A stretch of 64,000 nt of DNA, taken from contig VMHB01000001.1 in NCBI GenBank assembly GCA_007378985.1, forward strand, positions 64,252-128,251. The letters run 5' to 3'. Source of the DNA: Parcubacteria group bacterium Greene0714_7 (lineage in GTDB: Bacteria > Patescibacteriota > Minisyncoccia > Phycocordibacterales > Phycocordibacteraceae). A model generated the notes under the pieces. The model made no database searches, was not told the DNA's origin, and was given only the letters and a program-made list of their open reading frames with translations. How positions within the stretch are numbered: the stretch's first letter is position 1; every line of letters begins with the position of its first letter. Below, one piece after another: positions 1-64,000 of this stretch. The position numbers were made by a program, and so were the translations under genes.

Positions 1-187
1 CAAGATTGTTTTGGTGTTCACGTTTTGCGAGGTTTGGATACACTCCACCGTATGGAGCATGAAGGGTTGCTTGCGAGTAAAGGGCGTTTCCGAGGATGGT
101 GAACGACGCGCCCTCAAATGAGCCTTCGCACTCAAGAATAGCCACGCCTGTCTCGTCACAACTTGTTTCTATAGAGAGAATTTTCAT
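1..187 (-). CDS. tsaD: tRNA N6-adenosine threonylcarbamoyltransferase TsaD (Kae1/Gcp family), N-terminal fragment running off the window edge
   Basis: Reverse-strand translation from ATG at 187-185 gives [19 protein letters not shown]..., the characteristic TsaD N-terminus. No stop inside the window. Confidence 0.8.
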
Positions 188-302
188 ATGCACCTACAAT
201 GCCTAGTTTTACCTGCCCCGTAGTGAGCGCCCTGCGCTCTGCTACTGGGGTCGCAACTGGTCTCAATGGCTAAGATTTTCATGTTCGGTGTATTATAGCG
301 TA

Positions 303-857
303 ATGCCAAGAAACGACCTCCTTGTATGGATGGACCTCGAAATGACGTCTTTAGTGGACGTTACCAAAGACTCAATTATAGAAATTGCGGTGGTTATTAC
401 TGACACTAACCTCGCTGTTGTCGCTGAAGGTCCCGATATCATCATCCACGCTGATGCCACGGTTTTTGAAAATATTCCGTCGGATGTATTAGAAATTCAC
501 AAAAAAAGTGGAATTATTGAATCTTCCATTTCGAGTGTGATTACCACCGAACAGGCTGAAAGGGAGGTACTTGCATTTGTTGAGGCACACGCCGCCCCAC
601 AATCGAGCCCGCTTTGTGGAAATTCAATTCATATGGACAGAATGTTTTTACGTCTCCATATGCCTACTCTTGATTCCTATCTCCATTACCGCTGTATAGA
701 TGTCTCAACCTTAAAAGGGCTTGCGGAGCGTTGGAAGCCTGAAGTCTATGAAAACTGGAGGTCAGTGCGGAGTGAGAAAAAGCACCGCGCTAAAGATGAT
801 ATCCTTCAATCCATAGAAGAATTGAAATTTTACCGCACGCATTTTCTGAAAATATAA
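303..857 (+). CDS. orn: Oligoribonuclease (DEDDh 3'-5' exonuclease)
   Basis: LVWMDLEMTSL...IIEIAVVITD exonuclease motif I; length and overall similarity to Orn. The ORF opens at 288, but MPRNDLL at 303 matches the Orn N-terminus better. Confidence 0.8.
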   Translation: MPRNDLLVWMDLEMTSLVDVTKDSIIEIAVVITDTNLAVVAEGPDIIIHADATVFENIPSDVLEIHKKSGIIESSISSVITTEQAEREVLAFVEAHAAPQSSPLCGNSIHMDRMFLRLHMPTLDSYLHYRCIDVSTLKGLAERWKPEVYENWRSVRSEKKHRAKDDILQSIEELKFYRTHFLKI

Positions 858-867
858 AAATAAAAAG

Positions 868-899
868 CGTTACTCCTCCGATTAATCGGAGGAGTAACG
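868..899. terminator. Perfect 15-bp hairpin (gttactcctccgatt/aatcggaggagtaac) downstream of orn
   Basis: Inverted repeat read directly. An A-tract precedes it and no T-tract follows on the + strand, so terminator function for orn is uncertain. Confidence 0.4.
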
Positions 900-915
900 C
901 GAAGCATACAAACAT

Positions 916-2694
916 ATGAAATCCCTCTGGCGTGAAGACTTTCCTAAAGACACAAATCCTCTCCACTTTTTCCTCTTTTGCTCACGGCCACATGTGGTTC
1001 CTGCGGTAATTGCTATTGTAGCGGTCATCATTGCTGGGTCAATCGGAGCTTCGACTGCATATCTTTTCAAGCTGATAGTCAATGCCGCTGTTTCGCTTTC
1101 ATCAGGAGGGTCGTACAGCGCTCTTGTGTGGGCATCGGTTGCCTATATGCTTTTTCTTCTTACGGGAAAAATATTTTGGCGCATTTCAGGATTCGCAGGC
1201 ATGCGCTGGTGTAACGGCGGTCGCGCAACCGCCCGTCAAACGCTCACCTCATATGTGACGCTTCACAGCCGTACCTATTTTTCGAATCGCTTCGCGGGCT
1301 CAATTGTCAACAAGATAAGTCATGCTGCATCGGGCATACATGAGTTTGCCGATCAATTCCTGTGGTCGTTTTTGGAACTGTTTGTTTCGGTTATTGCAAG
1401 TTTCTTTCTAGCGTTCTTTGTTTCCAAGGAAATTGCTTTTATATTTCTTGGTTGGGTTGTTGCCGTGGCTGTACTTAATGCCTACTTAGTTCAAAAACGC
1501 ATACCTCTCTCTAAGTATGTACAGAAGCTGGAGTCGCAATTGACCGGCATGACTGTAGATCTCTTGTCGAATATTAATGCAATGCAGGAATACGCACGGC
1601 GCTCTTTTGAGATGCGTCGCATTGAAGAGATGACTGAAAAACGGCGTCGCGCAGGCATTCGCAACTGGACTCACGGTGAAAAAGTACGCATCCTCAACAA
1701 TGTTCTGCAGTTCGTTTTCGGTAGCTGTATGCTTTTCGTTTCCGTCAATCTTATGCGCACGGGCGCCATATCCTTGGGCGACATTGTACTTGTCATTACC
1801 ATCATCTTCCGTGTTGAAGGACAGCTTCAGACCTTGGAGAGCAACATCAATAAGGTTTCGAACACGTGGGGTGAGGTAGAAGAAAGTCTTAATGAAATAA
1901 TTGAACCTCATGAAATTCCTGACAAGCTGGGGGCAGGAGAACTCGGTGTGCCGAATGGTGGCATTCATTTTGACAACATTAGCTTTGAATATGGCAACAT
2001 TTTGATATTTGAGAAGCTTAATCTCTTTATTAAGCCAGGGGAGCGGGTGGGGATAGTGGGGCGCTCGGGGGCAGGCAAGTCTACTCTTATGCGAGCACTC
2101 CTTCATCATCACGACCTTAAGGATGGTGCAATTATCATTGATGGGAAAGATATCACTTCCGTAACACAAGAGAGCCTTCGGCGCGCCATTTCCGTTGTTC
2201 CACAGGAACCTTCACTCTTTCATCGCACTATTAGTGAGAACATTGCCTACGGTAAGCCTGATGCATCACAAGCGGAAATAGAGGAGGCAGCGCGTCTTGC
2301 ACAAGCTCATGATTTTATTAAGCGACTCGAAGAAGGATATGAATCTCTTGTTGGAGAGCGAGGCGTAAAGCTTTCAGGCGGTGAGCGTCAGAGGATTGCG
2401 ATAGCCCGTGCAATCCTCAAGAATGCGCCTATTCTTCTTATGGATGAGGCTACGGCTTCTTTGGACAGTGAAAGTGAAGTGGCTATTCAGGATGCTTTAA
2501 AGGAGCTCATGAAAGGCAAGACGGTTATTGCGATTGCACACCGACTTTCAACTTTGCGTGAGATGGATCGAATTGTCGTTATGGATAGGGGTCAAATAAT
2601 TGAAGAGGGTAGCCATGAGGAATTAGTGAAAGCAGGTGGCACCTATTCAGAGCTCTGGAATCATCAGGCTGGCGGATTTTTGCAGGAGGGGTAG
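916..2694 (+). CDS. ABC transporter, fused permease/ATP-binding subunit (exporter type, MsbA-like)
   Basis: N-terminal TM helices; Walker A GRSGAGKST; ABC signature LSGGERQRIAIARA; Walker B ILLMDEATASLD. Confidence 0.85.
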   Translation: MKSLWREDFPKDTNPLHFFLFCSRPHVVPAVIAIVAVIIAGSIGASTAYLFKLIVNAAVSLSSGGSYSALVWASVAYMLFLLTGKIFWRISGFAGMRWCNGGRATARQTLTSYVTLHSRTYFSNRFAGSIVNKISHAASGIHEFADQFLWSFLELFVSVIASFFLAFFVSKEIAFIFLGWVVAVAVLNAYLVQKRIPLSKYVQKLESQLTGMTVDLLSNINAMQEYARRSFEMRRIEEMTEKRRRAGIRNWTHGEKVRILNNVLQFVFGSCMLFVSVNLMRTGAISLGDIVLVITIIFRVEGQLQTLESNINKVSNTWGEVEESLNEIIEPHEIPDKLGAGELGVPNGGIHFDNISFEYGNILIFEKLNLFIKPGERVGIVGRSGAGKSTLMRALLHHHDLKDGAIIIDGKDITSVTQESLRRAISVVPQEPSLFHRTISENIAYGKPDASQAEIEEAARLAQAHDFIKRLEEGYESLVGERGVKLSGGERQRIAIARAILKNAPILLMDEATASLDSESEVAIQDALKELMKGKTVIAIAHRLSTLREMDRIVVMDRGQIIEEGSHEELVKAGGTYSELWNHQAGGFLQEG

Positions 2695-2705
2695 GAGAGA
2701 GGAAG

Positions 2706-2998
2706 AGGGATTCGGTAACAGATAGTTTTACTTTGTAAGATTTCTTCAATTCTTTCGAGGGTTCGGTCACAAGTAAATTTCCTGACGGAAATTTCTCGCG
2801 ACCCTAGCTCGGCATTTTTGCCTTGTGAGGCGTAAACAAAAATATGCCTGCGCTTTTCGAATCCCTCACGTGAGCCAAATTGTTAGGGATTCGGTCACGG
2901 ATAATTTTAAAAAATAAAATTTCCGCGACCCCGACTCGCCGACAAGCGATCGCTTCGCTCGCCTTGTGTACCGCCTCCGTCTTTCGAATCCCTCACCG
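2706..2998. repeat. Tandem array of about 120-bp repeat units (starts near 2706, 2757, 2885), each beginning gagggattcggtcac and ending ctttcgaatccctcac, next to tRNA-Val
   Basis: Unit ends are inverted copies of each other and copy the T-loop of the adjacent tRNA-Val (gagggattcgaa). Inside each unit: a hairpin (aaatttcctgacggaaattt) and a conserved core ttctcgcgacccNagctcggcatttttgccttgtgaggc. Related copies lie at 9397-9480, 10140-10240 (inverted), 31870-31940 and 50690-50800. Confidence 0.6.
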
Positions 2999-3050
2999 CA
3001 TTACAAACAATAAGTGCCGAACGCGAAAGCGTTCGGCATCTTTTGTTTTG

Positions 3051-3123
3051 TGCGCGGTGAGGGATTCGAACCCCCGACATCGTCAACGTCAATGACGCGC
3101 TCTACCAACTGAGCTAACCGCGC
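3051..3123 (-). tRNA. tRNA-Val (anticodon GAC)
   Basis: Reverse complement folds as a cloverleaf: acceptor GCGCGGT, D-arm GCTCAGTTGGTAGAGC, anticodon stem CGTCA/TGACG with loop TTGACGT, T-arm GGGGGTTCGAATCCCTC. No encoded CCA. Confidence 0.85.
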
Positions 3124-3493
3124 AAAGTGAGGAAGAGAATGTCCACGCTCTGCGTGACGCTTCTTCTTTCCTAACGCCTGCGCAGGGAGCTTAAGCTCTC
3201 CGCACAAGTCAAGAGAGAGTAGCTCGTTTTAAGGCTTTTTTCAAGACCGCCCTCCTTCACAATGGCATATTTGACAGGTATTACGTTCAGAGTACAATCA
3301 AAAATTATAAGTCAATTTTAAACTAATATTCATGTTTGGCGATAAATCTTTCATTGCAATCCCAACACAAACGGCAAATTGTCATGGGTGCGGTTGGCGT
3401 ATTTCTGCAAGCAAAGGTACTTGTGCTAATAAGAAATGTCCTTTGAAATCCTAAAGGATTTTCAAAGTGTTGTAGAATAAAAGAGTCTCAGTA

Positions 3494-4090
3494 ATGAGAC
3501 TCTTTTATATGAACCCTAAAGATATATTAAATGCTGGCGGTATTCTTTTGTATCCTACAGACACCCTCTATGGACTTGGGGTTGATGCCTTGAACGTTGA
3601 AGCACTCAAAAAACTCCGCACACTCAAAGGCAGAGAAGAGGGCAAGCCAATTTCTATTGTTGTTTCCGACATGAAGATGGCTGAAGAATATGCTGAAGTG
3701 ACACCTCTTGCATTAAAACTCACTGAAGCTTTTCTCCCAGGGAAGCTTACGCTTATTCTGAAGGCTAAATCTAATCTTCCTACAGAGCTTACAGCAGGTA
3801 CAGGCACTGTTGGTATTCGTATTCCGAACCATGTTCTTTGTTTAAATATTGTGCGTGAACTCGGACGTCCTTATACGACAACGAGCGCTAATGTAAGCGA
3901 TATGGATTCTAAAAACACTGTATCCGAGATACTTGCTCAATTTGGTGCCCAGGCGGGAATGATTGATCGCATCATTGATGTGGGTGAACTTTTAGAGTCA
4001 CTTCCTTCAACTGTTGTGGATGCACGAGGGCTTTCGCCTCATGTGATTCGGGAAGGAGCGATATCGGAGATCGACATACACGCACTATAA
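3494..4090 (+). CDS. tsaC: L-threonylcarbamoyladenylate synthase, YrdC/TsaC (Sua5/YciO/YrdC) family
   Basis: YPTDTLYGLG motif and YrdC-like length; tsaD lies nearby. Confidence 0.75.
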   Translation: MRLFYMNPKDILNAGGILLYPTDTLYGLGVDALNVEALKKLRTLKGREEGKPISIVVSDMKMAEEYAEVTPLALKLTEAFLPGKLTLILKAKSNLPTELTAGTGTVGIRIPNHVLCLNIVRELGRPYTTTSANVSDMDSKNTVSEILAQFGAQAGMIDRIIDVGELLESLPSTVVDARGLSPHVIREGAISEIDIHAL

Positions 4091-4138
4091 AAATCTAACG
4101 TATAGGAAGGCCTATATTTCTGTGATAGGGTTGGCGCC

Positions 4139-4333
4139 GTGACCGACATAATCAAGGAAACACTTCAGGGGTCAATTGATCGAGCAAATAAAGCTCATGG
4201 TGATTTTAATGATCCCGAGGGTCGAGATAAACCTACTATTCGGCGATTCAATCGACTTCGCGATTTAATAAACTTTTTTGGATATAGTCTGGAAGATTTT
4301 CCAGACTTAAATATGAAACCTCCTTGGAAATAA
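4139..4333 (+). CDS. Hypothetical small protein (64 aa)
   Basis: ORF only; no recognisable motif. Confidence 0.2.
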   Translation: MTDIIKETLQGSIDRANKAHGDFNDPEGRDKPTIRRFNRLRDLINFFGYSLEDFPDLNMKPPWK

Positions 4334-4345
4334 AAAGTGCTTTTG

Positions 4346-5188
4346 TTACTTCGGAAACACGTCTGTAAGTTCATCGGAGTGGTAAAAGAGTGCGCCGAGC
4401 TCCCCAAACAAATATGCTTTTCCGCCTGTGGTAATTTCGCTACCTGCTGTTATTGGGGAAGGGTTTGGCTTTGAGGCTTGAAAACCAATATTAAACAGCG
4501 TTACTACTGTGCCAGGATTTTGTGTAATGTCGTATCCGCCCTGTCTCCACTGTGCTTCCACCTCCTTTATGAAGAGGGCTGTATAGAGGTATGAGAAGTA
4601 GTGGTCTTTTGGGTCGGTGAGCCGTCTGTAGAGTTCGGCGTCATGTTCTACGCCCTCAGGGTAGGCAACAAGCGCTCGCATATTTGGCCCTGGGAAAAAT
4701 GGCGAGGTGACATTTTGAGTATTGAGTTCAATGGCATTTGCCGTTTCTTGTTTGATGCCCGAAACACCTAAGGAAAACTGTGAAAGTGAGCCTAGTATTT
4801 TTAATGGCTCAAAGTAGCTTTTAAATACTTCTCGCTCCGAAGTAAAGAAGCGGATTTGCTCGGGAATGACCACAGAAGCAATCATGCGTTTTGAAACGCC
4901 CGTTTCTGTCGAAACTCTCGTGATTATTTTCTCGTCTTTGCGGAGTCCTTCTCTGACGGTATCCCATTCAGGAGTTTGGTTCCACACACACTCTTCTTCT
5001 GCAGTGTTGAGGCAGGGGACACTATTTGGATTTCTCTCAAAAAACTGATTTCTCTCTTTAATAGTTCCGCGTACATTCAAGAGTCCAAATTGCATACCAA
5101 TGAAGACAAGTGTAAAAGCTACTCCGATGAGGGCGAAGATTCCCACAATGGAGAAAAGCATTGCCTTAAATATTTTTTTATTGTGCAT
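4346..5188 (-). CDS. Hypothetical protein with a single N-terminal TM anchor
   Basis: N-terminal hydrophobic helix (FKAMLFSIVGIFALIGVAFTLVFIGM), about 250-aa extracytoplasmic body, no recognised motifs. Confidence 0.45.
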   Translation of the reverse strand: MHNKKIFKAMLFSIVGIFALIGVAFTLVFIGMQFGLLNVRGTIKERNQFFERNPNSVPCLNTAEEECVWNQTPEWDTVREGLRKDEKIITRVSTETGVSKRMIASVVIPEQIRFFTSEREVFKSYFEPLKILGSLSQFSLGVSGIKQETANAIELNTQNVTSPFFPGPNMRALVAYPEGVEHDAELYRRLTDPKDHYFSYLYTALFIKEVEAQWRQGGYDITQNPGTVVTLFNIGFQASKPNPSPITAGSEITTGGKAYLFGELGALFYHSDELTDVFPK

Positions 5189-5296
5189 TGGTGAGAGTAG
5201 TCTACATCATCCTTTATAAAAAGCCTCCCTATTGGAGACTGGGTACAACTAGGAATCTTACACTTCACTCAGAAGTAGTTGTGGGTACCTTGCGGG

Positions 5297-5314
5297 ATAC
5301 CCCCTAGGGGGTAT
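5297..5314. promoter_or_regulatory. CsoR-type operator palindrome ATACCCCCTAGGGGGTAT, 12 nt upstream of the csoR start codon
   Basis: Perfect 7-4-7 inverted repeat with G/C-tract half-sites typical of CsoR boxes; it sits in front of csoR-copA. Confidence 0.6.
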
Positions 5315-5326
5315 ATACTATTACTC

Positions 5327-5602
5327 ATGAAATACATGGAAGATAAAAATAAAGGCACCATTATTCGTCGTCTCAAACTTATCGAAGGTCAGGTTCGAGG
5401 TCTACAAAAGATGATCGAGAATGACACGTATTGTATTGATGTAATCACGCAAACGTCTGCGGTTAAACAGGGACTTTCTAATGTTGAGGATTTACTGCTC
5501 GAAAACCATCTTGGTGGGTGCATCTTGAATCAGGTAAAGTCTGGACAGACTGAAAAGGCAAAGCAGGAAATATTAAAAGTGTATAAACTAAAGAGAAAAT
5601 AA
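5327..5602 (+). CDS. csoR: Copper-sensing transcriptional repressor, CsoR/RcnR family
   Basis: R..GQ..G...M...D.YC.DV..Q..AV signature (YCIDVITQTSAV); about 90 aa; directly upstream of copA. Confidence 0.75.
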   Translation: MKYMEDKNKGTIIRRLKLIEGQVRGLQKMIENDTYCIDVITQTSAVKQGLSNVEDLLLENHLGGCILNQVKSGQTEKAKQEILKVYKLKRK

Positions 5603-5605
5603 TGT

Positions 5606-7900
5606 ATGCACACACAAACGTATAGAGTAAAAGGAATGCATTGTGCTTCGTGCTCCTCGACCATCGAGAAGACTTTTAAGAAAGTGGATGGGGTACATTC
5701 TGCGGAAGTTAATTACGGTACAGAAAAAGCAAAGATTTCTTTTGATCCCTCAAAAACCAATCCTCACGATCTTTCTAAACACATTGAGCCACTTGGATAT
5801 TCATTAGAAGTTCCAACGAGTGCAAATGAAATGGGTATGTCGGAGAGTGAACATGCAGCTCATTTAGGTTTGAATCAGTCTAAAAAAGAGAAATTAGCGG
5901 AGGTGGCTGATATGCGAACAAAAGTGCTTTCCGCCATTCCTATCGCCGTCTTCGCCGCTTTCGTCATGGGTTGGGATATTCTTGCCGAGTACAGTATCAC
6001 TCCGGCGATGAGCTATACACTCAAAGAATTTTTCCATCACTTACTCCCAATACTTGCGACCTATATTTTGTTTGTGGTTGGTACGCCATACTTACTTGGT
6101 TTTTATAGATTCTTACGCTATGGAAAGGCGAACATGGATACCCTGATTGGTATTGGTACCACCGCCGCCTTTCTATACAGCTTTGCAGTTACGGCTTTCG
6201 AGGAAACACTCAGGCCTTTTATCAATGTTGACTATCAATACTACGATGTGACCATTGTAGTTATTACCTTTATTGCACTTGGTAAATATTTGGAAGCTCG
6301 ATCGAAAATAAAGACGGGGGATGCTATCGAGAAGCTTCTCAATCTTCAAGCTAAAACCGCTTTGGTCATTCGAGATGGAAAGGAAATAGAGATCTCGGTC
6401 AACGACGTTACACATGGAGATCTAATTATCGTTAAACCTGGTGCGAAAATTCCGGTTGATGGCACTATCACAGAAGGTTCATCCTTTATTGATGAGTCGA
6501 TGGTCACGGGAGAGCCGATGCCAGTAGGGAAGAAGATCGGAGACAGCGTTGTCTCCGGAACCATAAACACAAGCGGATCATTCACGTTTAAAGCAACAAA
6601 GGTTGGGTCAGAAACATTGCTCGCCCAGATCATAACAATGGTCGAGGATGCCCAAGGGAGCAAAGCCCCTATTCAGGCACTTGCAGACAAAATTTCGTCA
6701 ATCTTTGTGCCCATTGTTCTTGTGATTGCGTTTCTTACGCTTGGTGCATGGCTCATTGTAGGGTCACAGTATTTGGGTTTCTCTCAGGCACTTTCATTTG
6801 GCCTTGTGTCGTTTGTTGGAATTCTCGTCATTGCGTGTCCGTGTGCTCTAGGACTTGCAACTCCCACAGCAATTATTGTCGGAGTCGGTAAAGGTGCAAA
6901 AGAGGGCATTCTTATCAAAGACGCCTCTACTCTTGAAAAACTTCACAAGGTGGACACGGTTATTGTGGACAAAACTGGCACTATTACTGTCGGCAAACCA
7001 ACTCTGGTTGATATTCAAAATCTCTCAAGCGTAACGGATGATGAACTGGTATCGATTCTTGCTTCGCTTGAGAAAAAATCAGAGCATCCGATTGCACGTG
7101 CGATTGTGAACTACGCTGAGGAGAAAAATATTCCTGTATCCACTATTTCAAATTTTGAAGGAATACAGGGTAAGGGTCTCAGGGGAGTAGTGAACGGCAC
7201 CGAATACTTTGTAGGTAATGCAAAACTTGTGGGCGATCTTAAGGTTTCATTTGAAGCTAGTACGCTGAACAAGTTTACTTCAGAAGGGAAGACACCCGTT
7301 ATTCTCACGACAAAAGAAAAAGTCTTAGGTTTTGTTATGGTGGCAGATGAAATAAAACCCGAATCAAAACAAGCTGTTGCCAATCTTCACAAACTGGGAG
7401 TTAAGGTGGTTATGCTTACGGGAGACGATGAAAAAGCTGCGAGATACATGGCATCGATGGTTGGCATCGATGATGTGGTTGCTCACGTGTTGCCACAAGA
7501 CAAATTGGCGAAAATAAAAGAATTGCAATCGCAAGGTCGAGTGGTTGCTATGGCGGGTGATGGCGTGAATGATGCACCAGCACTTGCCCAAGCAGATGTG
7601 GGCATCGCCATGGGCACGGGTACTGATGTAGCAATAGAGTCAGCGGGCATTACGCTTCTTGGCGGTGATATTTCAAAACTGGTGAAAGCCATTAGGCTTT
7701 CCAAGATCACCATGCGGGGGATCAAACAGAATCTCTTTTGGGCCTTCATCTACAACATTATCGGTATTCCTCTTGCTGCGGGAGTCTTATACCCAGTCTT
7801 CGGATGGCTCTTAAATCCAGTGTTTGCAGGATTTGCTATGGCGATGTCGTCGGTGTCGGTAGTGTCGAATTCATTACGAATCAAAGGTAAAAAATTATAA
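5606..7900 (+). CDS. copA: Copper-translocating P1B-type ATPase
   Basis: N-terminal HMA domain (GMHCASC), CPC transmembrane metal site, DKTGT phosphorylation motif, GDGVNDAP hinge. Confidence 0.9.
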
Positions 7901-7909
7901 ATAATTTTT

Positions 7910-8923
7910 ATGAACACACATACCTACACATTCCACGTCTCTGGCACGCATTGTCCGTCATGTAAAATCTTCATTGAGGACACCTTGAATGAGCATAGTG
8001 GTATTGGACAAACGTACGTTGATTTGAAGAGTAAAACTGTCTCCCTTGAGACTACTCTTGATGAAAGTCAGCATACGCTGGCCAAGATACTAACCGAGAA
8101 AATAAAACAGAATGGGTACTCACTTTCTGTTGAGAAGGAAGCTAAAGAGAAAAAAGACACTGGCGTCATTTGGCAGGCACTTCCGATTGGACTCGCATTT
8201 CTTGCACTTTTCTTTATTGTGCAAAAATCAGGAATCCTCAATTTTGGTTTGGGCGGAACGGTGACCCCTGTCACTAGTTTCATAATTGGGCTCGTTGCGT
8301 CGGTGTCGAGTTGTCTTGCGGTTGTTGGGGGGCTTGTTCTTTCTCTCTCAGCAACAGTGTCTCAGGACACAGTAAGTGACGTAAAACCAATGATGCTTTT
8401 CCATGGCGGAAGACTAATCAGCTTCGCAATACTTGGCGGTGTCCTGGGTGCAATAGGCAGTGCAATTGGTATCAGCTTTACGGTGACTGCAATTCTTGGA
8501 ATTATTGCATCAACAGTGATGATTCTGCTCGGACTTAATCTTGTGGGGATTTTTGAGAAGAATATAATTGCACTCCCTTCTGGGGTTTTTAGCTTGTTCC
8601 GCAAGATAGAGCATAAGACGGTGGCCCCATTTTTGATTGGTGTCGGTACTTTTTTCCTACCGTGCGGATTTACTCAGGCAATGCAGGTAGCAGCGCTTTC
8701 CAGTGGTTCGTTTCTTTCGGGATTTATGATCATGACTGCATTTGCTCTTGGCACATTGCCAATGCTTGCACTTCTGTCGTTCGGTTCCGCCTCATTTGCG
8801 GGGTCAAAACACGCTCCACTTTTCTTTAAGTCTGCGGGTGTGTTGGTTATAGGTCTTGGGGTTTTCGCACTGCTCGCAGGGCTTGCTGGGCTCGGTATTA
8901 TCAATCCGTTATTTAACATATAA
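7910..8923 (+). CDS. HMA-domain protein fused to a polytopic membrane domain (DsbD/CcdA/TauE-like permease fold)
   Basis: N-terminal GTHCPSC heavy-metal-associated motif followed by about 8 glycine-rich TM helices; third gene of the cop operon. Confidence 0.5.
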   Translation: MNTHTYTFHVSGTHCPSCKIFIEDTLNEHSGIGQTYVDLKSKTVSLETTLDESQHTLAKILTEKIKQNGYSLSVEKEAKEKKDTGVIWQALPIGLAFLALFFIVQKSGILNFGLGGTVTPVTSFIIGLVASVSSCLAVVGGLVLSLSATVSQDTVSDVKPMMLFHGGRLISFAILGGVLGAIGSAIGISFTVTAILGIIASTVMILLGLNLVGIFEKNIIALPSGVFSLFRKIEHKTVAPFLIGVGTFFLPCGFTQAMQVAALSSGSFLSGFMIMTAFALGTLPMLALLSFGSASFAGSKHAPLFFKSAGVLVIGLGVFALLAGLAGLGIINPLFNI

Positions 8924-8940
8924 TCTTTATTAAGTACTGT

Positions 8941-9339
8941 ATGCAAAAGAACATACTCATATCCATTGCCATCAGCATTGCTCTCATTGGGGGAACTCTC
9001 TACTTCGTTTCTACGAGGCCAGCGTCTTCAAACGGTGAAGTTGTAGGGTCGCAGAATATCGAAATTAGAGATGGCATACAGTACGTGACTATCACTGCAA
9101 AGGGTGGCTATTCTCCGTATGTTACAGAAATCAAAGGAGGGTTGCCTACCAAGTTGATTGTGAAGACAAATGGAACATATGATTGCTCGGCATCGCTTGT
9201 AGTTCGCTCTGTCGGTTTCCAAAGCATATTACAACCAACAGGTGAAGAAGTTATAGATTTAGGTACTCCAAAATCTGGCGATACAGTGCAAGGCGTGTGC
9301 GGGATGGGAATGTATAGTTTTCAGCTAAAAGTTAGCTAA
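8941..9339 (+). CDS. Membrane-anchored small extracytoplasmic protein, possibly cupredoxin-like, cop-operon associated
   Basis: N-terminal TM anchor; C-terminal Cys/Met cluster (VQGVCGMGMY); position after copA. The fold assignment is speculative. Confidence 0.35.
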   Translation: MQKNILISIAISIALIGGTLYFVSTRPASSNGEVVGSQNIEIRDGIQYVTITAKGGYSPYVTEIKGGLPTKLIVKTNGTYDCSASLVVRSVGFQSILQPTGEEVIDLGTPKSGDTVQGVCGMGMYSFQLKVS

Positions 9340-9483
9340 CGATAAAACGGCAACAATAGTGGTGGTGAGAATCGTTTTGTGACTTAAGTGGGAATCGGTC
9401 ACAGATGTTTCAGATATTTTTCTGACAGAAATGGGAAAGGGAAATGGGGACAGTCACGATTTTCTCGATAAAAATATTCAGTG

Positions 9484-9568
9484 CGGAGGCGGTGAGATTC
9501 GAACTCACGATACCTTGCGGTATGCCGGTTTTCGAAACCGGTGGAATGAACCACTATCCGACGCCTCC
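9484..9568 (-). tRNA. tRNA-Ser (anticodon CGA)
   Basis: Reverse complement: anticodon stem-loop CCGGT-TTCGAAA-ACCGG, long variable arm, T-arm GTGAGTTCGAATCTCAC, acceptor GGAGGCG/CGCCTCC. Confidence 0.75.
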
Positions 9569-9625
9569 CGAAGATAGGTATCCTATCAGTTTAATCGTTT
9601 CGTTTCCACCGTAAAATTTATTTCA

Positions 9626-9910
9626 TTATTCTAATGTTCTGCAGAATTTGAGAACGTTTTTCCCCCGCTCGGTGAGTGCATGTCGCACCGAGGCACCTTC
9701 GTGGCGCTTCATGAGGAGCCCAGCGATAGAAAGTTTCCGCAGATGTTCTGAAAGCGTGCGGTAATCCGCAGAGAGGTGTTCGGCAAGTTCCATGACTGAA
9801 AGTTCAGAGTGTTTTTCCAGAGTATCCATTATTTGAATGCGCCAGTGACTTCCAGCTCCTTTCAGTATTCGTTCAAGATCTTGATATCGCTTCTTATCCA
9901 TTGGGTACAT
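9626..9910 (-). CDS. ArsR/SmtB-family metalloregulatory transcriptional repressor
   Basis: Winged-HTH MELAEHLSADYRTLSEHLRKLSIAGLL; 94 aa. Confidence 0.7.
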   Translation of the reverse strand: MYPMDKKRYQDLERILKGAGSHWRIQIMDTLEKHSELSVMELAEHLSADYRTLSEHLRKLSIAGLLMKRHEGASVRHALTERGKNVLKFCRTLE

Positions 9911-9948
9911 AATACCATAGTTCTGCAGAACTATGGTATTATGTACCC
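9903..9948. promoter_or_regulatory. 46-bp perfect palindrome gggtacataataccatagttctgcagaactatggtattatgtaccc spanning the arsR start codon
   Basis: The left half reverse-complements exactly to the right half; the arsR ATG (9910-9908) and the first codon lie inside the left arm. A partial copy gttctgcagaa recurs at 9636-9647. Confidence 0.6.
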
Positions 9949-9981
9949 ACAGAAAGAAAAATCGGCTATACTAGCGCGTAC

Positions 9982-10053
9982 GGCCCCATCGTCTAACGGT
10001 TAGGACACAAGCTTTTCAAGCTTGGAACCCGGGTTCGATTCCCGGTGGGGTCA
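9982..10053 (+). tRNA. tRNA-Glu (anticodon TTC)
   Basis: Acceptor GGCCCCA; anticodon stem-loop CAAGC-TTTTCAA-GCTTG; T-arm CGGGTTCGATTCCCG. Confidence 0.8.
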
Positions 10054-10088
10054 TGATTACAAAAAAGCCTGCAACGCAGGCACTTTTT

Positions 10089-10440
10089 GTTCATGACCCC
10101 AAGCACGAGAATAATTTCTCGTGCGTCCGGGAATCGAATGGCACAGGCATATTTTTGTTTGTGCCTCACAAGGCAAAAATGCCGAGCCGGGGTCGCGAGA
10201 AATTTCTGTCAGGAAATTTACTTGTGACCGGTTTCCCGGTGGGGTCACAAAGTCAAAAACATGCCGACTGCTCGGCATTTTTTACTTTGTGACAGCCGGA
10301 GCCATGTCGCTTGCGACGGGCGAGGCGGGGTCGAGCGCACTTAGTATTTTGTGAGCCTTCGGAGCAAAATACTTAGTGACGGGTGACCACAAAGAAAAAA
10401 CACGCTAGTGAGCCGTGATCGATTCCCGGTGGGGTTCGAA
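10089..10440. repeat. Composite non-coding region downstream of tRNA-Glu: inverted copies of the tRNA 3' end (10091-10102, 10125-10136), an inverted about 100-bp repeat unit (10140-10240), direct copies of the tRNA 3' end (10210-10228, 10412-10430) and a conserved hairpin element (10285-10395)
   Basis: The string cgattcccggtggggt of tRNA-Glu recurs twice downstream. 10190-10232 is the reverse complement of 2761-2800. 10293-10395 matches 32345-32450 almost base for base. Confidence 0.6.
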
Positions 10441-10475
10441 ATGGTGACCGACCCCATTTCCTTCATTGAGTCTTA

Positions 10476-10991
10476 CTAAATTATCTCATAGTGTGACGAG
10501 ACTTCATCGAGAAACTTTTTACCAGCTATCATTTGTTCTGCGAACATCATCCCCACGAGCAACATTACTACCAAATGACTCCCATCTTCCTCTTTGTCAA
10601 AAAAGTGAGTGCAAAATATTTGACCAAATTGAATAGCTAAATCTTTATTTTCTGGATTTAATATTTCAGAATATTCATCACATCTTTTTGAAAATAGTTC
10701 GCTAAATTGACTCCTCTCTTCGGCATCTTTGAAATGTTTATTTAAAATATCATATTGAAATTTGCCAAGTATATGTTTAGTTTTTAGTGTATCTCCAAAA
10801 GTCGCAATAACTGCTCGTATAATCGCAAACATAGGAACAACAATCAATTCTTTATTCTGTTCTTTGTTGATTGAAATTTGCTGATCTTTAAATATATCCG
10901 CCGTAACTAGTGAATCATAATCCGCATCGAAAAATCCCACTAGAGATTCGGCAATTTTATCGGTAGTTATCTCTTTAGAAAAAAATCTCAT
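10476..10991 (-). CDS. Hypothetical protein (171 aa) in an AT-rich island next to tRNA-Glu
   Basis: Long ORF with markedly lower GC than its surroundings and no recognised motif; flanked by the tRNA-end repeats. Confidence 0.45.
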   Translation of the reverse strand: MRFFSKEITTDKIAESLVGFFDADYDSLVTADIFKDQQISINKEQNKELIVVPMFAIIRAVIATFGDTLKTKHILGKFQYDILNKHFKDAEERSQFSELFSKRCDEYSEILNPENKDLAIQFGQIFCTHFFDKEEDGSHLVVMLLVGMMFAEQMIAGKKFLDEVSSHYEII

Positions 10992-11225
10992 ATATAAGAG
11001 TCAGCGAATAATATGGGTAAGAATCCATAGTCCATATCGAGTATATGCTAGCATCAAAAAACAAAACGATATATGTGCCCAAAATCATCTTCCTCTCTGT
11101 TGTTCCACCCCATTCTTCAATGCATTCCCCCACCAAAAAAAGTATAGAGTGACAGGGTGAAGGATGCCTCCATGAGTCTGCGAGGTGCGAGTCAGGGTTT
11201 TTGTTTGTAAAAGGTTCGAGTAAAT

Positions 11226-11864
11226 ATGATAGACTCACTACCCACAATGAATTCAACCGCTCTTACTAATGCCCTGAAGTATCTCCGAAAGGACGTACAT
11301 TTAGGAGATGTAGTGAAAAAGAATCCGAAGCCGGATTTTAAGCCTGCACGTGATGTATATGCTGCGCTGGTGCGTTCTATTGTGTATCAGCAACTCTCTG
11401 GAAAAGCTGCTGGAACAATTCTGAAACGATTTCTTGCGCTGTTTCCAGATACTGGATATCCCAAACCAGAAATTGTTTTAAAAATGAGTGTTGCAAAAAT
11501 GAGAGGTGCTGGACTTTCGGGGCAGAAGACTGCATATATAAAAGATCTTTCGGCGAAATTCTTAGACGGCACAATAGAGCCAAAAAAATTTAAAGTGATG
11601 ACTGACGAAGAGATACGTCAGCACTTAATTGCCGTTAAGGGTATAGGGAGGTGGAGCGCTGACATGTTTTTAATGTCTGGGTTAAATAGGCTCGATGTAT
11701 TGCCAACTGGGGACTTAGGTATTCGTAAAGGCTTTCAAAAGCTTTTTAAAATGAAAACATTGCCTGACGCAAAGAAAATGGAGCGTCTTGCTGAGCCGTG
11801 GCGCCCCTACCGCACCATTGCTTCTTGGTACTTATGGCGCCTAGCCGATGAGGATAAACGCTAG
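11226..11864 (+). CDS. HhH-GPD superfamily DNA glycosylase (AlkA-like 3-methyladenine DNA glycosylase II)
   Basis: Helix-hairpin-helix plus Gly/Pro-rich loop and catalytic Asp (VKGIGRWSADMFLMSGLNRLDVLPTGDLG). Confidence 0.7.
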   Translation: MIDSLPTMNSTALTNALKYLRKDVHLGDVVKKNPKPDFKPARDVYAALVRSIVYQQLSGKAAGTILKRFLALFPDTGYPKPEIVLKMSVAKMRGAGLSGQKTAYIKDLSAKFLDGTIEPKKFKVMTDEEIRQHLIAVKGIGRWSADMFLMSGLNRLDVLPTGDLGIRKGFQKLFKMKTLPDAKKMERLAEPWRPYRTIASWYLWRLADEDKR

Positions 11865-11911
11865 TTTAGTACTCCGACGCTTCATTAAAGTAAAAAGATA
11901 ATTTGAAATAC

Positions 11912-11955
11912 CCTGTATAGTATAATTTAACGACCGTTAGATTATACTATACAGG
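11912..11955. promoter_or_regulatory. Palindrome B, copy 1: cctgtatagtataat-ttaacgaccgttag-attatactatacagg
   Basis: 15-bp perfect inverted arms that each contain a TATAAT-like hexamer; related copies at 46059-46100 and 51107-51148. Confidence 0.5.
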
Positions 11956-12009
11956 ATGGAGAGTAATTCTAAAGATTTTAGGAGAGGAATGGTTTACCAA
12001 GGTCGGACC

Positions 12010-12045
12010 TTTGTATTTTAAGATACCCCTAATTCGCACGAATTA
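12010..12045. promoter_or_regulatory. Palindrome A, copy 1: aagatacccctaattcgcacgaattaggggtatctt
   Basis: 17-bp perfect arms; the outer half-sites ATACCCC/GGGGTAT match the CsoR-operator half-sites at 5297-5314. A second copy lies at 45981-46014. Confidence 0.5.
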
Positions 12046-12105
12046 GGGGTATCTTAATTAAAAATTATTTAGGTATCGTGATGTGGCATGAATCAGTGGT
12101 ATATG

Positions 12106-12167
12106 AAAAGGACATTGAAGTGATTTGATATACAAAATCACTTCAATGTCCTTTTTTCTTTTCCCTA
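12106..12167. terminator. Bidirectional intrinsic terminator between the convergent alkA-like gene and ahcY
   Basis: About 20-bp perfect stem (ggacattgaagtgattt...aaatcacttcaatgtcc) flanked by an A-tract and a T-tract. Confidence 0.7.
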
Positions 12168-12190
12168 AACCCTAACCACTAATCACTAGC

Positions 12191-13510
12191 TCAGGTTCCT
12201 TCTTCCCACGAACTCAAATAGTGTTTTTGTTCTTCGGTGAGGGTATCAACGTAGATGCCCATAGAAGCGAGTTTTAAGTTAGCGACACGGTTTTCTATTT
12301 CTGGATCAATTTCATACACGCCAGCTTTTAGTGTTGCTTTATTGGCAACAACCCACGATGAAGCAAGTGCTTGTGTTGCAAAGCTCATATCCATAACGGA
12401 TGCGGGATGACCTTCAGCGGCTGCGAGGTTTACTAAGCGTCCTTCGCCAATAACATAGAGTCTTTTACCGCCTACGAGGTATTCATCAACATTTTTGCGC
12501 ACATCTTTTGTCACTTTTTCAGCCATTGCTTCAAGTGCTTTCAGATTTATTTCCACATCAAAGTGACCTGAATTGCAGAGAATAGCTCCGTCTTTCATGG
12601 CAGGGAAGTGTGTTTTGTCGATGACATTGATGTCCCCTGTGAGTGTGCAGAAGATGTCGCCAATTTTAGCGGCCTCTTTCATGGGCATAACCTCAAACCC
12701 GTCCATAACGGCTTCAAGAGCCTTAATAGAATCCACTTCAGTAACTATAGTGCGTGCTCCCATACCACGAGCGCGCATGGCAAATCCTCGTCCGCACCAG
12801 CCGTATCCTCCAACCACAACTACTTTGCCGGCGATGAGGGCGTCAGTTGCACGAATGATACCGTCCAAGGTTGATTGGCCAGTACCGTAGCGATTGTCAA
12901 AAAGATTTTTTGTTTTTGCATCGTTCACGGCAACAACAGGTATTTTTAGTGCACCATCTTTTGCCATTGCACGAAGGCGGATGACTCCTGTGGTTGTCTC
13001 CTCCATGCTTCCCATAATTTGTGTTGCTTTCTCAGGGTGATCGCGGTGAATGGTAGTTATGAGGTCTGCCCCGTCGTCCATGGTGATAACAGGGTTGTGT
13101 GCAATAGCGGCTTCAATGTGTGAGAAGAATTTTTCTTTATCTTCAGCGCGAATGGCATACACGGGGATGCCGTAGTCGACAACTAAGCTCGCTGCGACAT
13201 CGTCTTGTGTTGAAAGGGGATTGGAGGCTACTAGGAGCACATTAGCGCCACCAGCTTTTAGTGTACGCATGAGGTTTGCGGTTTCAGCGGTGACATGGAG
13301 GCATGCTGAAAAATTCATATCTTTAAACGGGAGTTCTTTTTCAAATTGTGCACGCACATCACGAAGTACCGGCATGTCGCGTTCTGCCCATTCGATTCTT
13401 TTCTTTCCAAGAGGTGCGAGAGCTATGTCTTTAATATCGTATTCCATCCCGTTGTGAAGTTTGGCGTCATTTCCTGCAGGGTTTTTATTAGAGTTTGTTG
13501 AGATATCCAT
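12191..13510 (-). CDS. ahcY: Adenosylhomocysteinase (S-adenosyl-L-homocysteine hydrolase)
   Basis: 439 aa; NAD-binding GYGWCGRG; SAHH-typical N-terminal region. Confidence 0.9.
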
Positions 13511-13576
13511 ATGTTATTTTAAGTTGAAGGTGATTATATAAGGAAATGCATTGCAACGCCAAACTCTACAACAGGA

Positions 13577-14515
13577 TTATGAAGGTAGTGATTCTTTAAA
13601 ATTTTCTTTATAGCGCGCTCCCAAGCTTATTGGATTAAAGATGTGGGTTTGGGTTCCCCGAAGTTCAACTGTATAGCACGCAACGAGTCCTGCAAACTTG
13701 CCTATGGTTTCAAGTGGCCAGCCTTTCAAAAGTCCATGCATAAAGCCCGCACGGTATGCGTCTCCAGCGCCAGTTGGGTCAATACTGTTCTTAGGAGTTC
13801 CTGCTGGAACTTTAATAATCATATTGCCTTTTCGTATTTCCGAGCCCTCTCTACCAAAGGTTGTAACCAGTATTTCTGTGTGCGTTAACATGTCTTCCGC
13901 GCTCCAGCCTGTTTTCTTTGTGATGAGTGCTCGCTCATAATCGTTTACGATGCATACCTTTGCGCCTTCCATGCCTTTTTTTATGTCATCGTCAGAGATG
14001 TTGCTGATTTGCTGTCCGGGATCAAACATAAAAGGGATGTTGTGTGTGCGACAAAATTCAGGGATAGTACGCATATCTTCTGGGTTGCCGGGAGCAACAA
14101 TGACGAAAGAATCTTTGTCGATAGTGTGCTCGCTCAGGGTGTACGGTAATTGCATAGCGCCCGGATAAAACGCACTAATCTGATTGTATTTTTGGTCCGT
14201 CATGACAGTAGCGAACGCCGTGCGGAGGCTTCCATTAATGCGTATGCGTCCAGTTCCAACGTGGTGTGAGGTCATCCACTTCATATACGGCTCAAAGTCG
14301 TTTCCCGCGTTTGCCACTATGACAGCTTCATCACCGAGGAGGGAGAGTGTGTAAGCAATGTTGCCTGCAGTACCTCCGTAGGACTCTTCTAGGGAGTCCA
14401 CATAGAAGCTCACATTGATGTCGTGGATTTTTTCCGGCAGGATATGATCACCAAAAAGACCTTTGTAGTCCATGATACGGTCGTAGGCGAGTGATCCTGA
14501 GATGAAGATTTTCAT
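13577..14515 (-). CDS. PfkB-family carbohydrate/nucleoside kinase (adenosine-kinase-like)
   Basis: DPTGAGDA motif and GG dipeptide region of the ribokinase fold. Adjacency to ahcY suggests adenosine kinase. Confidence 0.65.
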   Translation of the reverse strand: MKIFISGSLAYDRIMDYKGLFGDHILPEKIHDINVSFYVDSLEESYGGTAGNIAYTLSLLGDEAVIVANAGNDFEPYMKWMTSHHVGTGRIRINGSLRTAFATVMTDQKYNQISAFYPGAMQLPYTLSEHTIDKDSFVIVAPGNPEDMRTIPEFCRTHNIPFMFDPGQQISNISDDDIKKGMEGAKVCIVNDYERALITKKTGWSAEDMLTHTEILVTTFGREGSEIRKGNMIIKVPAGTPKNSIDPTGAGDAYRAGFMHGLLKGWPLETIGKFAGLVACYTVELRGTQTHIFNPISLGARYKENFKESLPS

Positions 14516-14651
14516 ATAAAGAAAGGGGTTAGCTTCTAGGTGCTAGGTTCTAGCTTTCTGAAAATTGAAAAGCTAGCACCTAGTTCCTAGTACCTAAAAC
14601 CTATCCCAGAGTTTACCTCGTGAGCTGAAAAAATAAAAGAAATCGAAGAAC
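14516..14651. repeat. Heptamer-periodic imperfect hairpin element between trxB and the pfkB-kinase start
   Basis: Reverse complement reads ...ctaggaactaggtgctagcttttcaattttcagaaagctagaacctagcacctagaagctaacccc...ATG; homologous to 21236-21336. Confidence 0.55.
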
Positions 14652-15575
14652 CTACCTCGTTTTCAAATGAACATAGATGTCTTCTAGTGCTTTCACCGCA
14701 TCTCCTGCGGCGATGTTGTTTTGGTGGTACAGACTGCTAGTGCAATCACCAGCAGCCCAAATTCCAGTGCAGGATGTTTTTTGTGTTTTGTGGTCAATAA
14801 TAATGCGTCTGTATTGATCGAGCTCAACTAAACCGTCAACGAATTCAGTTGAAGGGACCATGCCGATTTCAACAAATATTCCTGAAACAGCGAGTGTAGA
14901 TTCCGCTCCAGTGACGAGGTTTTTATATCGAAGACCATTCACAAACTTTTCTCCAGTGATTTGGAGTGTTTCAGCGTTTAAGAATCCCTTCATGTTTGGG
15001 TGCGCTAATACTTTCTCAACGGTAACAGGGTCAGCGGCGTATTGTTCTCCTCGGTGTAAGAGTGTAACGCTTTTTGCGTATGCCAAAAGTTGGGCGGCTG
15101 TTTCAAACCCAGCATTACCTCCGCCGATGACTACAACATCACTACCGCTAAACAAAGGTCCGTCACAAGATGCACAGTAGGTAACTCCTTTATTGTCGAA
15201 CTCATGAGCACCTGGAGCATCTAATTTTCTTCTTGAGCCTCCTGCTGTTACGAGAACAGTCTTCGCATTGTAGGACTTACCAGTCTTTGTGGTGATGGTG
15301 AAATGTCCATCTTCTGAAGCAACTTTGAGTACACGCTCTCCCGTAACGATATCGACAACGGAGCCTGCGTATGCGCGCACATGTGCTTCAAGATTTTTTG
15401 CTAGATCTGCACCTGAGATTGCTGGCGTGCCAATCCAATTTTGTATTTCCTCTGAGACAACGCTTTGTCCGCCGAAAAGGTCAGTAATCAGTACTGTTTT
15501 TAAAAGTTTGCGTGCTGCGTATACACCTGCCGCTGAGCCTCCGGGCCCGCCTCCAATTATTGCAACATCGTACAT
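14652..15575 (-). CDS. trxB: Thioredoxin-disulfide reductase
   Basis: FAD motif GGGPGG, redox-active CASCDG, NADPH motif GGGNAG, 307 aa. Confidence 0.9.
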   Translation of the reverse strand: MYDVAIIGGGPGGSAAGVYAARKLLKTVLITDLFGGQSVVSEEIQNWIGTPAISGADLAKNLEAHVRAYAGSVVDIVTGERVLKVASEDGHFTITTKTGKSYNAKTVLVTAGGSRRKLDAPGAHEFDNKGVTYCASCDGPLFSGSDVVVIGGGNAGFETAAQLLAYAKSVTLLHRGEQYAADPVTVEKVLAHPNMKGFLNAETLQITGEKFVNGLRYKNLVTGAESTLAVSGIFVEIGMVPSTEFVDGLVELDQYRRIIIDHKTQKTSCTGIWAAGDCTSSLYHQNNIAAGDAVKALEDIYVHLKTR

Positions 15576-15683
15576 AAAATAGCTTTCAGGTGTCAGCTTA
15601 CAGCTTTCAGCTTAAAAAACAAAATCCACACCTCTCTTTAAAATAAAAAAACCAAGATGGATTTAAGATTCGGTTCAAAAAAC

Positions 15684-15753
15684 AACCCCCAACCCCTTTA
15701 GTTAACTAAAGGGGTTGGGGGGTAAAAAAGAAAGCCGGAAGTTCCCGGCTTTC
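15684..15753. terminator. Two consecutive strong hairpins downstream of ftsZ (aacccccaacccctttag...ctaaaggggttgggggg and gaaagccggaagttcccggctttc)
   Basis: Inverted repeats read directly; they sit between the ftsZ stop and the trxB upstream region. Confidence 0.6.
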
Positions 15754-15775
15754 TCAATACTCTTAACTCTATTCA

Positions 15776-16957
15776 TTAGTTCTTACGGTTTCTGCGCAAG
15801 AACGCAGGAACCGCTGCCCATTCATCATCTTCTTCAGCTGGTTTTGGTGCTGGCATATCGCGTCGTACTGGTGGGACGATCTCCTCGTCATCTACCCGAC
15901 TTGGCATTACCGTATTGTATATTTTCCCCGACTGTTCCTCTTCTTTTTTCTCTTTCTTTGCACCGATTTGGAAGAGGGGTTGCCCGTGCACACTTGATGC
16001 CTCTTCAGGGAACCCAGTTGCAATGACGGTTACACGAACTTCGCCCTTTTTAAGTCGTTCATCTTTTGATGTGCCGAAGATAACTTTTGCATTTTTGTCG
16101 ATTGATTCAGTAACAATTTGTGCTGCGGCCTGTACTTCAAGAAGTCCCAAGTCTTCACCTCCAGCAATTGAGAGCAAGACACCTTTTGCGCCATTGATAG
16201 AAATATCGAGGAGAGGGGAGTTGATTGCCAAACGAGCCGCTTCTTCTGCTCGCTTATCGCCTTGTGCAATACCGACGCCCATGAGTGCTGAGCCTGCATC
16301 TTCCATGATCGATTTGATGTCAGCGAAGTCGAGATTGATGTTACCTGGTGTGGTGATGAGATCCGAAACACCTTCAACTGCTTGTCGTAATACTTCATCA
16401 CAAAGTGCAAATGCGCTTCGTACTGTTGTGTTTTGGTCAACGACAGCAAGTAAGCGATCGTTAGGAATAACAATCAAAGCGTCTACTTCTTTGCGGAGCT
16501 CATCGAGACCTTGTTCTGCAAGGCGCATACGTTGCTGACCTTCAAATGAAAATGGTTTAGTAACAACTGCTACCGTGAGTGCGCCAGTTTCTTTTGCAAT
16601 TTTTGCAACAATAGGTGCAGCGCCTGTGCAAGTACCTCCACCCATACCTCCTGCAATAAAGACCATGTCAGATCCACGGAGTGTATCTTGAATTTCAGAT
16701 TGTGTTTCTTCAGCGGCACGCTTACCAACTGCAGGATTCATTCCAGCGCCGAGACCTCGTGTGAGATTTTTCCCAATGTGGATTTTTGCTTTTGCTGATG
16801 ATTGCTGGAGGTCTTGTGCATCAGTGTTGATGACGATGAAATCAACACCTTTTACTTTTGATGCAACCATGTGGTTGATGGCATTTTTACCAGAACCGCC
16901 GATACCGATGACGCGAATTCGTGCTGATGATTCCATTTCTGAATGTACCTGTACCAT
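15776..16957 (-). CDS. ftsZ: Cell division protein FtsZ
   Basis: GIGGSGKNAINHM and GGGTGTGAAP tubulin-signature motifs. Confidence 0.95.
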   Translation of the reverse strand: MVQVHSEMESSARIRVIGIGGSGKNAINHMVASKVKGVDFIVINTDAQDLQQSSAKAKIHIGKNLTRGLGAGMNPAVGKRAAEETQSEIQDTLRGSDMVFIAGGMGGGTCTGAAPIVAKIAKETGALTVAVVTKPFSFEGQQRMRLAEQGLDELRKEVDALIVIPNDRLLAVVDQNTTVRSAFALCDEVLRQAVEGVSDLITTPGNINLDFADIKSIMEDAGSALMGVGIAQGDKRAEEAARLAINSPLLDISINGAKGVLLSIAGGEDLGLLEVQAAAQIVTESIDKNAKVIFGTSKDERLKKGEVRVTVIATGFPEEASSVHGQPLFQIGAKKEKKEEEQSGKIYNTVMPSRVDDEEIVPPVRRDMPAPKPAEEDDEWAAVPAFLRRNRKN

Positions 16958-17144
16958 GGTGTTTTTTGAGTTTTATTAAGCTAGTCGCCTTATAATAGAG
17001 AAAAGCGACTACTGTTGCAACGTTTGACTTTTCTATCAAATTGATTCGCTATTTAAGTCGAAATTTTGAAAAATGAGCGACCTACGAGGTCGTTCATTGT
17101 TGATTTTTCTATGTTAGAAAACCACATGATATATTTTATTTTCC

Positions 17145-17384
17145 ATGTCATTTGAGACTCAACGATTTGTGGCGGAGATTGAAGTAGAGGATTGCCGTCA
17201 TTCTTGGAAGTATAAAGTCGGTCAAGGGAATCTTTATCAGTGTAAAGATTGCCGCGTGATCGGGTTGCTAAATCGGAATATGAACGAGATTGAGCCACTA
17301 CGTTGCACAGTGTGTTCTCGATGGTCGAGCCGAATGGGGCAGGCGGGTCCGGTATGTATCGAGCATAAGCGTTCGTCGCTTTGA
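17145..17384 (+). CDS. Hypothetical small zinc-ribbon protein (79 aa) in the ftsA-ftsZ intergenic gap
   Basis: Two CxxC pairs (CKDC...CTVC) 18 residues apart; it occupies an unusually long 436-bp gap. Low confidence that it is real. Confidence 0.3.
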   Translation: MSFETQRFVAEIEVEDCRHSWKYKVGQGNLYQCKDCRVIGLLNRNMNEIEPLRCTVCSRWSSRMGQAGPVCIEHKRSSL

Positions 17385-17392
17385 TTTCTCTC

Positions 17393-18565
17393 TCAAGGCA
17401 AGAATTGTCGCAAAAATCCCATGACGGAATTACTGACTTCTTTGATAGCAATGCCAGCAGTAGGACGAGCAAAATTGTCGCCAGTCAGCCCCCATATAGT
17501 GAGTCCATAGGCTACCGCCCATGACGAATCTTTTATTTTTGCATCACTCGCAATATTAAGTGAAGCAATTTTTGAGTGGAGCTTCAATGCTGATTCTGCA
17601 ATTTCTTTTATAGGGCCAATACCGGAACCACCTCCTGAAAGAACAATGCCTGCAGGGAGTAGTTGATCCTTACCAAGTTTTTTTAAATGACCATCGATGA
17701 GTTCAAAGATGTCAGTGAGTCGCGCAGTCAAAATGTCATCAAATTTTTTCTTTGAGTAGGTAGCGTTGGTTATTGCACCGAGTTTTAATTGCTCCGCTTC
17801 ATCAAGTGAGATTCTGAGCCCCAATGCAATATCTTTTGTGATGTCCATCGAGCCAATGCGAAATACTTTCAGTGATACCGGCATACCGTTATCAAATACA
17901 ACTATTGAAACTGTTTCAGCGCCTATGTTTGCAAGAACGCACCCGGCTTTTTTTTCAGCATTTGAAAGGGTAATGATGGATCCTGCGAGAGGTGACGCCA
18001 TAGTATCAGCCACGGCAATATCAGCTCGCTCAACGGACTCAATGAGGTCGTTTACATGTTGCTCTAAACAGGTCACGAACAGTGTTTCGACAGAAAGTTT
18101 TGTTCCTTTCATTCCATGTGGGCGACCTAACACTTCTGAACCATCTATTGAAAACACCAAGGGCACCGTGTGGAGAATTTTCCTGTTTACCAGTCTTCCT
18201 GATACATTTTCGCGGGATGCGTCAATTGCTTTTTCGATATCAAGATCAGTAACTTCAGCGTCAGCTCGAGAAATAATTGCATCTCCTTTGCCTCGTACCT
18301 CATCAAGTCCAATGCCACCGATAGAGAGAAAGGCGGTTTTTATTTTTACACCTGCAAATTCTGAAGCCTGCGTCGCGGCAATGCGAATTGATCGAGCTAC
18401 ATCGTCTGCGTTTACAATGTAGCCATGTCGAAGCCCTTTTGATTCTGCATATCCCGTGCCTATGATTTTTGGGAATAGAGAGGTGCGGTCTGCCGATTCG
18501 CGCGCAATGACAACGCGCACCTGATAGGTGCCAATATCGATGCCAACTGCGATACGGGGTGCCAT
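17393..18565 (-). CDS. ftsA: Cell division protein FtsA
   Basis: Actin-like ATPase fold (AVGIDIGTYQVRVVIA, DIGGG-like phosphate motifs); upstream of ftsZ. Start placed at MAPRIAVGIDIG because the longer ORF would translate a motif that is non-coding at two other loci. Confidence 0.85.
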   Translation of the reverse strand: MAPRIAVGIDIGTYQVRVVIARESADRTSLFPKIIGTGYAESKGLRHGYIVNADDVARSIRIAATQASEFAGVKIKTAFLSIGGIGLDEVRGKGDAIISRADAEVTDLDIEKAIDASRENVSGRLVNRKILHTVPLVFSIDGSEVLGRPHGMKGTKLSVETLFVTCLEQHVNDLIESVERADIAVADTMASPLAGSIITLSNAEKKAGCVLANIGAETVSIVVFDNGMPVSLKVFRIGSMDITKDIALGLRISLDEAEQLKLGAITNATYSKKKFDDILTARLTDIFELIDGHLKKLGKDQLLPAGIVLSGGGSGIGPIKEIAESALKLHSKIASLNIASDAKIKDSSWAVAYGLTIWGLTGDNFARPTAGIAIKEVSNSVMGFLRQFLP

Positions 18566-18576
18566 TGTAATAGGGG

Positions 18577-18610
18577 ATAGGCGACGCTTCGTCGGATCCG
18601 AAGGGATCAT
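18577..18610. promoter_or_regulatory. Conserved two-hairpin motif, copy 1 (ataggcgacgcttcgtcggatccgaagggatcat) in the ftsA leader
   Basis: Near-identical copies at 50161-50195 and 59728-59759. Hairpins are cgacg-ctt-cgtcg and gatcc-gaag-ggatc. Confidence 0.55.
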
Positions 18611-18658
18611 GTGGTTTTTACCACAAAACGTTGTCGTCAAACTTATCCTATCACGCAC

Positions 18659-19075
18659 TCAGCTATACGGGGTGGGGATTTTCAGTGTTTTGCAGAACTT
18701 TTTTTCGAGAGCTTCCATTTTTTTACCGTGGTCGTGTCCTTGTAAGTGGAGCATTCCGTGAACGAAAAGAAAGGGGAGATAGGTGGCGGTCTCCATTTTA
18801 AATTGTGGTGCCTTTTTTTTCACCGCACTCATACAGATATATATTTCTCCAGTTTTTTTGGATAGAGGGAAGGAAAGAATGTCAGTTGGAACATCTTTCC
18901 CTCGGTAGTGCTGATTCAGTTCCTGCATTTTTCCCGGTGGGACGAAAACAAGTGAGAGTGCATATTCTTTACCAAGTACTTTTTCTTTCATCATTGAAAA
19001 AGGCACTCGCGGAAGTGAGTGCCTTGCTGTATTTGCGACGACGAACTTCATTTCTTGTCCTTTCCTAAAATTCAA
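18659..19075 (-). CDS. ybeY: Endoribonuclease YbeY (rRNA maturation factor)
   Basis: HGMLHLQGHDH zinc-binding motif; about 138 aa. Confidence 0.85.
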   Translation of the reverse strand: MNFRKGQEMKFVVANTARHSLPRVPFSMMKEKVLGKEYALSLVFVPPGKMQELNQHYRGKDVPTDILSFPLSKKTGEIYICMSAVKKKAPQFKMETATYLPFLFVHGMLHLQGHDHGKKMEALEKKFCKTLKIPTPYS

Positions 19076-19105
19076 TAACTGAAATTCTGTAGTCTAGATA
19101 TTGTT

Positions 19106-19357
19106 TTATTTCGCACGCTTTTGAACACGGGCATTTGGATCAACGAGACCGAGTCTCTCCAAAGTAGCTGATTTTTCATGCTTAGCGATACGACGGAGTG
19201 CTCCGGCACGGCGCTTACTCTGTGAGAGTTCACGTTGGCGGTATCGATTATTTTTGACGCGACGGATAATTCCAGCTCCGAGTACTCTCTTTGAGAAACG
19301 GCGCACTAAACCCATCGTGTTTTCGGTCCCGGTCTTTGTTACTGAAACATTAATCAT
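19106..19357 (-). CDS. rpsU: 30S ribosomal protein S21
   Basis: LVRRFSKRVLGAGIIRRVKNNRYRQRELSQSKRRAGALRRIAKHEK resembles bS21; the rpsU-ybeY neighbourhood is conserved. Confidence 0.6.
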   Translation of the reverse strand: MINVSVTKTGTENTMGLVRRFSKRVLGAGIIRRVKNNRYRQRELSQSKRRAGALRRIAKHEKSATLERLGLVDPNARVQKRAK

Positions 19358-19440
19358 TGTGGAGCATATTTAAGCACAGACTGCTCCCAGAAGCAACTCG
19401 AAATCGTTCGGTGTTTAGATGGTGTGTTTCCCTCTAACAC

Positions 19441-20550
19441 CTAAGCTCTATGTCCTCGGCTTACGTACTGCGCAAGCTTGTCGAGAGGTAGTGTCATTTG
19501 TGCTTGTGTAACGACTGAGCGCACGATGGCTGTTTGATCCAAGGCTTCGCGTTGTCCAATGATGGCAATATATTTACTACCCGAGTCTGTTCCTTTCTGT
19601 ACTTGATCACGCAGGCTATCCAACATCAATGCCTGACCTACTGCAACTTGAGCACGCCAGAGTGCCTCAAGTAATGCGAAAGAGCGAAGTTTTGCAGCAT
19701 CCCCAACATGCACAATAAAGCACGCTGGTTCATCGTCGAGTGAATCAATGTCAACTCTTCCCTGCATTTCCAAGCTTATAGCAACGGCTGGCTCTGCTTG
19801 GGTACCTCGTGCGCGTTTTGCGCATTCGTCGTATCTACCACCACTTGCAACACGCACCCGTTCGCCTTTCTTATTTGTTCCTTCAATTGCGAATAAAAGT
19901 TCTGATTCAATACCAGGTTCTGCAATCAGTCGAGACTGTATAGAATAGGCAATACCTACTGATTCAAAGAGGGAAAGAGTCGAGAGCATTGTCTTGCGTG
20001 AATTTTCCGAAAGGTAATCGATTGAGCGTGGCATTTGTTCGACGCCCGGATCATTCCTCATAATCATGGTGCGGTAGGCTGAGTCTGGATCATGTGGGGT
20101 AATTTGCTTCAAATCTTCTGGAATTGCTTCGGGGTGTTTTTTGAAAAAGTTTCCTAACTCACGAGTGAACCTTTTGCGTGACTCTGCATCACCTACTGAT
20201 GACACAAGCACAGAAAGGTCAGTGAATCCCGCGACATCTACAATAGAAAGCGCTGTTTTTATTACTATGGCTGGTGCAATTGCGTGGCGCGTTGAAAAGA
20301 TACCAAATGAAAGCAATGTGCCTGTACCTTTGCGTGATACTCCCCAAGATTGTGTTGGTCCTTTGCCACTTTGAGCGAGGTTAACGAGCGCAACTGATGC
20401 TGTTGTTTTTTGATTTGTAGTTGCACTTGTGGCAACGAGCGCCCGGCGTGGAATTGTTGCAGGCTGCGTTGTGAATCCGTATGCGTAGGCAATGCGTGCA
20501 ATTGATTGCTCGAGAGATTCATTCTGTTTTCCTTTTTCAATTGATCGCAT
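19441..20550 (-). CDS. Histidine--tRNA ligase-like class II aaRS protein (divergent HisRS/HisZ family)
   Basis: GGRYD motif 3, HisRS-like C-terminal anticodon-binding region (KYIAIIGQREALDQTAIVRSV), but motif 2 is poorly conserved and the N-terminus is short. Confidence 0.55.
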   Translation of the reverse strand: MRSIEKGKQNESLEQSIARIAYAYGFTTQPATIPRRALVATSATTNQKTTASVALVNLAQSGKGPTQSWGVSRKGTGTLLSFGIFSTRHAIAPAIVIKTALSIVDVAGFTDLSVLVSSVGDAESRKRFTRELGNFFKKHPEAIPEDLKQITPHDPDSAYRTMIMRNDPGVEQMPRSIDYLSENSRKTMLSTLSLFESVGIAYSIQSRLIAEPGIESELLFAIEGTNKKGERVRVASGGRYDECAKRARGTQAEPAVAISLEMQGRVDIDSLDDEPACFIVHVGDAAKLRSFALLEALWRAQVAVGQALMLDSLRDQVQKGTDSGSKYIAIIGQREALDQTAIVRSVVTQAQMTLPLDKLAQYVSRGHRA

Positions 20551-20589
20551 GTTTGTGAGGGATTAGTGGTTTGGATTAATAAGAAAACA

Positions 20590-21183
20590 TCATTGTTGCA
20601 ACAGAACTGCACCAGGGAATAGATGTATTCGATCCAGTGGGAAGAGTCTCACTACGGGACGACCAATTATGTCAGCACGCGGTAGGTTGCCCCACGACCT
20701 TGAGTCAGAACTTTCGTTGCGGTTGTCACCCATGACGAAATATTCGTCGCTTCCGAGTGTGTATGTTGCGTGTTCATCACGCATTCGAGATAGATCGATG
20801 AAAGATTGATCAATAGTGAACGGCTCTGTGTTGGCTCCATGAATGATTATTTTTTTATTTGTAGTTTCAATTTTTTCATTTGGTAAACCTATGATGCGCT
20901 TGATGAAAAATGTTTTTGGGTCTTTAGGGTATCGCATAATGATGACATCGCCACGCTTTGGGTCTTCAAAGTGGTAGGTAAGTTGATCAACAATAAGATA
21001 TTCATTGTTTTCAAATGTGGGCACCATAGATGCACCACGTACAACAAAAGGTTGTGCGATAAACCAGCGAACAGGTATAACAATGAGGAGTGCGATGAGC
21101 GCGAATTTGATTGTGTCGGTGACAATCTCACGGCGCGTTTCATTCATAGAAAGAATTGTACGCTTCGCCACTATTGCGCGCAA
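20590..21183 (-). CDS. lepB: Signal peptidase I
   Basis: N-terminal TM; catalytic Ser box VRGASMVPTF; Lys box; GDNRNESSDSR box E. Confidence 0.85.
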   Translation of the reverse strand: MRAIVAKRTILSMNETRREIVTDTIKFALIALLIVIPVRWFIAQPFVVRGASMVPTFENNEYLIVDQLTYHFEDPKRGDVIIMRYPKDPKTFFIKRIIGLPNEKIETTNKKIIIHGANTEPFTIDQSFIDLSRMRDEHATYTLGSDEYFVMGDNRNESSDSRSWGNLPRADIIGRPVVRLFPLDRIHLFPGAVLLQQ

Positions 21184-21235
21184 GGTTGTTTTCGTTGTGC
21201 AATGCTATTTATGCAAAAATATTTTTTTCGTATAC

Positions 21236-21336
21236 ACTTGTTGAAGGTTCTAGGTGCTAGGGACTAGGTGTTAGCTTTTAATTTTCAGAAAGCTAGAAGC
21301 TAGAAGCTAGAAGCTAGAAGCTAGCACCTAATCTCA
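21236..21336. repeat. Heptamer-periodic hairpin element ending in (GCTAGAA)x4 immediately before the pth start codon
   Basis: ggttctaggtgctagggactaggtgttagc-ttttaattttcagaa-agctagaagctagaagctagaagctagaagctagcacctaatctca|ATG. The left arm reverse-complements to the right-arm repeats. Confidence 0.6.
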
Positions 21337-21924
21337 ATGTACATCATCGTTGGACTTGGTAACCCTGGAGAAAAATACGAGCATACACGCCACAATGCGG
21401 GACGTATGGCACTTGATTGGTTTAAAAAGAAGTATGATTTTTCTGATTGGGAGTTTAATAAAAAATTAAACGCACACACTGCAGAAGGGAAGGTGGGAAA
21501 AGCGAAGGCACTCTTGGTTATTCCGGATACTTTCATGAATAATTCCGGTAAAGCTGTCTTGGGGTTGGTGAAATCAAAAAAAGCCGCATCAGAATTATTG
21601 GTTGTATACGATGATCTCGATATCCCGTTCGGTACCTTTAAGATTTCATACGGAAGAAGTTCTGGTGGACACAACGGTCTTGAGTCAATTATCCGTGCAG
21701 TGAAAACGAAAGATTTTCCACGCCTGCGTTTTGGTGTTTCGCCAGCAACACCATCTGGAAAATTAAAGAAGCCAATGGGAGAAAAAAAAGTTCTCGATTT
21801 TCTTTTAGGGGATTTTTCGAAAAAAGAAAAAGAAGTGATGCCAAAGATTTTGAAGAAGGTAGGGGAGGCGATTGAGATTTCGGTTACGGAAGGTTATCAA
21901 ATAGCGATGAATAAATCTAACTAA
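21337..21924 (+). CDS. pth: Peptidyl-tRNA hydrolase
   Basis: MYIIVGLGNPGEKYEHTRHNAGRMALD N-terminal signature. Confidence 0.9.
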   Translation: MYIIVGLGNPGEKYEHTRHNAGRMALDWFKKKYDFSDWEFNKKLNAHTAEGKVGKAKALLVIPDTFMNNSGKAVLGLVKSKKAASELLVVYDDLDIPFGTFKISYGRSSGGHNGLESIIRAVKTKDFPRLRFGVSPATPSGKLKKPMGEKKVLDFLLGDFSKKEKEVMPKILKKVGEAIEISVTEGYQIAMNKSN

Positions 21925-21930
21925 CCTGCA

Positions 21931-22158
21931 ATGCCTAGACCAGGGTACGAACGTCATCATACAGGGAGAGCATTGGATGAAATTCAGCAAAGTTATTTAG
22001 TTGAGCAGAGAGTAATGAGGGATTTTGCTCTTCTTCTAGATCTCTATAAGCGTGGTGAGTATCCTGGTGAAAGTTTATCTGACATTGAGAAAGAGGTCGC
22101 CACTCGTATGGCAGAAGCAGAAGCATTTCGGATATCTCGAAGAACACAGTTACACTAA
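21931..22158 (+). CDS. Hypothetical small protein (75 aa)
   Basis: ORF immediately after pth and before a strong terminator; no motif. Confidence 0.35.
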   Translation: MPRPGYERHHTGRALDEIQQSYLVEQRVMRDFALLLDLYKRGEYPGESLSDIEKEVATRMAEAEAFRISRRTQLH

Positions 22159-22186
22159 AAAACACCCCGGGCGGGGTGTTTTTTAG
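22157..22186. terminator. Bidirectional intrinsic terminator (aaaaaacaccccgggcggggtgtttttt)
   Basis: 7-bp GC stem flanked by an A-tract and a T-tract, between the + small ORF and the convergent rpsA. Confidence 0.75.
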
Positions 22187-22196
22187 TGTAAGGAAT

Positions 22197-23294
22197 TTAT
22201 TTCTTAGTTTTCACGAATGAAAGCGTCATACGATGCTCTTTTGGTTCAAAGAGCGTAATGGTGAATGGATATGTTTTCCCAAGACCCAACGTTTCGCGAA
22301 GTTCAGCTTCTGAAGCAAATTCTGAAACATGCACTAATCCAGCCACACCTTCTTCAATTGAAGCGAGTGCACCGTACTTGTTGTACTTAATGACTGCGGC
22401 ATTCACCTCGCCGTCTTTCTTGTACTTCGCGGCTGCGATAACCCAAGGATCTTCCTGAAGTTGTTTCAAAGAGAGGGAAATCTTACCGTCTTTGATGTCG
22501 ATGATTTTTACTTTGATTGGCTCGTTTACCTTTGCAAACGCACGAGGATCCTCAACGAGACCCCAGTCGATTTCAGAAATGTGCACCAAGCCTTCGAGTC
22601 CGTCCTCAACTTTCACGAAGATACCGAAGTCGACGATCCCTGTGACCATTCCTTCTACAACATCTCCAACTGCATAGCGGTCAACAAGCGTTCCTCGAGC
22701 CTCTTTAGAACCTCCGCGTTCTGAGAAGATAAGTTTTCCTTCACGAGGATCTGCGGTGATGATAGAAACCGACATGTTGGTGCCAATCAATTTCTTCAAT
22801 TCATCCAAGATGAGCTGTTTTTCGCCGTTTGCGACTCGTGGGTAGTGCTCAGGCTTCAACTGCGAAGCAGGAAGGAAGCCTTGAATGCTCTGCCACGCAA
22901 TAATAAGTCCGCCTTTGTTTGCATCTTTAACAGGAAGTTCGAAGACAGTACCTGCGGCGATTGCTTTTTCAGCATCCGACCAGATCATTGCCTGACGTGC
23001 CTCCTTGAGGGAAAGTTCTATGTAGCCTTCTTTGTTATGACTTCCGACTATCTTTGCAGATACGGTGTCGCCAAGTGCAACTTTGCGAAGTACATCACGA
23101 GCAGAAAGATATTCGCGTCCGTAAATGATACCCGTTCCGAAAGGTGGAAGATCTATGTAAATTTTTCCTGAACCAATGAAAATAACCGGTCCTTCGACTG
23201 TATCTCCTTCTGCTGGTGGAATGACACTTTCAAGGAGAAGTTTCTCCATTTGCTCATTCACCACAGGTACTACTATTTCTTTTTTCTTAGACAT
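22197..23294 (-). CDS. rpsA: 30S ribosomal protein S1 (short form, about 4 S1 domains)
   Basis: Repeated S1/OB-fold motifs (GDVVEGMVTGIVDFGIFVKV..., GDTVSAKIVG...). Confidence 0.8.
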   Translation of the reverse strand: MSKKKEIVVPVVNEQMEKLLLESVIPPAEGDTVEGPVIFIGSGKIYIDLPPFGTGIIYGREYLSARDVLRKVALGDTVSAKIVGSHNKEGYIELSLKEARQAMIWSDAEKAIAAGTVFELPVKDANKGGLIIAWQSIQGFLPASQLKPEHYPRVANGEKQLILDELKKLIGTNMSVSIITADPREGKLIFSERGGSKEARGTLVDRYAVGDVVEGMVTGIVDFGIFVKVEDGLEGLVHISEIDWGLVEDPRAFAKVNEPIKVKIIDIKDGKISLSLKQLQEDPWVIAAAKYKKDGEVNAAVIKYNKYGALASIEEGVAGLVHVSEFASEAELRETLGLGKTYPFTITLFEPKEHRMTLSFVKTKK

Positions 23295-23350
23295 TTAATC
23301 AGTAATCGATTGGGCGCTTCTAGGTTCCAGCTTCTAGGGGCTAGGTTCTA
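23295..23350. repeat. Heptamer-repeat leader (reverse-complement cctagaa cctagcc cctagaa gctggaa cctagaa) directly upstream of the rpsA ATG
   Basis: Read directly; same family as 21236-21336 and 14516-14651. Confidence 0.55.
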
Positions 23351-23491
23351 GGAAGGATTAACACCAACCAAAGTGATATAAAAAAGCCCTAGGGCTTTGT
23401 CGGGAATTTATACCATATATATCATCCGAGAACAAACTGATTGACACTGCTTTCTTAAAGTTCTAGGTTGTGTGAACTAATATATAATTTT

Positions 23492-23749
23492 ATGGCAAAA
23501 CCAGAGAAACTGACGAAACCAGAAAAACGCTTCTCTGTCACAGGAGACAGAAATGAAGACGCCAGGATAGCTGGTCTAATTATGGATGATATGGGTATTC
23601 CGCGCTTACTTGATCCAGTGCGTCCTCATGTGAGAATGAGTCCGGATCGAAAGGCAGGTTTTGATTTGCTTATGGCATTGCTATTGCCGACAGTGGAAGA
23701 GCTGGAAGAAGAAAGCAAAGCAAGAAGAGTGGGGCGTGAGACAGAGTAG
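23492..23749 (+). CDS. Hypothetical protein (about 85 aa)
   Basis: ORF only; no motif. Confidence 0.25.
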   Translation: MAKPEKLTKPEKRFSVTGDRNEDARIAGLIMDDMGIPRLLDPVRPHVRMSPDRKAGFDLLMALLLPTVEELEEESKARRVGRETE

Positions 23750-24052
23750 TAACTTTTCACCTAGCTTTTAAAGTGAAGGTATTTCTACTTTAAGTCGTGT
23801 ACCTGTTTTTTGGTATACGATGTACGTAATGGCTGAAGGCAATGAAGGATTTGGAGGTACGGATTCATCTGAGAATCCACTGGTTACGTCACGGAATGAT
23901 ATTTTTTTTCAATCAGTTTTTAATCTCGCGATGGCTTCAAGGTTTGGTCCATTGTGGTGGATGCTAGTGTCTCGTCCTCCTGCGTCACAGGGCCAAGGTG
24001 GAGTGAAGTAAGCGCTGGAATCTGAAAGCTGTCGCGTGATACAATCACTCGC

Positions 24053-24676
24053 ATGATCATTCAACGAGCAGGCGGATATTGTTTTAAGATTTCTTCAGGC
24101 GATACCACTATCGCTTTAAATCCTCCATCGTCGAAGAGTAAGCACAAAGTTTCTAAGTTTGGTTCAGATGTCGTTGTTATTTCTGTACCGCATACTGATT
24201 GGAACGGGGCAGAGCAGGCAACGCACAACGGTAAAGAGCCTTTTGTTGTGTCAGGTCCAGGGGCATACGAAGTTGGGGACATCATTATTACTGGCTACGG
24301 AACTCCTGGGGCTTACGGTGATGTGATGTCTGATGTTGGCAACACTGTCTATATAATTGAAATGGACGGCATTCGAGTATTGGCACTTGGCGCTCTCTCT
24401 GCTCCCAAACTACCTCCAGAGGTAAGAAGCGAGCTTGATAACATTGGCATTGTTCTTATACCGGTGGGTGAGGATACTCTCGATGGGAAAGTTGCACATG
24501 ACTTAGTAAACACAATTGAAACCAAAGTAATAATTCCCTACTCTATCGGCAAGGATGATGCCCTGAAAGTTTTCTTGAAAGCAGAAGGTGTTGCTGATAC
24601 AAAACCAATTGACAAACTTACCGTGCGTGCAAAAGAGCTTGCCGCTATGGATGGGGCAGTAGTGCTTCTGTCCTAA
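24053..24676 (+). CDS. Metallo-beta-lactamase-fold hydrolase-like protein (UPF0173-like)
   Basis: Length and beta-strand pattern resemble small MBL-fold hydrolases. The canonical HxHxDH motif is not evident, so this is tentative. Confidence 0.4.
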   Translation: MIIQRAGGYCFKISSGDTTIALNPPSSKSKHKVSKFGSDVVVISVPHTDWNGAEQATHNGKEPFVVSGPGAYEVGDIIITGYGTPGAYGDVMSDVGNTVYIIEMDGIRVLALGALSAPKLPPEVRSELDNIGIVLIPVGEDTLDGKVAHDLVNTIETKVIIPYSIGKDDALKVFLKAEGVADTKPIDKLTVRAKELAAMDGAVVLLS

Positions 24677-24704
24677 GTTTTTGGTCCACCTAAGTACTCC
24701 GAGT

Positions 24705-24920
24705 ATGTTCAAAGCTTTTGAAAAACTACGACGAGCTCCACACCATACTCGTGAAAAGTTTACGGCATTAATTAGCGTGGTTATTGTCGGGCTCATTACT
24801 CTCGTCTGGTTTGTACTATTTCTGTTTTCTGTTTTATCTACTGATTTTTATAAGGCACCTACATCCAGTACAACCTCTGAGGTTTCTCAGGTTAATCTTC
24901 AGGTGCCATTTTCTGAATAG
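24705..24920 (+). CDS. Hypothetical small membrane protein
   Basis: Single TM helix (ALISVVIVGLITLVWFVLFLFSVL). Confidence 0.3.
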   Translation: MFKAFEKLRRAPHHTREKFTALISVVIVGLITLVWFVLFLFSVLSTDFYKAPTSSTTSEVSQVNLQVPFSE

Positions 24921-24980
24921 TTTTTTCAATAATGTATAAGTGGTTTTTACCGCACCGCAGTGCTATAATTTAAGAAGAAT

Positions 24981-27449
24981 ATGGCTCGAAAGAAAGTGCA
25001 AACAGCACCTGAAGATAGTACTCCGGAGGCCGACATGGGCCTTCGTGTCATTTCGCATTCAATTGTTACTGAAATGCGCGAGTCGTACCTCGACTACGCA
25101 ATGTCCGTTATTACTGCGCGCGCTTTGCCTGATGTGCGCGACGGTTTGAAGCCAGTACATCGTCGCATTCTCTACACCATGCATCGCATGGGTCTCTCTG
25201 CTACCTCAAAACCTCGAAAATCGGCTGCGGTAGTTGGAGATGTCTTGGGTAAATACCATCCACACGGCGACACCGCTGTGTATGAAGCAATGGTTAAGAT
25301 GGCGCAAAATTTCACCATGCGATATCCCTTGATTATTGGTCAAGGAAACTTCGGCTCAATCGATGGCGACTCAGCTGCTGCTATGCGTTACACCGAAGCA
25401 AAGATGTCAAAGCTCTCTGCTGATCTTCTGTCTGACCTTGATAAAGACACTGTTGAATGGCGTCCAAACTACGACGGTACGCAAAAGGAGCCCAATGTTC
25501 TTCCTGCTGGAGTTCCAAATATTCTTTTGAATGGAACTCTTGGTATTGCTGTTGGTATGGCAACTAATGTCCCTCCACATAACTTAGGTGAAGTAGTAGA
25601 TGCCACAGTGCATCTTATTGATAATCCGGATGCAACTGTCGATGAGCTTTTACAATTTGTTCAAGGACCTGATTTTCCAATTGGAGGTATCGCATTTAAT
25701 TCAAAAGATATTGCACATGCATATGCAACAGGGCGCGGGCCTGTGGTGGTCCGAGGTAATGCAGAAATCACTGAGGATAAAAAGGGTAATAACATCATCC
25801 TTATTACCTCTATTCCGTACCGTGTAAACAAAGCTGACCTAATCATAAATATTGCAGATTTAGTGCGTGACAAAAAACTTGAAGGTGTACGAGACCTCCG
25901 TGACGAATCAACGACTGATATTCGTGTTGTGGTGGAATTGAAAAATAATGCCCAACCACAGCAGGTATTGAACTACCTGTATAAGCACACACAGCTTGAA
26001 GATGCGTTCCATTACAACATGGTGCTTTTGGTAGATGGTGTGCCTGAAACACTCTCGCTTTCCGCAATTCTTTCATATTTCATCGAACACAGAAAAGTTG
26101 TTGTAAAGAGGCGCACTGAGTTTGATTTGAAACGTGCACAAGAGAGAGAGCATATTTTGCTTGGACTTAAAAAAGCACTCGATCACATAGATGAAATCAT
26201 CAAATTAATTAAGGCGGCGAAGGATGTGCAGGGCGCTCACACTGATCTCCAAAAGAAATTCAAATTCTCTGAGCGCCAAGCTACAGCAATTCTTGAAATG
26301 CGTCTACAGAAACTTGCAGGCTTGGAGCGCAAAAAAATCGAAGATGAGTTGAAAGAAATACAAGCATTCATTAAGGAGTTAGAGGAAATACTTTCTTCAA
26401 CGAAGAAAATAATGAAGGTGGTGAAGACTGAGCTCTTGGCGCTTCGCGAGAAATACGCTGATGAGAGACGTACCAAAATTGTAAAGGGTGGCATTAAGAA
26501 TATGTCAGATGAAGACCTTATTCCTGACGAAGCTGCGATGCTCACACTTACTTCTACTGGGTATGTGAAGCGCACCAGCCCAAGCGAATATAAGAAGCAA
26601 AATCGTGGTGGTGTGGGAGTTGTTGATTTAAATACAAAGGAAGAAGATTTCGTGACACGATTCTTGGAAGGCTCCACACATGACTCGGTCTTGTTTTTCT
26701 CTGATCGTGGAAAGGTGTATCGAACACGCATGTATGAAGTACCTGAAGGAAGGCGAGCCACAAAAGGTAAATCAATTATGAATGTACTTCCGCTTTCTGC
26801 GGAGGAGCGCATTACTTCAATAGTTGCATTGACTAAAAAATCAGCAACATCTTCCTTCATGCTCATTACCGAGAAAGGTGTTGCAAAGAAAGTGAAAGCA
26901 GATCAGTTTGAAGATGTACGCCGTTCAGGCATCATCGCGATGTCACTACAAGCAGGAGATAGTTTGATTGCTGTTCTTCCTGTTGAGAAAGGTGAGAGTG
27001 TTATTTTAGTAACCGCAGGAGGTCAGGCAATTCGCTTTAAGGAATCAGACATTCGTGAGATGGGACGCACCGCTGGCGGAGTGCGCGGTATGAAGTTTGG
27101 AAGTAAGGACAAGATAATTGCAGCAGACGTTATTAAGAATGAAAAAGAGAGTGAGGTTTTGGTTCTTGCTGATATGGGATACGGTAAGCGAACACCTGCA
27201 AAGGAATACAAAATACAAAAGCGTGGTGGCTCTGGTATTAAAACGGGCAAGGTAACTCCAAAAACAGGTTCAATTATTGCAGCGCGCGTCGTTACTCCAG
27301 AAATGTCAGAAATAATCGTTGCATCAAAAAATGGACAAGTGATTCGAACTGAACTCTCACAAGTGCCAACACTTTCGCGCGCCACACAAGGTGTTCGTAT
27401 TATGAAGCTTCGTGAAGGTGATAAAATTGCAGCGTTCACCGCTTTTTAG
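24981..27449 (+). CDS. gyrA: DNA gyrase subunit A
   Basis: [13 protein letters not shown], active-site Tyr region [14 protein letters not shown]-like region, C-terminal beta-pinwheel repeats; 822 aa. Confidence 0.95.
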
Positions 27450-27520
27450 TTGCCAGCTGCCAGGTTTCAGGTGCCAGCTTTCAGCCTCAAACTTCGAGCT
27501 GTCAGGTTCCAGCTTAAATT
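27450..27520. repeat. Heptamer-periodic repeat (gccagct gccaggt ttcaggt gccagct ttcagcc...) downstream of gyrA
   Basis: Period-7 pattern read directly; a related stretch at 27590-27630 precedes the methyltransferase start. Confidence 0.5.
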
Positions 27521-27679
27521 TTTTCTGTATGATATATCATACAGAATTTGTGGATGACTCAAGGGGAAAAGAGGGATTTCCCCTCATCCCTAAAAGCTAA
27601 CAGCCAAAAGCTAGAAGCTAGGCTGTACCTTGTTCTTGCTCCGTGGAAAATTCAACCACCGACACACTTGCGGGGTACA

Positions 27680-28207
27680 ATGCAAAGAATGTTCCTGAAC
27701 CCTACAGATATTCTTTCCCATCTCCCGATAACCGCGCATGCAAAAGTGGGAGATTTTGGCGTAGGTGCTGGGCACTATTCATTTGCTTTGGCTGAAAAAC
27801 TTGGCAGAGAAGGTACTATTTACGCTTTTGATGCGTTTGGTCCAGCACTCGATGCTATTCGTCGGAAAGGGGAACACTATCCAGCTGAGTTTCATACATT
27901 GCAGTCGGATTTGAATGAGCCTATACCCATCGGAGATAACCTTCTCCATATTGCTGTGGTGGCAAATATACTTCACCAAATTCGTGAGCGTGAGCGTTTT
28001 GTGATGGAGGTTGCGCGCGTGGTACGCCCTGGGGGTACTGCACTTGTTGTTGATTGGATCTCCTCATTTAAAAATATGGGACCTTCATCTGAGGCCGTGC
28101 TAGCCCCAGGGGAGGCGGTCCGTCTTTTCAGGCAAGCAGGTTTTGAAACTGGGGACATGCTTCCTGCGGGAACGCATCATTTCGCATTTCTTGCGACGTT
28201 AAAGTAA
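27680..28207 (+). CDS. Class I SAM-dependent methyltransferase
   Basis: Motif I VGDFGVGAGHYSF and a post-I acidic residue. Start placed at MQRMFLNP because the longer ORF from 27548 would translate the leader repeat. Confidence 0.65.
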   Translation: MQRMFLNPTDILSHLPITAHAKVGDFGVGAGHYSFALAEKLGREGTIYAFDAFGPALDAIRRKGEHYPAEFHTLQSDLNEPIPIGDNLLHIAVVANILHQIRERERFVMEVARVVRPGGTALVVDWISSFKNMGPSSEAVLAPGEAVRLFRQAGFETGDMLPAGTHHFAFLATLK

Positions 28208-28383
28208 TTCTCTGGAAATCTATGCAGATTAGAAGCATGAGAGGCGGTATACTGGTAGCATGAATCCCGTTAGAGGTGTGAACGTTATGAAAAACATACC
28301 GTACAATAGAATTATGGTTTCGGTCTTATCTTTACTCGCTCTATATAATATACGGATGCCCTCGGCATCCTACCTCTAACGGG

Positions 28384-29673
28384 ATGAAGCTTTTTAATGT
28401 AATCGTCGTTGGTATCTTTCTTGCGCTCGCCATTAGTGCAGTTATCATTTTTTCAACGTTCACCGCACTAAATAAAAATAGTGTTGGCAAAGTGTCTGTG
28501 TGGGGTTCGCTTCCTCTCTCTACTTTTGAAGCAGTAATGGGGGGGTTGCAGGAAGGAAACAGCACCTATGATGGTGTTACGTACACATTTGTTCCTGCTT
28601 CTGAGCTCATTCCAAATCTTGTTGAAGCCATTGCTGCCGGCAGGGGTCCTGACTTGGTTATTTTTCCTGCTGAATATTTACTCTCTCAAGGCGACAAGCT
28701 TGTCTCTATTCCTTATAGCAATGTGAGTCGGCGTGAATTTCAGAACACCTTCATTCAGGCAGGCGAGGTGTTTTTGGCCAATGATGGCATAAAAGGAATT
28801 CCATTCACCGTTGATCCTTTGGTGATGTATTGGAATCGTACATTGTTTGCAAATGCAGGCCTTGCACAGCCACCAAAGTTTTGGGATGAACTTTCTGACA
28901 TAGCTCCGCGTCTTACAAAAACACAAGAAAACGGAACATTGACTCAAAATTCTGTTGCACTTGGTGCGTGGGATAACATCTTTCACGCAAAGGCTATTTT
29001 TCTTACACTCGCCCATCAACTTGGAAACCCTGTCGTTGGAAGAAATAGTGAAGGGGTATATGTATCTATGATTTCAGAAGGAGCTGTGGAGAGCGGTGCC
29101 CTCACGCCTGTAAATTCAGCTGTTCGTTTTTATACTGATTTTTCTGATCCAGTAAAACCTGTGTATTCATGGAATCGCTCAGCACCTGAATCGCGAAATG
29201 CATTTCTTGCAGGAGGGGTTGCCATGTATTTTGGTTCCGTGAGTGAACTCTTGGGGATGCGTCAGGCAAATCCAAATCTAAACTTTGATGTGGCACCAGT
29301 CCCGTCAGTTCGAGGTGGTGGAGCAGGGGTTTCGGCAGAGGTGACAGCGCTCTCGATTCCTCGAGGAAGTCGCAACATTGGGGGATCACTTGCCGTTGCA
29401 CTCGCACTTACCTCTGCAAAGTCACAGCAAGCGCTCTTATCGCTTATTTCACTTCCTTCAGTTCGAAGAGACGCGGTATCAAATAATCCAAATGATCCAT
29501 ATGGTGCAATGTTTCAAAATGCCGCAGTACTTTCGTTTTCGTTTCTTGATCCAGACCCATCAGCAACGGACGCAATCTTTAAAAGGATGATGGAAAGCGT
29601 ATCCTCTGGCAAGCTTCGGGTAACAGAGGCATCACAAGGTGCACATAGCGAATTGCAGGCACTTTTGAGGTAA
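28384..29673 (+). CDS. Extracellular solute-binding-protein-like protein (SBP family 1 / MalE-like fold) with N-terminal TM anchor
   Basis: N-terminal TM; DLVIFPAEYL and PKFWDEL-type motifs typical of cluster-B sugar-binding proteins; no adjacent ABC permease or ATPase. Confidence 0.55.
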   Translation: MKLFNVIVVGIFLALAISAVIIFSTFTALNKNSVGKVSVWGSLPLSTFEAVMGGLQEGNSTYDGVTYTFVPASELIPNLVEAIAAGRGPDLVIFPAEYLLSQGDKLVSIPYSNVSRREFQNTFIQAGEVFLANDGIKGIPFTVDPLVMYWNRTLFANAGLAQPPKFWDELSDIAPRLTKTQENGTLTQNSVALGAWDNIFHAKAIFLTLAHQLGNPVVGRNSEGVYVSMISEGAVESGALTPVNSAVRFYTDFSDPVKPVYSWNRSAPESRNAFLAGGVAMYFGSVSELLGMRQANPNLNFDVAPVPSVRGGGAGVSAEVTALSIPRGSRNIGGSLAVALALTSAKSQQALLSLISLPSVRRDAVSNNPNDPYGAMFQNAAVLSFSFLDPDPSATDAIFKRMMESVSSGKLRVTEASQGAHSELQALLR

Positions 29674-29744
29674 GAATTAGGGTATATAGTGTTTAGGCGA
29701 TGCCTCATTGGATCCGTAGGGATCATAAGAAAACAAAAAACAAT

Positions 29745-30110
29745 ATGAAAAAAATATTTGCACGAGCTCTCCCGTTTTCTCTGTCGTTAGCATTGCCTTT
29801 TGTTGTACTTGCATCTGGTTGCGATAGTGCAAGCGCTGGAGGTCTTTGTAATCCTCTTGGATATAATTCTCTGTGGGAATTTTTACAGCGAATGCTCCAG
29901 TTGATTACTCAAATTGGTTTTCCTGTGATTGTGCTTTTCATTGTATTCATAGGGTTTAAATTCATCACTGCCGAAGGCAAACCTGAAGAGATTGCAAAAG
30001 TTAGAAGTCTCTTTTTCTGGGCGATCGTTGGCTCTTTAGTGGTGCTTGGAGCTCAAGCGCTTGCACTTGCAATACAGGCAACTGTTAACGATATTCAGGC
30101 TGGCTTGTAA
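29745..30110 (+). CDS. T4SS-pilin-like (TrbC/VirB2-type) small membrane protein, paralog 1
   Basis: Signal peptide, Cys-containing stretch, then two hydrophobic helices separated by a short charged loop (TAEGKPEEIAKVRS). Confidence 0.5.
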   Translation: MKKIFARALPFSLSLALPFVVLASGCDSASAGGLCNPLGYNSLWEFLQRMLQLITQIGFPVIVLFIVFIGFKFITAEGKPEEIAKVRSLFFWAIVGSLVVLGAQALALAIQATVNDIQAGL

Positions 30111-30118
30111 AAATATTT

Positions 30119-30553
30119 ATGACACTGACATCGATTATTAACACCATGACGGATGTTGTGACGTTAGCGGTTCCGTGGGTTCTCGTATTTTTGATTTTTT
30201 ATTGGAATGCTTACAAAATTATTTTTGACGCCGATAACGCAGAAAAAAGAAAACAGGCACTCCCTCGTCTTATATGGAGTATTGTTGCGCTCGCTATAAT
30301 CTTTTCTTTAGGAGGAATCGTCAATATAATTAGCAACACACTTCTTGGCTCAAGTAGTTCAACATTTGCACCTTCTAGTTCTTCGTCTCAGTCGCCTGAA
30401 CTTTTAGGTGGATCAAGGGCTGGAACATTAGGTACGCCAGCACCAGGTACTTCTCCAACCACTCCACGCTCACCAATTAACCCAAATATAGACCCAAGAG
30501 GAGAAATACGAACCCTACCTTCTTCTGGAGCTAATCCAGTGCGGGATATTTAA
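30119..30553 (+). CDS. T4SS-pilin-like small membrane protein, paralog 2, with a Ser/Pro/Thr-rich C-terminal tail
   Basis: Two TM helices around a DADNAEKRKQ loop, same spacing as the neighbouring paralogs; low-complexity S/P/T tail. Confidence 0.45.
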   Translation: MTLTSIINTMTDVVTLAVPWVLVFLIFYWNAYKIIFDADNAEKRKQALPRLIWSIVALAIIFSLGGIVNIISNTLLGSSSSTFAPSSSSSQSPELLGGSRAGTLGTPAPGTSPTTPRSPINPNIDPRGEIRTLPSSGANPVRDI

Positions 30554-30571
30554 AAAATTATATATTTTCAT

Positions 30572-30925
30572 ATGAAAAAAATAATCGGAATGACTTTTAT
30601 TGGCGCAACGGCACTCGTACCAGTTTCAACATTTGCAGCTGCAAGTACCATTCAGGATGTGCTCCGTAACCTTAACCTTCCACTTCAGCTCGCAACAACG
30701 CTTGTAGTAATGCTCGCACTTCTCCTCTTCTTTTGGGGTTTAGCTATGTATGTTTTTGGCTCATCTAATGATGAAAAGCGGAAAAAGGGTATACCTATGA
30801 TGATTTGGGGCGTTGTTGCTCTATTCGTGATGCTCTCTATCTTCGGTATCATTAATATGCTTCAGGCTACCTTTGGGGTTGGTTCTGGAACCCTCCAAAT
30901 CCCAACCATTAGTAGAGGGCAATAG
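30572..30925 (+). CDS. T4SS-pilin-like small membrane protein, paralog 3
   Basis: Signal peptide (…FAAAS); TM1-FGSSNDEKRKKGI-TM2 core nearly identical to paralog 4. Confidence 0.55.
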   Translation: MKKIIGMTFIGATALVPVSTFAAASTIQDVLRNLNLPLQLATTLVVMLALLLFFWGLAMYVFGSSNDEKRKKGIPMMIWGVVALFVMLSIFGIINMLQATFGVGSGTLQIPTISRGQ

Positions 30926-31046
30926 GCTATTGTGGTTCTCCACATCCCGTTTATACATTTTCCTTTGAAACAGGGGGAATGATACAATTAAGGCTGACTT
31001 ATTATTCAGGAGATTTATCTCGTTATATTTAATTGTTCGTAATTAT

Positions 31047-31421
31047 ATGAAAGGATTTTTAAGAACTGGTATTGCCACTGTCGTCGCTCTTGCTCCATTT
31101 GCTGCATTTGCTGCAGGCGGTGTTGATAACGCACTTACAAAAATTGGTGCTTTGATTACACAAGCAACACCAATTGTCGTTGCTCTTGCTCTTCTTGCCT
31201 TCTTCTGGGGTTTGGTTACCTACATCTTCGGTTCTTCAAATGATGAAAAACGAAAGAAAGGTATCCACATAATGGTATGGGGCATTATCGCTCTCTTCGT
31301 CATGCTCTCTGTCTTCGGTATCATCAATGCTCTTCAGAGCACATTAGGTGTTGAAAATACAACGACAATTCAGATTCCACAGGTGACTCCAGGTACTAAT
31401 GGAGGAGGAACTGCTCGTTAG
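31047..31421 (+). CDS. T4SS-pilin-like small membrane protein, paralog 4
   Basis: Signal peptide (…FAAFAAGG); the same FGSSNDEKRKKGIHIMVWG core. Confidence 0.55.
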   Translation: MKGFLRTGIATVVALAPFAAFAAGGVDNALTKIGALITQATPIVVALALLAFFWGLVTYIFGSSNDEKRKKGIHIMVWGIIALFVMLSVFGIINALQSTLGVENTTTIQIPQVTPGTNGGGTAR

Positions 31422-31497
31422 GATTTTCCAAGTCTTGAATAACCACAAGAATTAAGAAGTTGTTTGGTTCATTTAAGTCTTTTGTATTGATTAGTTA

Positions 31498-31700
31498 TGG
31501 ATGTACTGTCTAAATTCATTGGTAAGATTGTTGAGTTGATACTCAACGGTATTCATTGCACATGCAGATAATCCTGAGGAAAGAAAAAAAGGAGAACGAA
31601 AGATGCTTTGGGGGATCATTGGATTCTTCATCATGGTATCTGTTATAGGCATCCTGACTGCGGTTACGGGAACCTTCGGGGTTAGTTTACCGAGGTAATT
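31498..31700 (+). pseudogene. Decayed fragments of a fifth pilin-like paralog
   Basis: A short N-terminal ORF (MDVLSKFIGKIVELILNGIHCTCR*) followed, out of frame, by EERKKGERKMLWGIIGFFIMVSVIGIL..., matching the loop and TM2 of the paralogs. Confidence 0.5.
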
Positions 31701-31724
31701 AATACAAAAAAAGAGATTAATAAA

Positions 31725-31755
31725 ACACTCCGCGAATAGCGGAGTGTTTTATATT
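31725..31755. terminator. Intrinsic terminator (aaaacactccgcgaatagcggagtgtttta)
   Basis: 9-bp stem with flanking A-tract and T-tract. Confidence 0.6.
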
Positions 31756-31789
31756 TGAAGTGTGTAGAGAGATGTAGGGTGACTTGGTC

Positions 31790-31986
31790 ACGAGTCACTA
31801 ACTATTTTGCTTCGCTCGCTCGCAAAATACTAAGTGCTCTCGAAGCCTCTCGGCACGATTTGCTAATCGCCCAGCTCGGCAATTTTGCCTTATGCTTCGC
31901 ATAAACAAAATTATGCCTCCGCCTTTCAAGTCCTCACGCACGTAAAGCAGTTTGCGTGCTTTCCGCCTACACTCGTAAACTCATTG
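31790..31986. repeat. Non-coding repeat modules downstream of tRNA-Leu(TAG): an inverted partial copy of the conserved hairpin element (31790-31870) and a repeat-unit core whose end copies the local T-arm (agctcggcaattttgcc...ccgcctttcaagtcctcacgc)
   Basis: 31874-31940 aligns with 2807-2877, except that the terminal T-loop mimic is ttcaagtcctc (Leu-TAG T-arm) instead of ttcgaatccctc (Val T-arm). Confidence 0.55.
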
Positions 31987-32068
31987 TGGGCGGAAGAGGA
32001 CTTGAACCTCCACCCCTTGCGGGACCAGCTCCTAAGGCTGGCGCGTCTGCCAATTTCGCCATCCGCCC
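31987..32068 (-). tRNA. tRNA-Leu (anticodon TAG)
   Basis: Reverse complement: acceptor GGGCGGA/TCCGCCC, anticodon stem-loop CCAGC-CTTAGGA-GCTGG, long variable arm, T-arm GGAGGTTCAAGTCCTCT. Confidence 0.75.
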
Positions 32069-32153
32069 AATGCTTGAAGAGTAGCATTAGACGCCTGCTA
32101 TTCAAAGATTCATGCTTTTAAAATGTACTTATTTCTGTTAGAGTTTCTCAATC

Positions 32154-32227
32154 TGCCCGAAAGCTATGCTTACGGGTGGAAATAAAAAAGAGAAGAAACA
32201 TTCGCCCGTAAGCATAGCTTTCGGGCG
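32154..32227. repeat. Perfect 21-22-bp inverted repeat (gcccgaaagctatgcttacggg ... cccgtaagcatagctttcgggc) with a 28-nt A-rich loop
   Basis: Read directly; no flanking T-tract, and it lies inside a gene-free region. A second 11-bp hairpin follows at 32239-32264. Confidence 0.5.
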
Positions 32228-32274
32228 CTTCGCTCCAAGATAGTGAAAACAAATTTTCACTATCCTTCTCGCTC

Positions 32275-32327
32275 GCGCCCGTAGCTCAGTTGGTAGAGCG
32301 ACTCCCTCTTAAGGAGACGGTCGCAGG
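32275..32327 (+). pseudogene. tRNA-Lys-like 5' fragment (acceptor, D-arm, anticodon arm CTT, 5' T-stem) with no matching 3' half
   Basis: GCGCCCG-TA-GCTCAGTTGGTAGAGC-G-ACTCC-CTCTTAA-GGAGA-CGGTC-GCAGG, followed at once by the conserved hairpin element. No TTCGAAT-CCTGC-CGGGCGC found downstream. Confidence 0.5.
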
Positions 32328-32334
32328 ATTTTCT

Positions 32335-32580
32335 TGTTTTGTGCGTGCCGGAGCCATGTCGCTTTGCGACGGCGAGGCGGGGTCGAGAGCACTTAGTATT
32401 TTCTGAGTCTTACGAGAATAATACTTAGTGAATCGTGACCACAAAAAATAAAAAAGCACTACGCAAGTAGTGTTTTTTGCTTGTGTGCGTGCCGGAACGA
32501 TGTCCTGAGTCTCGAAGGACCGTGAGGCGGGGCCAGCGACCGAGACGAGCGACGGCGAGTCGAGAGTCGTGGCCACAAAT
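32335..32580. ncRNA. Two tandem copies (one complete, one variant) of a conserved about 100-nt hairpin element (gccggagccatgtcgcttgcgacgg-cgaggcggggtcgag-gcacttagtatttt...aaaatacttagtga-gtgaccacaaa)
   Basis: 32345-32450 matches 10293-10395 with substitutions confined to the loop of the long cacttagtatttt/aaaatacttagtg stem. 32480-32570 shares the ends and has a different central hairpin. Calling it an RNA is inference. Confidence 0.4.
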
Positions 32581-32682
32581 TCTCCTTATTTGAGGAACTG
32601 CGAGCCGAGCGATTAGAGAATCGTGCCGAAGCCCTACCGAGCCCAGAGGGATCAATTATGGATGCTAGTATTTTAGTTACCT

Positions 32683-33216
32683 ATGGTCCTTCTTCATAAT
32701 TTCTGGTTCATTCAATTCCTTGGTGCGATAGCTCTCGTTTTTGTAGTGCTCGCATGGAATGCAAAAACTCGTAGAAATATACTCTTTTTACAATCTATCA
32801 ATTTAATTTTCTTTATTTTTCACTACGCACTTCTTTCTGCATATGCAGGTGCTGCAATGTGTTTAGTGGTTCTAGGGCGAAATAGTGTTTTTATTCAAGC
32901 AAATCAGAAAAAATGGGCAAAACATCCTGTCTGGTTTTACCTCTTCTCATTGATGTCAGTGGCAGTGCTTGTCGTTTTTTGGAAAGGATTGATTACTATT
33001 TTGCCTGTTGTAGGAGTTATTATCGGCACCTACGCTATCTCAAGAGATCATCCTAAAGATATTAGATTCTACATGCTCATTGCATGTGTCATTTGGATTC
33101 CGTACACCATTGTTGTTCAGTCATATTCAGGACTCTTGAGTCAGATAGTTGGCGCTGTAGCTATTCTTATGGGGATGTATCGACACGACCGAAAGAAAGA
33201 ACCCATCCCGTTATGA
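32683..33216 (+). CDS. YgjV-like inner membrane protein (5-6 TM helices)
   Basis: Hydrophobicity pattern and length. The family assignment is tentative. Confidence 0.4.
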   Translation: MVLLHNFWFIQFLGAIALVFVVLAWNAKTRRNILFLQSINLIFFIFHYALLSAYAGAAMCLVVLGRNSVFIQANQKKWAKHPVWFYLFSLMSVAVLVVFWKGLITILPVVGVIIGTYAISRDHPKDIRFYMLIACVIWIPYTIVVQSYSGLLSQIVGAVAILMGMYRHDRKKEPIPL

Positions 33217-33254
33217 GTATAAGACTTTAAAAAATTACGGCGCTGTTGTAGAGT

Positions 33255-33809
33255 TTAAAACTCATACACATACAGTGTGTGTTTGTGTCTGCCCGCAACA
33301 ACTACAGTTTCAATTGGTTCTTTTGTTTTGAAAGGGAAGTCACAGGAAATAACTCGGGTTCCTTTTTTTAATTCTGCTTCGAACTTTGGCAAAAGTTTTT
33401 CCACGACTTCAGGAAATAAATACATGTATATATGTGTTGCGTTGCTCAGTGGTACGCGTGAGAAGTTTTTGAAAAGAGTTTTTACATTTTTCAATGGTTT
33501 TCTCCAGAAACGAATTTGGGTGAGTGTGTAGGGAAGTGGGGCTTTTTCGACGCCTGTTGCAAACGCATCTGGATAGGCTGAACCAATGGTAGCAATAACA
33601 CGCCCGTCACCAGAGCCGAGATCGTAAAATTGATCGCCTGCCTTCATTGCCAGTAATCGCTTTACTTCATCAATTACATGCTGAGGTATTGGCACATAGG
33701 GTACTTTAGTTGTGACGATGCCGTAGCTCATCAACAGTAAAAAAAAGAAGCACACTAGCCAGATAAGTATTAGTAATACATAAAGGGCTAGAACAAGGAA
33801 AAGAGTCAT
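33255..33809 (-). CDS. Membrane-anchored class I SAM-dependent methyltransferase
   Basis: N-terminal TM helix, then motif I FYDLGSGDGRVI. The longer ORF (to 34070) would translate the tRNA trailer repeats, so the start was placed at MTLFLVLALYVL. Confidence 0.55.
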   Translation of the reverse strand: MTLFLVLALYVLLILIWLVCFFFLLLMSYGIVTTKVPYVPIPQHVIDEVKRLLAMKAGDQFYDLGSGDGRVIATIGSAYPDAFATGVEKAPLPYTLTQIRFWRKPLKNVKTLFKNFSRVPLSNATHIYMYLFPEVVEKLLPKFEAELKKGTRVISCDFPFKTKEPIETVVVAGRHKHTLYVYEF

Positions 33810-33939
33810 ATGTGCGAAGTAGTATATCGTATCTTTTTTGCCTGCACTGAGTGAGTAAATCGAGTCGAGGTGTGCTGGGGGAGGGACTCCACTCCGGTCG
33901 CTCGTTGACTCTCGCGCCTCCGTGCCGGCCCTCGCGGTT

Positions 33940-34076
33940 TTTGCCTTGTCTCTTGCAGACTCAAGACAAACAAAAACATCGCTCCGGACTTCGAGTCCCA
34001 CACGCAAGCGTCGCAGGGCGCTTGCTCCTGGGCACCATAAAATAAAGTCGCACGGATGCGCGACTAACATTTTTTA
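33940..34076. repeat. tRNA-Leu(TAA) trailer: an inverted copy of the T-arm (ggacttcgagtcccacac) and a 16-bp inverted repeat that pairs with the tRNA 3' end (cctgggcaccataaaa / ttttatggtgcccagg) enclosing a small hairpin
   Basis: Read directly. Confidence 0.55.
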
Positions 34077-34162
34077 TGGTGCCCAGGGTGGGACTCGAAC
34101 CCACATTCCTTACGGAACTCGATCTTAAGTCGAGCGTGTCTACCAATTTCACCACCCGGGCG
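34077..34162 (-). tRNA. tRNA-Leu (anticodon TAA), CCA encoded
   Basis: Reverse complement: acceptor GCCCGGG/CCTGGGC, anticodon stem-loop CTCGA-CTTAAGA-TCGAG, long variable arm, T-arm GGGTTCGAGTCCCAC, then ACCA. Confidence 0.8.
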
Positions 34163-34288
34163 GGTGTTACTTGATTATGATACAGGATTAAGGAATTAAG
34201 GGGAATTGCCCTCTCACGGTTTTTTGAAACAAAAAACATCGTTCCGGCTTTCGATTCCCGACGTAAAGCATGCAGATGCTTTACTCCA

Positions 34289-34364
34289 TGGAGGCCACGG
34301 CGGGAATCGAACCCGCGCAATATCGGTTTTGCAAACCGCTGCGTTTCCACTTCGCCACGTGGCC
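34289..34364 (-). tRNA. tRNA-Cys (anticodon GCA), CCA encoded
   Basis: Reverse complement: acceptor GGCCACG/CGTGGCC, anticodon loop with GCA, T-arm GCGGGTTCGATTCCCGC, then TCCA. Confidence 0.75.
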
Positions 34365-34379
34365 TGTCTGAGTACAATA

Positions 34380-34706
34380 CTATGTCACTCCGTTTCCCTC
34401 AACGCTCTCACCCATGTCAGGGTCGGGAAGGAAAGTTACTCGAGGCACGGTGTGGAGTCGTGCCTGTGTTTTTAAGAAAACGAGAAATTCTTGGCGTTGA
34501 CGTGATAAGAAATCTGCCACTGCATGCGTTTGTTCTTTCGGTAATACGCTCACAAAGATTTGTGCAGTTTTTCCACCATCAGTAATATGTACTTTTGTGA
34601 CGGTAATAAGTGAACGACGATTTGATTCACGGTTAATGAACTGTGCGGCCGCGGCACTTAGTGCTGATATGAAGCGTTCGTCTCTATGAATTTGATCTCG
34701 TGGCAT
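34380..34706 (-). CDS. rbfA: Ribosome-binding factor A
   Basis: About 108-aa KH-like protein (…ITVTKVHITDGGKTAQIFVSV…) immediately downstream of infB. Confidence 0.75.
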   Translation of the reverse strand: MPRDQIHRDERFISALSAAAAQFINRESNRRSLITVTKVHITDGGKTAQIFVSVLPKEQTHAVADFLSRQRQEFLVFLKTQARLHTVPRVTFLPDPDMGESVEGNGVT

Positions 34707-34712
34707 GGAGGA

Positions 34713-36239
34713 TTATGTTTTCTTGAACAGTGCACTCACGGTGTCACCTGCAACAATGTCTGCCTTGGATTCAATTTGTGCCCCGAATTCCATTCCTTCG
34801 GTGATTTCACCAACATCAGCACGCTGTGTTTGGAGGTTTACCACTTTTCCCGTTCCTACTTCAATGCCACGACGGTGTATCAGCACCTGATCTTTGAGGT
34901 GGATGATTCCTGTGAGCACTTTTCCTCCTACGACATGTTTTGCGCCAGAGCTTGAAAAATGTTTAATGATTTGAGCGGTACCAGAAATTGCACCTTCTTC
35001 CATTTCTGGTTTGAATTTTTTTATTTCTTCTTTAAGCCAATCACCAAGTTCGTAAATGATGGCACGCGTTTCAATGGTGATGCGCTGTCTTTCGGCAAGG
35101 TCTTTTGCCGAAGCGTCTGCCTTTACATTGAAACCAAGAACAATAGCAGGGGAGAAACCAATGAATGGTCTGATGTCGTTATCAGAAATTGGACCAACAG
35201 TGCCAGAGACAATGTGCAATTCAATTCCTTCTTCTGAAATTTTTGCGAGTTCGTGTTCAAGCGCCTCAAGTGAGCCGGCGGTATCTGCTTTTAGCGCTAG
35301 TCGCACGAGTGTGCGCTTGCCACCACCCTCTATTGCGCTACCGCGTGGTTTCGCTTGAGTGGGCTGTCGTACTTCATCAGTGAGTTTCTCAGCTTCTTTT
35401 TTAGTTTTGACTATTGAAAGAATACTTCCAACTTTTGGTTCAGAGTCAAAACCGGTTATGCGTGCAGGTTTACCACAAGAAATTTCTGTAACCTTTGCTC
35501 CTGTAAAATCTTCTAGTGTACGAAGTGGTGCCATGGCGCTTCCTATTACAGCAAAACCACCAATAGTTATTGTTCCTGAGCGGACAATTACAGTCGCACT
35601 TATTCCCGCTTTTGGATCACGAGCAGATTCTATAACGATTCCTTCTACTTCTTTTGTTGCATCGCAGGTGATGGAGTGTAGGTCAGCGGTGAGTCCAATG
35701 AGGTCAAGTAACTCTGATACGCCAGCACCTGTTTTCCCAGAGACTCCCACAAAGGATATATCGCCACCCAAGCCTTCAAGGTAAATGCCGTTTTTCATCA
35801 CGCTTTCTTTTGCGCGGTCTAAAGAGGCAGTGTCTTTGTCAATTTTTGTGAAGGCGACAATAAAAGGAATACCTGCTTCAAGTATTGCTTTATGTGCTTC
35901 CAAAGTCTGTGGCTTTACACCGTCATCAGCCGCAACAATAAGAATTGCGATGTCAGCAGCAGCGCCAGCTCGGGCTCGCATTTTTTGAAAAGCTTCATGT
36001 CCTGGGGTGTCGATGAAGGTGATATGTCTTTCTCCTTCAGCTCCTGTATGAGTGACCTCATATGCTGATACACGCTGAGTGATACCGCCTGTTTCCTTTG
36101 CGGCGACTGCAGATTTTCGTATGTAGTCTAGAAGTGTTGTCTTGCCATGGTCAATATGCCCGACAATTGCGACAACTGGTTGGTGACATTCTTTAGGATT
36201 GGCTGATCGTGGACTTGTCATAGTGCAAGAGAAACACAA
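34713..36239 (-). CDS. infB: Translation initiation factor IF-2 (short form lacking the N-terminal domain)
   Basis: G-domain VVAIVGHIDHGKTTLLD, DTPGHEAF, NKID; 508 aa. Confidence 0.9.
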   Translation of the reverse strand: MCFSCTMTSPRSANPKECHQPVVAIVGHIDHGKTTLLDYIRKSAVAAKETGGITQRVSAYEVTHTGAEGERHITFIDTPGHEAFQKMRARAGAAADIAILIVAADDGVKPQTLEAHKAILEAGIPFIVAFTKIDKDTASLDRAKESVMKNGIYLEGLGGDISFVGVSGKTGAGVSELLDLIGLTADLHSITCDATKEVEGIVIESARDPKAGISATVIVRSGTITIGGFAVIGSAMAPLRTLEDFTGAKVTEISCGKPARITGFDSEPKVGSILSIVKTKKEAEKLTDEVRQPTQAKPRGSAIEGGGKRTLVRLALKADTAGSLEALEHELAKISEEGIELHIVSGTVGPISDNDIRPFIGFSPAIVLGFNVKADASAKDLAERQRITIETRAIIYELGDWLKEEIKKFKPEMEEGAISGTAQIIKHFSSSGAKHVVGGKVLTGIIHLKDQVLIHRRGIEVGTGKVVNLQTQRADVGEITEGMEFGAQIESKADIVAGDTVSALFKKT

Positions 36240-36275
36240 AAACGCTTCTTAAGCAAATAGCATGCGAGCTGTATC

Positions 36276-36785
36276 TTAGGCTTTTTCTGACGAGAGTGTC
36301 TTTTTTGCGTCAGAAATCGCACCACGTTCTTCTTCAGATAATTCGCGCTCTGACAGAAATTTTTTCACTGCCTTTGCATACACACGCACGCCATCTCTTG
36401 CATGAATACCAGAAAGTACCGCACCGTCTCCTTTTTCATCAAGTAATGCAACGATGAAACTTTGCTGTCCACCTTCTCCGCCAAATGGATCGAAGCGCCT
36501 CATCGCGATCCCGCGAATGCAGGTTTCTAGTCGTGCATCAACATTGTTAAACGCCACGGTCGATTTTGTGGCATGTTCTTCTAATGTACTTGCGCGTTCT
36601 TGTAGTTTTCGAATAGTACCTTCAAGTGTTTTTCCATCTCCACCCCGCACGAGCCGTCGTAATCTTCGGAAGAGAAATAGGTCTTGAATGAGGGCCCACG
36701 CCACGAGAATAGTAAGTCCAGAAAGCACGGGGTTCCCTTGCACGGACTCAAGAACATTTTGAAGTACGATGTGAGCAGTTTCCAT
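36276..36785 (-). CDS. Hypothetical membrane-anchored protein (DUF4446-like)
   Basis: N-terminal TM, a coiled-coil stretch, and C-terminal RFDPFGGEGGQQSF...VRVYAKAVKKF block. Family assignment from memory, low certainty. Confidence 0.35.
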   Translation of the reverse strand: METAHIVLQNVLESVQGNPVLSGLTILVAWALIQDLFLFRRLRRLVRGGDGKTLEGTIRKLQERASTLEEHATKSTVAFNNVDARLETCIRGIAMRRFDPFGGEGGQQSFIVALLDEKGDGAVLSGIHARDGVRVYAKAVKKFLSERELSEEERGAISDAKKTLSSEKA

Positions 36786-36842
36786 GAGTATTAGAAGAGT
36801 ATAGCGTATGTTTTGTGTTGCAATCGCTGTATTATAGGAAGT

Positions 36843-38060
36843 ATGTCTTCCATAAATAATCGCATTTATCTTGATAACGCGTCTGCTACGCCAGTGCATC
36901 CTAAAGTGGCCAGAGCCGTCTACGGTGCTTTAGAAGATGTTCCGGGAAATCCAAGTGCACCTCATGCCGAGGGGCGAAAAGCCTATGAGGCTATTGAGCG
37001 CGCACGATCTGATATTGCTCAAACACTCGGAGTTAAGTCAGAGGAGCTCATTTTCACATCAGGTGGCACTGAATCAAACAACCTCGCTATTTTTGGTGTC
37101 ATTGATGCGTTACATAAAAAAGGTATCGCGTATGCTGACATGCACATTGTCACGACATCAGTTGAGCACAGTTCTATTTTAAAAACTCTCGAGATTTTGG
37201 AAAGCAGAGGTGTAGAAGTTTCGTATGTTGTTCCTGACTTCGATGGGATTGTTCGTGCGGAGTTAATTGCGAGTGCGATACAGCCTAAAACAGCACTTGT
37301 GACTCTGGCGCATGTGAATAGCGAGACGGGCGTCATTCAACCATTAGCCGATATCAGTACTGAAATAACAAGATGGAAGGGGAGGGAGGTCAGTACCTTT
37401 AGACAATTAGTTCCTGAAGTATCGTTTCCAATTTTTCATGTTGATGCTGCTCAATCGCCTTTATATAGTGAAGCGAGCCCACATGCATTTCGAGCGGATA
37501 TGGTTTCGTATGATGCGCAAAAACTGTGCGGACCGAAAGGCGTTGGTGTTTTGTATCGCGATTTTTCTGTCCCAATGGTTCCTATGTGGGGCGGAGGAAC
37601 CCAAGAGCGAGGTATTCGACCAGGGACTGAGAATGTTGCTGGAATAGTTGGTGCTGGCGTAGCGTTTGTCCTTGCTAAAGAAGAGAGGGCGACAAGGGAA
37701 GTGCGTGTACGAGAATTGCGTGATTATTTAATTGAGTTAGTGCGGGATGTTGCACCTGACGCTGAACTTATTGGACACCCAAAACGACGCATTGCTTCAA
37801 ATGCACTCTTTGCGATTTCTGGTATTGACGGTGACTACCTCTCGGTATTAATGGATGAAGCCAATGTTGCAGTATCACCACGGAGTGCCTGCGTAGGTAC
37901 AGGGGGAAATATATCGCATGTGGTGATGGCACTTACTGGCGACGAAAAGAAAGCAAAAGGCACTATTCGTTTTTCACTTGGAGTTGATACAACTAGACTT
38001 GATATTGAACGAGCCGTCACGGCCTTCAAAGGTGCCCTGAAAGTAGCGAGGGCTATGTAA
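36843..38060 (+). CDS. iscS: Cysteine desulfurase (class V aminotransferase, IscS/NifS family)
   Basis: PLP-Lys region SYDAQKLCGPKGVGVLY and active-site Cys loop (PRSACVGTGG). Confidence 0.85.
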   Translation: MSSINNRIYLDNASATPVHPKVARAVYGALEDVPGNPSAPHAEGRKAYEAIERARSDIAQTLGVKSEELIFTSGGTESNNLAIFGVIDALHKKGIAYADMHIVTTSVEHSSILKTLEILESRGVEVSYVVPDFDGIVRAELIASAIQPKTALVTLAHVNSETGVIQPLADISTEITRWKGREVSTFRQLVPEVSFPIFHVDAAQSPLYSEASPHAFRADMVSYDAQKLCGPKGVGVLYRDFSVPMVPMWGGGTQERGIRPGTENVAGIVGAGVAFVLAKEERATREVRVRELRDYLIELVRDVAPDAELIGHPKRRIASNALFAISGIDGDYLSVLMDEANVAVSPRSACVGTGGNISHVVMALTGDEKKAKGTIRFSLGVDTTRLDIERAVTAFKGALKVARAM

Positions 38061-38064
38061 GTGA

Positions 38065-38127
38065 TGCACATTATTCTCTTGCTGTTTACCCCTAAACCCT
38101 ATACCCTAAACACTAACCCCTTCCCAT
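38065..38127. repeat. Heptamer-repeat leader ccctaaa ccctata ccctaaa cactaac ccc abutting the ATG at 38128
   Basis: Read directly; same family as the leaders of serS, relA and the hisS-like gene. Confidence 0.5.
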
Positions 38128-38967
38128 ATGGATATTGAAGATCTCTCAAAATTTCAAATAGTTCTCCTCGTCATTTTGGTGTCATTCGTTACATCAATTG
38201 CTACTGGCATTGTTACTGTGTCGCTTCTTGCTGCGGCGCCTACAGGAGTAACGCAGACAATTAATCAGGTTGTTGAACGAACTATTCAGACTATTGTTCC
38301 TACTAATATTTCGACACCTGCAACTACTAAAGAGACTACTGTTGTTGTGAAGGAGGATGACCTCATCACCGCTTCAATTTCCGCATCACTAGGGAAAACT
38401 GGCCGTGTCTTTGCTGGGGTTTCCACTACGACGTCAATCGTTGGTCTTGCTGCGCAGATTGGCCCTGCACTTTTTGTTACTGACTCAAGTATTGTCGACA
38501 AAGATCATCTTGTTGTTGTCGGTGGTACATCAGCGGTATACACAGTGTCACAGCAGTTTCCTGAAGTAGGTATCGCATTTCTTGTTCCAAAAGATTCCGA
38601 CACAAAACTCGGTGCGCCGTTTAGGATTGGTGATGTTGGTGCTTTGAAGCTCGGTGCAACTACGGTGGCATTGGTAAGTGTTACGCAAGAACGTGTAGTC
38701 ATTGGTGCTGTGTCGTCACGTACAGTATCTACCGATGTTGTTCCAGTAAAAGGGGCATCGGCGATTTCAGTTCGAAATATTGATACAAATATAAATGCGA
38801 CCCTAGTTCCAGGAACACCACTGGTGAATATTTTTGGTGACCTCGTGGGTATTTCAACAAGCGTTTCCCAAGCGTCTGGTGGAAGTGGGACCTTCATTGC
38901 TACAAGCGATATTTTGACGGTCTTTTCGTCATCACACGCGAGCTCTACCCCAGCGAAGGCGAAATAA
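38128..38967 (+). CDS. Membrane-anchored trypsin-like (HtrA-family) domain protein with the catalytic Ser motif replaced; probable pseudo-protease, no PDZ domain
   Basis: IDTNINATLVPGTPLVNIFGDLVGISTSV...ASGGSGTFIATSDI aligns with the HtrA TDAAINPGNSGGPLVN...GINTAI...GIGFAIP block, but GNSGG has become TLVPG. Confidence 0.45.
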   Translation: MDIEDLSKFQIVLLVILVSFVTSIATGIVTVSLLAAAPTGVTQTINQVVERTIQTIVPTNISTPATTKETTVVVKEDDLITASISASLGKTGRVFAGVSTTTSIVGLAAQIGPALFVTDSSIVDKDHLVVVGGTSAVYTVSQQFPEVGIAFLVPKDSDTKLGAPFRIGDVGALKLGATTVALVSVTQERVVIGAVSSRTVSTDVVPVKGASAISVRNIDTNINATLVPGTPLVNIFGDLVGISTSVSQASGGSGTFIATSDILTVFSSSHASSTPAKAK

Positions 38968-39079
38968 CATTAGAAGCCTTTAGGTTTCAGCTGTCAGCCT
39001 TCCGAGAGGAGTTTGTATTTGTTCTGTCTATAAGCTAAAACCTGAAACCTAAAACCTGCCTTTCTGGTATAATAGACGT
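38968..39079. promoter_or_regulatory. Heptamer-repeat region plus an extended -10 (tggtataat, 39066-39074) ending 5 nt before the clpB ATG; a leaderless clpB transcript is possible
   Basis: gctaaaa cctgaaa cctaaaa cctgcc...tggtataatagacgtATG read directly. Confidence 0.4.
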
Positions 39080-41776
39080 ATGCCACCACCATTTGGAAAT
39101 TTCACAACAAAAGCAAAAGAAGCTGTGCGCAAAGCGCATGAGATTGCTATTGAGCGTGGTCAAAACCACGTGAGTTCACTGCATCTTGTTGGCGCCCTTG
39201 TTATGCAGGAGGAGTCAATTGTGCTCGCTATTTTGGAGCGACTGGATGTTGATACTGTTCTTTTTACAGATTCCGTTATTGAACTTTTGGAAGTTCCTCC
39301 AACAGGCTCTGTGCTCTCGCCCTCGTACCAGCTCTATTTGACACCAGACTTGGCGCAGGCGCTTGAGGCTGCGGTAAAAATTGCAACAACATTTAACGAG
39401 TCGTTTGTTTCAGTTGAACATCTATTCCTCGGTATTCTTGAAAATCCAGGGCCCGCTGCTGAGATTTTTAATCGCTTCCGTATTGACCGTACTGCTGTCG
39501 TGTCTGTTATGCAAGAATTTCGTGCAGGACGCACCAATGAACCCGAAGCACCAAAGAAGATGCGTGCCTTGGGTAAGTACACCAGAAATCTCACGAAGCT
39601 CGCGAGCGACAACAAGCTCGATCCAGTTATTGGTCGTGATATTGAAATTAATCGGGTTATTCAAATTTTGTCGCGTCGCACAAAAAATAATCCAATTCTT
39701 ATTGGTGAAGCGGGCGTTGGGAAAACTGCAATCGCAGAAGGGCTGGCAAGTCGCATGGCAGTGAATGATGTACCTGAGTCTTTGAAAGGTAAGGAGCTCT
39801 TGATGCTTGATCTTGGCATGCTGATAGCTGGTACGAAGTATCGTGGCGAATTTGAAGAGCGATTAAAGACAATCATGAAGGAAGTGGAAAAGTCTGACGG
39901 TAAAGTCATTCTATTCGTTGATGAGATTCATACTCTCGTTGGTGCAGGTGCCGCTGAAGGCGCAATGGATGCATCCAACATGTTAAAACCCGCTCTTGCC
40001 CGTGGGGATTTCCGCGTTATTGGCGCAACAACATTAAAAGAGTATCAACAGCACATTGAACGAGACCCAGCGCTCACGCGCCGTTTCCAACCAGTGTTTG
40101 TGCAAGAGCCTTCAATAGAGGATGCGGTGGCAATACTTCGAGGTCTACGAGAGAAATATGAGTTGTATCATGGTGTGCGTATCACGGACGCAGCTATTGT
40201 TGCTGCGGTAGGGCTTTCGAGTCGTTACATCACTGACCGATTTCTTCCAGACAAAGCTGTCGACTTAATTGATGAGGCCGCATCTGCCCTGAAGATTTCT
40301 CTTGAAAATAAACCACCAGCACTCGAAGAAACTGACCGGAAAATTCGCCGACTCGAAATTGAATTTGAGGCACTCAGAAAAGACGAAGATGCACATGTAG
40401 GGAAGAGTACGAAGGTGCGTTTGCGTGCAATTGAAAAAGAAATTGCTGAACTTCGTGAGAAAACAGCTGATTTGGAAGTGAAATGGAAGAATGAAAAAGA
40501 GGTGCTCCTTGCTATTGGAGCTACCAAGAAAGAGCTTGATCAACTTCGTGCAGAAGCAGAGTCTGCTGAGGCTCGCGCAGATTTGGCACGCGTAGCTGAA
40601 ATTCGGTACGGTAAATTGCCAACTCTAGAGAAAAATTTGGAGCGAGAACTCGACAAACTAAAACGTTTTCAGCGCTCTAGGAGAGTACTCCGTGAAGAGG
40701 TAACTGATGTTGATATTGCTGAAGTGGTAAGTCGATGGACCGGTGTGCCGGTGTCGCGCATGCTCGAGGCTGAAGCAAAGAAGCTTGCTCGAATGGAGGA
40801 AGATCTCAAAGCTTCTGTGGTGGGACAAGATGATGCTGTGCGTCTCGTGTCGGATGCAGTAAAACGCTCACGTGTAGGTATTGCTGATCCCAACCGCCCA
40901 ATTGGTTCGTTCCTTTTCTTAGGACCTACAGGAGTAGGAAAAACAGAGCTATCCAAGGCATTAGCGAAGTTTATGTTCGACGATGAGTCCGCAATCATTC
41001 GTGTCGACATGAGCGAATTCATGGAAAAGCATTCCGTGTCTAAAATCATTGGTTCACCACCAGGGTATGTTGGACATGAAGAGGGGGGCTCGCTCACTGA
41101 AAAAGTTCGCCATCGTCCGTACGCTTTGATTCTTTTCGACGAGATTGAAAAAGCACATCCTGAAGTATTCAATATCCTCTTGCAGGTTCTCGACAACGGA
41201 CATCTTACGGACGCTAAGGGCAGGAAGGTTAACTTCAAAAACAGCATCATCATTTTGACCTCAAACATCGGAGCTGAGTTCATCGATAAGATGTCGAGCT
41301 TTGGATTTAGTTCAGCGAATGGTAGTGATGTAGCTGAATATGCCATTGCCAAAGAGAAAGTCATGGGTCGTCTGAAAGATTACTTCAGGCCGGAATTCTT
41401 GAACCGTCTTGATGAGATTATTGTCTTTAACATTCTTTCAGTAGAGGCAATAAAGAACATCGTTGATATGCAGGTGAAGATCGTGGAAGAGAGACTCGCC
41501 ACGAAAGACATTAAGCTTGCGATACATCCTGAGGTATATGCGTACCTTGCTAAAGAAGGCTATAGCCCTCAGTATGGTGCTAGGCCGTTGAAACGCTTGA
41601 TTCAATCTAAGATTCTCACGCCAGTAGCATCGTTTATGGTGTCCCGTGGTGTGATGCAAGGGGGTACTGTGAGCGTCAGTATGAAAGGTAGTGAGTTTGT
41701 TTTTGATGTTGTGAAGAGTGCCCGTGCTACTAAGTCACACCGTGCGAAAGTTGGAGCGGCGAGTTCAAAAAACTAA
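39080..41776 (+). CDS. clpB: ATP-dependent chaperone ClpB
   Basis: Two AAA+ modules (GEAGVGKTA; GPTGVGKTE), a middle coiled-coil domain, 898 aa. Confidence 0.9.
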
Positions 41777-41821
41777 AGAAAAGTGTTACTGTAGCAACTA
41801 GCCATTACTGGCTAGTTAGTT

Positions 41822-41907
41822 GCGTCGGTACTCAAGTGGTCAACGAGGGGAGACTGTAAATCTCCTGACTTCGGTCTTCGTTGGTTCGAATCCAACCCGG
41901 CGCACCA
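41822..41907 (+). tRNA. tRNA-Tyr (anticodon GTA), CCA encoded
   Basis: Acceptor GCGTCGG/CCGGCGC, anticodon stem-loop GGAGA-CTGTAAA-TCTCC, long variable arm, T-arm TTGGTTCGAATCCAAC. Preceded by a clpB terminator hairpin at 41793-41822. Confidence 0.8.
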
Positions 41908-42125
41908 TGGGTTGGATTCGAACCGCGGGCCGCAACGACTGGGAAGGAGTGAAGGTCTCGAGCTCAGCAGAGCGAGAGGCGAATCCAACCCGAGGATCGC
42001 TAAAATTTCCGTCAGGAGATTTATCTGTGTCCGCACAATCGAAGAGCGACCATAGGTTTCGAGCGTAAGACACTTTGTCTCCCTTTGAGGGTCAAACGCG
42101 AGAGGCGAATCCAATCCGCCAACAC
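41908..42125. repeat. tRNA-Tyr trailer with three partial copies of its T-arm (ggttggattcgaacc; gaggcgaatccaacccgagg; gaggcgaatccaatccgcc)
   Basis: Read directly. Confidence 0.5.
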
Positions 42126-42164
42126 ATCTTCAGTGCTACAATATCGAAAGATTATTTTTTGTAA

Positions 42165-42695
42165 ATGTATATGAAACAACTAGACAAAAAAGCAGTGTGG
42201 TTATTCTTTTTGAGCTCTGTATCTAGCACCTTAATTTTTAGTTTGATTTTTGTCGGATGGACACTCTTTGCCGTTTTTGAAGACTCTTTCATAGGCGGTA
42301 ATGTGCTTTCCACTATGCTTGGATGGCTCATTTTAGTCGTAGCGGTTTTCACTGTACTCTCATTTATTTGGGCAAAGCTCTCATATCACTACTATCGCTA
42401 CGAGTTAACTGATTTAGGATTTCGTAAGGAGTCTGGAGTAATTTGGAAAAAATACGTCACTATACCCTATGCACGAATCCAAAATGTCGATATTAACCGC
42501 GGCATTCTGGCGCGCTTACTTGGCCTTTCAGATTTGCATATTCAAACGGCAGGGGCGAGTGCTTCGATAAGCCGATATGGGATGGCAGGCATCAGTGCAG
42601 AAGGGAGGTTACCTGGAGTATCAAAAGCAGATGCAGAGGTTTTGAGAGATGAGCTTGTTAAGCGAGCAAGTGGGTCTTTAGGGCAGGGGGTATAA
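42165..42695 (+). CDS. Bacterial PH-domain (bPH_2 / YdbS-like) membrane protein
   Basis: Two N-terminal TM helices followed by YELTDLGFRKESGVIWKKYVTIPYARIQNVDINRGILARLLGLSDLHIQTAG. Confidence 0.55.
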   Translation: MYMKQLDKKAVWLFFLSSVSSTLIFSLIFVGWTLFAVFEDSFIGGNVLSTMLGWLILVVAVFTVLSFIWAKLSYHYYRYELTDLGFRKESGVIWKKYVTIPYARIQNVDINRGILARLLGLSDLHIQTAGASASISRYGMAGISAEGRLPGVSKADAEVLRDELVKRASGSLGQGV

Positions 42696-42847
42696 GAAAA
42701 CTCTCGGATTTTGACCCATCTTAGAACCTAAGGTATACCCCGTGAGATAAGTGTTTTTAGATTCACTGCGTTGTGCATGTGTGAGCTATTGTTTTTGAAG
42801 AGTTTTCTGGTTTGCAGGGCTCTATCTCATGGGGTATAGTACTCTTC

Positions 42848-43006
42848 ATGTCACAAGATAACCTCATCAAGATGAAATCCTCGGCTTCTGGCCATGTTAT
42901 TTGGACTACCAAAAACAAAAAGAAGCTTGCGAATACAAAAATGGCGCTCAAAAAGTACGACCCGGTGGTCAGGAAGCGCGTGACCTTCAAAGAAGCTAAA
43001 AAGTAA
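42848..43006 (+). CDS. rpmG: 50S ribosomal protein L33
   Basis: [22 protein letters not shown] matches the bL33 C-terminus; the rpmG-tRNA-Trp arrangement is conserved. A terminator hairpin at 43033-43060 and a 15-bp hairpin at 43071-43108 follow. Confidence 0.7.
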
Positions 43007-43154
43007 GCACTGCTTATTTTTGATGTTTGAAAGGGAAATACTTTTTCCCTTTTTTCATTTATACTGGTGACTCGAGGGCCTACGCACCAGAGACTGGTGC
43101 GTAGGCCCGTCACTCGAAGGAAAAGCACTAATACGTGTTTTTTCCTTCTCATTA

Positions 43155-43225
43155 GGGCCTATAGTTCAATGGTAGAATTACGGTCTCCAAAACCGTCGAT
43201 CAAGGTTCGAATCCTTGTGGGCCCG
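43155..43225 (+). tRNA. tRNA-Trp (anticodon CCA)
   Basis: Acceptor GGGCCTA/TGGGCCC, anticodon stem-loop ACGGT-CTCCAAA-ACCGT, T-arm CAAGGTTCGAATCCTTG. Confidence 0.8.
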
Positions 43226-43466
43226 CAGTTTTGAAACGCAGTGAAAAACTGCGGTACCAAGAAAAGCACTTATGTGCTTTTCGACAAGGATTCGAAGACC
43301 CTGAATATATCGCACGGAGCCTGTCTTCAGGCGAGTACGATATGAAGGGTGTACAGCTCCTGTAAAGAGACTTTTCAGAAACTGCATTCGGACGAAACGA
43401 AAACTATGTTTTCGTTTCGCTTCTCTCTGGTTTCTGTAAGGAGAGAATCCTTGTGGGCCCGCAAAA
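43226..43466. repeat. tRNA-Trp trailer: two hairpins, an inverted T-arm copy (caaggattcgaagaccc, about 43286-43302) and a 19-nt direct repeat of the tRNA 3' end (aatccttgtgggcccgca, 43447-43464)
   Basis: Read directly. The direct repeat at about 220 bp resembles a tRNA-targeting att remnant, but there is no cargo gene between the copies. Confidence 0.55.
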
Positions 43467-43618
43467 ATAACGAGCGAAGCGTGCTGCATGCTCAACCTGC
43501 GATCGTCAGTTTGCCACAGTAGCTGGTGCTCAGATAGCTCTAAAGTAGTCCAACTAAAGTTGAATGGCATAATGCAGTAATTTCCCGTATTCATTTTCGA
43601 GGAGTATATTTATACAGT

Positions 43619-44197
43619 ATGAGTTTTGAATCTCCTCAGAGTGATTCTTATGGAGCTCAAAATAGTGGAGAATATCACCATAAAAGTGCACGTATAAAAC
43701 TGCGTGGATTATCTCCGTCAATTTTTTCTCCAGCCCTTGCTGCTGCTTTTGAAATATTTAGCAACCCGAAAGATCAAGTTGCAGTTGAAGAGGATTACCG
43801 AATAAGTTTAGAGCCCGAAAGATTTGTCGAACAAATGCGCCACAGTGGTATAAAAACCCAAAAGTATTGGGTTGCCACTAAATCAAAAAAATCACCCACT
43901 GTAGCAGGTATTACTGGCCTTGAAACAAAAGTTGAAGATGAGGCTGGTTCAGCTTGGCTCGGTTGGTTTGGTGTTGTGCCAGAATATCGCGGGAAAGGAT
44001 ACGGTCGCGCGCTTCTTAAGAAAACAATTTCTAAGGCGCGTAACGTTGGCTTTGGTAGACTACGGTTGTGGACTACAACTGCGCCCGAAGAGGTTGCCGC
44101 TCAAGATATGTATGAAGAGTTTGGGTTTAGACTAACCGGCGATAAAGAAATGCCCGAGTCTAACGAATCCATTCTTTTTCGGGAGAAAATACTTTAA
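43619..44197 (+). CDS. GNAT-family N-acetyltransferase
   Basis: Motif A VVPEYRGKGYGRALL. Confidence 0.7.
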   Translation: MSFESPQSDSYGAQNSGEYHHKSARIKLRGLSPSIFSPALAAAFEIFSNPKDQVAVEEDYRISLEPERFVEQMRHSGIKTQKYWVATKSKKSPTVAGITGLETKVEDEAGSAWLGWFGVVPEYRGKGYGRALLKKTISKARNVGFGRLRLWTTTAPEEVAAQDMYEEFGFRLTGDKEMPESNESILFREKIL

Positions 44198-44259
44198 TTT
44201 TAATAATAGGGCGGTGCTTTTTTACGCAACGAAAAATTACTGTCCAGATAAAATCACCT

Positions 44260-44769
44260 ATGTATGAACCTTTAACATCCATGATACAAAAAGATATTTA
44301 CCAAGTTTTTTTGATGGGTTGCCCCGCCACGATGCCATTGTCTTTCGCAGTACACCCGTGGTTTGTTATAAATAAAAAAGGCATAGTGTCACGATTCGGA
44401 ATCGGTCGTTACAATACTGAAGAAAGTGGAAAATTTTTTGGAGAACATTCTTGTGAAGAGTGTTCTGGTCGTTTACATAAAAATGCCAAACCTCCTTTTG
44501 AGGGCTTAGAAATATTTCCCTCTATGCACCAGCATCATTGGAAAGGGGCAATTATAGGCATGGTAGAGGGCGGTGTAGGTTCAGTTGCGGAGCGTATGGT
44601 TGAGTACATTGAACAGTCTATTTCTTCGTACCCACATCGAGATCGTTATTCGCTTTTTGGTCCCAACAGTAACACCTATGTGCAGTGGGTTTTGAATAGT
44701 TTTCCAGAATCAAATATTGAACTCCCTTGGAACGCTTTTGGTAAGGGAAAAATACAAAAACCGATCTAA
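44260..44769 (+). CDS. Hypothetical protein with a Cys/His-rich region (HSCEECSGRLH...MHQHHWKG)
   Basis: ORF; possible metal-binding motif; no firm family. Confidence 0.35.
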   Translation: MYEPLTSMIQKDIYQVFLMGCPATMPLSFAVHPWFVINKKGIVSRFGIGRYNTEESGKFFGEHSCEECSGRLHKNAKPPFEGLEIFPSMHQHHWKGAIIGMVEGGVGSVAERMVEYIEQSISSYPHRDRYSLFGPNSNTYVQWVLNSFPESNIELPWNAFGKGKIQKPI

Positions 44770-44786
44770 CTACCCTTGCACGGCAT

Positions 44787-45878
44787 CTAACTAATATTTC
44801 TTTTTTTGAGTAGAGTTTTGACCGCTTTGTGTAACAGCCAGCTTAATCCCAACAGAAGTGGTATGTATAGTGCCGTGGCTAGCCATGCAGGCAGATTCTG
44901 GTAGAGAATATCGTAGCGTGACATGAGTGGCCAATGAATAAGATAGAGTTCATAGGAATAAATCCCCAAGAGATACAGAAGGCCAACACGAAAAGGCTTA
45001 AGAATAAAAAGAATGAGAAGCAATGCAGTTAAAAGGAGGCTTATGTACTGCTGTGTTGGCGTGCCAACGCCAGAAAAATAAGCAAAGTAAGAAAATATTC
45101 CCGCAAGAAAAATCATAATTGGAATTAAAATCCACGTGCTCATTTTTTTGATGTGTCCTTCTACATATTCTCGCTCTTTTGGATATCTCTGATAGAGCCC
45201 AGCAACAGCTACGCCTAACGGAAACGCGATAGTGTGAAGTACATAGAGATGTTCAACATTTTTCAGTATTGAAAGATGTGCATACATAACGCCTTGCACC
45301 GCGCCATATATCAAGAGTGCTGACAATAGCGGTCTTTGTTTAAAGAATAGAATGGGGAATATTAGGTAGAAAAATAGTATGAAAGTGAGATACCAAAGAG
45401 GAGAGTTGATGTCGGTAAAGAGGTTTGCATGAGGGAAGAAGCCAACAAATGATTGCAGAATATAACTCCACGAGTAGGAATTATTCAGTAGTAGGAAGTC
45501 AGCGACAAAAAACACTGAGAGGACTATCCAGAATGGAACATACAGTTTCGGTAGGTGACGAAGATAAAATGCTTTCGGTAGAAGCTTATTTTTTAGAGCA
45601 GATACTGCAAGTCCGAAGCCAGAGAGAAAAAGAAAAAGGTCTACTCCTACGCCTGCGAAAATTGATAAAGGGAAAAGGAATCGATGATCGCTCACCAAAA
45701 AATATCCAATGTGCGCCAAGATGATTGCAAGCATTGCAAACCCCTTGAGCTCTTGCGAAAGCATTGGAGGCAGAAGTTCAGCACTCTCTTTTTTCTTCGA
45801 TGAAAACAATAGTCCTACAAAAAGTACTATCGCGAAGATGTACGTTGAAGAAACCGAATTTAAAATATCTATAGGCAT
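44787..45878 (-). CDS. Acyltransferase family 3 integral membrane protein (OafA/OpgC-like)
   Basis: About 10 TM helices; conserved His in helix 1 (LAIILAHIGYF) typical of AT3 acyltransferases. Confidence 0.65.
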   Translation of the reverse strand: MPIDILNSVSSTYIFAIVLFVGLLFSSKKKESAELLPPMLSQELKGFAMLAIILAHIGYFLVSDHRFLFPLSIFAGVGVDLFLFLSGFGLAVSALKNKLLPKAFYLRHLPKLYVPFWIVLSVFFVADFLLLNNSYSWSYILQSFVGFFPHANLFTDINSPLWYLTFILFFYLIFPILFFKQRPLLSALLIYGAVQGVMYAHLSILKNVEHLYVLHTIAFPLGVAVAGLYQRYPKEREYVEGHIKKMSTWILIPIMIFLAGIFSYFAYFSGVGTPTQQYISLLLTALLLILFILKPFRVGLLYLLGIYSYELYLIHWPLMSRYDILYQNLPAWLATALYIPLLLGLSWLLHKAVKTLLKKRNIS

Positions 45879-45980
45879 CGATTACAATCCTAACATTTCC
45901 ATACACTGACAGTCTTGGCTTTGTAATTCGTAAAGAGCGCACAATTACCCCGCGTTCCTACTTTCTCCTATTCTATTTTC

Positions 45981-46014
45981 ATATACCCCTTATTCGTGCG
46001 AATAAGGGGTATAT
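45981..46014. promoter_or_regulatory. Palindrome A, copy 2 (atataccccttattcgtgcgaataaggggtatat)
   Basis: Same outer half-sites as copy 1. It sits in the divergent intergenic region between the acyltransferase gene and the 46171 ORF. Confidence 0.5.
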
Positions 46015-46058
46015 GAAAATACAGAGGTCGGATCTTTGTATTTTTACTTCACTTCCAT

Positions 46059-46100
46059 CGATATAGTATAATCTAACGATCGTTAAATTAAACTATATCG
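46059..46100. promoter_or_regulatory. Palindrome B, copy 2 (diverged: cgatatagtataatctaacgatcgttaaattaaactatatcg)
   Basis: Preceded by the small palindrome aaaatacagaggtcggatctttgtatttt (46021-46045). Confidence 0.45.
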
Positions 46101-46170
46101 TGATTTTAAGTCTGAAAGATGAAAAGAGGTTCTGTAGTATTTTTTGAAATGGGTGAGTTACACTGATTCT

Positions 46171-46440
46171 ATGACAGAAGATCGCATACAAAAATTAGAA
46201 AAGGAAGTACAGCTCATCCAAGCGCGAAACTTGAAGGTAGAAGCCGAAAAAGCTTGGGAAGTAAGCTGGTTTCGTATTCTCACTATTACTATCATTACCT
46301 ATGTTGTTGCGTGTTTCATTCTTGCGATCTTAGGGATCAGCAACTTCATATTCAACGCATTAGTACCAGCTGTTGGATACTTCCTCTCTACACAATCACT
46401 TCCGTTAGTAAAAAAGTGGTGGGTTCAGAATCATAAATAA
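46171..46440 (+). CDS. Hypothetical small membrane protein (coiled-coil N-terminus, two TM helices)
   Basis: ORF with clear TM helices. Confidence 0.35.
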   Translation: MTEDRIQKLEKEVQLIQARNLKVEAEKAWEVSWFRILTITIITYVVACFILAILGISNFIFNALVPAVGYFLSTQSLPLVKKWWVQNHK

Positions 46441-46492
46441 AAACCCGCCCGTTGAATGTGGGCAGGTTTTTATCACTTCATAGTATGTGTAA

Positions 46493-46891
46493 TTAAGGAT
46501 TTCCTCCGCGACTTCGACGATCTGCTTCTGCTTGTCTGCGTCTCTCGTTCGCATTATTAAGAGCGGATAACTCTTGGTAGGCTTGTGGACTGCACGATGA
46601 AACATCTTCTTCTAAGTATTCTGGATATTCACCTCTTTGTATTTGTCTTCTTGTAATGGCTATGATTTCTTGACATTCAGATGACATTGCTTCACTTGCT
46701 CTCCTCCTTGCTTGGGCTTCATTAAATCTCCTAATATTTTCTGAGAGGGGACGATTAGGGTCATTGTAGTAGGGGTCTTGGCTCTGCGCTCCTGCCCCAA
46801 AAGGACTCAGTAATGCACCAAGAAACGCTACTCCAGCAAGAAGAGGATTCGTCTTTGAATGTTCACCTCTTTCCATATCTATCTTCACCAT
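46493..46891 (-). CDS. Hypothetical secreted protein (signal peptide; charged, Arg/Glu-rich C-terminus)
   Basis: Signal-peptide-like LLAGVAFLGALLSPFGAGAQS. Start ambiguous (46891 or 46876). Confidence 0.35.
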   Translation of the reverse strand: MVKIDMERGEHSKTNPLLAGVAFLGALLSPFGAGAQSQDPYYNDPNRPLSENIRRFNEAQARRRASEAMSSECQEIIAITRRQIQRGEYPEYLEEDVSSCSPQAYQELSALNNANERRRQAEADRRSRGGNP

Positions 46892-47055
46892 ACTCCTCTC
46901 CCCGTGGAGGTCAAGATATGTTCCCTGTGGTTGTGGAATGGTCTCATATACAGGCCGAGAAGAGCTTTCAAAGGTATACCCCATGAGATACAGTTTTTTA
47001 TTATACCCATTGCCTAATGCAGGTAAGTTATCTCACGAGGTATACTCATTGTGTA

Positions 47056-47934
47056 ATGAGAAAGATACTGATACTCCTTCTCCCGATAGTATTTTTCATG
47101 CCACTCGTGGCATTTGCTGCAGTTCAGCAAGACCCTTCAGCACTCTTAAGTGGGAGTGGTGGGGGATTAGTTCCTCAGTGTGAGGGAGCAGAGTGTAGGG
47201 CGTGTGATCTTTCCGAACTTGCAAACAATGTCATTAACTTCGCTGTTGCCTTCTCTGTCATTGTTGCCACTCTCATGTTTGCTTATGCAGGTATTCTGTA
47301 TGTAACCGCAGCAAGTAAGCCAGACCAAGTAAAGAAAGCACACGGCGTGTTTGTGAATGTATTTGTCGGCTTATGTATTGTGCTTACCGCATGGCTTCTG
47401 GTTAATATTACTTTTTCGGTGTTGACGGGGAAAGGTATTAGTGTTTGGACAAAAATATCTTGCGTGGGGAATCCTGAGTCCGCGGCTTTCCCAGATGCAC
47501 CTGGTGCACAAGCCTCTCGTCCTCAAGTGACAGGTAGTGGGACTCCAGTTACCCCAACAAATAGTAATGATAATCTTGCGGGAGTTCATCCCGACCTTGT
47601 CCGACTCGTCAATGCAGCTCATGCTTGTTCCGCTATTCAGTTTCAGGTGACGAGCGGTTTTCGTCAGAGGTCTAGCACTGCTACAGATTCACGACATATT
47701 CAGGGTATGGCTGTCGACGCTCATCCTATTATTAGAAGCATAGTGAGCTATACAGGAGGTTCATGTGTACCTCCTAATGCAAACTACCGAGCAATAAATG
47801 ACGCATTTGCCTGTGGCAGTCGGCAGACCGGTATTCCTTATCAGTGGGGGGGTAGTAGTCCAACCTTCATGCAAAACAGGTGTTACGATTCGATGCATTT
47901 TCAGTTACCCCGCTCGGTCTACCCTAATGGTTAA
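47056..47934 (+). CDS. Fusion protein: N-terminal T4SS-pilin-like domain plus C-terminal M15 (VanY/D-Ala-D-Ala carboxypeptidase-like) zinc peptidase domain
   Basis: Signal peptide, Cys-rich LVPQCEGAECRACD, TM1-SKPDQVKKAHG-TM2 pilin architecture, then a Pro/Thr linker and an SxHxxGxAxD-type motif (DSRHIQGMAVDAHP). Confidence 0.5.
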   Translation: MRKILILLLPIVFFMPLVAFAAVQQDPSALLSGSGGGLVPQCEGAECRACDLSELANNVINFAVAFSVIVATLMFAYAGILYVTAASKPDQVKKAHGVFVNVFVGLCIVLTAWLLVNITFSVLTGKGISVWTKISCVGNPESAAFPDAPGAQASRPQVTGSGTPVTPTNSNDNLAGVHPDLVRLVNAAHACSAIQFQVTSGFRQRSSTATDSRHIQGMAVDAHPIIRSIVSYTGGSCVPPNANYRAINDAFACGSRQTGIPYQWGGSSPTFMQNRCYDSMHFQLPRSVYPNG

Positions 47935-48550
47935 CGAATATCTAGCTCGTATGAAATTATCTCCAACTCTCATAGTTGCCTTCGGGGCCTTATTGCTCAT
48001 TATCGGATTGAGCATATTGTATTTCTTTTCTTTTGGATCAAACGCCACCGAGACAGCTACCACTAATGAAGATTTCTTCTCAGCTACATTTCCATTCTTT
48101 GGAACGAAAGATGATCGAAGTCCCGTTTCTACTACTTCACAGGGAGTACCGGTGCAGAGTTCAAAAACTTTAGAGGTGCGTACAGTTACTGGGGACATTT
48201 TGTTTGTAGAAGATTTTACTAAAGACCCTGATGTTATTGCCGAGCCAGATAATCGAGTTTTTTATGTTCTGTATCCCAATGCCACAAGTACCAATCCATC
48301 GGAATTTGATTATGAGATTAACTACTTTCCCTCAGATCACTCTTTCTCATTGGTCTTAGCAGGAGAGCCTCTTGCTGAGGTAAGAAGAAAAGCAGCTGAT
48401 GACTTAGCTAAAAGAGTCGGTCTATCTCAAAAAGAATTATGCTCAATCGTTGCCACAGTTCAAACTCCTCGTTGGGTGAATCAATATTATGCCGATAAGA
48501 ACCTTGGTCTTCCGGGTTGCCCTGGTTCAGTGAAATTCCAAGGTGACTAG
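47927..48550 (+). CDS. Hypothetical membrane-anchored protein (overlaps the preceding stop by 8 nt)
   Basis: Start ATGGTTAA overlaps the upstream stop; N-terminal TM (LIVAFGALLLIIGLSILYFF). Confidence 0.45.
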   Translation: MVNEYLARMKLSPTLIVAFGALLLIIGLSILYFFSFGSNATETATTNEDFFSATFPFFGTKDDRSPVSTTSQGVPVQSSKTLEVRTVTGDILFVEDFTKDPDVIAEPDNRVFYVLYPNATSTNPSEFDYEINYFPSDHSFSLVLAGEPLAEVRRKAADDLAKRVGLSQKELCSIVATVQTPRWVNQYYADKNLGLPGCPGSVKFQGD

Positions 48551-48556
48551 GTTGCC

Positions 48557-49447
48557 TCAGTAGCCAATAAATTTAATTAAGTGGTCTAGTATTTCTTGTT
48601 TTTGCGCAGGATTAAACCACACAATATTTTTGTTTCGCTTAAACCACGTCATTTGGCGTTTGGCGTAGTGTCGAATTTCTAGTTCCAATTGAGCTATCAT
48701 TTCTTCGTATGAAATATGCCCTTGGAGATGTCGTGCCATATAGCGGTATTCAAGTCCTAAGCTCTCCATGCGCTCCCATGAGAGTCCGTGTGCGTGGAGC
48801 CGAATTGTTTCTTCCAGCATTCCTGCTTGTAATCGCTCAAAGAGTCTATTGTGTATTTTTCTTCCGAGTTCTTCTGAGGGGAGTGTGAGACCTATGTATG
48901 CAATGTCATACAATTTTTCGGAATGTGAAGGAGGAGTGGCACCAAGCACTCGTGCTATTTCTATGGCTCGTATTAAACGCACAGGATTTTTTGTGTCTAT
49001 AGTTTTAATTCTTTCAGGATCTAAATTCTGAAGTTCTGCGTTTAATTCTTCCAAGCTGAACCCTGAAAGTTTTGTTCTCAAATCTTGATCAGCCGGTACA
49101 TTAGGAAGTGAAATAGTTCCTAAGAGCGCATCAATATAAAAGCCTGTGCCTCCGACGACGACAGGAACTTTTTTCCGAGTGAGTATGTCGCTCAATGCTT
49201 GTCTTCCTAGGTGTAGGTAATCGGATACAGAGAATACCTCCTCTGGGTTTGCGATATCAATGAGATGATGGGGAACCCCATCCATCTCAGGCGGTGTAAC
49301 TTTGCCACTCCCAATATCAAGTCCTCTATACACTTGCCGTGAGTCCGCAGACACCACCTCACCGTCGAGTGCTTTAGCGATTTCAATAGAAATGCTTGTT
49401 TTACCCACCGCAGTAGGTCCAAGGATGACTATAATTTTCTCTTTCAT
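48557..49447 (-). CDS. miaA: tRNA dimethylallyltransferase
   Basis: P-loop ILGPTAVGKTSISIEIA and DSRQVYRGLDIGSGK. Confidence 0.9.
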   Translation of the reverse strand: MKEKIIVILGPTAVGKTSISIEIAKALDGEVVSADSRQVYRGLDIGSGKVTPPEMDGVPHHLIDIANPEEVFSVSDYLHLGRQALSDILTRKKVPVVVGGTGFYIDALLGTISLPNVPADQDLRTKLSGFSLEELNAELQNLDPERIKTIDTKNPVRLIRAIEIARVLGATPPSHSEKLYDIAYIGLTLPSEELGRKIHNRLFERLQAGMLEETIRLHAHGLSWERMESLGLEYRYMARHLQGHISYEEMIAQLELEIRHYAKRQMTWFKRNKNIVWFNPAQKQEILDHLIKFIGY

Positions 49448-49501
49448 TATGGCTGGTATGCTATCATGATAATCGTTAGAATTAGCTTCATTAGAACTGC
49501 A

Positions 49502-50146
49502 ATGGCAAAAGAAAAAAAAGACAATAACGAAGATACGACGAAAGGATTTATGAGTATGGTGCGTGTTGGACGTGCAATTCCTGATTTAGAATGCGAGGTA
49601 TTTCACAACGAAAAAATAAAGAAAATTCGACTTTCTGACTATAAGGGTAAGTGGCTCGTTCTTTTTTTCTATCCAGCAGATTTCACCTTTGTGTGCCCTA
49701 CAGAACTTGAAGAACTTGCAGATTCCCATAAAATTTTTACAGATTTAGATACCGAAATTGTCAGTGTAAGTGCTGACACAGTGTTTGTGCATAAAGCATG
49801 GCACGATACATCGCCAGCAATAGCCAAAATTGAATTCCCTATGGCATCAGATACTGCAGGTAGACTCGCTCGAGCCTTCGGGACCTATATTGAAAATGAT
49901 GGCCTTGAGCATATGGACGATGAAGGATTATCGCTTCGCGGTACATTCATAATTGATCCAGATGGAATTCTTTCTACGATGGAAATCAACGATAATTCGA
50001 TTGGTCGTTCTGCACAAGAACTTATTCGCAAGCTTCAAGCTGCTCAATTTGTTCGATCGCACGGAGGTCAAGTATGTCCCGCTGCATGGAAACCGGGTGA
50101 TGATACATTGAAAGGAGGAGATTTGGATTTGGTCGGAAAGATCTAA
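49502..50146 (+). CDS. Peroxiredoxin (typical 2-Cys, AhpC/TSA family)
   Basis: Peroxidatic Cys motif FTFVCPTEL; resolving Cys near the C-terminus (VCPAAW). The true start may be at 49550 (MSMVRVG). Confidence 0.85.
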   Translation: MAKEKKDNNEDTTKGFMSMVRVGRAIPDLECEVFHNEKIKKIRLSDYKGKWLVLFFYPADFTFVCPTELEELADSHKIFTDLDTEIVSVSADTVFVHKAWHDTSPAIAKIEFPMASDTAGRLARAFGTYIENDGLEHMDDEGLSLRGTFIIDPDGILSTMEINDNSIGRSAQELIRKLQAAQFVRSHGGQVCPAAWKPGDDTLKGGDLDLVGKI

Positions 50147-50160
50147 TGAGTGTTTTGGTG

Positions 50161-50195
50161 GATAGGCGACGCTTCGTCGGATCCGAAGGGATCAT
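50161..50195. promoter_or_regulatory. Conserved two-hairpin motif, copy 2, 14 nt upstream of the 5-FCL start
   Basis: gataggcgacgcttcgtcggatccgaagggatcat, identical to copy 1 at 18577-18610. Confidence 0.55.
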
Positions 50196-50208
50196 TTAGG
50201 GAACATCC

Positions 50209-50658
50209 ATGAATCCGGAAGAAGAACTTTTAGAAAAGCTTCGGGGAGCGAATGCTTTGATTGGGTATTCGCCGATGGGGGATGAACCTGATGTTCATGG
50301 TTTTCTAATAGAGAATCAAATATTTAAACCGGGTCGTTCTATTATTGCGGATAAAAATATCTCTCCGCATGATTTTGCTTTATCGCTCCTCCGAGCACAT
50401 GCTAATGAGAAAGTATGTGTTCTTGTTCCAGGGAGGGAATTTGATACATTCGGTACTCGACACGGGCGTGGTGGTGGCTGGTACGATAGATTTCTAAAGG
50501 AGTTGCCACAAGACTGGATACGTATTGGTGTTTTGAGCCCAGCTCAACTTTCTGAAGAGAAACTAAATCGTGAACCGTGGGACGAACCTGTTGATTATCT
50601 TTTGATTATAGAAAAGGACGATTGCAATATTATTACAACCAATTCAAGAAAAAACTAA
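50209..50658 (+). CDS. 5-formyltetrahydrofolate cyclo-ligase family protein
   Basis: PGREFDTFGTRHGRGGGWYDRFL matches the 5-FCL ATP/substrate motif. Confidence 0.7.
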   Translation: MNPEEELLEKLRGANALIGYSPMGDEPDVHGFLIENQIFKPGRSIIADKNISPHDFALSLLRAHANEKVCVLVPGREFDTFGTRHGRGGGWYDRFLKELPQDWIRIGVLSPAQLSEEKLNREPWDEPVDYLLIIEKDDCNIITTNSRKN

Positions 50659-50674
50659 CTAAACCTCCCTTGCT

Positions 50675-50863
50675 TTGCAAGTGCCGGAGGAGGGACTCGG
50701 TCAGGCGTTCTCTGTTTGTCGTCACAAACAGAGCCGCACGACCCTAGCTCACCTGTTTTTTCTGCTGAAAAAACATGGTTCCGCTTTTCGAGTCCCAACG
50801 TAATGTACGCAGGTGCATTACTCCTCGCGCAAAAGAAAATCGCACACATGTGCGATTACTTTG
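50675..50863. repeat. tRNA-Leu(CAA) trailer: a direct copy of the tRNA 3' end (gtgccggaggagggactcg, 50680-50698) starting a repeat unit, and an inverted T-arm copy (gcttttcgagtcccaacg, 50783-50800)
   Basis: Read directly. The unit core ccgcacgaccctagctc matches the cgcgacccNagctc core of the 2706-2998 units. Confidence 0.55.
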
Positions 50864-50944
50864 TGCCGGAGGAGGGACTCGAACCCTCATCCCTTGCGAG
50901 ACACGATTTTGAGTCGTGCGTGTATACCATTCCACCACTCCGGC
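50864..50944 (-). tRNA. tRNA-Leu (anticodon CAA)
   Basis: Reverse complement: acceptor GCCGGAG/CTCCGGC, anticodon stem-loop CACGA-CTCAAAA-TCGTG, long variable arm, T-arm GAGGGTTCGAGTCCCTC. Confidence 0.75.
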
Positions 50945-51106
50945 TTTATGCAACGAGCGATTCGTGCGTTGCTTTGTGTAGAGTACCCGAAAGGGGCAGT
51001 GAGGTCTAGTTGCCTTGCTGTATTCAATACTAGGCTAGATGAATGACCAGTATCAGAGATTCATGTTCGATACTTTAAAAAACTAAAACCTACCGCGCCA
51101 TTCCAT

Positions 51107-51148
51107 CTGTATAGTATAAATTAACGATCGTTAAATTATACTATACAG
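51107..51148. promoter_or_regulatory. Palindrome B, copy 3 (ctgtatagtataaattaacgatcgttaaattatactatacag), about 118 nt upstream of parB
   Basis: 42-bp near-perfect palindrome read directly. Confidence 0.5.
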
Positions 51149-51265
51149 GTAAAGAGTAGTAGAAAGTAGGTTGGACAGTTGAATTTTTTTGAATTTTCTC
51201 AATTTTTGAGAAACAGGAGGATTTTTTATCTCACGCTTCTTTTGTGTTCGTGTTACAATTTTCCC

Positions 51266-52228
51266 ATGTCACAGTTTCAAGGAGATGCAATTTTTTGGGT
51301 CGAGGTTGAAAAAATACGACCAAACCAATATCAACCACGTACCGAGTTCGATGAAGCAAAATTGAAAGATTTGGCAGGCTCTATTCGTCAGTACGGCGTC
51401 TTACAGCCACTTATGGTCACACGATACGAAGAGTCACGTGAAGATGGCGGACTTTCAACCTACTATGAACTCATCGCGGGGGAACGCCGGCTCCGTGCAT
51501 CAAAGCTTGCCGGCCTCTCTCAAGTGCCTGTCATTATTCGCTCCACTGAGGAACAAAGTCGAGTACGCTTAGAGCTCGCTATCATTGAAAACTTACAACG
51601 AGAAGATCTGAATGCCATTGACCGTGCACGTGCCTTTGATCGTTTGCAGAAGGAATTTAGTTTAAATAACTCAGAAATTGCTGTGAAGGTGGGGAAGAGT
51701 CGTGAGTATGTTTCAAACTCAATTCGCCTTCTTGCACTACCTGCTGAAATGCAACAGGCAGTTATTGGTGGTGCTATTTACGAAGGTCATGCGAGGGCTC
51801 TGCTCATGCTCTCCGACAGACCTGAAGAACAAAAGACTGTTTTTCGTGACATTATGATTCGCAAACTATCAGTGCGTGATGTTGAAAAAATTACGCGTGA
51901 GATTGCTGTGGAGAAAGCGCGAAAGCGCGACATTACTCCTCAAATAGAGGCACTTGAGCGAGCATTTGCAGAGTCACTCGGAACAAAAGTTGAAATAAAA
52001 GCACAAGAAAAAGGAGGAAAGCTTATTATTGATTTTTTCTCAACAGAAGATTTGGAAGGAATGCTCGCACATATAGAGCGCCGTGTTATCTCGCCTCAAG
52101 CAGAGAGCCCTATCTCAGAGGCTCAAGAACAAAGAAACGATATGGTAGATGTGCCTTCAACGCTCGCTTCTGTACCTCCGCCTCCTTCAAATGACGATGA
52201 CTTTTCATTGAAACACTTCTCTATCTAG
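51266..52228 (+). CDS. parB: ParB/Spo0J-family partition protein (no adjacent parA)
   Basis: ParB N-terminal box ELIAGERRLRASKLAGL and an HTH; long C-terminal extension. Two terminator-like hairpins at 52254-52297 and 52337-52362 follow. Confidence 0.8.
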   Translation: MSQFQGDAIFWVEVEKIRPNQYQPRTEFDEAKLKDLAGSIRQYGVLQPLMVTRYEESREDGGLSTYYELIAGERRLRASKLAGLSQVPVIIRSTEEQSRVRLELAIIENLQREDLNAIDRARAFDRLQKEFSLNNSEIAVKVGKSREYVSNSIRLLALPAEMQQAVIGGAIYEGHARALLMLSDRPEEQKTVFRDIMIRKLSVRDVEKITREIAVEKARKRDITPQIEALERAFAESLGTKVEIKAQEKGGKLIIDFFSTEDLEGMLAHIERRVISPQAESPISEAQEQRNDMVDVPSTLASVPPPPSNDDDFSLKHFSI

Positions 52229-52406
52229 TTTCTGCCTGCATAACAGAATAAATAAAATACCCCCCCAAGTGAAATCTTGAGGGGTATTTTATTTTTTAGG
52301 TGGGGGTGGTGATTTTATATATCAAATCACTTAAATCATGGAGAGCGGTAGCTCTCCATGTATATAAAAGCTCAACTTGAAATCCTTTGGAGTGGTCGGC
52401 GTAGAG

Positions 52407-53939
52407 CTATGATTTATTTTCTTTCTTCTTTAATGTTGCGCGGATGTAGCGACGAGCCGATGCAGTTTTTGTGTAATCCAGCCACTTTTTATTTGGCGTT
52501 CCTATTTTTTTTGTTTGTATTTCAACAATATCCCCTTTGTGCAGTTCTGTATCAAGACCAACCATTTTTCCGTTCACCTTAGCTCCAGACATAAGGTCAA
52601 CAAGGTTCGTGTGTACTGCGTACGCAAAGTCTATTGGGGTTGCACCAATAGGTAAGTCGATAACATCACCCTTTGGGGTGAATACAAACATTCTTCGTGC
52701 AAAAAAATCTTCACGGAGCGCATCTTTAAATGCTTCCTCTCCTTCAAATTCCTCTGCTGCGGTATTTAAATCAGTAAGCCAGCGCGGTGTTGGTGCGCTT
52801 GTCTGCGTGAGGGATTTTTCTGCGCGCGTCATTTTCATGAGCGATGGAACAAACCGTCCTACCCATCCTATTTTTGAGTCTTTTCCAGGCTCGCTACCCT
52901 GACTTTTATTCTTATATATGAAATGCGCCATTACACCGAATTTACTTTCTTGTTGCATCTCTTCAGATCGTATCTGGATTTCAATAATCAACTTATGGGG
53001 AGTGATGATTGTGGTGTGAAGTGTACGGTAGCCGTTTGGCTTTGGGCTTGCGATGTAATCTTTAATACGTCCAGGAATTGGTCTCCAAATATTATGAATA
53101 ACCCCAAATGATCGATAACAATCCTCAAGCGTGGGTACAATAATACGAATCGCAAATATGTCGTACACTTTATCAGGGTCATTTCCTTTACGAATGAGCT
53201 TCGTGGCAAAGCTATGAACATTTTTTACGCGTGATTCTGTTCTAAAGTTGCGTATACCTGCTTCAGCGAGTGCTTTGCGTAGGTCATTGAGAGCTCTGTC
53301 GAGGGCTTCTTTTTCTGTTTCCCCTCGCTCCTCCAAGAACTGGTGGATTTTTTTGTATCGTTCAGGTTCTAATGTTTTAAACGCTAAGTCTTCAAGCTGA
53401 GATTTTATTAAACCAATGCCGAGTCTTTCTGCAATAGGGACGTACACCTCCTTCGTTTCAAGTGCGATACGCATGCGTTTTTCAATAGGTTCAACGAAAG
53501 TGATCGTCTCCATGTTATGGAGCCTATCGGCAAGCTTGATGATGATGACACGAATGTCATTGGCGGTTGCAACGAGTAGACGCCGCAGGCTTTCCACGTG
53601 CCTCTCTACTCCACGATATTTTAATTTTGAAAGTTTAGTGACTCCTTCAACTAAAAATCGCACAGTTGCACCAAATTTTTCTTCTATTTCTTCGATGGTA
53701 ACGGGTGTGTCCTCAACTGTGTCATGAAGAATTCCTGCAATAATTGTTTCGCGATCCATGCCAAGCTTGGCGAGCGTTACTGCAATTGCAGTTGGGTGGA
53801 TGATATATGGCTCACCTGATTTTCTTTTTTCTTCACCATGAGCTACCTTTGCAAATTCATAGGCTATCTGAATTGCTTTCTGATCTTCCGAGGAAGGGGA
53901 CTGCATTGCACGGATGATGTCGTCAGTGGCATGAGGCAT
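52407..53939 (-). CDS. Bifunctional (p)ppGpp synthetase/hydrolase (RelA/SpoT homolog: HD, synthetase and TGS domains)
   Basis: HD motif HDTVEDT, RelA/SpoT synthetase region, C-terminal TGS; 510 aa, no ACT domain. Confidence 0.85.
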   Translation of the reverse strand: MPHATDDIIRAMQSPSSEDQKAIQIAYEFAKVAHGEEKRKSGEPYIIHPTAIAVTLAKLGMDRETIIAGILHDTVEDTPVTIEEIEEKFGATVRFLVEGVTKLSKLKYRGVERHVESLRRLLVATANDIRVIIIKLADRLHNMETITFVEPIEKRMRIALETKEVYVPIAERLGIGLIKSQLEDLAFKTLEPERYKKIHQFLEERGETEKEALDRALNDLRKALAEAGIRNFRTESRVKNVHSFATKLIRKGNDPDKVYDIFAIRIIVPTLEDCYRSFGVIHNIWRPIPGRIKDYIASPKPNGYRTLHTTIITPHKLIIEIQIRSEEMQQESKFGVMAHFIYKNKSQGSEPGKDSKIGWVGRFVPSLMKMTRAEKSLTQTSAPTPRWLTDLNTAAEEFEGEEAFKDALREDFFARRMFVFTPKGDVIDLPIGATPIDFAYAVHTNLVDLMSGAKVNGKMVGLDTELHKGDIVEIQTKKIGTPNKKWLDYTKTASARRYIRATLKKKENKS

Positions 53940-53990
53940 TCAGATTAGTGTATAGGGTTTAGTGATTAGTGTATAGGGTTTCAATACAAA
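53940..53990. repeat. Heptamer-repeat leader (reverse-complement ccctata cactaat cactaaa ccctata cactaat ctga|ATG) abutting the relA start
   Basis: Read directly. Confidence 0.5.
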
Positions 53991-54242
53991 ACTCATGTGA
54001 GACATTTTCTATGTCGTTGACAGTAAGTATAAATTTTGATATAAATTTTTTAAATGACTACACGTGAAGGTTTACCTTCGAGAAGAGTTCGTCGAATGAG
54101 CCCTGCGAGAAAGGAGCGCAGAATCGCTAATTTGGATTTGGGTGCTTGGGATATCGCGACTAAAATTTTGATTAATTATCCTTCACCACAAGCGCCTTTG
54201 CTTCGTGCTGTTGCACGCACTGGATATGCTGAAGCCGCTCGC

Positions 54243-56633
54243 TTAAGACGCCTTTAACAATTCAAGAGCTTCAGGAACAGTGAGTTTCTCGGGATCCATA
54301 GATTCGGGAATTCGTACATGCTTGAAACCTTTTTTCAAAAAGAATCCGCTCTTTGATTTGTAGAGATATATTTTTTTCTTAGTGCGTGGATGTGTTCCCA
54401 CTTCGCGTGCGATGGCAATGCCAGGGCGTCCTTTCTTTGGTTCTTTGAGTATTTCGAGGGCTCGCTCGTAGGTAATTCCATACGGTTCGTCTGCTCCTTT
54501 GAGTGAACGAAAATCTCCATTGTGTACGATGAATGGGCCAAATTTTCCAATAGCTGCTGTAATAGGCATGCTCGATTCAGGGTGAATGCCGAGTTCTCGT
54601 GGAAGTGAAAGAAGCTTAATGGCCTGCTCCATCGTAATTGATTCAGGAATTATGTCAGGAGGAATACTGGCTTTTCTTGTGTCTGGTTTTTTTGCTTTCT
54701 TTTTCTTTTTTCCATCCACAGCCTCTGGTACGGGTTCCATTTTTGGACCCATTTCTAGATAGGGGCCAAAGCGCCCAACGCGTACATGAATTGGATGTCC
54801 GGTTTCTGGGTGATCGCCAATAGACTCACTTTCTTTAATAACTTCTCCTTTTTCAGTACGAGAACCTTTGCAATCAGGAAACCTGGCACAGCTCATGAAA
54901 ACGCCAGTGCGCGACAATTTCATAACCATTGCATGTCCGCAGAGCGGGCAAGGGAATTCTTCGGGAACATCACCGAGAGTAGTGAGTTTTGGAATGTCTT
55001 CTTTTGATGCGACATCTTTTGAAAATGGTCCGTAAAAATCCTTCAAGGTTTTTGTGTACTCGCGCTCACCTGAAGCAATTTGGTCGAGCTCGTCTTCCAT
55101 CTCTGCCGTAAATGAGTCGCTGATGTATTTTTCAAAGTTTTCTTCCAAGAATGTTGAGACTACTTCGCCAGTAGTTGTTGGATGGAGTGCCCGTCCAATT
55201 TTTTCAACGTATCCTCGATCAACAACGGTCTTTATGATTGAGGCGTATGTTGATGGTCGGCCGATACCTCGTTTTTCAAGTTCCTTAACAAGGCCAGCTT
55301 CTGTGTAGCGAGCAGGGGGTTGGGTATATTTTTCTTGCGATTCTATTTTCTCTAGTTTCAATTTTTCTCCTTTCTTTGCTTCAGGAAGAATTGTTTCTTC
55401 TCCTTTAGCGTCAGCATCAGCGGCAAGCCATCCATCAAATTGCACAGTGGAACCAGTAACACCAAATTCAGGTACGCCTTCTGTTATGGCGGTAATTTTT
55501 GCACGGGTCATTATTGCATCTGCCATTTGTGAAGCGACAGTCCGAGCGTATATAAGTGCGTAGAGGCGCTCCTCTTCTTCAGTCGCACCTGCTTTTTTTA
55601 CGGAAATATCTGTAGGGCGTACTGCTTCATGAGCCTCTTGAGCATTTTTGCTCCTGGTCTTGTAGCTACGAGTTTCAAGATAGTTTGCTCCGTATTCTTT
55701 TTTCACATGAGTGGCGATTGCGCTCACTGCAACTTCAGCAAGATTTGTGCTGTCGGTGCGCATGTAGGTTATATGGCCAGCTTCGTAAAGTCTTTGTGCG
55801 GTGCGCATGGTGCGTGAAGGGGAATAGCCAAGGCGCGAACTTGCTGACTGTTGGAGTGTTGATGTAGTAAATGGTGCCTTGGGAGAGCGCTTCACTGGAG
55901 AAGAAGTAACGTCGGCAACTACCCACGCACCTTTGTTGCCGTTCTTTACTATTTCTTCAGCCTCCTCAACTGTTGCTGGTTCAGTTGAGCAAGTGGCAGT
56001 AAATGTGTCGCCTCGGGGAGTTTTCAAATCGGCAGTGATAACAAAATACTGCACAGGGTTGAATGCACGAATTTCTCGTTCTTTTTCTACGAGAATGCGA
56101 AGTGCAGGTGATTGCACTCTTCCTGCCGAAAGACCATAGCGAACTTTTTTCCAAATCAGTCCTGAAAGATCGTATCCCACAAGTCGGTCAAGAACACGCC
56201 TGGCTTCTTGTGCTTTTCGGAGATCTTGGTCAATTTTTCGAGGATGCGCAATTGCCTCTGTTACTGCGTCTTTGGTAATTTCATGAAAGACCACACGCTT
56301 CGCGCCTTTGAGATGTGCTGCCTCATTTAAGTGCCAAGCAATGGCTTCTCCTTCGCGGTCGGGGTCGGTTGCAAGAAGCACTTCGTCAGCCTTTTCTGCA
56401 GCCTCTACAATCTTTTTAATGACATCTCCTTTCCCTGGGACTGTGACGTAGCGAGGTATAAATCCACCCTCAATATCGATAGCGTCTTTGCTAGATTTTG
56501 GTAAATCACGAACATGCCCAACGGAAGCAAGTACCTTATAACCTGCGCCGAGGTATTTTTCTATCGTCTTTGCCTTTGCGGGCGACTCAACGATAACGAG
56601 CGTGCTCTTTGCACTTGCACTTTTTGTTGCCAT
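54243..56633 (-). CDS. topA: DNA topoisomerase I
   Basis: TOPRIM N-terminus, active-site Tyr region, C-terminal zinc ribbons (CPLCGHAMVMKLSRTGVFMSCARFPDC); 796 aa. Confidence 0.9.
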   Translation of the reverse strand: MATKSASAKSTLVIVESPAKAKTIEKYLGAGYKVLASVGHVRDLPKSSKDAIDIEGGFIPRYVTVPGKGDVIKKIVEAAEKADEVLLATDPDREGEAIAWHLNEAAHLKGAKRVVFHEITKDAVTEAIAHPRKIDQDLRKAQEARRVLDRLVGYDLSGLIWKKVRYGLSAGRVQSPALRILVEKEREIRAFNPVQYFVITADLKTPRGDTFTATCSTEPATVEEAEEIVKNGNKGAWVVADVTSSPVKRSPKAPFTTSTLQQSASSRLGYSPSRTMRTAQRLYEAGHITYMRTDSTNLAEVAVSAIATHVKKEYGANYLETRSYKTRSKNAQEAHEAVRPTDISVKKAGATEEEERLYALIYARTVASQMADAIMTRAKITAITEGVPEFGVTGSTVQFDGWLAADADAKGEETILPEAKKGEKLKLEKIESQEKYTQPPARYTEAGLVKELEKRGIGRPSTYASIIKTVVDRGYVEKIGRALHPTTTGEVVSTFLEENFEKYISDSFTAEMEDELDQIASGEREYTKTLKDFYGPFSKDVASKEDIPKLTTLGDVPEEFPCPLCGHAMVMKLSRTGVFMSCARFPDCKGSRTEKGEVIKESESIGDHPETGHPIHVRVGRFGPYLEMGPKMEPVPEAVDGKKKKKAKKPDTRKASIPPDIIPESITMEQAIKLLSLPRELGIHPESSMPITAAIGKFGPFIVHNGDFRSLKGADEPYGITYERALEILKEPKKGRPGIAIAREVGTHPRTKKKIYLYKSKSGFFLKKGFKHVRIPESMDPEKLTVPEALELLKAS

Positions 56634-56679
56634 TACGAGACACTAGTACGGCATGAATTGAATCGTGTCAACTACACGC

Positions 56680-57531
56680 TCAAATATTTTTTCTAATTTC
56701 TCCCATGAATTCTATAATAATTCCACGAATTTCCATTTGTGTAAGAAGAACATTTGCACTTCCTGTTGTTATTCCTAATGCACGAATTAATTCATCTCGA
56801 GGCATGGGAACAGAAAGAATTTCAATCACGGACTCTTCCTCGGGAGTGAGTTCACTATTCTTTTTAATCTCTTCTTTTTTCATATCAAAGACATCAAGAA
56901 TGTCGTCTGCGTTTCGCACGGGTCTTGCCCCGAGTCCCATGAAGAGGTGCCCGCCTGCGCCTCCTTCGGAAAAAATAGAATGAGGAACGATGAGGAGTTC
57001 GCGGTTATATTCAGTAGCTAGCCTCGCGGTTATGAGCGTTCCTGATTTTAAGCCGGCTTCTATTATAAGAGTGGCATGGCTCATGCCTGCCATGATGCGA
57101 TTGCGTTTAGGGAACGTGTAGGGTGTCGCCCTCTCTTCGGGCTCCATTTCAGAGAGAAGCGCTCCACCCGCATTGATGATATCTCTTGAAAGCGTAAGAT
57201 GTGCTCGCGGATAGAGCGCCTCTTCAGAGAGTCCAGAACCAGGAACGGCAATAGTGTGTAGTCCTACGGTGAGTGCCGCTTTGTGGGCGACGCCATCAAT
57301 GCCAAGGGCAAGTCCTGAAACTATAGAAATAGGGTATCCAGCAAGGCCTTGGATTAAATACTCACAAGCGTCTTGCCCATACCTACTCATACGCCTTGAT
57401 CCTACAACTGCAAGAAGTTTTGTTTCGGGTGGTGGCAATACTCCTCGTAAATAGAGTGTTTCAGGCGGATCATTGATTTCAGAAAGAAGTGCTGGGAAGT
57501 TTTGTGGTTTGAGTTTTTTGATTTCAACCAT
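56680..57531 (-). CDS. dprA: DNA-processing protein DprA (Smf)
   Basis: Rossmann-like core LLAVVGSRRMSRYG...SGLALGIDGVAHKAAL. Confidence 0.85.
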   Translation of the reverse strand: MVEIKKLKPQNFPALLSEINDPPETLYLRGVLPPPETKLLAVVGSRRMSRYGQDACEYLIQGLAGYPISIVSGLALGIDGVAHKAALTVGLHTIAVPGSGLSEEALYPRAHLTLSRDIINAGGALLSEMEPEERATPYTFPKRNRIMAGMSHATLIIEAGLKSGTLITARLATEYNRELLIVPHSIFSEGGAGGHLFMGLGARPVRNADDILDVFDMKKEEIKKNSELTPEEESVIEILSVPMPRDELIRALGITTGSANVLLTQMEIRGIIIEFMGEIRKNI

Positions 57532-57559
57532 CGTGTTACTATTTTAACTCAGAGGTGTG

Positions 57560-57617
57560 TGTTTTGGATTTGTTCTCCTCTCTAAACGCTATCCCCTAAA
57601 CCCTAACCCTTATTCCC
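57560..57617. repeat. Heptamer-repeat leader ctctaaa cgctatc ccctaaa ccctaac ccttatt ccc|ATG abutting serS
   Basis: Read directly. Confidence 0.5.
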
Positions 57618-58901
57618 ATGTTGGACATCAAATTCATTCAAGATAATCCCGATATAGTTCGTTCAGCGATTGTGAATAAAAAAGGGAAGCCTGTTGATAT
57701 TGACGAGGTGTTGAAGTTGCACGAAGAGCGTAAGAGCGTGAAGCAAAGAATCGAAGAGGTGAATCGCAAAAGAAATGAAGCAGCTTCTACACGAGATATT
57801 GAGACAGGCAAACTCCTTAAAGAAGAGCTCCAAGCACTTGAAGCCCGCCATGGAGCATTAGAGAAAGACTTGGTCGCACTTCTTTTGAAGATCCCCAACA
57901 TTCCTTCACCCGATACACCTATTGGTGCAAGTGAGGATGAAAATGTGGTGCTCCGTGAAGTTGGTGAAAAGCGAAGCTTCGGTCCTTTTTCTCCACGACA
58001 ACACTTTGAAATAGGGAGTGATTTAGGCATCATAAATTCTGAAAAGGCAGGGGTGGTTTCTGGTGCTCGTTTTGCTTACCTCATGGGGGATCTTGCGCTC
58101 ATGCAATTCGGACTTCTTAATCTTGCAATGAAGGTTCTTACCGATGAAGATATTTTGAAAGGGGTCATTGAGCGTGCTGGTTTAAAGGTCTCTTCAAAGC
58201 CTTTCATTCCTGTTATTCCTCCTTATATGGTGCGCTCAGCCGTGATGAACAGAATGGCGCGCCTCGACCCTATAGATGAGCGGTACTACTTTGAGAAAGA
58301 CGATGAGGTCTTGATTGGTAGCGCAGAGCATACTCTGGGGCCTATCCATATGGACGAGGTTATTCCTGAAGAAATGTTGCCTATTCGTTATGTGGGGTAT
58401 TCGCCGTCATTCCGCAGAGAGGCCGGTTCTTATGGCAAAGATACTCGTGGGCTCATTCGCATGCATCACTTCGATAAAGTGGAAATGGAAACATTCACGA
58501 AGCCAGAAGAAGGGTACCAAGAGCAGGATTTTATGGTGGCACTTCAGGAACATTTTTTACAACTTCTCGGTTTGCCATATCAGGTAATTTCAATTTGCAC
58601 CGCAGATATGGGCTTTCCCGATCAAAGGCAGTTTGATATGAACACGTGGATGCCAGGGCAGGGCGCATACCGCGAAACCCATACCTCAGACTACATGGGC
58701 GGTTTTCAAGCTCGTCGCTTAAATACTAGAACAAAGCGCGCTGACGGTGCTATGGAATTTGTACATATGAATGATGCAACACTCGTAGCAATGGGGCGCA
58801 CTCTCGCCGCTATTCTTGAAAACTATCAGGAATCAAATGGCACAGTTCGTGTTCCAAAAGTTCTTCAGCAATACGTGGGGAAGGATATACTGAAGACTTA
58901 A
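57618..58901 (+). CDS. serS: Serine--tRNA ligase
   Basis: N-terminal coiled-coil arm and class II motifs; 427 aa. Confidence 0.9.
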   Translation: MLDIKFIQDNPDIVRSAIVNKKGKPVDIDEVLKLHEERKSVKQRIEEVNRKRNEAASTRDIETGKLLKEELQALEARHGALEKDLVALLLKIPNIPSPDTPIGASEDENVVLREVGEKRSFGPFSPRQHFEIGSDLGIINSEKAGVVSGARFAYLMGDLALMQFGLLNLAMKVLTDEDILKGVIERAGLKVSSKPFIPVIPPYMVRSAVMNRMARLDPIDERYYFEKDDEVLIGSAEHTLGPIHMDEVIPEEMLPIRYVGYSPSFRREAGSYGKDTRGLIRMHHFDKVEMETFTKPEEGYQEQDFMVALQEHFLQLLGLPYQVISICTADMGFPDQRQFDMNTWMPGQGAYRETHTSDYMGGFQARRLNTRTKRADGAMEFVHMNDATLVAMGRTLAAILENYQESNGTVRVPKVLQQYVGKDILKT

Positions 58902-58908
58902 GGTCTCT

Positions 58909-59715
58909 ATGTCAAACCCGCAACAGCCAAAACTGAGTCTTCGAGAGAGGCGTCGCCGATTAGTCTGGGTGAAGGTTGCTGCTGGCAGTGCGGTTGTGGC
59001 TCTGTCGTTTATTGCAGTATGGTTTCTTGCGCGTATTCCCACAACCACAATCGCTTCAATTGAAGTGAAGGGAACCTCAATAGTTTCAGCTGATGAAGTC
59101 AAAAAACTTGTTGAAGAAAAATTGGATGGTTCATATGCCTATTGGATTCCACATAGAAACTCTTTGCTGTTTCCAAAAAGAAATATAGAGAATGCTCTAG
59201 CTCTTGCGTTCCCTCCACTTGCAAAAGTTTCCATTTCTCGAAATGGTTGGAGTGCGCTTACCGTCACTACAGAAGAGAGGGTAGCTACCGCCCTGTGGTG
59301 CGATGGCGTCACTGAATCTGAGACCTGTTACAGCATTGATAAGAATGGTTTTATTTTTGCCACCGCAACAGACGCCACACCTATGGTTCGTTTTTACGGC
59401 GCACTCTCGGGCGTGCCCATTGGTAGCACTTATTTGAATGGAGGATTTGCCTCTCTCAATACCTTAGTTGCTGGTATTGCTTCATCTATACATCGCACCC
59501 CGAAAACTGTTACTGTTGATGGTGCTTCGAATGATGTTGAGCTTGCGTTCCAAGACGGTGAGGTATTGAAGTTTGTTCGCACAGTAAACCAGCAAGCAAC
59601 TCTTGAAAACATTGCCTCGGTTTTTGCATCTCAGAGTTTTAAAAAGAACAAGGATTTTGAATATGCCGATTTCCGTTTCGGTGACAAGGTGTACATAAAG
59701 TTTAAAGGGGAATAG
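58909..59715 (+). CDS. ftsQ: Cell division protein FtsQ/DivIB (POTRA domain)
   Basis: Basic N-terminus, single TM, POTRA region IEVKGTSIVSADEVKKLVEEKL. Confidence 0.65.
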   Translation: MSNPQQPKLSLRERRRRLVWVKVAAGSAVVALSFIAVWFLARIPTTTIASIEVKGTSIVSADEVKKLVEEKLDGSYAYWIPHRNSLLFPKRNIENALALAFPPLAKVSISRNGWSALTVTTEERVATALWCDGVTESETCYSIDKNGFIFATATDATPMVRFYGALSGVPIGSTYLNGGFASLNTLVAGIASSIHRTPKTVTVDGASNDVELAFQDGEVLKFVRTVNQQATLENIASVFASQSFKKNKDFEYADFRFGDKVYIKFKGE

Positions 59716-59727
59716 GGGTTAGGGTTT

Positions 59728-59759
59728 AGGCGATGCTTCATCGGATCCGAAGGGATCAT
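59728..59759. promoter_or_regulatory. Conserved two-hairpin motif, copy 3 (taggcgatgcttcatcggatccgaagggatcat), about 45 nt upstream of dus
   Basis: Same as copies 1 and 2 except that the first hairpin is gatg-ctt-catc instead of gacg-ctt-cgtc (a compensatory C/G to T/A change). Confidence 0.55.
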
Positions 59760-59804
59760 AGGAACAAGTCGCATGTAAGTTGAGTTTCGTGGTAGGCTCG
59801 CCCT

Positions 59805-60782
59805 ATGAATAGGGGATTTTGGGACAGATTATCGAAGCCGTTTTTAGTACTTGCGCCAATGGCGGATGTTACTGATGGAGCATTCCGTCGAGTAATTGCA
59901 AAGTATGGCAAACCAGACGTGATGTGGACGGAATTCGTTTCGGCAGACGGCTTGGTGCGTGCGCCCGAAGAAGGAAAGAAAAAATTGCTTGCGGATTTAA
60001 TGTATTCTGAAGAAGAGCGTCCAATAGTTGCACAGTTTTTTACAGGAAATCCTGACCACATGGAAAAAACCGCAGAGCTTGCCAGAGAGCTTGGTTTTGA
60101 TGGTATCGACATCAACATGGGGTGTCCTGACAAATCAATTGAAAAGCAAAAAGCGGGTGCCGCGATGATGAGAGATCCAATGCGCGCAAAGGCCGTTATC
60201 GAGGCAGCGATTAGAGGTGGTGGAGGACTGCCTGTTTCAGTAAAGACAAGAATCGGTTACAACAAAAACGAACTTGATGAGTGGTTGCCATACATACTTG
60301 AGACTGATGCTTCCGCAATTACTATTCATGCACGCACACGGAAAGAAATGTCGAGTGTACCTGCCAGATGGGAAGAAGTTGCTCATGCGGTGAGTATTTG
60401 TAATCGGGAGAATCCTGACGCCCTTATCTTAGGTAATGGAGACATTATTGATGTCGAAGATGCTCGGAAAAAAATAGACGAATCTGGGGCTGACGGCGCT
60501 ATGCTGGGCCGTGCCATTTTCGGCAACCCATGGCTCTTCGCCAATGTTGGGTTTACGAAACCCAACATTGGTGTTCAAGAGCAACTGAGGGTGATGGTGG
60601 AGCATACGAAACTCTATGAGGAGCTTTTGCCACACAAAAGTTTTGCGATTATGAAGAAGCATTACAAAGCGTACGTGTCGGGTTTTGATGGTGCCGCAGA
60701 GCTTCGAGGGGAACTTATGAGGGCAGAAAATGCTACAGAAGTAGCGGATGCTGTGGACAGGTTCTTTACTTCAGTCGGTTAG
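59805..60782 (+). CDS. tRNA-dihydrouridine synthase
   Basis: LAPMADVTDGAFRRV FMN-binding N-terminus and a TIM-barrel pattern. Confidence 0.85.
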   Translation: MNRGFWDRLSKPFLVLAPMADVTDGAFRRVIAKYGKPDVMWTEFVSADGLVRAPEEGKKKLLADLMYSEEERPIVAQFFTGNPDHMEKTAELARELGFDGIDINMGCPDKSIEKQKAGAAMMRDPMRAKAVIEAAIRGGGGLPVSVKTRIGYNKNELDEWLPYILETDASAITIHARTRKEMSSVPARWEEVAHAVSICNRENPDALILGNGDIIDVEDARKKIDESGADGAMLGRAIFGNPWLFANVGFTKPNIGVQEQLRVMVEHTKLYEELLPHKSFAIMKKHYKAYVSGFDGAAELRGELMRAENATEVADAVDRFFTSVG

Positions 60783-60897
60783 CCATGTAGACTACTTTTA
60801 ATTTGAGTATGCAGAACCGCTTCAAGCTTCATTCTCTCAAAAAAAGGGAAATAATTTCCTCAAAAATCCTCCATTCATTGGAGGATTTTTTCTATAT

Positions 60898-61953
60898 ATG
60901 AAACTTATCCTCGCAGACAAAACAGTTATAGAAGGGAAGAGTTTTGGTGCAGATGTTTCTGCAACCGGTGAAGTTGTTTTCAATACAGGAATGGTTGGCT
61001 ATGTTGAAACACTCACTGACCCTTCATATCAAGGACAAATTTTAGTTTTGACCTATCCACTCGTAGGCAATTATGGTGTTCCCGATCCCGAATTTTTTGA
61101 ATCAACTGGCATCCACATTTCAGGACTTGTCGTGAGTGAATACAGTGAGACATACTCAAGTGCATCTGCAAAGCAGTCGCTTGCTTCATGGCTTAAAAAA
61201 TCTGGCATTCCTGCAATCTCGGGTGTTGATACACGAGCACTCACGAAGAAGCTTCGTGAAAAAGGTGTCATGCTTGGTGGACTTGCTGTAAAAGGAAACA
61301 CTATTGCTCTCGAGGATCCAAACAAGCGAAATCTTGTTGCGGAAGTAAGTATTAAAGAAAAGCGTGAATATGGAGAGGGTCCAATAAAAATTATCGCAGT
61401 TGATTGTGGAATGAAGGAAAATATTGTCCGTTCGCTGGTGCGCCCAGGCGTCAGTGTGCTTCGTGTTCCTTGGGATTATGACTTTACGAAAGAGGAGTAT
61501 GACGGACTCTTTCTTTCAAATGGTCCGGGGGATCCAACAATGTGTGATGCCACAATTCAAAATATAAAAAATGCATTCAAAAAAGATATTCCCATTCTTG
61601 GCATATGTCTTGGTACTCAACTCATGGCTCTTGCCGCAGGTGCATCAACCTACAAACTAAAATACGGACACCGCTCTCAAAACCAACCATGTACTGATGT
61701 GAGTGTCGGTACTCGTTGCTACATCACCTCGCAAAACCATGGGTTTGCGATCAACCGAAAAACATTACCCAAAGAATGGAAAGTGTGGTTTGAAAATGCG
61801 AACGACGGCTCTGTTGAAGGTATTAAACATGGCTCTAAGCCTTGGTCTGCAGTGCAGTTTCACCCCGAAGCATCCCCTGGACCTACCGACACCGCATGGG
61901 TTTTTGATGAGTTTTTAGCCTCTGTTGCTCTCTATAAAAAGAATCATGCCTAA
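60898..61953 (+). CDS. carA: Carbamoyl-phosphate synthase small (glutaminase) subunit
   Basis: Class I GATase catalytic Cys (GICLGTQL) and the His/Glu region; 351 aa. Confidence 0.85.
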
Positions 61954-64000
61954 AAACCCAAAAAAAGTTTTAATACTTGGCTCTGGAGGCCTGCGCATTG
62001 GGCAAGCAGGTGAGTTTGATTATTCAGGTTCCCAAGCAATCAAGGCACTTAAGGAAGAAGGGATTCGAACTGTTTTAATGAACCCAAACATTGCAACAGT
62101 GCAAACAGATAAAGGTCTTGCCGACTCAGTATATTTTTTGCCACTAACAGAGCACTTTGCAAAAGAAGTAATAGAAAAAGAACGCCCTGATGCAATACTT
62201 CTTGGTTTTGGTGGACAGACTGCACTCAACTTAGGTCTTCTGCTTGAAGCAAATGGAATTCTTAAGAAATATGGCGTTGAAGTTTTGGGTACACCGGTGT
62301 CAGTTATTCGCGATACGGAAGACAGAGAACTCTTCATTAAACGACTCTCAGAAATTGGTGTGGTGACGGCTCGAAGTTTTGCTGCAGAAAATATTAAAGA
62401 TGCTGTGAAAGGTGCCGCAAAGTTGAAATACCCAGTGATGATTCGCATGGGTTTCGCCTTGGGCGGTGAAGGGTCTGGATTAGTGCGAACAGAGTCGGAA
62501 CTCAAGATTCGACTCGCTGAAGCATTTCATCGAAGCCCTCAAGTTTTGATTGAAGAGTATCTCGCAGGATGGAAAGAGGTTGAGTACGAAGTGGTGCGCG
62601 ATGCCTACGACAACTGCATTGTTGTATGCAACATGGAGAACTTCGACCCGATGGGCGTTCACACAGGCGAGTCTATTGTGGTGGCGCCATCCCAGACATT
62701 AACTAATGAGGAATATCATCGCTTGCGTGAGGTGGCGATTAAAACTATTCGACACCTTGGTGTGGTGGGTGAGTGTAATATTCAATACGCACTCCACCCA
62801 GTTACTGGTGAGTACCGTGTGATTGAAGTGAACGCACGCCTCTCTCGCTCGTCTGCACTCGCTTCAAAAGCAACAGGCTATCCTCTAGCGTTTATTGCCG
62901 CAAAGCTTTCTCTCGGGCATTCTCTCCTCACACTTAAAAATGCTGTGACGCAAAAAACTAGTGCGTGTTTTGAGCCTGCGCTCGATTACTTAGTGCTCAA
63001 GATGCCACGATGGGATTTGAATAAGTTTGATGGTGCCGTCAGCTCTATCGGAACGGAAATGAAGTCAGTCGGAGAAGTCATGGCAATTGGTCGTTCTTTT
63101 GAAGAAGTGCTTCAAAAAGCAATTCGTATGCTCATGATTGGAGCGGATGGCCTTACTCTAAATAAAGGTGAAGTATTTCAAATTAAGGACTATCTAGCCG
63201 AAATTAAAAATCCAACAACACGGCGTGTCTTTGCGGTGGCAGAGGCATTACGAAGAGGTGTTTCGGTTGAAGAGATTCACAAACTCTCAGGAATCACTCA
63301 TTGGTTTTTAGACAAGATGAAAAACATTATTGATCTTGAAAAACGTTTAAAGAAAGAAACACTCACCGCTGAATTTTTGCGTCAAGTAAAGCAGGCAGGA
63401 TTTTCAGATAAACAAGTAGCGGTTATTACAGGAAAAACTGAAATGGTGGTGCGCGCACTTCGTGAAAAAAAGAATGTCACTCCAGTGGTGAAGCAAATAG
63501 ATACACTGGCAGGCGAGTTTCCTGCAAAAACAAATTACCTGTATGTGACCTACCACGGTACTGAACACGATGTCACTCCGGGCAAAAAAGGAATTGCAGT
63601 TCTTGGGAGTGGGCCGTACTCAATTGGTTCATCGGTTGAGTTTGATTGGTCGAGTGTACAAGTGCTAAAAACACTCAAAGCTGAAGGCAGGGAGACCGTG
63701 ATGATTAACTACAATCCCGAAACAGTGTCGACTGATTACGACATGTCGGACCGATTGTACTTTGAAGAGCTTTCTTTAGAGCGTGTACTCGACATTGTGC
63801 AGTTTGAAAAAATTAAAGGGGTGGTGATTTCAACGGGTGGGCAAGTATCAAACAATCTTGCGCTTCCGCTTCATAAAAGCGGTGTAAAAATTTTAGGAAC
63901 TACTCCTGAAAATATTGACCGTGCAGAAGACCGTCATACTTTCTCAAAGCTGTTAGATAAGCTCAATATTGATCAACCGGGATGGGCAGAACTCACGACA
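61946..64000 (+). CDS. carB: Carbamoyl-phosphate synthase large subunit (5' portion, runs off the window end)
   Basis: Start overlaps the carA stop (ATGCCTAA); translation [31 protein letters not shown]... is the CarB N-terminus; ATP-grasp motifs follow. Confidence 0.85.

Follow-up and report, generated by a model that had tools for sequence, protein, structure and literature searches.

Heptanucleotide palindromic cassettes at gene boundaries in a clade of Paceibacteria

The repeat-rich sequence that runs up to the pth start codon in a Paceibacteria (CPR; Patescibacteria) genome is tentatively regarded here as a REPIN- or STRR-like heptanucleotide palindromic cassette, which selection at gene boundaries has filtered and which probably folds into a boundary hairpin in mRNA. 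STRRs are the heptamer arrays of cyanobacteria. The sequence would be one copy of a family of small non-coding cassettes residing in the untranslated spacers of a Paceibacteria clade, for which we have analysed a stretch of 64,000 nucleotides (the window) together with related loci (numbered with the prefix L).

Results

Anatomy of the module ahead of pth

The sequence-only reading of this site had described 7-nt units, two palindrome arms and an ATG at the edge of positions 21236–21336, and this anatomy was found as described (Table 1), with the identity and location of pth borne out by Pfam and position. The left arm reads GGTTCTAGGTGCTAGGGACTAGGTGTTAGC, the segments 21251–21280 and 21301–21330 are 77% complementary, and Tandem Repeats Finder returns 5.0 perfect copies of a 7-nt unit at 21290–21324. 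In each arm UAG recurs at 7-nt intervals, the two sets lying about 20 nt from one another. The long hairpins expected by the same reading at pth and at the trxB/pfkB junction were recovered with minimum free energies of −38.8 kcal/mol (z = −3.5; 0 of 200 dinucleotide shuffles fold as well) and −40.1 kcal/mol (z = −4.1), respectively. The centre is common to the pfkB module and to the pth modules of L012, L139 and L140, with 0–1 mismatches.

Immediately 5′ of the module lies a conserved block whose TATACA motif we take to be the −10 box of a putative pth promoter. In nine alleles the stem begins 2–6 nt past the conserved TATACACTT box and finishes 0–13 nt ahead of the ATG, and in L011 the TATACA box stands 10 nt ahead of the pth ATG with no module between them. 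It is from this conserved box that we infer the pth hairpin to lie within the transcript. A metagenome scan with the promoter block gave 50 matches, only two of which are real pth loci (L110 and L123). The pth site bears a module in 11 of 15 relatives, its sequence turning over among them, and the orthologues in L011, L137, L138 and L006 have an empty site with no heptad module.

Table 1. Repeat arrays, modules and associated elements of the window (coordinates are those of the window)
Feature	Position	Strand	Remarks
ahcY-stop array, G-rich in ahcY sense	12158–12190	−	directly past TGA 12191–12193; convergent spacer; followed by terminator hairpin
Complete module, trxB stop to pfkB ATG (14515)	14524–14610	−	paralogous to pth module: unit family and centre alike
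trxB array, single, A-rich: AAGCTGA AAGCTGT AAGCTGA CACCTGA AAGCTAT	15579–15616	−	4–5 nt ahead of ATG 15575
29-nt element (18580–18608) with heptad remnant TATCCCC TATTACA	18566–18608	−	directly 5′ of true ftsA ATG (18565)
hisS-like leader, C/A-rich, weakly periodic	20551–20589	−	
Conserved block TGCAAAAATATTTTTTTCGTATACACTTG	21212–21240	+	immediately 5′ of pth module; putative pth −10 box TATACA at 21231–21236
pth module (flagged site)	21245–21331	+	imperfect hairpin, roughly 30 bp, ending at pth ATG (21337)
pth left arm, G/T-rich, four 7-nt units of TTCTAGG / GTGCTAGG type	21245–21274	+	
pth module centre (hairpin loop), A/T-rich, TTTTAATTTTCAGAAA	21275–21290	+	
pth right arm, A/C-rich, (GCTAGAA)x5 GCTAGCA CCTAATC TCA	21291–21336	+	followed by ATG 21337
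rpsA (S1) leader array, CCTAGAA-type	23318–23352	−	23 nt ahead of ATG 23294
gyrA-stop arrays, CAG-core (GCCAGCT / TTCAGGT)	27448–27515	+	begin inside gyrA stop codon; hairpin z = −3.4
AAGCTAR array	27589–27623	+	5′ of methyltransferase gene (real start near 27.69 kb)
Fourth 29-nt element copy (29696–29724) with heptad-like flank	29682–29724	+	5′ of first T4SS-pilin gene
38128-gene array, single, C-rich: CCCTAAA CCCTATA CCCTAAA CACTAAC CCC	38084–38125	+	2 nt ahead of ATG 38128
Module 3′ of 38128-gene stop	38975–39060	+	arms 38979–38998 / 39034–39053, 85% complementary
Short G/T-rich stretch with 29-nt element (50165–50193)	50151–50193	+	between ahpC-like stop and next ATG (50209)
relA leader array, (CCCTATA CACTAAT CACTAAA)-type, 14-nt super-period	53943–53981	−	3 nt ahead of ATG 53939
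serS leader array, CTCTAAA CGCTATC CCCTAAA CCCTAAC CC	57582–57616	+	1 nt ahead of ATG 57618
G-rich array GGGGAATAGGGGTTAGGGTTTAGG	59703–59757	+	provides stop of 58909 gene (TAG 59713–59715)

Period-7 arrays in the window and in related loci

A lag-7 self-match scan detected 14 periodic segments in the window, all of them outside real genes, as compared with 0.3 ± 0.5 in block-shuffled sequence; the same scan at other lags gave 0–4 segments, and lag 14 gave 8. In about 1.4 Mb (1.38 Mb) of related loci, 138 period-7 segments were found against 12–37 for periods 5, 8, 10, 11 and 13, making 7 nt the most frequent non-coding repeat period there, ahead of every other non-triplet period. The arrays are concentrated in close relatives of the window and, in 24 loci, lie mostly outside called ORFs (100 of 115) despite about 82% coding DNA. 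CTAG heptads as such are no universal special repeat, since the 98 arrays that they give in viral contigs represent the ordinary repeat background (CTAG at period 8, 45; CTAG at period 6, at least 119; GATC at period 7, 75).

The positional association with start codons that had been suggested from the window is supported: a gene boundary is found no more than 8 nt away from 41 of 70 arrays, where chance would give 15.4 (p = 4e-11). This figure is partly inflated on the start side, since each ORF was taken to begin at its first start codon and the arrays carry stops. Abutment at stop codons is much less touched by this bias, and the starts of pth, trxB and serS are backed by Pfam alignments that begin at residues 1–3. 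The gap between array and start is 1–13 nt for 26 of the 34 start-adjacent arrays. Among the genes named in the sequence-only reading as adjoined by 7-nt units, Pfam and position confirmed gaps of about 5 nt for trxB, about 12 nt for pfkB, 3 nt for relA, 1 nt for serS, 2 nt for the 38128 gene, 23 nt for rpsA and 19 nt for clpB; the hisS-like leader of that list does exist at 20551–20589 but is only weakly periodic. Full CTAG-family hairpins occur in the neighbourhood of the hisS-like gene in L012 and L009 (at about 8.0 kb in those loci). Repeats past the stops of gyrA (27448), ahcY (12158–12190) and the 38128 gene (38979–38998) were likewise found where they had been seen. Arrays follow stop codons in the related loci too and occupy convergent spacers devoid of any start codon, and about 63% of the intergenic spacers in the clade of the window have no array. 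The neighbouring genes are housekeeping genes (pth, serS, trxB, rpsA, relA, ftsA and gyrA).

The rpsA array occupies a variable slot flanked by conserved leader blocks, with a TGGTATAAA box and a small hairpin resembling a terminator on its 5′ side, and the array that starts at 59703 continues directly into one of the 29-nt double mini-hairpin elements (59729–59757). The array at 38084–38125 has no complementary arm and folds at the level of shuffles (z = −0.1), as does the serS array (z = −0.6). In the module at 38975–39060, the right arm is situated upstream of a TGGTATAAT box at 39065–39073, ahead of clpB.

Neither the hairpins nor the 29-nt element matches an Rfam family at the gathering score or at a permissive E-value; the gathering score returned only tRNAs in the window, and a permissive scan of 14–24 kb only sub-threshold chance matches. 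The 29-nt element does not occur in the viral contigs. The modules were also considered, and rejected, as intrinsic terminators: a terminator scan skips both the pth and pfkB modules, whose stems are long and interrupted (that of pth lacking a T-run), and it picks classical terminators elsewhere, for example at 15686–15721, 22150–22191 and 12107–12154.

A common core, arm polarity and folding

More than 40 different consensus units were distinguished, in families including CTAG, CAGCT, TTAGGG/CCCTAA, ACTGT, CTAC and others, and the units vary widely among orthologous leaders. On the C-rich strand the families have a core in common, (A/C)(C/G)CT(A>G)N(A/C), with CT in one phase in 79 of 86 arrays (C occupies the third position in 90% and T the fourth in 88%), and the last in-phase core clusters 8–9 nt 5′ of the ATG. 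A full cassette consists of a G/T-rich array, a centre that is either a 10–25-nt A/T-rich stretch or the 29-nt element, and a complementary A/C-rich array, so that either strand can fold into an imperfect hairpin of 25–35 bp. In some modules, such as L012 8024–8107 and L003 7864–7947, the cassette occupies the whole gap from stop to ATG. The mean folding z over 37 array-bearing spacers is −3.2, and arm sequences within a module co-vary according to family, cognate arms pairing at −33.9 kcal/mol as against −20.7 ± 8 kcal/mol for arms taken from different families.

Automatic picking of the main hairpin was contaminated by terminators, and polarity was therefore judged from counts of arrays. On the sense strand, start-adjacent arrays are G-poor in 28 cases and G-rich in 8, and stop-adjacent arrays are G-rich in 23 and G-poor in 5; within the window all eight start-adjacent arrays are A+C-rich and all three stop-adjacent arrays G+T-rich. 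The 31 array leaders, with 12% G, contain no ATG as against about 0.39 each in composition-matched shuffles, and they carry 3.35 stops per 42 nt (1.82 in shuffles), closing all three frames in 42% of cases compared with 8% of shuffles. The three-frame stops are not accepted as a selected feature, being inseparable from the CTA/CTG core, and the CTAC and CTTTCCA families have none. G·U pairs in the sense strand likewise gave no support for RNA-level selection: in 19 of 27 co-directional modules the sense RNA folds slightly less well than the antisense (p = 0.04), and selection for hairpin stability on the sense strand is thus not obvious. G-quadruplex formation by the TTAGGG-type arms would apply to one family only, and the arrays as CTA/CTG initiation sites for primase were set aside.

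Turnover of cassettes between relatives

Copy number shifts in steps of 7 nt, with (GCTAGAA)5 in the window and (GCTAGAA)4 in L140, and different numbers of (GCGTTTA) in L110 and L123; the ftsA leader of the window is about 22–23 nt, or three heptads, shorter than those of its relatives. Perfect and recent expansions are represented by (GCTAGAA)5 in the window and (CTTTTAG)7 in L003. Beyond such steps, whole cassettes have been exchanged independently of the flanking genes. Thus L007 and the window have pth genes that are 99.5% identical and unrelated pth modules (49% identity), L140 and the window have pth genes of 71.6% and modules of 86.6% identity, and the pfkB module of L007 matches the version of L009 rather than that of the window. 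A cassette has also been copied into a second, non-homologous spacer of the same genome, the pth and pfkB modules of the window being paralogues, two copies within 64 kb. In L139 a 29-nt element is nested within an arm of a module.

The C–T core maintained across families, and the clustering of its last in-phase copy 8–9 nt ahead of the ATG, fit recognition by a trans-acting factor or a constraint and speak against pure drift. Persistence of a module at pth in 11 of 15 relatives despite turnover could mean purifying selection, as could a module 87% identical where the pth gene is 72% identical.

Shine–Dalgarno motifs and the location of promoters

The repeat-led genes had been described as having no Shine–Dalgarno (SD) sequence; this is correct, and it extends to almost every gene of the window, in which an SD-like motif precedes only 2 of 52. 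The further proposal that the repeats stand in place of the SD sequence is not sustained: the SD is absent regardless of arrays, and arrays are also seen past stop codons, in spacers of converging genes and ahead of a promoter. SD-like motifs stay at background level throughout the 80 related Paceibacteria loci, and their frequency is unrelated to array density (Spearman 0.02); hence the arrays do not mark genomes that lack the SD. No 16S gene is present in the window or in any of 472 loci.

At clpB the array is upstream of the −10 box, itself 7 nt ahead of the ATG, and is therefore probably not part of the clpB mRNA. Starts without arrays have −10-like boxes 5–12 nt ahead of the ATG, from which leaderless or short-leader initiation looks like the default in the group. 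A consensus sigma-70 promoter scan of 12–28.5 kb returned 18 sites, fewer than the 25 in shuffles.

Discussion

Referring to the results described above, we suggest, still with less than even confidence, that the cassettes are micro-repeat elements that would have originated and spread by replication slippage together with recombination or transposition, and that, in the manner of REPINs or the cyanobacterial heptamer arrays, they may be selfish or nearly neutral DNA. The survivors would have been filtered by selection at gene boundaries, where, beside starts, only the G-poor, ATG-free and stop-rich arm may be tolerated, an arm that would fit the general G-poor context 5′ of starts in this SD-free, largely leaderless group. 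Once transcribed, a cassette would separate the next ATG from the 5′ end or the preceding stop by a long stem-loop, and its likely effect would be on mRNA ends, for example by protection or as a substrate for a double-strand RNase, as in the leader of Haemophilus hmw. An effect through ribosome recruitment is unlikely. Of the two functions proposed in the sequence-only reading, then, a signal at transcript or cistron boundaries survives in the form of hairpins as the most plausible RNA-level effect, and a signal replacing the SD is disfavoured. As to mobilisation, no transposase or other mobilising enzyme was identified and no target-site duplications were seen; no RAYT (Y1 transposase) is found among the window proteins or in the Pfam listings of related loci, and Pfam detected none of RNase III, Rho, Csp, Hfq, CsrA, HutP, RHH and Y1 transposase in the 50 window proteins, small ORFs included.

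The hairpins might instead be adaptive RNA boundary elements, selected as such in 5′ untranslated regions and between cistrons, which we consider unlikely. A double-strand RNase such as RNase III would cut the stem, separating the cistrons and leaving for translation either the G-poor right arm as leader or a 5′ end that is nearly leaderless, or else the uncut hairpin would shield the 5′ and 3′ ends of the mRNA. The predicted hairpins are indeed long and stable (25–35 bp), the pth stem keeps its place between the TATACACTT box and the ATG in nine alleles, some modules span the entire stop-to-ATG gap, the pth module is retained in 11 of 15 relatives despite turnover, the group is apparently leaderless or short-leader, and cleavage by RNase III of the long (ATCTTTC)n hairpin of H. 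influenzae hmw raises expression (PMC12721329). Many arrays, however, are partnerless and fold like shuffled sequence (38084–38125 and serS), the orthologous genes of relatives manage without a module, the sense strand has no excess stability, the clpB array probably precedes the point where transcription begins, and there is no rnc gene within the window. Where leaderless or short leaders prevail, internal cistrons need another route of initiation, and we regard it as improbable that the cassettes provide one, allowing an SD-free, mainly leaderless system to start genes away from the transcript 5′ end. The stem might fold out the spacer, bringing the ATG at the foot of the helix beside the 5′ end or the preceding stop, in what would resemble ribosome shunting or re-initiation in a bacterial form, or a double-strand RNase might cleave where the stem begins and so expose a leaderless 5′-AUG; the SCTAR core would then serve as the recognition feature for such machinery. 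If this were true, it would constitute a new mode of defining cistron boundaries in CPR bacteria. It is quite improbable that the heptads are a dedicated initiation signal replacing the SD and read by ribosome-recruiting S1 or another RNA-binding protein, an idea also put forward for the TAACTGA repeats of Beggiatoaceae (PMC4679880). It would account for arrays ending 1–13 nt ahead of many ATGs, for the last in-phase CTR core at roughly the position of an SD, and for leaders that are G-poor, ATG-free and, when single-armed, mostly unstructured; on the other hand, all genes lack the SD whether or not they have an array, as do array-free relatives, about two thirds of spacers have no array, arrays are also placed behind stop codons, between convergent genes and ahead of a promoter, orthologous leaders have widely differing units, and in the paired modules the ATG adjoins the foot of a stem of −35 to −40 kcal/mol, expected to impede rather than assist binding of the 30S subunit.

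Binding of a protein offers another account of the periodicity. The omega ribbon-helix-helix repressor recognizes heptad operators on DNA, and HutP binds (NNNNUAG)x3 sites on RNA, its antiterminator containing two sets of three UAG with 4-nt spacing. An oligomeric protein that reads one SCTAR core per 7 nt and thereby regulates many genes at once would explain the C-T-(A/G) core in fixed phase across otherwise differing families, the direct and inverted arrays around an A/T-rich centre, the UAG periodicity of both pth arms and the overlap of the clpB array with the −35/UP region of the promoter. We nevertheless find it improbable: no RHH, HutP, Csp, CsrA or Hfq candidate exists among the window proteins, a binder of single units needs no complementarity of the arms at variable positions, yet the arms are complementary there, arrays are found in convergent spacers and past stops, the CAG/CTG and CTT families lack UAG, and replacement of whole cassettes between near-identical strains is odd for a conserved regulon. 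A HutP-type site in particular was rejected, the UAG+4 pattern of pth giving way to CAG, CUG or CUU in other families and the window encoding no HutP-like protein. That the cassettes are contingency (phase-variable) loci, whose copy number tunes or switches downstream expression, is very improbable. The 7-nt-step differences between relatives, the perfect recent expansions in the window and in L003 and the precedent of hmw (PMC12721329) are all compatible with it, but the genes concerned are housekeeping genes, unlike the surface or host-interaction genes typical of such loci, and arrays past stop codons are unable to act in this way.

Even if the cassettes are only selfish DNA, active micro-repeat elements would be present in streamlined genomes of episymbionts, and intergenic regions would be unreliable for strain comparison and for the calling of gene starts. 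If they shape mRNA ends or initiation, they would give entry to the expression of internal cistrons in SD-free, leaderless-type bacteria. Patescibacteria, with genomes of about 0.75 Mb, possess only a very sparse regulatory machinery. The pth site supplies an allele series of natural variants, in which one site is empty, at least five families are represented and the repeat number is 4 or 5.

Heptanucleotide arrays at starts are already known from Beggiatoaceae, cyanobacteria and Bacteroidetes, for a decade and with no explanation, and one heptanucleotide case in Haemophilus has been linked to a leader hairpin processed by RNase III (PMC12721329); no paper describing heptad arrays in Patescibacteria was found in the literature searched. 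The arrays of the window are worth comparing with the TAACTGA heptamer direct repeats of marine Beggiatoaceae, some Cyanobacteria and Bacteroidetes (MacGregor 2015, PMC4679880), for which S1, Csp and CsrA have been proposed as readers. Both systems consist of tandem 7-nt intergenic units that mostly end a few nucleotides ahead of starts in a "forward" orientation, with stops in all frames, no SD, and housekeeping genes without a functional pattern (PMC4679880). The TAACTGA unit contains CTGA, as does the AGCTGAA family of the window, although TAACTGA itself is not among the more than 40 consensus units here. The TAACTGA system has one dominant unit and no predicted secondary structure (PMC4679880), whereas the Patescibacteria arrays, in another phylum, have many families with only the CT core in common, inverted arms with the G-rich one first and the C-rich one second, long hairpins, abutment to stops and cassette swaps.

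In the 5′ untranslated regions of H. influenzae hmw1A and hmw2A (Rapun-Araiz et al. 2025, PMC12721329), the (ATCTTTC)n repeat similarly lies 5′ of the start, pairs with a complementary G-rich arm into a long hairpin, and varies in 7-nt steps. That system involves one or two loci, adhesin genes and at least 10 repeats, and its RNase III cleavage and effects on expression have been shown experimentally (PMC12721329); the present cassettes, in contrast, occur at dozens of loci and beside housekeeping genes with 3–6 repeats per arm, are known from sequence alone, and have the opposite polarity, the G-rich arm being 5′.

Like REP and REPIN sequences (Bertels & Rainey 2011, PMC3116915; Di Nocera et al. 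2013, PMC3733652), the cassettes are extragenic inverted doublets of about 90–100 nt, able to form hairpins in single-stranded DNA or mRNA, with several families per genome, dispersed copies, strain-variable presence, and locations in both unidirectional and convergent spacers. The 29-nt element contains a CGTC motif, as do the CGTC-tagged REPs. REP arms, however, are unique palindromic sequences of 20–40 bp rather than tandem arrays of 7-nt units, REPINs go together with a RAYT transposase gene, and REPs lie mostly downstream of genes, whereas the cassettes also adjoin start codons.

The resemblance to the cyanobacterial arrays, such as the TTTTGAA/TTCAAAA repeats of Nostoc (bioRxiv 10.1101/2022.06.06.494920), lies in intergenic tandem heptanucleotides near promoters and starts, several families per genome and a suspected regulatory role. 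Among the present units, the ACTGTTx family is similar to STRR3 (CAACAGT) read as its reverse complement. Lineage and units differ, the cyanobacterial arrays can be much longer, and no description of a palindromic layout with the G-rich arm first and the C-rich arm second, or of a stop-to-start span, was found for cyanobacteria in the literature searched. More generally, heptanucleotides are the most abundant long-repeat class in most repeat-rich genomes according to the survey of Mrazek et al. (2007) as summarised in PMC4679880, with polymerase slippage proposed as their source; that survey does not account for the conserved CT core, the inverted pairing and the codon-adjacent placement of the present cassettes. 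Altogether, the form found here is more structured than the earlier cases, with one core across families, inverted arms reaching from stop to start, and cassettes that turn over independently of their neighbouring genes.

Seven-nucleotide arrays and their placement

In a self-match scan, 14 segments of the window repeat at lag 7, against 0.3 in shuffles, with 8 segments at lag 14 and 0–4 at the other lags; every lag-7 segment lies in a spacer, the sole apparent case within an ORF (27589) being a mis-called TTG start. The sequence-only reading had described period-7 repeats near gene boundaries, an observation that is borne out overall: arrays were found upstream of pth, trxB, pfkB, rpsA, relA, serS, the 38128 gene (named by coordinate) and clpB, and 3′ of the gyrA, ahcY and 38128-gene stops, that upstream of the hisS-like gene being only weakly present. 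The gyrA and 58909-gene stop codons are located inside arrays, and the ahcY stop directly precedes one. Altogether, 41 of 70 arrays lie ≤8 nt from a gene boundary (15.4 expected; p = 4e-11), gene starts having been called by a simple longest-ORF rule that is biased by stops within arrays, with abutment at stop codons much less affected. The rule gives wrong starts at two window genes, ftsA (390 aa from its true start, the same as in relatives) and a methyltransferase gene, whose true start lies 3′ of a TACAAT box. The 31 array leaders contain no ATG (0.39 each in shuffles) and roughly double the number of stops that their composition would predict.

Read along their C-rich strand, 79 of 86 arrays from 14 loci carry CT at one shared phase, the composite unit being (A/C)(C/G)-C(90%)-T(88%)-A(62%)/G(19%)-N-(A/C); families, among them ACCTAGA, AGCTAGA, CCCTAAA, CACTAAA, AGCTGAA, CACTGTT and TTCTACN, are distinguished by the other positions. 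A full module consists of a G/T-rich array, an A/T-rich centre of 10–25 nt and a complementary A/C-rich array. These cassettes are real entities, specific in their period of 7, sharing one core, palindromic in build and placed at gene boundaries. On the sense strand, start-adjacent arrays in the window are A+C-rich (8/8) and stop-adjacent ones G+T-rich (3/3), agreeing in direction with the counts pooled from 24 loci (28 G-poor and 8 G-rich at starts; 23 G-rich and 5 G-poor at stops), which overstate significance somewhat, orthologous modules of related genomes being non-independent. Because the module is a quasi-palindrome, its polarity is identical on both strands, and since the centre is found in either orientation relative to the downstream gene, the polarity of complete modules is intrinsic to them and independent of the mode of insertion.

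Coordinates of modules, boxes and other features in the window
Feature	Position	Strand	Sequence or remark
pth module, left arm	within 21236-21336	+	GGTTCTAGGTGCTAGGGACTAGGTGTTAGC
pth module, centre	within 21236-21336	+	TTTTAATTTTCAGAAA
pth module, right arm	within 21236-21336	+	(GCTAGAA)x5 GCTAGCA CCTAATC TCA, then pth ATG
trxB to pfkB-family kinase spacer	14524-14610	minus	
Spacer 5′ of trxB	15576-15775		
Single-armed array	38084-38125		
29-nt element, four copies	18580-18608, 29696-29724, 50165-50193, 59729-59757	minus	GATCCCTTCGGATCCGACGAAGCGTCGCC
clpB box	39065-39073		TGGTATAAT, 6 nt, ATG
gyrA box	~24960		TGCTATAAT, 11 nt, ATG
Further box	44245-44252		
43-nt near-perfect palindrome, three copies	11913-11955, 46059-46101, 51107-51149		CTGTATAGTATAATTTAACG / CGTTAGATTATACTATACAGG
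Palindromes adjoining the 43-nt palindromes	12018-12057, 45974-46021, 52247-52297		ATACCCCTAATTCG / CGAATTAGGGGTAT
parB	51179		
tRNA-linked repeat regions	10233-10259, 10401-10435, 43438-43463, 2846-2869/2973-2996, 10278-10405 vs 32330-32457, 32275-32325		
T4SS-pilin cluster	29700-31421		
Repeat in T4SS-pilin cluster	30692-30881 vs 31164-31353		190 nt, 73% identity
ftsA, longest ORF	17393-18658		true start 18565 (MAPRIAVGIDIG)
Methyltransferase gene, longest ORF	27548-28207		true start ~27.69 kb

Folding of the modules

The heptads reported before the pth ATG were recovered both in the sequence and by Tandem Repeats Finder (five perfect 7-nt copies). The pth product is a peptidyl-tRNA hydrolase of 195 aa, and its start call is correct because the Pfam alignment begins at residue 3. 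The long stems proposed for the ~90-bp imperfect palindromes at pth and trxB/pfkB are likewise upheld by predicted folding: as RNA, the pth region folds to −38.8 kcal/mol (z = −3.5), equalled by 0/200 dinucleotide shuffles, and the trxB/pfkB spacer to −40.1 kcal/mol (z = −4.1). Among 101 spacers of 35–220 nt from eight close loci, 37 carry arrays (co-directional 27/72, divergent 7/16, convergent 3/13), with a mean folding z of −3.2; single-armed, unstructured arrays also exist, as at 38084-38125 (z = −0.1) and serS (z = −0.6). Each of nine pth-site alleles, taken from different genomes, folds, the stems beginning 2–6 nt 3′ of a conserved TATACACTT box and ending 0–13 nt before the ATG. Their cognate arms pair better (mean −33.9 kcal/mol) than cross-family arms (−20.7 ± 8 kcal/mol), and the arms therefore co-vary. 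In the 27 co-directional spacers, antisense folds slightly better than sense in 19 (p = 0.04), with no sign of G·U pairs upholding sense-RNA stability, an asymmetry that fits G-depletion of the leader arm.

A 29-nt element, with 15 further copies in relatives, is always followed by TA and C-rich heptads, and in one locus (L139) is nested within a heptad arm. It forms two adjacent mini-hairpins with compensatory changes at three base pairs (15 copies); eight cells hold double changes, and 0/500 shuffles reach the observed covariation score. It has no Rfam match and does not occur in the viral contigs searched. In its behaviour it resembles a REP-type insert of very small size that accompanies the arrays.

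Turnover between genomes

The best Pth matches are proteins 85–99% identical from Patescibacteria/Candidatus Paceibacterota MAGs, and synteny around pth is conserved among related loci, thus permitting locus-by-locus comparison. The pth-site module varies widely, belonging to the CTAG (window, L012, L139, L140), CAGCT (L009), GTAGAAA/CTTTCCA (L010), TTAGCG/CTAAAC (L003, L008, L123), CAGCG (L005) or ACAG/CTGT (L007) family, and L011, L137, L138 and L006 have no heptad module; L011 carries a TATACA box 10 nt from the pth ATG. Module identity is decoupled from pth gene identity: in L007 (Gw_Eff_bin_311), whose shared genes are ~98.7% identical to the window in DNA, the pth gene is 99.5% and the module 49% identical, and in L140 the values are 71.6% and 86.6%, the module differing mostly by one 7-nt unit. 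The pfkB module of L007 matches that of L009, not the window, and the window pth and pfkB modules, in unrelated spacers on opposite strands, align over ~85 nt, centre included. Array copy number changes between genomes in 7-nt steps. Slippage is seen, as are copying into a second locus and the replacement of cassettes. Even strains that are 95–98% identical differ in the patchwork of small elements that makes up an entire spacer, and the intergenic DNA of the clade is generally cassette-like. When the spacer 5′ of trxB is compared with those of L007, L012, L008 and L009, it proves to be pieced together from unrelated small hairpin elements, also in strains whose flanking genes are 95–98% identical. 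Array density is 3–8 per 10 kb in the close relatives, and elsewhere in Paceibacteria patchy (L044, L056, L076, L086, L049) and zero in most.

Other features

One 43-nt palindrome, which could be an operator or partition-type site, lies ~30 nt upstream of parB; the adjoining palindromes may act as terminators or belong to a larger composite repeat. Next to tRNA genes there are copies of tRNA 3′ ends (Glu, Trp, Val side); two tRNA-linked regions share a 128-nt repeat, and a 51-nt partial tRNA match also occurs. The pattern resembles att-type remnants left by integrated elements, or else a repeat family linked to tRNAs. At least four small, paralogous T4SS-pilin (TrbC/VirB2-like) genes form a cluster with synteny conserved in relatives. 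Low-GC giant-virus MAG contigs hold perfect (CTAGAAG)8 and x6 arrays (L153 4216-4275, L177 589-634), a rotation of the pth right-arm unit GCTAGAA; these were rejected as a specific repeat, control scans giving ordinary tandem-repeat background.

Discussion

The heptads had been supposed to stand in place of a Shine–Dalgarno (SD) sequence as an initiation signal. The absence of SD is not peculiar to repeat-led genes: only 2/52 window genes carry an SD-like motif between −20 and −5, and in 80 Paceibacteria loci anchored on Pth such motifs are as frequent as in the internal control, and their frequency does not follow array density (Spearman 0.02). At 1,207 array-free starts in related loci, the −10-like 4-mers TATA, ATAA and TAAT are enriched 2.5–3-fold at −15 to −4, and G drops to 7–14% in the final 12 nt; TGnTATAAT/TAnnnT boxes lie 5–12 nt upstream of the ATG of clpB, gyrA and others. 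With SD at background and −10-like boxes close to the ATG, the group appears not to depend on SD and to make many mRNAs with short leaders or none. Together with the anatomy, folding and evolution of the modules, the SD data make an initiation signal very improbable. Recognition by a protein, to which the conserved CT core and the spacing of the last core from the ATG (6–12 nt in 23/34 cases, mode 8–9 nt) would lend themselves, is also improbable, if slightly less so.

We tentatively favor lineage-specific non-coding repeat cassettes of inverted heptad arms, selfish or near-neutral and filtered at gene boundaries, with effects on mRNA ends. The origin and spread of such cassettes would be those of selfish or near-neutral DNA, and selection at gene boundaries may admit only a G-poor, start-codon-free arm beside the ATG; the same G-poor rule holds at array-free starts. 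Once transcribed, a cassette would separate the next ATG from the 5′ end, or from the stop before it, by a long stem, and this stem may affect mRNA ends. The main rival, which sees the hairpin as an adaptive element for processing or stability, has a precedent in the Haemophilus hmw heptamer leader, whose hairpin acts in this way with RNase III (PMC12721329); we consider it rather unlikely here. The selfish or near-neutral cassette remains our provisional reading.

Cyanobacterial STRR heptamers belong to a broader heptamer class. No description of such repeats in Patescibacteria was found in the literature searched on Patescibacteria and SD or on intergenic and start-codon heptamers. The cyanobacterial heptamers (bioRxiv 10.1101/2022.06.06.494920) represent the broader class of the Paceibacteria arrays, and heptamer repeats are generally in excess, as far as Mrazek 2007 is reported in PMC4679880. 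The closest description is that of the MacGregor TAACTGA repeats (PMC4679880), which sit in the same places, follow the same orientation logic and likewise have no SD; unlike the Paceibacteria cassettes, they are built from a single unit and are unstructured. REPINs (PMC3116915) and GTAG/CGTC REPs (PMC3733652), which depend on a RAYT transposase, have the hairpin-doublet build and dispersal in common with the Paceibacteria cassettes, but are not tandem arrays.

Follow-up and report, generated by a model that had tools for sequence, protein, structure and literature searches.

In the 64-kb stretch of DNA analysed here (the window), a gene for a membrane-anchored solute-binding protein (SBP) is followed by an ordered array of VirB2/TrbC-like pilin genes, an arrangement that recurs in related genomes. 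Together these genes (28384-31752) are best read as one operon, comprising the SBP, pilins of types A, E, C, C and B, and a terminator, and this operon is conserved across the class Paceibacteria ('Parcubacteria'). We put at about even the chance that it specifies a host-contact surface module, with the pilins being assembled by a type IV secretion system (T4SS) encoded elsewhere.

Organization of the locus

The first gene of the operon (28384-29673, forward strand) encodes a 429-aa MalE-like (oligosaccharide-type) SBP, assigned by Pfam, AlphaFold2 (AF2) modelling and Foldseek. Pilin genes follow on the same strand. P1, the type-A pilin and conserved first gene of the array (29745-30110), was assigned with PF18895, PF04956 and an AF2 model; its reading frame is open from 29700 (29700-30110), and 29745 is the likely true start because homologues are about 120 aa long. 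P2 (type E, 30119-30553) was identified by PF18895, by its hydropathy profile and by its resemblance to P3, P4 and type B in pairwise comparisons. P3 (30572-30925), a lineage-specific middle copy, and its tandem duplicate P4 (31047-31421) are both type C and were recognized by PF18895 and by their similarity to each other. The terminal type-B gene (31497-31698), disrupted in the window, was recovered by two-frame translation, tblastn and comparison with intact copies elsewhere. A 14-bp perfect hairpin directly after this last pilin gene (31720-31752) is the probable operon terminator, and it is the sole strong hairpin terminator of the operon in the window. An ORF check found the SBP and small ORFs all correctly placed in the initial annotation.

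Family, topology and fold of the small proteins

Members of the Pfam family T4SS_pilin (PF18895) are expected to score above its curated gathering threshold (26.6 bits). This was observed for P1 (43.2 bits, E = 4.3e-11), P2 (32.4 bits, 1e-7), P3 (29.5 bits, 8.1e-7) and P4 (32.5 bits, 8.9e-8), and P1 additionally passes the TrbC/VirB2 model PF04956 (32.5 bits, cut-off 27.9, E = 1e-7). Homologues of P1 are named 'TrbC/VirB2 family protein' or 'pilin' in their sources. The profile searches thus bear out the initial annotation, in which the small proteins were taken to be VirB2/TrbC-like. P1 to P4 also show weak profile similarity (E = 1e-8 to 4e-3) to the NCBIfam families NF045849 (Mbov_0395, mycoplasma ICEs) and NF045890 (pLS20_p028), although all scores fall under the curated cut-offs (best 34.7 bits versus 40) and there is no ICE context here. 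Similarity to these monoderm pilin-like families agrees with reports that the Patescibacteria T4SS descends from the MPF-FATA class. A holin reading was rejected, with a single marginal holin match (E = 0.39) and a context that is not phage-like.

VirB2-like pilins are expected to carry a leader followed by two hydrophobic helices flanking a charged loop, and all four proteins had initially been given this topology. Hydropathy supports it for P1 and P4, each with a signal-peptide-like segment and two hydrophobic helices, and in P1 the signal peptide is followed by a Cys pair and a helical hairpin (AF2 helices 3-20, 43-75 and 80-118). It does not hold for P2, which has two hydrophobic helices and then a Ser/Pro-rich tail of about 70 aa without any signal peptide, and the N-terminal hydrophobic stretch of P3 is weaker, below the hydropathy threshold used. 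Type B also has the hairpin and lacks the leader, and hydropathy agrees with a helical hairpin for every copy. The charged-loop motif FGSSNDEKRKKGI, initially noted in two of the proteins, is found in P3 and P4, which share 58% protein identity and a 190-nt direct DNA repeat (73% identity); pairwise identity among the array pilins is 22-58%. The two Cys residues of type-A pilins mostly occur or are missing as a pair (a single aligned sequence has the first without the second), consistent with a disulfide loop. A lipoprotein interpretation of these pilins was discarded, as the alignment has no consistent lipobox ahead of the first Cys.

Resemblance to the VirB2/TrbC pilins of Gram-negative T4SSs thus extends from the PF04956 match of P1 to the signal peptide, the two hydrophobic helices, the short Lys/Arg-rich loop between them and a mature size of about 90-100 aa. 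The present proteins differ in having no adjacent virB3 or virB4, a monoderm host, leaderless members (P2 and type B) and no significant match to solved pilins in either sequence or fold. When the P1 model was compared with the PDB by Foldseek, no match reached E <= 0.001, simple helical hairpins being poorly discriminated; ATP synthase subunit c ranked first (E = 1.6), the Aeropyrum conjugation pilus (8dfu) ranked 12th (E = 5.9), and T3SS needle proteins and similar hairpins were among the others. A type-A profile returned only chance matches (GPCR) from PDB sequences. We interpret the five small proteins as probable VirB2/TrbC-like helical-hairpin subunits that would enter the membrane via the Sec pathway, with signal peptides predicted to be cleaved from at least P1 and P4.

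The hairpin domain also forms the N-terminal part of enzymes about 300 aa long, such as a Peptidase_M15 fusion in the window (47056-47934), for which the public gene call begins at a later Met.

The terminal pilin gene

The end of the array was initially read as two decayed remnants of a further paralogue. Searches by tblastn with intact B genes of relatives show instead that the two reading frames at 31497-31698 belong to one type-B gene, orthologous to an 85-aa terminal pilin, in which 56 nt are deleted at 31545/31546, so that the first hydrophobic helix is lost and the reading frame is shifted. The intact 85-aa gene is present in two 100%-identical contigs, one from ENA (L085, 13114-13371) and one from Logan (L086), with a precomputed PF18895 match in both, and it is also intact in a strain with 95% nucleotide identity (L087). 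Compared with the ENA contig across about 42 kb, the window has three deletions of 43-56 nt and one substitution. Given these few short deletions and the intact gene in identical contigs, the break in the fifth gene probably arose during assembly of this sequence and not through decay. A truncated tRNA-Lys nearby is probably an assembly fault in this record as well.

Conservation and order across relatives

Conservation was assessed in 64 sequences (the window and 63 related loci), each with 2.5 kb or more of DNA downstream. In all 64, which span 36-76% SBP identity, a pilin array comes directly after the SBP, and in 63 the SBP is followed by three to eight same-strand pilin ORFs (the array is split in L022). 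The first pilin start often lies -3 to +20 nt from the SBP stop. Type A stands at position 1 or 2 in 77 loci and type B is last in 56 of 60, while the middle positions hold lineage-specific copies, often as tandem duplicates. Independent gene calls and Pfam searches gave the same layout in three relatives (50-71% SBP identity). The relatives are Patescibacteria/Paceibacteria MAGs throughout. By these sequence comparisons, the array is an old, ordered operon and not a recent expansion; with an array after the SBP in every sequence and the fifth gene intact elsewhere, the initial picture of paralogue expansion with decay is not supported. The fixed order, with a conserved type A at the head, lineage-specific and often duplicated copies in the middle and the short type B at the end, suggests that the pilins have differentiated roles and are not interchangeable antigenic variants.

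The surroundings of the operon are also conserved. The region comprising gyrA, a methyltransferase gene, the SBP gene, the pilin genes and then rbfA and infB keeps its gene order in 60-70 of 80 loci, and since the whole neighbourhood is syntenic in the class, SBP-pilin adjacency is weaker functional evidence than it would otherwise be. The SBP could accordingly be an ordinary component of an ABC importer with its permease and ATPase encoded elsewhere, adjacent to the pilin genes through frozen gene order and with no functional tie to them. However, the frequent overlap or near-abutment of the stop and start codons of the SBP and first pilin genes, the single strong terminator of the window after the last pilin gene, and the lack of any exception among the 64 sequences speak against this view.

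Divergence and selection

A model building on the initial annotation would have recently expanded, diversifying surface pilins under antigenic or host-range selection, with surplus copies pseudogenised. The lineage-specific and often duplicated middle positions, the identity between P3 and P4, the range in copy number and the host-range versatility proposed for VirB2-like arrays (PMC12102498) all count in favour of such a model. However, types A and B are conserved in both sequence and position across the class, and the median best-match identity to relatives is 31-42% for the pilins versus 40% for the SBP. As the pilins diverge at about the rate of the SBP, there is no sign of unusual diversification. 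In comparison with the 95%-identity strain, P1, P3, P4 and B are 99-100% identical, and the only varying part is the Ser/Pro-rich tail of P2 (89% identity, with indels), which does fit diversification. The supposed pseudogene, finally, is intact in the identical contigs. We regard the diversification model as very improbable.

Rate covariation was assessed by a partial Mantel test controlling for GyrA distance, which gives a weak, partly non-specific signal that we take only as a hint. The divergences of pilin A, pilin B and the SBP covary in each pairing (partial r 0.21-0.27, p = 0.001), whereas the control comparisons (pilin A with MTase, S1 and LactB3, and pilin B with MTase) show no covariation (partial r -0.15 to 0.02). 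SBP divergence, however, covaries equally well with neighbours that are unrelated (MTase 0.24, LactB3 0.19, IF2 0.33), a point in favour of frozen gene order.

Type IV secretion genes and known pilin arrays

Pilin genes might be expected to accompany, or at least to share a genome with, genes for a VirB4 ATPase and a VirB6-type channel. A scan of about 55 ORFs, nearly all of those in the window, turned up no VirB4, VirD4 or VirB6, in agreement with the initial annotation. Pfam scans of recurrent neighbour clusters of the 80 loci (within 8 kb of the SBP) likewise revealed neither T4SS core genes nor any transporter family, and no T4SS core genes lie beside two other PF18895 loci of the same assembly.

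Detached pilin genes have precedent in this phylum. VirB4 is present in 2,417 of 3,035 Patescibacteria assemblies (80%), which provides a prior for a T4SS in the lineage, and 441 VirB2 arrays have been reported, with pilin genes away from virB4 in many assemblies (PMC12102498). These arrays contain 2-11 genes with a mean identity of 25% and a maximum of 54%, and are most abundant in Microgenomatia and Saccharimonadia, not Paceibacteria (PMC12102498, Quinonero-Coronel et al. 2025). The present array, with five tandem genes (one broken here) of 22-58% identity, has the character of such arrays; the specific assemblies looked up in the supplement of that survey were not found there. In Southlakia epibionticum, the pilin array SEML1_0014-0019 is essential (Wang et al. 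2023, PMC10633639). The arrays of the survey and of Southlakia resemble the one described here in consisting of tandem PF18895/PF04956 genes of low identity, on the chromosome of a Patescibacteria host and with no relaxase context. In contrast, the Southlakia array sits inside a T4SS cluster beside VirB6, PrgI and VirB4, whereas here it is detached from T4SS genes, always preceded by a conserved SBP and ordered A...B. Arrays of virB2 paralogues in Bartonella and Anaplasma, proposed to broaden host interaction (cited in PMC12102498), are likewise tandem and divergent in sequence, but they lie in complete virB operons of intracellular pathogens of eukaryotes, and unlike them the present array has a conserved type order and an unremarkable divergence rate.

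The detachment of the array in the window and in 80 relatives could also mean that the PF18895 proteins and the SBP form a T4SS-independent membrane complex for uptake or sensing of host saccharides and are not pilus subunits. The leaderless P2 and type B agree with this, as does a hairpin fold that is non-diagnostic and that, in its enzyme fusions, can have roles besides that of filament subunit. Against it, P1 passes the TrbC/VirB2 model, and we know of no transporter composed of two-TM hairpin subunits and an SBP. Moreover, genes of the same Pfam family adjoin virB4 in 1,135 Patescibacteria assemblies (PMC12102498), and in Southlakia the family lies within the essential T4SS cluster. We consider a T4SS-independent complex quite improbable.

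Under the favoured reading, a VirB4/VirB6-type T4SS encoded elsewhere on the chromosome would extract the pilins from the membrane and polymerise them, and the polymer would be a surface filament or a structure through which the host cell is contacted. T4SS pilin genes are among the most highly expressed genes for secreted proteins in Paceibacteria growing on methanogens (PMC10936435). A pilus made of such proteins is not reported for any Patescibacterium in the literature searched.

The solute-binding protein

The SBP matches SBP_bac_1 (E = 1.9e-21) and SBP_bac_8 (E = 1.9e-17) in Pfam, and has one N-terminal hydrophobic anchor (residues 1-30 by hydropathy; helix 2-29 in the AF2 model, pLDDT 87.9). 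The best Foldseek match in the PDB is the mannooligosaccharide-binding protein CpMnBP1 (4r9g, E = 1.5e-23), followed by MalE-type proteins, and CpMnBP1 is also the top match in a profile search of PDB sequences (4r9f, 7.8e-23). More than 1000 homologues exist; the 120 best are 48-99% identical and about 429 aa long, and 59 invariant columns in the alignment, including several Trp, Arg, Asp and Asn, indicate strong constraint. The protein thus has the two-lobe SBP fold together with a profile match, as the initial description of a membrane-anchored, MalE-like SBP had it.

The SBP of an importer is expected to be encoded with a permease (BPD_transp_1) and an ATPase in the same operon or locus. 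No ABC importer component was found among the ORFs scanned across the window, where the only ABC protein is a fused exporter (916-2694). In the 80 relatives, neither an ABC permease nor an importer-type ATPase was found within 8 kb of the SBP, and a Walker-A and LSGGQ pair was absent from the same interval except in one fused exporter-sized ORF (L036). The initial observation that the SBP has no cognate ABC partner nearby therefore extends to its relatives, and the SBP seems not to belong to an ABC importer encoded at this locus. It shares the two-lobe fold with MalE-like proteins (CpMnBP1 4r9g/4r9f and Streptomyces MalE 8art; TM-score about 0.7, about 20% identity) but differs from importer SBPs in its TM-helix anchor, its place in a pilin operon and the absence of a permease and ATPase nearby.

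The canonical sugar-SBP fold and typical motifs would nevertheless be expected of an importer subunit whose partners are encoded elsewhere. Patescibacteria, however, have very few ABC proteins, about 3 +/- 3 per genome, and the single paper with a list of the few transport genes kept across the group includes the sugar SBP K02027 there but none of the permeases (PMC7137472); KEGG permease numbers looked up in the supplement of that study were not found. On balance, frozen adjacency to an ordinary importer subunit seems rather unlikely.

A role as a surface receptor is plausible for the SBP, as a candidate only, and strict SBP-pilin coupling makes it more attractive. Precedents for SBPs that act as receptors and not as transport subunits are ChvE-VirA, which takes part in vir induction in Agrobacterium, and PrgZ, which captures pheromone in the pCF10 system, although PrgZ, a peptide-binding SBP of family 5, still makes use of the Opp permease. 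The likeness lies in an SBP-fold protein being functionally tied to a T4SS-related process; to our knowledge, the SBP genes of the ChvE and PrgZ systems lie outside any pilin-gene operon, unlike here. Most likely, the co-transcribed, membrane-tethered SBP acts at the same interface as the pilins, where it may serve to recognise a glycan of the host surface or to capture a saccharide from the host.

Discussion

Pilin arrays were already known in Patescibacteria, and the strict coupling of an SBP to such an array looks new. No mention of the pairing was found in the literature searched, and the words solute, substrate-binding and ABC are absent from the text of the 2025 survey (PMC12102498). A practical lesson is that the apparent pseudogene and the truncated tRNA-Lys in this record are probably faults of assembly.

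Among the classes of Patescibacteria, Paceibacteria are the largest and the least cultivated. For the one relative amenable to genetics, a Saccharibacterium, the T4SS pilin array is essential (PMC10633639). The conserved SBP-pilin operon offers a concrete candidate for host recognition, and its type-A and type-B pilins and SBP could serve as class-wide markers or antigens. In a stronger form, which we think improbable, the SBP and the VirB2-like proteins would constitute one pilus- or hairpin-based surface machine, in which the transporter-less SBP captures or recognises host glycans at the contact site. If true, SBPs would have a new use, and the largest class of Patescibacteria would share a lineage-wide module for host interaction.

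Layout of the locus and identity of its genes

The locus is bordered upstream by gyrA (24981-27449). Between gyrA and a tRNA cluster lies a 429-aa ORF on the + strand (28384-29673), which encodes a MalE-like solute-binding protein (SBP). Next on that strand are four small ORFs, P1 (29700 or 29745 to 30110), P2 (30119-30553), P3 (30572-30925) and P4 (31047-31421), and then a broken gene for a further small protein, present as two pieces in two frames (31497-31698). A perfect 14-bp hairpin (31720-31752) closes the unit after the last pilin. ORFs and profile matches agree that the SBP, the four small genes and the two-frame remnant described in the initial annotation are real and not a chance pattern.

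The SBP matched the Pfam family SBP_bac_1 (1.9e-21) as well as SBP_bac_8, and a single hydrophobic anchor is present at its N-terminus. AlphaFold2 modelled the protein confidently (pLDDT 87.9), and in the PDB the model is closest to oligosaccharide-binding proteins, namely CpMnBP1 (4r9g, E 1.5e-23), Streptomyces MalE and relatives of these; the top match was the same when PDB sequences were searched with a profile. The family has more than 1000 matches, the best 120 of which are 48-99% identical and ~429 aa long, and 59 columns are invariant in an alignment of 26 members. Every homologue belongs to a MAG from the Paceibacteria/Parcubacteria radiation of the Patescibacteria (Kaiser-, Adler-, Taylor-, Zambryski-, Wolfe- and Nomurabacteria).

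P1 to P4 all score above the curated threshold for PF18895 (T4SS_pilin), and P1 also exceeds that for TrbC/VirB2 (PF04956), which bears out the original assignment of the small proteins to the T4SS-pilin family. Hydropathy profiles and an AlphaFold2 model of P1 reveal a leader and a helical hairpin with a short Lys/Arg loop, as expected for pilins; by hydropathy, P2 is without a leader. P3 and P4 are 58% identical and have the motif FGSSNDEKRKKGI in common. BLAST links P2, P3, P4 and the fifth gene to one another, and P1 is related to these at the profile level only. The P1 ORF from 29700 comprises 136 aa, but ~70 homologues measure ~120 aa and their alignment begins at the second Met (MKKIF...), so that translation probably starts at 29745. 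A signal peptidase I gene (Peptidase_S26; 20590-21183, - strand) is located ~7 kb upstream of the operon in a conserved neighbourhood. It is possible that this enzyme processes the pilin leaders, and its position may be coincidental.

Conservation and order of the array

SBP relatives were found in at least 566 genomes (one genome per species), and the best 80 loci were fetched. A pilin HMM was built iteratively from P1-P4 and run on all ORFs of these 80 loci; only ~15 of 400 matches fell outside the arrays, indicating that the model is specific. Downstream gene content was assessed in 64 sequences with at least 2.5 kb of DNA 3' of the SBP, namely the window and 63 related loci (L003 and L009 are one genome fetched twice, and both are counted). 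Same-strand pilin-like ORFs follow the SBP in all 64. Arrays of four (21 sequences), five (15) or six (16) genes are the most frequent, with seven genes in eight sequences, eight in two and three in one; L022 alone has a split array. In many cases the first pilin start overlaps the SBP stop or lies within ~20 nt of it. The same layout was recovered from independent public gene calls with precomputed Pfam assignments in three relatives with SBP identities of 50-71%. Immediately 5' of the SBP, 67 of the 80 loci carry a class-I SAM-dependent methyltransferase gene (27548-28207, + strand, in the window) at a median gap of ~32 nt (176 nt in the window), and this gene may belong to one transcription unit with the SBP.

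Array members were clustered on a BLAST network to define types. Type A (~137 aa, leader-bearing and TrbC-like; P1 in the window) stands first, as a single gene or a pair, in 77 loci, and type B (~89 aa, without a leader) is the terminal gene in 56/60 loci. The middle positions are filled by lineage-specific clusters, often duplicated in tandem. The nearest relatives have the order A-E-C-C-B; in the window it is A-E-C-C followed by the broken B gene. Judged from this gene order, the array is an old, ordered operon with a fixed architecture and not a recent expansion. The paralog expansion proposed initially is therefore not supported, since type A comes first and type B last across relatives. 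In mature type-A pilins, two Cys residues are mostly both present or both absent (one aligned sequence retains the first only), which suggests a disulfide loop.

The broken type-B gene

The pieces at 31497-31698 were initially read as decayed remnants of a fifth paralog. Compared with intact orthologues, they represent a single type-B gene that lacks residues 18-36 (the first hydrophobic helix) and is frame-shifted, and base-level comparison assigns this to a 56-nt deletion at 31545/31546. An intact 85-aa B gene is present in an ENA contig (L085) and in a Logan contig from a separate read set (L086), both of which encode an SBP identical to that of the window, and also in a strain of 95% nucleotide identity (L087). 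The broken gene is no evidence of paralog decay.

The window is 100% identical to ENA contig ERZ27284376 k119_636176 (291,945 bp) over the compared stretches, apart from three deletions and one substitution in ~42 kb. Through the second deletion (50 nt, near 32322), beside which the substitution lies, tRNA-Lys(CTT) loses its 3' half and a portion of its terminator; the third (43 nt, 41905/41906) removes the terminator hairpin just after tRNA-Tyr. The truncated tRNA-Lys(CTT) (remnant 32275-32325; Rfam 33.9 bits) receives no ARAGORN call in the window and is called in L085. Because three deletions stand against one substitution, a conserved gene and a tRNA are affected, and two other assemblies concur on an intact B-gene sequence, the deletions are likely an assembly or curation artefact of the source record, or at most a very recent private event.

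Repeats were also observed downstream of the operon. Three pairs of inverted-repeat arms of 25-29 nt (85-92% complementary; 31785-31878 versus 32383-32441 and 32601-32629) bracket the tRNA-Leu and tRNA-Lys region, near which 32-nt direct repeats occur at 32329-32360 and 32473-32504. At the matching position, L001 (the closest species-level relative) and L004 have HNH or LAGLIDADG endonuclease genes. The repeats look like a small intergenic repeat family or a mobile-element remnant.

Divergence of the pilins

Median best-match identity to relatives was 65% for GyrA, 40% for the SBP, 35% for P1 (type A), 31% for P2 (type E), 38% and 41% for P3 and P4 (type C), 42% for type B and 31% for the upstream methyltransferase. 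In the comparison with L001, identity is 77-97% for flanking genes, 71% for the SBP and 59-78% for the pilins, which places the operon among the faster-diverging genes of the neighbourhood, although not dramatically so. Identity to L087 is 99-100% throughout, except in the Ser/Pro-rich tail of P2. By these identities, pilin divergence is no greater than that of the SBP partner, and the earlier proposal of diversifying selection is thus unsupported, with copy-number turnover at the middle positions and the P2 tail as possible exceptions.

Association of the SBP with the pilins

Among the ~55 window ORFs scanned, no VirB4, VirD4, VirB6 or PrgI was found, nor any permease or ATPase of an ABC importer; the sole ABC protein is a fused exporter (916-2694). 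Elsewhere the window carries ordinary housekeeping genes (FtsZ/FtsA, IF2, ClpB, TopA, DprA, SerRS, ParB, RelA and others). An ordinary transporter SBP could stand beside the pilins through coincidental frozen synteny, the main alternative, which we regard as rather unlikely. Consistent with it, synteny throughout the class extends over the entire region (lactamase-fold gene, gyrA, methyltransferase, SBP, pilins, then rbfA and infB), and SBP divergence also covaries with that of unrelated neighbours. However, SBP-pilin adjacency is without exception in the 64 sequences and the junctions are tight or overlapping, the window's single strong terminator sits after the last pilin, and in none of the 80 related loci does an ABC importer gene lie 8 kb or less from the SBP. 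In addition, with GyrA distance controlled for, types A and B each covary weakly in divergence with the SBP, and with one another (partial r 0.21-0.27), whereas no correlation was seen for type A with the methyltransferase, S1 or LactB3, or for type B with the methyltransferase (partial r -0.15 to 0.02). A functional tie between SBP and pilins is thus likely, though unproven.

Pilin arrays as such are already known. A survey of 3,035 Patescibacteria genomes based on PF18895 and PF04956 (Quinonero-Coronel et al. 2025; PMC12102498) reported VirB4 in 2,417 of the 3,035 assemblies, VirB2-like pilins in 1,948 assemblies that have VirB4 (in 1,135 of them close to virB4) and 441 arrays comprising 2-11 pilin genes, whose mean identity was 25%; the words solute, substrate-binding and ABC are absent from the survey text. 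In Southlakia, a six-gene array inside the T4SS cluster is essential (Wang et al. 2023; PMC10633639), and no SBP was seen in that cluster among the table entries consulted. In contrast, the window array is SBP-led and lies away from a T4SS core. T4SS pilins are among the top-expressed secreted-protein genes of methanogen-parasitising Paceibacteria (Kuroda et al. 2024; PMC10936435), and the sugar SBP K02027 is one of a small number of transport genes listed by Tian et al. (2020; PMC7137472) as kept across Patescibacteria. A limited literature search found no SBP-pilin connection, and within that search the invariant SBP-first, A-to-B-ordered operon, separate from the T4SS core, seems to be a variant without an earlier description.

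Other features of the window

A pilin-domain protein of ~290 aa is encoded separately at 47056-47934 (+ strand). It comprises a signal peptide, a PF18895 hairpin, a Ser/Pro/Thr linker and a C-terminal Peptidase_M15_4 domain (VanY/CwlK-like), and is followed by a gene for a ~200-aa protein without a family match (47927-48550, + strand). This two-gene module occurs three times on the contigs of one ENA assembly: the window copy (identical to the contig's), L090 10001-11537 and L091 10001-11544. Paceibacteria homologues keep the N-terminal pilin domain and vary in the C-terminal half. The fusion may be a hydrolase of the cell wall that is carried on the pilin module or reaches its target through it. 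A copper-handling cluster (5606-9339, + strand), with a heavy-metal P-type ATPase carrying an HMA domain, a DsbD_2-HMA membrane protein and a cupredoxin-like protein, is unrelated to the SBP-pilin operon.

Possible role in host contact

We favour, with moderate confidence, the view that the operon encodes a conserved surface module for host contact, the pilin-like subunits of which would be handled by a T4SS encoded elsewhere. The initial suggestion that the orphan SBP may act as a surface receptor is now better motivated. The coupling of the SBP to the pilins is a testable lead on host recognition in an uncultivated class.

Follow-up and report, generated by a model that had tools for sequence, protein, structure and literature searches.

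Probable TLR-type modules in the trailers of two divergent tRNA genes of a Patescibacterium

What are the recurring hairpins that crowd positions 31430-32682 of this DNA, and how are they connected with the tRNA genes among which they lie? The window, that is, the whole 64-kb stretch that was analysed, belongs to a Patescibacterium (Ca. Paceibacterota). An earlier note, made from the sequence letters, had seen in the region either a novel family of non-coding RNAs or a graveyard of tRNA-targeting elements. After comparison with related genomes, we lean towards reading it as an array of modules of the tRNA-linked repeat (TLR) type, placed in the 3′ trailers of a divergent pair of tRNA genes.

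Genes, gene remnants and a solitary inverted repeat

What had been taken for several decayed pilin fragments is a single T4SS-pilin paralog (31497-31698, plus strand), broken by a 56-nt deletion after 31544. The paralog measures 85 aa in sister assemblies and is intact in the near-identical contig L001 (8709-8966, PF18895 match) and in L004, so that the deletion is private to the window. The region's apparent lack of a credible ORF is in part a consequence of this deletion. A 14-bp intrinsic-terminator hairpin at 31720-31752 terminates both the pilin operon and the tRNA-Leu/element unit on the minus strand.

Two tRNAs had been claimed for the region. One is present and intact, the tRNA-Leu(TAG) at 31986-32068 (minus strand); a second intact tRNA is not there. 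A promoter-like site facing tRNA-Leu(TAG), TTGAGA-18-TACATT (32122-32151, minus strand), is a consensus match only. Between the divergent tRNA-Leu and tRNA-Lys genes lies a perfect inverted repeat (32155-32226; arms 32155-32176 and 32205-32226) with an A-rich 28-nt loop and a folding z-score of -10.7. The perfect stem described before at 32154-32227 is thus real, as is its 28-nt loop, but it measures 22 bp rather than 21 bp. It stands outside the repeat family described below. L004 has a single, uncompensated mismatch in this repeat, and in L005 the right arm is mostly retained (1/22 mismatch) while the left arm has diverged without compensation.

The tRNA-Lys(CTT) is represented by its first 47 nt only (32275-32321, plus strand). 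At the same spot, L001 carries a complete tRNA-Lys(CTT) followed by its terminator, and the window is short by exactly 50 nt; the gene is also complete in L004. The deletion took the T-arm, the acceptor 3′ strand and half of the terminator, whose 3′ arm and T-run are left at 32322-32340 (plus strand). A 53-nt fragment including a 5′ T-stem had been proposed; only 47 nt of it are tRNA, and 'GCAGG' is no T-stem but the terminator's 3′ arm. It was correctly seen that the 3′ half is absent from the window, and ARAGORN finds no tRNA-Lys within it, the cloverleaf of the piece being incomplete. The apparent fusion of the fragment to the repeated element is an artefact of the 50-nt deletion, which is private to this sequence and says nothing of element biology. 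Judging by these alignments, the piece is an ordinary tRNA-Lys(CTT) gene minus 50 nt in this assembly. We rejected a split or permuted tRNA-Lys and an intron in the T-arm, since the window holds no 3′ half and the difference from the sister contig is a plain 50-nt deletion. The deletion junction gained no independent support from JGI metagenomes, a collection from which the species may be missing.

Module architecture and linkage to tRNA genes

The hairpin element of about 100 nt to which the earlier note drew attention is only part of a larger module, namely its core. In tRNA sense, a module consists of an optional terminator, an antisense arm, core hairpins, a sense arm and usually another terminator. 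The antisense arm copies the upstream tRNA from the discriminator (73) back to T54, where it stops in 35/40 cases, and is usually split at the acceptor/T-stem junction by a 25-nt hairpin (present in 30/40 bipartite arms). The sense arm repeats the tRNA from inside the T-loop (around position 56) to position 74-76; its start falls within positions 53-61 in 55/55 cases and its end at 74-76 in 36/55. The core hairpins follow the pattern GCSGRRC-ATGT..., GAG, GGGGUCG-long hairpin-GUGACC; several core types exist. As the tRNA-derived arms pair, the module is closed by a helix that reproduces the acceptor/T-stem stack of the tRNA; in minimum-energy folds the sense copy is paired with the distal 5′ arm in 49/60 modules. 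Eight of the nine pairs of the 25-nt hairpin covary. Because MAFFT misaligned these hairpins, we tallied their pairs directly and found a perfect Watson-Crick palindrome (143/144 pairs, no G.U).

The copies noticed earlier were borne out. Those at 32341-32445 and 10293-10395 share 88% identity over 100 nt, the variant at 32485-32580 and the inverted copy at 31786-31845 are present too, and the covariance model matches all four at E ≤ 1.6e-6. Its distribution is wider than these four sites: related modules stand behind 9/9 window tRNAs and behind about 40% of 260 tRNAs in related genomes.

The full module of tRNA-Leu(TAG) occupies 31771-31969 on the minus strand. In tRNA sense it runs from the antisense acceptor (31961-31969) through a 24-nt hairpin (31937-31960) and the antisense T-stem/T-loop (31925-31936) to hairpin 1 (31878-31917), a small hairpin (31852-31872), the long hairpin (31786-31845) and a degenerate sense copy (31771-31785). 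In the conspecific L004, the tRNA-Leu(TAG) locus has a perfect sense copy (17/17), and a different module makes up its distal half.

Behind tRNA-Lys, all on the plus strand, the array opens with a trimmed module, Lys-1 (32341-32445; fold z = -3.0). A remnant of the antisense acceptor, GTGCGTGCCGG, is fused here to the start of the core and followed by the small hairpin and the long hairpin (32379-32440); the closing stem is TTTTGTG/CACAAAA. Direct reading of the sequence places an intrinsic-terminator-like hairpin with a T-run between the modules (32450-32478, plus strand). At that position the terminator listing gave a terminator-like site on the minus strand only. The second trimmed module (32485-32580) scores 36.4 bits with a fold z of only -0.6 and has a compensatory change at the base of the long hairpin (GGCC...GGCC). 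A partial third module with the small hairpin (32602-32645) closes with a sense copy of the 3′ end of tRNA-Lys that has degenerated (32628-32645), and the flank that follows is also found in L004. Among the copies of this region the sense repeat is degenerate (31771-31785 and 32628-32645) or trimmed to about 3 nt; the copies at 32341-32580 and 10293-10395 are trimmed derivatives that keep a few nt per arm.

Elsewhere in the window, tRNA-Glu is followed by two modules (10054-10440, plus strand), one full (about 10054-10247) and one trimmed (10293-10395), the latter succeeded by one more sense copy of the 3′ end of tRNA-Glu. Two more stand behind tRNA-Val(GAC) (2757-3049, minus strand), giving two copies each at Val and Glu and two plus the partial third at Lys. 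The module of tRNA-Leu(TAA) (33877-34076, minus strand) is overlapped by an over-extended ORF (33255-34070), and that of tRNA-Cys (34199-34288, minus strand) has an internal deletion, being complete in L005 and represented by two tandem modules in L004. The module or modules behind tRNA-Tyr (41908-42122, plus strand) lie where a 43-nt terminator of L001 is missing in the window. Perfect 17-nt sense copies mark the modules behind tRNA-Trp (43227-43462, plus strand) and tRNA-Leu(CAA) (50681-50862, minus strand).

The linkage to tRNA genes is close. Among 67 covariance-model matches, 61 follow a tRNA on the same strand at a distance of at most 450 nt, another two follow the truncated tRNA-Lys, and two are at contig ends; same-strand tRNA trailers hold 63/67 (94%). 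A 12-mer of the tRNA's own antisense T-arm occurs downstream of 72/276 tRNAs, with 2 upstream and 2.9 in mismatched-tRNA controls. Near-perfect sense copies (17/17 or 16/17) were found for 47 tRNAs, downstream at 100-301 nt only and never upstream, with later units of the L028 tandem array as the sole copies beyond 301 nt. tRNA-matched arms are known behind at least 23 isoacceptors. In metagenomes, 28/85 pattern matches have no adjoining tRNA.

Integrases that cross over in the T-loop classically leave a footprint of direct repeats of tRNA 3′ ends that begin there. The sense copies fit this footprint and could be old attL/attR sites, scars of decayed prophages or integrative elements in tRNA genes. 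We consider this very improbable and rejected prophage or ICE att scars on distance: sense copies lie 100-301 nt from the tRNA or the previous array unit, never kilobases. The modules are moreover uniform in size and modular in architecture, their cores are conserved, structured and covarying, and neither the antisense arm nor the fixed 25-nt hairpin is an att feature. Within the window, 9/9 tRNAs of a small genome are decorated, and integrase remnants and cargo are lacking. On the same grounds the proposed graveyard of tRNA-targeting elements, taken as decayed integrated elements, is not supported. A viral origin was also discarded, as core-pattern scans of IMG/VR viral contigs returned nothing, or chance matches in high-GC coding DNA. 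A MITE or IS-derived element, which would show terminal inverted repeats of constant sequence and a short target-site duplication, does not fit either, because the ends of one and the same core differ between Val, Glu and Cys.

A terminator separates tRNA and module in only 27/87 cases but follows the sense copy in 37/60, a layout that speaks for one transcription unit with the tRNA; about 30% of modules, on the other hand, sit behind a good terminator without a visible promoter of their own. The modules might be independent small-RNA genes with their own promoters, linked to tRNAs merely by position. Their covarying structure, the bracketing of many modules by terminators and the copies away from tRNAs would agree with this. 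We regard it as improbable, since between the upstream terminator and the module there is neither room nor match for a promoter, the arms copy the neighbouring tRNA and 94% of model matches lie in same-strand tRNA trailers.

Structured RNA or selfish DNA

That stems are kept while loops vary, as had been noticed, is confirmed by compensatory changes at 10/11 pairs in 66 sequences. In the core alignment 97% of cells are paired, and the observed values were reached by 0/500 shuffles. The conservation and covariation of the core hold between genomes so distant that IF-2 identity is about 45%. A G.U pair is retained by 63/66 sequences, and an asymmetry between the strands (55 G.T vs 19 A.C, p = 3e-5) favours the tRNA-sense strand, which is the strand that folds. 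As far as sequence can show, a structured ncRNA family is supported. Rfam recognises no family beyond tRNAs, including RtT, parts of group I/II introns, OMEGA/HEARO-type RNAs and tmRNA. The idea of a novel ncRNA family thus stands as regards covarying hairpins, conserved G.U, strand bias and missing Rfam match; its layout, by contrast, is already known from TLRs and RtT. Two functional guesses failed: the 7-nt loops of the long hairpin are too inconsistent among copies for anticodon-loop mimicry, and a C/D-box guide RNA, suggested by a CUGA motif in the second core type, lacks the C box.

Compensatory co-variation between antisense and sense arms was not seen, although the way in which the arms had been picked out biases this test. 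Where the sense copy has decayed, the antisense arm tracks complementarity to the tRNA and not to the decayed copy (46 vs 2, a selection-biased test).

Among conspecific genomes the modules are gained, lost, tandemly amplified and mosaic. One and the same core can stand behind several tRNAs, each time with arms that match the tRNA concerned; tandem arrays comprise four units of 182 nt in L028 and three units of 131 nt in both L133 and L153, and L006 has an empty site. The tRNA tail and terminator can be swapped together between conspecifics, with CCA encoded in the window and not in L004. Rare copies are flanked on the left by tRNA positions 1-53 and on the right by 57-61, as if inserted into the T-loop.

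On the whole we favour the view that the modules are TLR-type trailer units, probably co-transcribed with the tRNA, trimmed like tRNAs and spreading by recombination. The module ends would mimic the top half of a tRNA, so that tRNA end-processing enzymes might excise discrete RNAs; candidates are RNase P, RNase Z or exonucleases, and the CCA-adding enzyme. Repeated tRNA 3′ ends and conserved T-loop sequences could serve the exchange and multiplication of cores by recombination or gene conversion.

Several observations count against an RNA reading. A palindromic 25-nt hairpin without G.U fits a constraint at the DNA level equally well. The sharp T54 boundary and the rare T-loop-inserted copies resemble a site-specific DNA event. 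The outcome of the decayed-copy test, the modules behind terminators and the tRNA-independent metagenomic matches also weigh on this side.

A possible though less likely origin is a selfish DNA element, non-autonomous and directed at the T-loop of tRNA genes, with RNA folding incidental. Single-stranded, its arms and core would fold, after the fashion of integron attC sites or of CTXphi attP(+), to a hairpin whose stem copies the duplex 3′ part of the tRNA gene; a host or trans-acting recombinase would exchange strands at 53|54, and the element would bring a new tRNA 3′ end and terminator and push the old 3′ end downstream. The arrangement found, in which tRNA, sense copy and terminator are followed by antisense arm, core, another sense copy and flank, is the one predicted by such a single-strand exchange at a hairpin site. 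An element of this kind would also agree with the precise boundaries at T54 and within the T-loop, the joint replacement of tRNA tail and terminator, the rare copies between tRNA 1-53 and 57-61, the perfect palindrome, the tRNA independence of some copies, and the empty site and tandem arrays. Recombination between direct repeats explains empty sites and arrays equally well, however. No gene for an integrase or other recombinase, a transposase, an HUH protein or a reverse transcriptase is present in the 64-kb window, 1.2 Mb of sequence contain neither larger versions nor versions with cargo, and the viral contigs offered no candidate beyond chance matches. Moreover, an element fitted to one tRNA would disrupt any other into which it inserted, which leaves the matched arms behind at least 23 isoacceptors without explanation, and a conserved G.U pair and strand bias are more usual for RNA.

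A bolder proposal, which we hold to be rather doubtful, is that the modules are genome-wide, tRNA-matched 'shadow' molecules, one or more per tRNA species, and represent either functional RNAs or a new class of mobile element. As RNAs, their acceptor/T-stem mimic might engage tRNA-specific enzymes, one conceivable role being that of a decoy or a regulator in tRNA processing, in charging or in the action of tRNA-targeting toxins. As mobile elements, they would insert into the T-loop and rebuild an inverted and a direct copy of the target's 3′ end. If this proposal were true, an ancient and widespread system would have left the E. coli TLRs as a relict, and a puzzle 45 years old could be solved by comparative genomics.

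The Patescibacterial family is larger and more diverse than that of E. coli, in genomes pressed to lose DNA and with most tRNA genes decorated. It offers hundreds of independent examples of sharp T54/T-loop boundaries, 25-nt hairpins, covarying cores and gain, loss and exchange, a dataset that could decide between a processed mimic of the tRNA top half and selfish DNA using tRNA genes. The modules are also a hazard for annotation, where they cause broken assemblies, pseudo-tRNA calls and over-extended ORFs.

Comparison with TLRs and other known systems

The modules share with integron attC sites and CTXphi attP(+) two inverted arms, a structured spacer, a strand-specific fold, arrays and the precedence of structure over sequence. 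Whereas those sites have R/L boxes or dif-like arms, here the arms are copies of tRNA 3′ ends that differ from tRNA to tRNA, without the conserved attC boxes RYYYAAC and GTTRRRY. Unlike integrons, the modules carry no cassette ORFs, and the window has no IntI-type integrase or tyrosine recombinase. Integrase att repeats and cis-mobilisable remnants likewise include a direct repeat of the tRNA gene from T-loop to 3′ end, whereas the modules are tiny and uniform, with an antisense arm and a conserved structured core and without integrase or cargo.

The modules also invite comparison with tRNA-like processing signals, such as plant mitochondrial t-elements and mascRNA, and with mimics of the tRNA top half, such as the tRNA-like domain of tmRNA and bacterial YrlA. 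With its tRNA-identical 3′ strand, their acceptor/T-stem-like helix might attract RNase P, RNase Z or the CCA-adding enzyme. In contrast to these systems, the T-loop nucleotides of the modules are base-paired, so that no elbow forms, and the helix specifically matches the neighbouring tRNA.

The nearest parallel is offered by the TLRs of E. coli, reportedly described by Egan and Landy in 1978 and by Rudd in 1999. Known since 1978, they are still without accepted function or origin. They include the 178-bp repeats of tyrT with RtT RNA (Rfam RF00391) and rrA/rrB/rrF behind 5S rRNA (Stenum et al. 2021, PMC8144298). The same work describes the TLR hallmark and read-through transcription and states that the function is still unknown (PMC8144298). 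Co-transcription with the upstream gene and processing have been shown for some E. coli TLRs only. As a descriptive class, TLRs repeat the final 18-19 bp of the upstream gene and number one to five per locus, often in tandem. Like TLRs, the modules immediately follow a stable-RNA gene whose orientation they share, and their last ~18 nt repeat its 3′ end. Both occur in one to several copies per locus, some in tandem, with a period of 178 nt in E. coli and here of 182 and 131 nt; in both, some units are bracketed by terminators, and the ends are matched to the gene of each locus. The RtT consensus (RF00391) also closes by antisense/sense pairing of the tRNA 3′ end. Only 9 nt are paired there, whereas the antisense arm is here of full length (73 to 54), bipartite and furnished with the fixed 25-nt hairpin. 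The RtT model, which scored 133-137 bits on E. coli K-12, had no match in the window at the gathering score (45 bits), nor at E ≤ 5 in 31400-32700; similarity in sequence is likewise not detectable, and homology with the E. coli TLRs is thus unproven.

A full-text literature search found no description of such elements in CPR/Patescibacteria, and the family is apparently undescribed there. By analogy of architecture the modules are relatives of the TLRs, and their layout is not a new kind. They differ from the E. coli repeats in their core hairpins and in frequency, 22 TLRs at 10 loci of a 4.6-Mb genome compared with 9/9 tRNAs of the window, as well as in their reduced Patescibacterial host, their several core types and their rapid turnover within a species.

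Module anatomy and tRNA linkage

When the 400 nt 3' of each window tRNA were inspected in tRNA orientation, the same type of module was present behind 9/9 tRNAs, and additionally behind tRNA-Lys. Each module starts with an antisense copy of the 3' part of its own tRNA. The conserved core that follows comprises a hairpin opened by GCSGRRC-ATGT, a GAG motif and GGGGTCG - long variable hairpin - GTGACC, and the module ends by repeating the tRNA 3' end in sense orientation, with an intrinsic terminator usually coming next. At least two further core types occur, one of which places GTACTG-stem-GTA-stem after a long AT-rich hairpin that carries a GAGCGAAGCGAA loop. The earlier note had pointed to a real phenomenon that is more general than described. 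Its repeat copies were recovered by inverted-repeat, identity and covariance-model searches, and its element of about 100 nt exists, not as the whole unit but as the core of trimmed modules, in which a few nt per arm are left and the folded closing stem is TTTGTG/CACAAA. The modules apparently represent an abundant and so far unreported family of tRNA-trailer modules in Patescibacteria, similar to the tRNA-linked repeats (TLRs) of E. coli.

The source of the window (44% G+C) is a Patescibacterium. The MAG 'Candidatus Paceibacterota bacterium Gw_Eff_bin_311' (L004) has the same IF-2 (100% identity), and relatives are annotated as Paceibacteria, Kaiserbacteria and similar. Housekeeping genes include gyrA, ftsZ/ftsA, clpB, infB, topA, relA/spoT and dprA, alongside a T4SS-pilin paralog cluster. 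Five small T4SS-pilin (PF18895) paralogs stand in tandem at 29700-31698, and a sixth pilin domain is fused to a peptidase M15-like domain at 47017-47934. An encoded CCA is absent from most window tRNA genes and present in Leu(TAA) and Cys; for tRNA-Tyr, a CCA end is read in the window only.

Our comparison set comprised 80 IF-2 loci from related genomes (1.2 Mb, 310 tRNAs). Sense copies (last 17 nt, at most 1 mismatch) are found behind 47 tRNAs, always 100–301 nt downstream and farther solely as later units of one tandem array; none occurs upstream or at kilobase distance in the 1.2 Mb. The antisense T-loop and T-stem 3' strand (at most 1 mismatch in 12) lie at most 130 nt downstream of 72/276 tRNAs, compared with 2 upstream and 2.9 expected using the sequences of other tRNAs. 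At least one arm accompanies 109/260 tRNAs, including 9/9 in the window and 6/6 in L004; some lineages whose IF-2 is more distant have no such tRNA.

From 20 copies of the long hairpin we built a covariance model, which matched 67 sites in 1.17 Mb. Of these, 61 lie at most 450 nt behind a same-strand tRNA and two more follow the truncated tRNA-Lys; a further two are at contig ends. The last 2, on the related contig L075, are genuinely independent of a tRNA. Scanning metagenomes for the trimmed-module pattern gave 106 stretches, and the 80 loci fetched contain 85 matches: 49/85 behind tRNAs (23 isoacceptor types), 8/85 at contig ends and 28/85 without a nearby tRNA or other Rfam RNA. Set beside these counts, the proposal that the modules are free-standing sRNA genes fits poorly, and we regard it as improbable. 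The tRNA-independent cores (L075 16790-16885 and 19130-19225; metagenome examples on L095, L103, L112 and L161) often directly follow a protein-coding gene plus hairpin, and several of them occur on contigs of 54–59% G+C, which may belong to other lineages. Terminator-like hairpins with a T-run are rarer between tRNA and module (27/87) than after the sense copy (37/60), a predicted layout that would place most modules within the tRNA transcription unit.

Strand-specific conserved folding and turnover

The antisense arm ends at the complement of T54 in 35/40 cases and is split exactly at the acceptor/T-stem junction in 30/40, by an insertion of 19–27 nt (mode 25). The sense arm starts inside the T-loop in 55/55 cases, most often at position 56, and its end falls at positions 74–76 in 36/55. 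The 25-nt insertion forms a hairpin of 9 bp with a 4-nt loop, in which eight pairs covary and the ninth, the closing G-C, never varies. In minimum-energy folds, the sense copy pairs with the distal antisense arm in 49/60 modules; the predicted fold is a three-way junction, where the 25-nt hairpin meets an acceptor-like helix and a T-stem-like helix extending into the core.

The structure-preserving substitutions that the earlier note had proposed to look for are present in the long hairpin, where 10/11 pairs show changes on both sides (157 cells) and 0/500 shuffles reach the observed values. The paired fraction of 97% of cells is inflated, as the alignment was fitted to the model, whereas the number of pair types is not. 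A G.U pair is retained in 63/66 sequences. Read on the tRNA-sense strand, single mismatches in Watson-Crick stems are G.T in 55 cases versus A.C in 19 (p = 3e-5), and G.G and T.T far exceed C.C and A.A, so the tRNA-sense strand is the one that folds. In the 25-nt hairpin, 143/144 pairs are Watson-Crick with no G.U, and this perfect pairing speaks against a purely RNA-level view.

The modules turn over between close relatives. Behind tRNA-Leu(TAA), the site is empty in L006, a contig of a related genome, and the module of the window differs from that of conspecific L004; the window gene encodes CCA and the L004 gene does not, so the tRNA tail was exchanged together with the module. Behind tRNA-Cys, L004 has two modules in tandem and L005 a single one; the one module of the window carries an internal deletion. 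The tRNA-Leu(TAG) modules of the window and L004 have the proximal half in common, with the distal hairpin and sense copy swapped at a GCCGAGC motif. Tandem arrays comprise four units with a 182-nt period in L028 and three with a 131-nt period in L133 and L153. A near-identical core is found behind window tRNA-Val, window tRNA-Glu and L004 tRNA-Cys, and its arms fit the local tRNA each time. A 271-aa ORF at 33255-34070 (minus), an annotated gene in public assemblies, spans the tRNA-Leu(TAA) module; in L006, without the module, its homolog starts at an ATG equivalent to window 33809, and to judge from the sequence the true product is probably a DOT1-like methyltransferase of about 184 aa.

A rare mirror-image arrangement is located upstream of tRNA-Gln and tRNA-Glu (L105 520-1020, L106 6880-7340, L160 1770-2210, L162 1560-1940). 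It runs (leader + tRNA positions 1-53) - hairpin - core - GTGACC - GATTC - loop - GAATCGAACC - (leader + intact tRNA) and includes an antisense T-loop piece; it looks as if the core were seated within the T-loop of a duplicated gene. Other upstream tandem duplications comprise the tRNA leader and 5' part only: of tRNA-Tyr with a break in the anticodon loop (L062 3440-3790), of the first 26 nt of tRNA-Leu (L081 14187-14470) and of the first 5 nt of tRNA-Lys (L005 13300-13392).

The best reading of the anatomy, tRNA linkage, strand-specific conserved folding, placement in tRNA transcription units and turnover shown here is, on balance, that of TLR-type modules which are co-transcribed with the tRNA, trimmed like tRNAs and spread by recombination or gene conversion. 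The modules would be transcribed along with their tRNA or, like E. coli rrB, through read-through of a terminator. Their closing helix would imitate the acceptor/T-stem stack and 3' end of that tRNA, and because it copies them, RNase P, RNase Z or exonucleases and the CCA-adding enzyme may trim modules as they do tRNAs. Direct repeats of 17–21 nt would allow precise loss and tandem gain, and cores could be converted between loci via the conserved T-loop and core motifs while the arms remain locus-specific.

The main rival is a selfish DNA element, in which a folded hairpin site would undergo strand exchange at 53|54. Under this model the order of parts would be as seen, and tRNA tail and terminator would be replaced jointly; however, we identified no enzyme for it, and the matching of the arms to each tRNA is left unexplained. 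We consider such an element possible but doubtful. No integrase, transposase or reverse transcriptase is encoded in the 64-kb window, and an origin of the modules as decayed prophage att scars, a poor fit, is very improbable.

The tRNA-Lys locus

L001, a near-identical 292-kb contig of another assembly, equals the window over 20 kb with no substitutions, the sole differences being three window deletions. The first, 56 nt after 31544 (31544/31545), interrupts a pilin paralog of 85 aa, for which L001 and L004 have the intact gene; the supposed decayed pilin-paralog fragments are this one broken paralog. The second, 50 nt after 32321 (32321/32322), is inside tRNA-Lys(CTT)/terminator and removes the T-arm, acceptor 3' strand and left terminator arm of an otherwise normal tRNA-Lys(CTT), where Rfam gives a weak tRNA match (32275-32325). 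The third, 43 nt after 41905 (41905/41906), takes out the terminator behind tRNA-Tyr. Comparison with L001 corrects the previously described 53-nt 5' fragment with a 5' T-stem to 47 nt of tRNA plus one half of the terminator. It is fused to the element because the 50-nt deletion joined them, and thus reflects a deletion artefact or variant instead of element biology. This junction has no match in JGI metagenomes, where the species may be absent. Short inverted repeats bound the deleted 56-nt and 43-nt segments (ACACC...GGTGT; CGGTATAAAA...TTTTATTACCG), which suggests hairpin-mediated deletion in vivo or an artefact of assembly or sequencing.

tRNA-Leu(TAG) is located at 31986-32068 on the minus strand (ARAGORN, Rfam). 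The copy at 31786-31845, formerly called inverted, exists but has normal orientation relative to its own tRNA, because it is part of the full minus-strand tRNA-Leu(TAG) module. At 32341-32645, two trimmed modules and a partial third form an array, which closes with a degenerate repeat of the tRNA-Lys 3' end; the flank beyond is also present in L004. In contig L003 (ENA ERZ27284378 k139_615334, 1-560), ftsH, a partial tRNA and tRNA-Ile(TAT) with its terminator replace tRNA-Lys upstream, and the downstream trimmed modules and YgjV gene are as in the window. The breakpoint is the module start, reflecting either rearrangement via the repeat or chimeric assembly.

Between the divergent tRNA-Leu(TAG) and tRNA-Lys genes, adjoining a promoter-like site for tRNA-Leu, the palindrome at 32155-32226 is real and perfect, with an A-rich 28-nt loop, but its stem measures 22 bp (32155-32176 / 32205-32226) and not 21 bp. 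L004 carries one uncompensated mismatch; in L005 the left arm has diverged and the right arm is largely retained (1 mismatch/22), with no compensation. The window holds no second copy. The palindrome is species-specific, and a conserved RNA is without support.

Relation to known elements

No Rfam family matches the modules, and when tested for membership of RF00391 (RtT) the window modules did not fall within the family. Our literature searches brought up no description of comparable elements from CPR bacteria. The loop motif GAGCGAAGCGA(A) recurs in apical loops of Paceibacteria long hairpins (e.g. window 31808-31822; L036, L043, L051) and also in E. coli tyrT repeat units (L085, 1286000-1288200); common to both groups, it is too short as proof of homology. 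It contains GCGAAGC, a DNA mini-hairpin of unusual stability.

On E. coli K-12, the Rfam RtT model finds four units at 133–137 bits. The closing pairs of its consensus, 'GGGAAGGAU' with 'AUCCUUCCC', are the antisense and sense copies of the tRNA-Tyr 3' end, and the architecture of RtT is that of the window modules. E. coli possesses 22 TLRs at ten loci, in one to five copies each, the 3' end of which is identical over 18–19 bp with the 3' end of the upstream tRNA/rRNA gene (PMC8144298). Among them, rrA/B/F have a terminator on either side, arise by read-through transcription and are processed; the others have no assigned function, and an early rtT claim was retracted (PMC8144298). The defining features of the E. 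coli TLRs are common to the window modules. TLR-like modules are of a kind already known yet unexplained, and their Patescibacteria family is apparently new.
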